From a virus, in IMG/VR virus record IMGVR_UViG_3300014953_000001, positions 1 to 6,078 of that record: 6,078 nt of DNA. The stretch is one strand, 5' to 3'. The notes under the pieces were generated by a model that was given only the letters and a program-made list of their open reading frames with translations, was not told the DNA's origin and searched no databases. The position numbers and the translations under genes are program-made. Below, piece by piece: positions 1 through 6,078 of this stretch. Positions within the stretch are counted from its first letter, which is position 1; every line of letters starts with the position of its first letter.

Positions 1-77
1 TTTTGCATCTGATGTTTCTTTGTATGTTTGTGCTAGCATCATAGGTAATTTGATGTCAGACATTTTCATACCGATGC
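1..77. repeat. Terminal redundancy, left copy (identical to 6002-6078)
   Basis: Base-by-base comparison: ttttgcatctgatgtttctttgtatgtttgtgctagcatcataggtaatttgatgtcagacattttcataccgatgc occurs at 1-77 and again at 6002-6078. This is a direct repeat at both window ends, the signature of a circular contig (overlap length 77). Confidence 0.97.
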
Positions 78-387
78 CTGTCCGGTTATTGTGTAGCCAG
101 CTGTTGTATAACCGAATTCCTCCGAAGAACATGAAGTGTTGTAATTTGAATGATCCGAACAGCGGCCCAAGTGTTGGTTGACTCAGTGTTTTGTTTATTA
201 GATTTATGTCTATGATATCTCCTTTTTGACAAAGTATCTTGCAGAACGGCACAAGCATTCCTACTCCGATTGTTGATCTGAACACTGTTGATATATCATG
301 AGTAGACATGTCATAGTCTCTCATTGCGACTTTCATCTTATTATTGTCGCCCAGCGTGTTTTTTCCTAAGGTTCTTACAATTGCCAT
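1..387 (-). CDS. VP1: Major capsid protein VP1 (F-like), N-terminal 129 codons; continues across the circular junction into 4439..6001
   Basis: Not in the supplied track because the ORF runs off the window start. The minus-strand ATG is at 387-385, 3 nt after the TAA of the upstream 77-aa ORF. My hand translation of 387->70 gives MAIVRTLGKNTLGDNNKMKVAMRDYDMSTHDISTVFRSTIGVGMLVPFCKILCQKGDIIDINLINKTLSQPTLGPLFGSFKLQHFMFFGGIRLYNSWLHNNRTGIG (106 codons, no stop). It continues at 69 with MKMSDIKLPMML..., the first residues of the 4439..6070 ORF (position 69 = 6070 through the overlap). The H-D-I-S ... G-x-L-x-P ... G-D block followed by a hydrophobic FF...R....W stretch is the N-terminal signature of microvirus F/VP1 proteins. 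Compare phiX174 F as I remember it: HDLSHLGF...IAGDSF...FYVPHRHVYG. Confidence 0.93.
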   Translation of the reverse strand, partial: MAIVRTLGKNTLGDNNKMKVAMRDYDMSTHDISTVFRSTIGVGMLVPFCKILCQKGDIIDINLINKTLSQPTLGPLFGSFKLQHFMFFGGIRLYNSWLHNNRTGIGMKMSDIKLPMMLAQTYKETSDAK

Positions 388-390
388 AGT

Positions 391-624
391 TTATTTCTCC
401 TCTTTTTTTGTTGTTTCTTTCTGTTTTTCCTCCCATTGTTCAGCTTCTTTGCAAGCATAGATCAGTGCTGCCACTAGATTCCAATCTGTTGCGTCGATTA
501 CTTTTTGGGCTTCTTCTTCTGATTGGAATACTTGCTCAGTAGCCAAGTGATTACCAATAGTAATGATAACTTCATCTGTTTCTGCGTCTTTTTTTCTGAT
601 TTTAAAGGCTTCTTTTAAGTTCAT
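391..624 (-). CDS. Hypothetical small protein, 77 aa, mildly acidic
   Basis: Complete ORF in the gene-dense minus-strand block. Its ATG is 5 nt after the stop of the preceding ORF (630-632), and its TAA (391-393) is 3 nt before the VP1 ATG. By my count it has 18 D/E against 12 K/R, with a Lys/Glu-rich tail. I recognise no motif. Confidence 0.6.
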   Translation of the reverse strand: MNLKEAFKIRKKDAETDEVIITIGNHLATEQVFQSEEEAQKVIDATDWNLVAALIYACKEAEQWEEKQKETTKKEEK

Positions 625-629
625 GATTT

Positions 630-830
630 TTATTTTTTTTGGTTAATATTGATTTTTGTACTGTCAACCGAACTAGTTGTTGTTTGTTCAGTTTTTTGAG
701 TACTGTTTTGATTGTTTTTGCTCACACTGAGTGACATTGTACAACTCTGTGCGGTTAATACTGCGGTTATGCTGATGATTGCAGTGCATATTATCTTTAT
801 GATTTCGTAAGTTATTTTCTTTTTATCCAT
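630..830 (-). CDS. Small predicted lipoprotein or single-pass membrane protein, 66 aa (track ORF 630..935 with the start moved to the internal ATG at 830)
   Basis: From Met36 of the 101-aa track ORF the product is MDKKKITYEIIKIICTAIISITAVLTAQSC/TMSLSVSKNNQNSTQKTEQTTTSSVDSTKININQKK. It has a basic n-region, an 18-20 residue hydrophobic core, then A-Q-S-C, which resembles the loose x-S-C lipoboxes common in Bacteroidota. A 36-residue Ser/Thr/Asn/Gln-rich tail follows. The ATG at 830 overlaps the stop of the upstream 88-aa ORF as ATGGATAA (823-830), a typical coupling arrangement. The longer 935 start would overlap that ORF by 113 nt in another frame. Confidence 0.6.
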   Translation of the reverse strand: MDKKKITYEIIKIICTAIISITAVLTAQSCTMSLSVSKNNQNSTQKTEQTTTSSVDSTKININQKK

Positions 831-1089
831 CGTTAAATAATTTAGTTTGGCAATTATTCCATTTTTCAAGGTTGATTTTTTCGTAATCGTAAACAGTTCT
901 ACATAGTAACCTCCTTTCTTGTCTATTAAATTCATACTCTTTTAATATTTCGTCGTTCCACATCTGATATGCATTGTCTTTTGTGTTTTTTTGCATATTC
1001 AGATACATGTGCCACTTTAGTTCTCGAAATGTATTGAATTTTTGTGCACCATATTTATAGTGTACAATTTTTTTCTTCTTTTTTATCAT
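823..1089 (-). CDS. Hypothetical protein, 88 aa, poly-Lys N-terminus (possibly the C-terminal part of a split 144-aa gene)
   Basis: Complete ORF MIKKKKKIVHYKYG... in the co-oriented small-ORF block. Its ATG lies inside the second copy of a 10-nt tandem duplication (see repeat 1081-1100). I recognise no motif. Confidence 0.5.
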   Translation of the reverse strand: MIKKKKKIVHYKYGAQKFNTFRELKWHMYLNMQKNTKDNAYQMWNDEILKEYEFNRQERRLLCRTVYDYEKINLEKWNNCQTKLFNDG

Positions 1090-1267
1090 TTTTTATCATT
1101 ACTTTATTGGTTTCTACTATGCATATAATTTCAAACGTACTTGTATCCATTGTTTCATTTGCGATTGCTATCGCTGTTTTGTAAGTCCATTTTGCCAGTA
1201 ATGGGAATGTTACTACTATTCCGTTGTCTTTTCTTCTTGTGATAATTGTCCAATTTGTTGCTGCCAT
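1055..1267 (-). CDS. Hypothetical protein, 70 aa (possibly the N-terminal part of a split 144-aa gene)
   Basis: This is the first ORF downstream of the predicted minus-strand promoter, with its ATG at 1267. The last 14 codons (MIKNDKKEEKNCTL) begin at the 10-nt tandem duplication, and 35 nt of them overlap the 88-aa ORF. I recognise no motif. Confidence 0.5.
   Translation of the reverse strand: MAATNWTIITRRKDNGIVVTFPLLAKWTYKTAIAIANETMDTSTFEIICIVETNKVMIKNDKKEEKNCTL
1081..1100. repeat. Exact 10-nt tandem duplication (ttttatcatt x2; minus strand AATGATAAAA x2)
   Basis: 1081-1090 and 1091-1100 are identical, and period-10 identity extends over 1079-1100. Each minus-strand copy carries an ATG. 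The first is in the 70-aa ORF frame and the second is the start of the 88-aa ORF. Confidence 0.95.
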
Positions 1268-1285
1268 AATTTTTTTGTTTTTATT

Positions 1286-1299
1286 GTTCCACGTGGAAC
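1286..1299. promoter_or_regulatory. Perfect 14-nt palindrome GTTCCACGTGGAAC in the leader of the small-ORF/VP1 operon
   Basis: gttccacgtggaac equals its own reverse complement. It lies 19 nt upstream of the ATG at 1267 and about 25-35 nt downstream of the predicted -7 box. It could be a dimeric protein-binding site, or a 5-bp stem with an ACGU loop in the transcript. Confidence 0.35.
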
Positions 1300-1328
1300 G
1301 GTTAATACTTTTGTTTTTTCTTACACTA

Positions 1329-1359
1329 CAAAGGTACGTAATTTTTCTGATTCTCCAAA
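1329..1359 (-). promoter_or_regulatory. Bacteroidota-type promoter (-33 TTTG / -7 TAnnTTTG) for the small-ORF + VP1 + VP3 transcription unit
   Basis: The minus strand reads ...AAATTTGgagaatcagaaaaattacgTAccTTTGtagtg... The TTTG is at 1359-1356, followed by a 19-nt spacer and then TACCTTTG at 1336-1329. This matches the Bacteroides consensus (TTTG and TAnnTTTG, Bayley et al. 2000) at a spacing I recall as acceptable. It sits at the 3' edge of the long non-coding region, about 60 nt upstream of the first ORF. The -7 octamer alone is expected about once or twice per 6 kb by chance. The correctly spaced TTTG and the location add the weight. Confidence 0.45.
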
Positions 1360-1413
1360 TTTCTCTGTTACTTTATAACTTTCTTTAACGTTTCCATAGC
1401 GCGAGCGACAAAT

Positions 1414-1792
1414 ACAGGGTTCTAGGGCGTTGCCCTAGAGCGTTAGCACCTTGATATCGCCAAAGGCGCATACCACGACCTTCGGTCGGGTACACGCCTG
1501 TCCTTAAACGGTTTCTGTAGGTAACAAATCTTTACTCTTTAGCTACTCTTACCGCCCTGTAAAATTAAAATAAAATATTCCGCATGGTATAGTCCGTTTG
1601 TTACGGACCAGATGTTATCGTGAAACGATAACTGATTGATAATCTGCATAGTGTGGAGGAAGCTCGGAGAGCTTTCGTAGAGTGAAGGTGTTTCGACACC
1701 GGAACGGCCGAGGTCGTTGACCGAGTAAAAATCCGCCGTAGGCGCTACCTAGAGTTGCATTTCAAGCATCTCGAGCGCAGCGAAGCCTCTAG
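1414..1792. other. GC-rich array of short hairpins in the VP4-to-small-ORF non-coding region (candidate complementary-strand origin and/or structured RNA)
   Basis: Hand-found perfect or near-perfect stems, plus-strand coordinates. H1: 1421-1428/1432-1439 (8 bp, loop gtt). H3: 1465-1498 (13 Watson-Crick pairs, one bulged base, and two C-A mismatches that become G-T/G-U wobbles on the gene-sense strand). H4: 1592-1597/1603-1608 (6 bp, 5-nt loop). H5: 1614-1620/1626-1632 (7-8 bp), nested inside 1609-1613/1642-1646. H6: 1660-1665/1669-1674 (6 bp). H7: 1687-1691/1696-1700 (5 bp, TTCG loop). H8: 1712-1715/1719-1722. H9: 1734-1737/1741-1744. Long-range pairs: 1414-1419/1555-1560 and 1749-1754/1787-1792. 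My base count for 1381-1800 is 201/420 G+C (48%), against 30-33% in two sampled coding lines. Confidence 0.6.
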
Positions 1793-2829
1793 AACGGACA
1801 GTAGGTCCTGTCTTTTAGTGAATAGAACGGATCTTTTTCCTCTCTGGCTATCACCCTTCTTTGATTTCGTTTTCTTTGTGTCAGATTTTGCAACTTATTC
1901 ATTCGGTTTATTGCTTTTTTTCGGATGATATCTTCTTCTACGTCACCGTGTAATGGTGCTCCTTCTTCGTTTTTTTGTCTTACCAGTGTTTCGTAGTAAT
2001 CTTTGTTCACTGTGTTAGCTTCTATTACTTCGAATCCTTTTACCCACTTGACTCCTTTATCTTCGGCATATAGCCATAGTAATTGTCTCTGATCGTCTGT
2101 ATATATGGCTGTTTTGTAGTATCTTGGTAATGGTAGATCTTGTCCGTTATGTGCTTTATATGTAATAATTGTTTTTTCTCCATTCCATCTGTGTTTTAGT
2201 TGGTTTTCCTTTGCATAGTTTGCTCCAAGCCCTTTGCTGCATAGTACTATTGATGTATAGTCAGGATTGTCTTCATCCTTTTTTGTCATGTATTTTGATA
2301 CATAGTTTATTGTTCTTTCATTGACATATCTTCCGTAGTATCTATACCCGTCTATCCAATTTTCATATAATAATTTTGTCAATTGCCATTTAGTTTGTCC
2401 TTTTCTTGCATAGTATAATCCGTGTAAATGTATTCTTCTCGTGTTGGTATGTCCTTTTTCTGTTACACACCAGTGTTTTACCGATTTACCTGTTTCTTTT
2501 CTGATTCTTTCCAGGAATAATCTGTGTATTTTTGTGATTATCTCGTTATCTTGCGATCCGTCGTTTTTAAAGCCATATCTTTTACAGATATATTCATATC
2601 TTTGTGGAGATACTGTTCCTGTAAAAAACACTGCATGAGGTGTTTCTTTCAGTTGTTCGTAGTTTCTGATTCTCCATTCTCTTCTCTTTTTTTTACGACA
2701 TTCAAAACAGTGTCCGCATTCTACTTCTACGTATCTGAATCTTTCGTCTGTGCATACAGGCGGATTCCACCTGTTCTTTCGATTAGGTAGAAACCGCTTG
2801 TTTAGTACTCTTTTTGTGAAGTAACACAT
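1789..2829 (-). CDS. VP4: Rolling-circle replication initiation protein VP4 (phiX174 A-like HUH endonuclease)
   Basis: 346-aa ORF with an N-terminal MC..., and the Cys cluster CGHCFECRKKKRREW. The rolling-circle motifs are in canonical order: motif-1-like AVFFTGTV, the HUH motif RIHLHGLYY, and the double-tyrosine motif INYVSKYMTK (Y-x-x-K-Y, as in phiX174 protein A), followed by CSKGLG. The ATG at 2829 is 1 nt after the TAA of VP2 (2831-2833). Confidence 0.95.
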   Translation of the reverse strand: MCYFTKRVLNKRFLPNRKNRWNPPVCTDERFRYVEVECGHCFECRKKKRREWRIRNYEQLKETPHAVFFTGTVSPQRYEYICKRYGFKNDGSQDNEIITKIHRLFLERIRKETGKSVKHWCVTEKGHTNTRRIHLHGLYYARKGQTKWQLTKLLYENWIDGYRYYGRYVNERTINYVSKYMTKKDEDNPDYTSIVLCSKGLGANYAKENQLKHRWNGEKTIITYKAHNGQDLPLPRYYKTAIYTDDQRQLLWLYAEDKGVKWVKGFEVIEANTVNKDYYETLVRQKNEEGAPLHGDVEEDIIRKKAINRMNKLQNLTQRKRNQRRVIAREEKDPFYSLKDRTYCPF

Positions 2830-2830
2830 A

Positions 2831-3934
2831 TTACTTGTTTGGTTTTCTAATTACTTTTTCCAGTCTCTTGAGTAGAGATTGTGCTTGTTTGAACTTACTC
2901 ACAGATCCTATTATCTCTGACAATTGATCGATTCCTCCGTAGATCCATTCTCTGAGGTTTTTTTGGTTTTCGTTGTCTAGATGTCCTTTTCCGAGTTCAT
3001 AATCTTTTGCGATCTTGTCCACCATAGCTGCTGCTTGTTCTTTTGCCGCTTCAGCAGACATTCTCTTTGTTACCATCTCGTAGTAGAAGTTCTCTACTTC
3101 TTTTTGGATCTTTCTTGCGGTGTTGTAGTTGACGTCTACGATCGAGTCTTGTACTGCTCCTTCTTTTTGTAATAACGCTATCTCCGCCACTAGCTTTGCT
3201 ACTCTTTCCTCTTGAGTTTCGTCTAGATACTTTGTGTTCAGCATCTCTTGATTCCAGAGTTCGACTGCTTTCTGTGCATTGGCGTTTGCTTCCGTTACGT
3301 TTGCCGCTGCTATATTTTCCTTGCTTAATTGGATTCTGTTTTCAATCTCCTGCCATTTATTTTCAAGATCCTGCCCTTTTGTGTCTACTCCTGCGATTTT
3401 ATTTGCTTCTGCCAATGTTTTAGCTGTTTCAGCACTTGCAAGTCTGTTTTGCGCCTCTATCTGCTTCAGTTGTAGTCCCATTGCTTGTTGTTGTAGTGCT
3501 GCTTCTACAGGATTCATCTTCGGTCCGCTTGGCTGCATTCCGTCTCCGCCCGCTGTGCTTGCCGCTTGCCCTCCTCCGTTGCCGTACATAAGACCTACGC
3601 TTAGCCCTGCTTTTTCCATCTCGGCTCTTTGTGCTCCAAAGTTGGTGTCTTTCCACATTTGTAGGTTCCGCTTATATTCAGCATCTGCTGCTTGTTGTCC
3701 ATAGTTGTATTGAAGGCTCATTCCTTCCTTTTCATATTCCCATGCTTGTTGCATTAGTTTCTGTTTGTCTTTTAATCCATCATCGCCTTTGAATAATCCT
3801 CCGATTAGTCCGAGTCCTCCTCCGACTATTCCTCCGATCTCTGTTCCTAGTCCAGGGATTATACTTCCGATCGATGCTCCTGTTGCAGCTCCGGATAATA
3901 TTCCGTTAGCTCCTCCTTTTACGTCTAGCGCCAT
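2831..3934 (-). CDS. VP2: DNA pilot / minor capsid protein VP2 (H-like)
   Basis: 367-aa ORF. The N-terminal ~50 aa form a Gly/Ala/Ile-rich GxxxG-type glycine zipper (GGANGILSGAATGASIGSIIPGLGTEIGGIVGGGLGLIGGLFKG). The remainder is Ala/Gln/Glu/Lys/Asn-rich and looks helical or coiled coil. This is the architecture of the phiX174 H-type pilot protein and of VP2 in non-phiX microviruses. It lies directly upstream of VP4. Confidence 0.85.
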   Translation of the reverse strand: MALDVKGGANGILSGAATGASIGSIIPGLGTEIGGIVGGGLGLIGGLFKGDDGLKDKQKLMQQAWEYEKEGMSLQYNYGQQAADAEYKRNLQMWKDTNFGAQRAEMEKAGLSVGLMYGNGGGQAASTAGGDGMQPSGPKMNPVEAALQQQAMGLQLKQIEAQNRLASAETAKTLAEANKIAGVDTKGQDLENKWQEIENRIQLSKENIAAANVTEANANAQKAVELWNQEMLNTKYLDETQEERVAKLVAEIALLQKEGAVQDSIVDVNYNTARKIQKEVENFYYEMVTKRMSAEAAKEQAAAMVDKIAKDYELGKGHLDNENQKNLREWIYGGIDQLSEIIGSVSKFKQAQSLLKRLEKVIRKPNK

Positions 3935-3990
3935 AATAATAAAATTTTACATTCTTCGCGCTTACTTTTGAAGAAGCGCTACTTATATTC

Positions 3991-4018
3991 ACTTGATATA
4001 ATATGCTATATGCGTACT
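3991..4018 (-). other. dif-like 28-mer (candidate XerC/XerD recombination site, attP-like)
   Basis: The minus strand of 4018->3991 is AGTACGCATATAGCATATTATATCAAGT. Aligned without gaps to E. coli dif GGTGCGCATAATGTATATTATGTTAAAT it matches at 20 of 28 positions (my count). Matches include CGCATA in the XerC arm and ATATTAT spanning the central region and the start of the XerD arm. The site is in the VP3-VP2 intergenic region. Confidence 0.3.
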
Positions 4019-4078
4019 GCGCTTTTTTGGCTTTAAAAAGCGGATATAAATGTTTACATCCGCCTTTTTCGCATATAG
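4006..4078. repeat. 9-bp inverted repeat ctatatgcg (4006-4014) / cgcatatag (4070-4078) bracketing two internal hairpins
   Basis: The arms are exact reverse complements. The left arm overlaps the XerC-like arm of the dif-like site. Enclosed are hairpin 4021-4027/4035-4041 (gcttttt/aaaaagc) and the terminator hairpin 4040-4063. A further hairpin lies at 3958-3963/3974-3979, extendable through 3965-3967/3971-3973. Confidence 0.7.
4031..4063 (-). terminator. Intrinsic (rho-independent) terminator after the VP3-like gene; near-symmetric, so potentially bidirectional
   Basis: Minus strand: GCGGAT-GTAAACATTTAT-ATCCGC followed at once by TTTTTAAAG. The stem is 4040-4045/4058-4063 (6 bp, 4 G-C), extendable by 3 A-T pairs after a 1x1 mismatch. 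It lies 35 nt downstream of the stop at 4098. On the plus strand the same stem is followed by cTTTTT. Confidence 0.55.
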
Positions 4079-4097
4079 TGTTCGTAGTCGTACCCGA

Positions 4098-4436
4098 CTA
4101 GTTGTCTCTAGTTGGATTTGGTTCAGTTACTCCTCCTTCGGTTTGACTTTCTGCTGTCTTTGGTGCTTCGGTCTCTCCCTTTTTGAGGTATTCATTTAGT
4201 TTGTAGTTATTGACTCTATCCATTGCATCCATAGCTAAAGCCCACTTGTCCGTCCGTATGTTGCAATCATCTCTTACTCCTGCTTGTTTAGGCGTATAGA
4301 TCGTAGGTGCTCCGTCCGTTAATGGTTCATTTTCGTCAAGGATTCTTTGGATTTTTTTGATCAAGGTTTCGCCTTTTTCTGTCATCTCGATCATTCCTTC
4401 GAAGTTGTTTACTCTTATTTTGTTAATTTTTTTCAT
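4098..4436 (-). CDS. VP3-like internal scaffolding protein, 112 aa
   Basis: The ATG at 4436 is 2 nt after the VP1 TAA (4439-4441). The central block GAPTIYTPKQAGVRDDCNIRTDKWALAMDAMD resembles, from memory, the conserved xIYTxRxDGVxPxYDIRTDRxExA block of gokushovirus-type VP3 scaffolding proteins. The C-terminal tail is acidic and Thr/Pro-rich. The assignment is by recollection of the motif, not by search. Confidence 0.6.
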   Translation of the reverse strand: MKKINKIRVNNFEGMIEMTEKGETLIKKIQRILDENEPLTDGAPTIYTPKQAGVRDDCNIRTDKWALAMDAMDRVNNYKLNEYLKKGETEAPKTAESQTEGGVTEPNPTRDN

Positions 4437-4438
4437 GA

Positions 4439-6078
4439 TTATAAGAATGGAATTTGTTTAGCACTATAGTTACCTCTTCTCGTTGCCTGTATTACTGTTT
4501 GTACCCAGAAGTTTTGGCTTGTTAAATCTGTATCTGCGAAGATCTCGATGTATTTCTGTGGATCGATATATGTGGTCAGGTCTTTGATCGTGTTATTATC
4601 TCCTACATTGTAACGTCTGTTCAATACCATGAAGTCTAATGCTTCTCCTACCGCGAAATCTCCGAATGTGCGATTGTAGTTGGTCATGTAGTCGATCCAA
4701 GCTACTGTCTTGTTGGCAGTTAGATGTTTTAAATTACTTATAGAGCTACCATTTTCGTATGCGGATGTCTCTCCGACCATCTGTTCTTGAATAAGATCTT
4801 GGTAGCCGATTCCGTCAAGTGCTGGCTTGTGTAAATCGTCGATTGTTTGTAAATTTAAATCAAAGTCATTGCCTTGTGAATAGTCGATCATCGGTGTGAT
4901 AGCCATCAGTCCCATGATGTATCCTGGCTCTTCGCATTGATAATGTATATGTCCGTTGTTTAGTGGTTTGCCTCCTCGCCCGATTGCCGCAATATCTCCA
5001 AGTGGTTGACTTCCGTATGCTGTTTCTGTCGCACTTTTTGATATCACTTCGTCGAATTCGATATATTGTGTCATACCTCCGATAAACACAGGTGTTTCGG
5101 GTCTGTCAAGGTACTTGCCTGCCGTGTATACTGTCTCCAGCCAATCTCGGTATGTACCTCCCGATACTGCGATCCTGTTCAGCATGTTGTATACTTTCTG
5201 TTGTAAGTTCAGAGCATCCATTGTCAGCTTTCCGTCATTGGCTGTGATGTCGATACTTGTTATATCTGAGATGCTCCCTGCTCCATCGATCCAATCTGTT
5301 TGTACCCAATTGTTGAATATATCGCTGTCGTATGTTTTTAGCAGCATTCCTCCTAATTTATTACTTTGAGCTGCTACTAAGTCATCAAACATTTTTTTTA
5401 ATTCTGCTGACCCGTTTTGAGGTGCGTCCAAATTTGCCCCATGTAGGATTAGCGTTTCGTTACCTTTTTTGTGCAGAATTACATCTCTAATCTGATCAAG
5501 CAGTTTTAAATCATATTGTTTTAGTTGAGTGTTTATATATTTGGTTATATTCCTATCAAATTCAACGTTTACAATTTCTTCTATTACGGTTGGAATTTTG
5601 TCGATTGTAATTGTATCTGTTGTTGGATTCGAACTTAGGTTCGCCATAGTTGTGAGTACCTCACTTCCATTTTTTTTACCTAGTACTTTTACATTTTTCC
5701 AATAATTTATCCAATTGCTCGATTCGTCAAATGATCCTACGGTAGTGTTATTCGTTGGATACAACTTCATATTTTCTGCTGGGATTTTGTAGATGTTAGG
5801 TCCTATTGATAATCTACTTAATCCTCCTCTTATCATGTAGAACTCTTTTTCTTGTGTATTTGCAAAGAAATTTTTAAAGATATCTAGGTATAAAAGTAAT
5901 GGAACTCCATTTTTACATACTCCTTGTGTTGCATTCGTTCCTGTTCTTCTTGAACTACTCCAGCCTAGATATTTGTATAAGGCTGATGATGAAATATTTG
6001 TTTTTGCATCTGATGTTTCTTTGTATGTTTGTGCTAGCATCATAGGTAATTTGATGTCAGACATTTTCATACCGATGC
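4439..6078 (-). CDS. VP1: Major capsid protein VP1 (F-like), C-terminal 521 codons plus the 77-nt duplicated segment; full gene = complement(join(4439..6001,1..387))
   Basis: The track ORF 4439..6070 (543 aa) starts at an internal Met. The frame stays open to the window end and continues at 78..387 through the circular junction. The full gene is 1950 nt = 649 aa + TAA. It is the largest gene and has the typical VP1 size, the N-terminal F/VP1 signature (see 1..387), and adjacent scaffold and pilot genes. Confidence 0.95.
   Translation of the reverse strand, partial: IGMKMSDIKLPMMLAQTYKETSDAKTNISSSALYKYLGWSSSRRTGTNATQGVCKNGVPLLLYLDIFKNFFANTQEKEFYMIRGGLSRLSIGPNIYKIPAENMKLYPTNNTTVGSFDESSNWINYWKNVKVLGKKNGSEVLTTMANLSSNPTTDTITIDKIPTVIEEIVNVEFDRNITKYINTQLKQYDLKLLDQIRDVILHKKGNETLILHGANLDAPQNGSAELKKMFDDLVAAQSNKLGGMLLKTYDSDIFNNWVQTDWIDGAGSISDITSIDITANDGKLTMDALNLQQKVYNMLNRIAVSGGTYRDWLETVYTAGKYLDRPETPVFIGGMTQYIEFDEVISKSATETAYGSQPLGDIAAIGRGGKPLNNGHIHYQCEEPGYIMGLMAITPMIDYSQGNDFDLNLQTIDDLHKPALDGIGYQDLIQEQMVGETSAYENGSSISNLKHLTANKTVAWIDYMTNYNRTFGDFAVGEALDFMVLNRRYNVGDNNTIKDLTTYIDPQKYIEIFADTDLTSQNFWVQTVIQATRRGNYSAKQIPFL
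6002..6078. repeat. Terminal redundancy, right copy (identical to 1-77)
   Basis: Same 77-mer as 1-77. Position 6001 (t) is the last unique base. Confidence 0.97.

Follow-up and report, generated by a model that had tools for sequence, protein, structure and literature searches.

A conserved hairpin array beside the Rep gene of gut microviruses, a candidate replication-origin module

The locus and its genomic setting

The stretch of DNA described here (the window, 6,078 nucleotides, IMG/VR virus record IMGVR_UViG_3300014953_000001) is a complete circular microvirus genome, with bases 1-78 repeated at 6001-6078. Its minus strand carries all of its genes, among them those for the major capsid protein, a pilot-like protein (VP2) and VP4, the rolling-circle replication initiator (Rep) (Table 1). 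A scan of the window for tRNA and tmRNA found none. Between the VP4 stop at 1789 and the ORF start at 1267 lies a gap of 521 nt (1268-1788) with no ORF longer than 36 codons, just as a preliminary description of this DNA had stated. That description also put the GC content of positions 1381-1800 at about 48%, which is accurate (47.9%, against 38.3% for the genome), but its term "compositionally foreign" was too strong, since coding windows of the pilot gene VP2 reach 51-53% GC.

The gap includes the AT-rich leader of a block of small ORFs, a conserved hairpin array that forms the core of the element described here, and a GC-rich insert. On the gene strand, the leader holds what we take to be a Bacteroidota-type promoter, read by eye against the consensus of Bacteroides promoters. 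Together with the gyrA and SusD-like neighbours present on some contigs, this promoter points to Bacteroidota as the hosts.

Table 1. Features of the window, in order of position. Strand is that of the window, whose genes lie on the minus strand.
Feature	Position	Strand	Remarks
Small ORFs	from 1267 downwards	-	
AT-rich leader of the small-ORF block	1268-1395	-	motifs conserved across class A
Leader hairpin GTTCC-ACGT-GGAAC	1286-1299		arms covary, e.g. GTTTC...GAAAC
Putative leader promoter	-33 TTTG 1359-1356; -7 TACCTTTG 1336-1329	- (gene strand)	spacer 19 nt
Conserved core, hairpin array	1396-1633	+	antisense to genes
Mini-hairpin motif GCGCGAGC (GCGNNAGC type)	1399-1406	+	second loop position is any of the four bases among relatives
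Hairpin Ha, TCTAGGGC-GTT-GCCCTAGA	1421-1439	+	
"Heart" GCGTTAGCACCTTGATAT	1440-1457	+	near-invariant, single-stranded
Mini-hairpin motif GCGTTAGC within heart	1440-1447	+	directly before near-invariant ACCTTGATAT
CACCTTGATATCG, candidate Rep site segment	1447-1459	+	spans the end of the heart
CTTGATAT within heart	1450-1457	+	contains the phiX174 cleavage site TTG/ATA
Hairpin Hb, CGCC-AAA-GGCG	1458-1468	+	4-bp stem and triloop
Hairpin Hc (earlier H3)	1465-1498	+	conserved tandem C·A/A·C internal loop
Variable pyrimidine-rich hairpin	1517-1553	+	read by eye
Conserved CCCTGTAAAATTAAAATAAA tract	1555-1575	+	end of the universal part of the element
Hairpin Hd, GTCCGT-TTGTT-ACGGAC	1592-1608	+	
Hairpin He, GTTATCGT-GAA-ACGATAAC	1614-1632	+	GAA triloop
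Accessory GC-rich insert ("module 2")	1634-1788	+	
Hairpin AAGCTC-GGA-GAGCTT (H6) in insert	1660-1674		
Hairpin GGTGT-TTCG-ACACC in insert	1686-1699		
Mini-hairpin motif GCGCAGC in insert	1775-1781	+	
Mini-hairpin motif GCGAAGC at end of insert	1780-1786	+	
VP4, rolling-circle replication initiator (Rep)	1789-2829	-	Pfam PF23343 REP_ORF2-G2P; PHROG 942 replication initiation protein; directly adjoins the element
Pilot-like protein (VP2)	2831-3934	-	
Second CTTGATAT site (ACTTGATATAATATGCTATATG; ACTTGATATAATA at 3991-4003)	3985-4012, site at 3992	+	non-coding gap upstream of VP2
Major capsid protein	4439-6070	-	

Architecture of the hairpin array

The preliminary description treated the whole of 1381-1792 as one hairpin-dense region, but conservation and significant structure are limited to 1396-1633, and 1634-1788 is an insert of a narrow sublineage that lacks energetic and covariation support. 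Hairpins are indeed in excess over chance, for which about 0.5 had been expected: counting stems of at least 6 bp with loops of 3-7 nt gives 8 nested matches that represent 4 distinct hairpins, whereas 1000 dinucleotide shuffles average 0.57 and none of them attains 8. Four of the five stems described as perfect are so (Ha, Hd, He and H6), while Hc is imperfect; the hairpin with a TTCG tetraloop is also present. When the whole region is folded, as had been recommended for both strands, z is about -3 on each of them, but the signal is confined to the core. As DNA, the core folds better on the plus strand (z -5.9) than on the minus strand (z -4.4), and positions 1634-1800 stay at shuffle level (-0.5 and -1.3). 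The two long-range pairings that had been proposed find no support in covariation. In ACAGGG/CCCTGT (1414-1419/1555-1560) the GGG/CCC part alone is constant and many relatives fail to form the second pair, while CTAGAG/CTCTAG (1749-1754/1787-1792) shows zero variation among the 11 available copies.

The centre of the core is its heart, an 18-mer that is exact in all except a handful of the element contigs retrieved by other patterns, and that is the sole part alignable in more distant microviruses. Immediately downstream, Hb and the lower stem of Hc compete for the same GGCG. The pyrimidine-rich hairpin that follows is written GGTAA...TTACC in the window and AGGTAG...CTACCT in most relatives, and becomes a perfect 14-bp stem in one contig, L031. 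In five genomes (L031, L203, L213, L262 and L017) the element stops at the CCCTGTAAAATTAAAATAAA tract and has neither Hd nor He, so its universal part corresponds to about 1396-1575. The loops are dominated by the triloops GAA, GGA, AAA and GTT, which suit DNA hairpins better than RNA.

The segment 1634-1788 is identified as an insert because the conserved block adjoins the VP4 stop in the relatives found by blastn; it is missing from most relatives, in which the core abuts that stop. Within its first 40 nt, the core motif CTGCATAGTGT appears again and leads into a hairpin. The insert is confined to close relatives, with 11 near-identical copies only, and these too-similar copies show just one T·G on the plus strand, which is in H6, and a single possible A·C outside it. 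In other lineages, this place beside Rep is taken by different hairpin modules. The insert looks like an accessory, expandable and lineage-specific part of the hairpin array.

Distribution among microviruses

Pattern scans of IMG/VR and public metagenomes, confirmed by profile search, gave a set of 143 contigs with the element, nearly all of them microvirus genomes of 5-6.5 kb. The core is now known from about 150 microvirus contigs and GenBank genomes; beyond the 143 contigs, six GenBank genomes retain only the central heart. In a blastn search against GenBank phages, positions 1268-1633 matched Tortoise microvirus 13, Dulem virus 218 and two rat microviruses at 84-87%. Conservation of the core thus greatly exceeds that of the genes: it is 84-92% identical in GenBank microviruses whose VP4 has only about 39% amino acid identity, the figure being 39% between the VP4 of Tortoise microvirus 13 and that of the window. 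Class A relatives that do not have this sequence still have a hairpin-rich gap after Rep. Full-text searches of a library of papers revealed no description of the element, nor of complementary-strand polarity in Microviridae.

An assembly artefact is ruled out, as about 150 independent contigs, drawn from many studies, have the element at a constant place and vary in an ordered way. The preliminary description had allowed for foreign or chimeric DNA, and the region is neither. In the bacterial and archaeal genomes of 185,579 species, the heart 18-mer was matched 61 times, and all of these matches proved to be chance by profile search, without a single true copy; host-derived sequence, a copy of a host non-coding RNA and identity with an attB site are thereby ruled out.

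Covariation and the strand under selection

The preliminary description had proposed to look for compensatory changes in relatives, and these are found in the core. Helices were tallied one by one on profile alignments, and pairs were counted on 95 alignable sequences, as divergent subtypes misalign globally. Over these 95 distinct cores and the 35 pairs of five helices, 98.8% of the cells are paired, compared with 95.6% after shuffling of partners, none of 500 shuffles attaining the observed value, while controls with slid partners are only 31-42% paired. Twelve of the 35 pairs have changed on both sides, a number that none of 500 shuffles attains.

The changes can be listed helix by helix. 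In Ha, the top pair changes from C-G to T-A and the second pair from C-G to A-T; GGGG-CATA-CCCC also occurs in place of GGGC-GTT-GCCC, there is one T·G variant on the plus strand, and divergent subtypes have unrelated hairpin sequences there. Hb covaries by subtype, as CGGC-GAA-GCCG, CGGC-AGA-GCCG, CGGC-GGA-GCCG, CGAC-GAA-GTCG, CGCC-GAA-GGCG or CGGTC-GGA-GACCG. In Hc, T-A becomes C-G at 1471/1492, and CGACC/GGTCG becomes CGATC/GATCG or CGGCC/GGCCG, with ten G·T cells on the plus strand and zero A·C; in class B, TCGC-TTT-AGCGA substitutes for the whole hairpin. Variants of Hd have GACCG/CGGTC or ATCCG/CGGAT in place of GTCCG (four G·T, all on the plus strand, and zero A·C). In He, A-T and T-A alternate (48 versus 46 sequences) and C-G also becomes T-A (five G·T on the plus strand, zero A·C). 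More generally, distant subtypes swap entire hairpins for unrelated ones at the same position.

Which strand, then, is selected to fold? Among distinct variants, the one-sided changes in stems leave 20 G·T on the window plus strand and 0 A·C. This identifies the plus strand of the window, antisense to the genes, as the one under selection. From the wobbles of H3, the preliminary description had suggested, while leaving the polarity open, that the helix was selected in gene-sense (virion-sense) ssDNA or in mRNA; the count of 20 versus 0 says the opposite. The invariant tandem C·A/A·C of Hc, which reads G·T/T·G on the other strand, is the sole feature of contrary polarity.

The same strand carries small motifs of the type GCG(N)NAGC (GCGNNAGC or GCGNAGC), four of which lie on the plus strand between 1396 and 1788 and none on the minus strand. 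The mean in shuffled sequence is 0.37, and 0 of 2000 shuffles reach 4. Across the 143 elements, 280 such motifs are found on the element strand and 0 on the other. This mini-hairpin motif has been described in the complementary-strand origins of microviruses, with GCGAAAGC in G4 and GCGTTAGC in St-1 and alpha3 (PMC13037366). We confirmed GCGTTAGC on the alpha3 virion strand, in the G-H intergenic region, at position 5048.

Orientation and third-codon skew

All genes run antisense to the element in the window's class (class A), represented by the 99 contigs of Rep clusters 0 and 1. In a second class (class B; clusters 2 and 3, 13 contigs), whose Rep has 497-611 aa and no BLAST similarity to that of the window, the element points the same way as the genes and is flanked by the pilot gene and Rep. 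In either class it is next to Rep. The six additional GenBank genomes are split three to three in orientation.

On the element strand, T exceeds A at third-codon positions (skew of about -0.3 to -0.7), and G exceeds C, in every genome, apart from a few short, low-coverage or apparently chimeric contigs that were set aside. The gene strand of the window, with A3 at 43-52% and T3 at 11-22%, is the opposite of this element-strand signature. Known virion strands have the same signature as the element strand: -0.59/+0.07 in alpha3, -0.32/+0.21 in Chp2 and -0.29/+0.65 in SpV4. As in the window, the gene strand of the cultured phage phiMH2K has A>T and C>G. The element-strand signature corresponds to the bias towards NNT codons in ssDNA phages, which has been attributed to cytosine deamination (PMC3278643). 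In the rare-allele substitution spectrum of the Rep genes of both classes, which is noisy, the expected asymmetry of C>T versus G>A is not clear.

One and the same element subtype is found in both gene orientations, as in L309 versus L310, or in the window versus L014 (75 nt identical), so the module has been exchanged between phage classes. Despite this exchange, the element is always on the T-rich strand. The coupling of orientation and skew comes essentially from two deep phage classes and a few apparent exchanges, and thus represents few independent orientation events.

Comparison with known origins

The closest likeness is with the complementary-strand, or (-), origins of G4, St-1 and alpha3 (Bullavirinae). 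Like them, the element is a non-coding cluster of stable hairpins, including a GCGNNAGC-type mini-hairpin of the extraordinarily stable kind, on what would be the packaged strand, a position that for the element is judged from skew. The motif of the St-1 and alpha3 origins is identical to GCGTTAGC of the element, and CGGCGAAAGCCG of G4 is similar to CGGCGAAGCCG in relatives of the element, and may also be compared with Hb. Alignable similarity however stops at the motif: in a blastn search of 50,697 phage records, only gut microviruses matched, and no Bullavirinae. The element also has about 6 hairpins in 240 nt where those origins have about 3, it is antisense to the genes, unlike them, and its host is probably one of the Bacteroidota. 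We know of no studies of Bacteroidota priming enzymes on such templates.

The heart also recalls the 30-nt viral-strand origin of phiX174 (CAACTTG/ATATTAATAACACTATAGACCAC), with which it shares CTTGATAT and the known cleavage site in it. CTTG/ATA lies on the plus strand of the element, and in phiX174 itself the site was confirmed to lie at the annotated rep_origin. In each, ACCAC stands 19 nt downstream, followed at once by a small GC hairpin. Over the full 30 nt the similarity is nonetheless at chance level, with 18 of 30 positions shared, three sites of the genome reaching 18 and 243 of 300 shuffles giving at least 18. The element differs further in being non-coding, the phiX174 origin being inside the Rep gene, and in having a second CTTGATAT site elsewhere in the window, at 3992. 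More than 60 class A genomes retain this second site, in each case on the element strand, and as a nick site for Rep it is just as good a candidate. A search for heart-like motifs in Chp2, phiMH2K and SpV4 gave no decisive match.

In the Ff phages (M13/f1/fd), the (-) origin, the (+) origin and the packaging signal share a single intergenic region, whose packaged strand forms an array of about five hairpins. The contention of the preliminary description that the established analogies have 1-3 hairpins and no array of this size is countered by this example, although Ff belongs to an unrelated family, shares no sequence similarity with the element and has its genes in the virion sense. Within the microviruses, the reekeekee- and roodoodooviruses have intergenic hairpins beside Rep, with compensatory substitutions, and these were described as candidates for negative-strand initiation (PMC9865509). 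Those are one or two hairpins in one clade, whereas the element is larger and occurs across deeply divergent classes, in both orientations.

A candidate origin module and its alternatives

The array is selected on one strand, has DNA-type mini-hairpins, lies beside Rep and follows the single-strand skew regardless of the genes. For these reasons we consider that 1396-1633 is probably a cis-acting replication-origin module, acting as folded ssDNA of the window plus strand. Of the functions suggested in the preliminary description, the analogy with complementary-strand origins fits best, given the covarying hairpins, the mini-hairpins like those of G4, St-1 and alpha3 and the orientation tied to skew, but the strand and the extent had to be corrected.

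After infection, the packaged circle would be coated by host SSB, while Ha, Hb, Hc, Hd and He, in company with the GCG(N)NAGC mini-hairpins, would stay folded. The folded hairpins would leave the invariant GCGTTAGCACCTTGATAT exposed, and host primase or RNA polymerase could then start the complementary strand there, in the manner in which G4, St-1 and alpha3 initiate at their (-) origins. A priming signal read by the host would explain how the element comes to be shared among phages with very different Reps. The same module might also hold the nick site of Rep (VP4), CTTG/ATAT, because its CTTGATAT contains the phiX174 cleavage site; CTTGATAT occurs twice on the plus strand, so this is one of two candidate locations for the nick.

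Could the core instead specify a structured non-coding RNA, made from the plus strand and acting as a regulator, a decoy or a primer RNA? Such an RNA would be antisense in the window's class and would lie within the sense transcript in the other. Several hairpins do covary with changes that are G·U-compatible on the plus strand, RNA folding of the region also gives a negative z-score, and a gene with its own promoter could take either orientation. We nevertheless find this reading unlikely. As the preliminary description had failed to recognise any known family, the absence of matches to Rfam 15 (E<=1, both strands, whole window) was in line with it. Scanning both strands for sigma-70 promoters and terminators gave nothing above shuffle expectation, and by eye the plus strand lacks a good promoter of the Bacteroidota type. 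In L031, ORFs flank the element so tightly on both sides that it has no space for signals of its own. The 3-nt GNA/AAA triloops and the GCG(N)NAGC motifs are typical of stable DNA hairpins, and the constant match of orientation to the T-rich strand would be left unaccounted for. The earlier suggestion of an independent non-coding RNA can claim the covarying hairpins, but it explains less, and the lack of promoter and terminator signals and the coupling to skew speak against it.

A selfish cassette that moves through ssDNA, like the hairpin elements mobilised by IS200/IS605 and inserted into ssDNA in a fixed orientation, would account for near-identical sequence in phages without protein BLAST similarity, for an orientation tied to the single-stranded strand, and for flanking hairpin modules that vary and include partial duplications. 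It is however quite improbable, as each genome has one copy, at a fixed position beside Rep within each class, no transposase is encoded, and relatives without the element have analogous hairpin regions at the same place. None of the 61 matches to the heart in bacterial and archaeal genomes was a real copy, and the multiple copies, variable sites and host copies that would mark an IS200/IS605-type element were not found.

More doubtful still is an action on gene-sense RNA, as a structured 3' UTR or terminator of VP4 together with a leader that regulates the small ORFs; of these, the 3' UTR had also been suggested. The element does come directly after the VP4 stop and before the Bacteroidota-type promoter, and read on the gene-sense strand the tandem mismatch of Hc becomes G·U/U·G, but 20 of 20 one-sided stem changes favour the opposite strand, and the other class has the element upstream of Rep and inverted with respect to its genes. 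Wobble polarity and this inverted placement in other microviruses contradict the suggestion. A hairpin followed by a U-tract was not found; the sole terminator-like site in 1200-1900, at 1283-1302 on the plus strand, is outside the core, and the count of such sites is at shuffle expectation.

Lastly, an attachment site (attP or dif-like) for integration into a Bacteroidota chromosome is very improbable: provirus forms of gut microviruses are known, and contigs joining phage and bacterial DNA exist (L252, with gyrA and a TPR protein, and L235, with a weak SusD-like match), but the phage/bacterial junctions in L252, L235 and L211 lie away from the element, the heart in its context is absent from the bacterial genomes scanned, and a recombination site needs no six covarying hairpins.

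Consequences for the Microviridae

If the core is an origin module of the kind favoured here, it must lie on the packaged strand, and since it is antisense to the genes, the window's class would package the complement of its genes. This is an unusual claim, as the Microviridae described so far have been taken to carry virion-sense genes, genes on the complementary strand being essentially unknown (PMC3394797). We regard as evenly balanced the proposition that the window's class, a large clade of gut microviruses to which about 100 of the examined contigs belong, consists of such "negative-sense" Microviridae. The likely cause would be a self-contained origin cassette, with the priming hairpins and perhaps the nick site of Rep, inverted or swapped in, which alone decides which strand is displaced and packaged, and which has been exchanged between classes with unrelated-looking proteins.

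To our knowledge, the phiX174/G4 group is the only one of the Microviridae with experimentally defined origins, those of the hugely diverse gut and environmental members being essentially unknown. The element offers a concrete and widely conserved origin candidate, with a defined strand, motifs and hairpins, and it may serve as a sequence marker for the packaged strand. Should this marker be right, the genes of an entire class of abundant gut microviruses would lie on the strand complementary to the virion DNA, against the textbook description of a positive-sense family, and the reading of strand-specific virome data, mutation spectra and codon-usage analyses would be affected. Finally, the presence of one origin module across very different Reps points to an origin that is dictated by the host and exchangeable among phages.

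Non-coding features outside the core

Apart from the core, the conserved hairpin array taken as the putative replication origin, the window carries two further non-coding gaps and a small hairpin.

Non-coding features of the window outside the core
Feature	Position	Strand	Setting
Hairpin GTTCC-ACGT-GGAAC	1286-1299		the first small ORF begins ~20 nt downstream
Second non-coding gap	3935-4097		upstream of the pilot gene
ACTTGATATAATATGCTATATG site	3985-4012	+	inside the second gap
Hairpin GCGGAT...ATCCGC, between an A-run and a T-run	~4036-4076		inside the second gap
Third gap, ~320 nt	71-390		from the stop of the 77-aa ORF (391) to the capsid gene start (6070, = 70)

The site in the second gap is kept in more than 60 related genomes, and its likeness to the phiX174 nick region is at least as great as that of the heart, the near-invariant single-stranded stretch of the core. 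The hairpin that shares this gap has the look of a bidirectional terminator. As for the hairpin before the small ORFs, its arms covary in relatives (GTTTC...GAAAC) while the four central bases are freely variable, a pattern in which one may see either a regulatory hairpin or a further piece of the origin array. Among the ORFs listed for the third gap, none exceeds 53 codons. This gap may hold an integration site, since in contig L211 the junction with bacterial genes sits immediately upstream of the capsid gene.

Contigs of unusual organization

L211 is one of several metagenome contigs in which microviral and bacterial genes are joined, the others being L252, L235, L242, L249, and L269. In L252, a class B phage (with the element co-directional with the genes) is adjoined by gyrA and a TPR gene, and L235 has a weak SusD-like match. 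These contigs may represent proviruses integrated in Bacteroidota, or assembly chimeras; in none of them does the phage-bacterial junction fall at the hairpin element.

Other contigs are unusual at the core itself. In L204 and L217, the stretch of about 200 nt after the core holds a partial tandem duplication of its middle part, which replaces most of module 2, the accessory GC-rich insert. L025 is a head-to-tail dimer contig in which the element occurs twice, 6013 nt apart, and both L025 and L107 have repeats across the contig. The region appears prone to duplication, or else assemblies tend to collapse where the core is conserved. In two low-coverage contigs (L216 and L246, 1.8-2.0x), the element adjoins long ORFs of non-microviral look that are devoid of the usual third-codon-position skew. 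Both are probably assembly chimeras whose parts were joined through the conserved core, although they could also mean that the element is present outside microviruses.

Virion polarity

On the gene strand of the Bdellovibrio phage phiMH2K (NC_002643), a cultured gokushovirus, A exceeds T and C exceeds G at third codon positions, with values of +0.34 and -0.64 for the capsid gene. This skew is the reverse of that in Chp2, SpV4, and alpha3, and matches that of the window's class, whose element is antisense to the genes. phiMH2K could offer an accessible system in which to test for reversed virion polarity.
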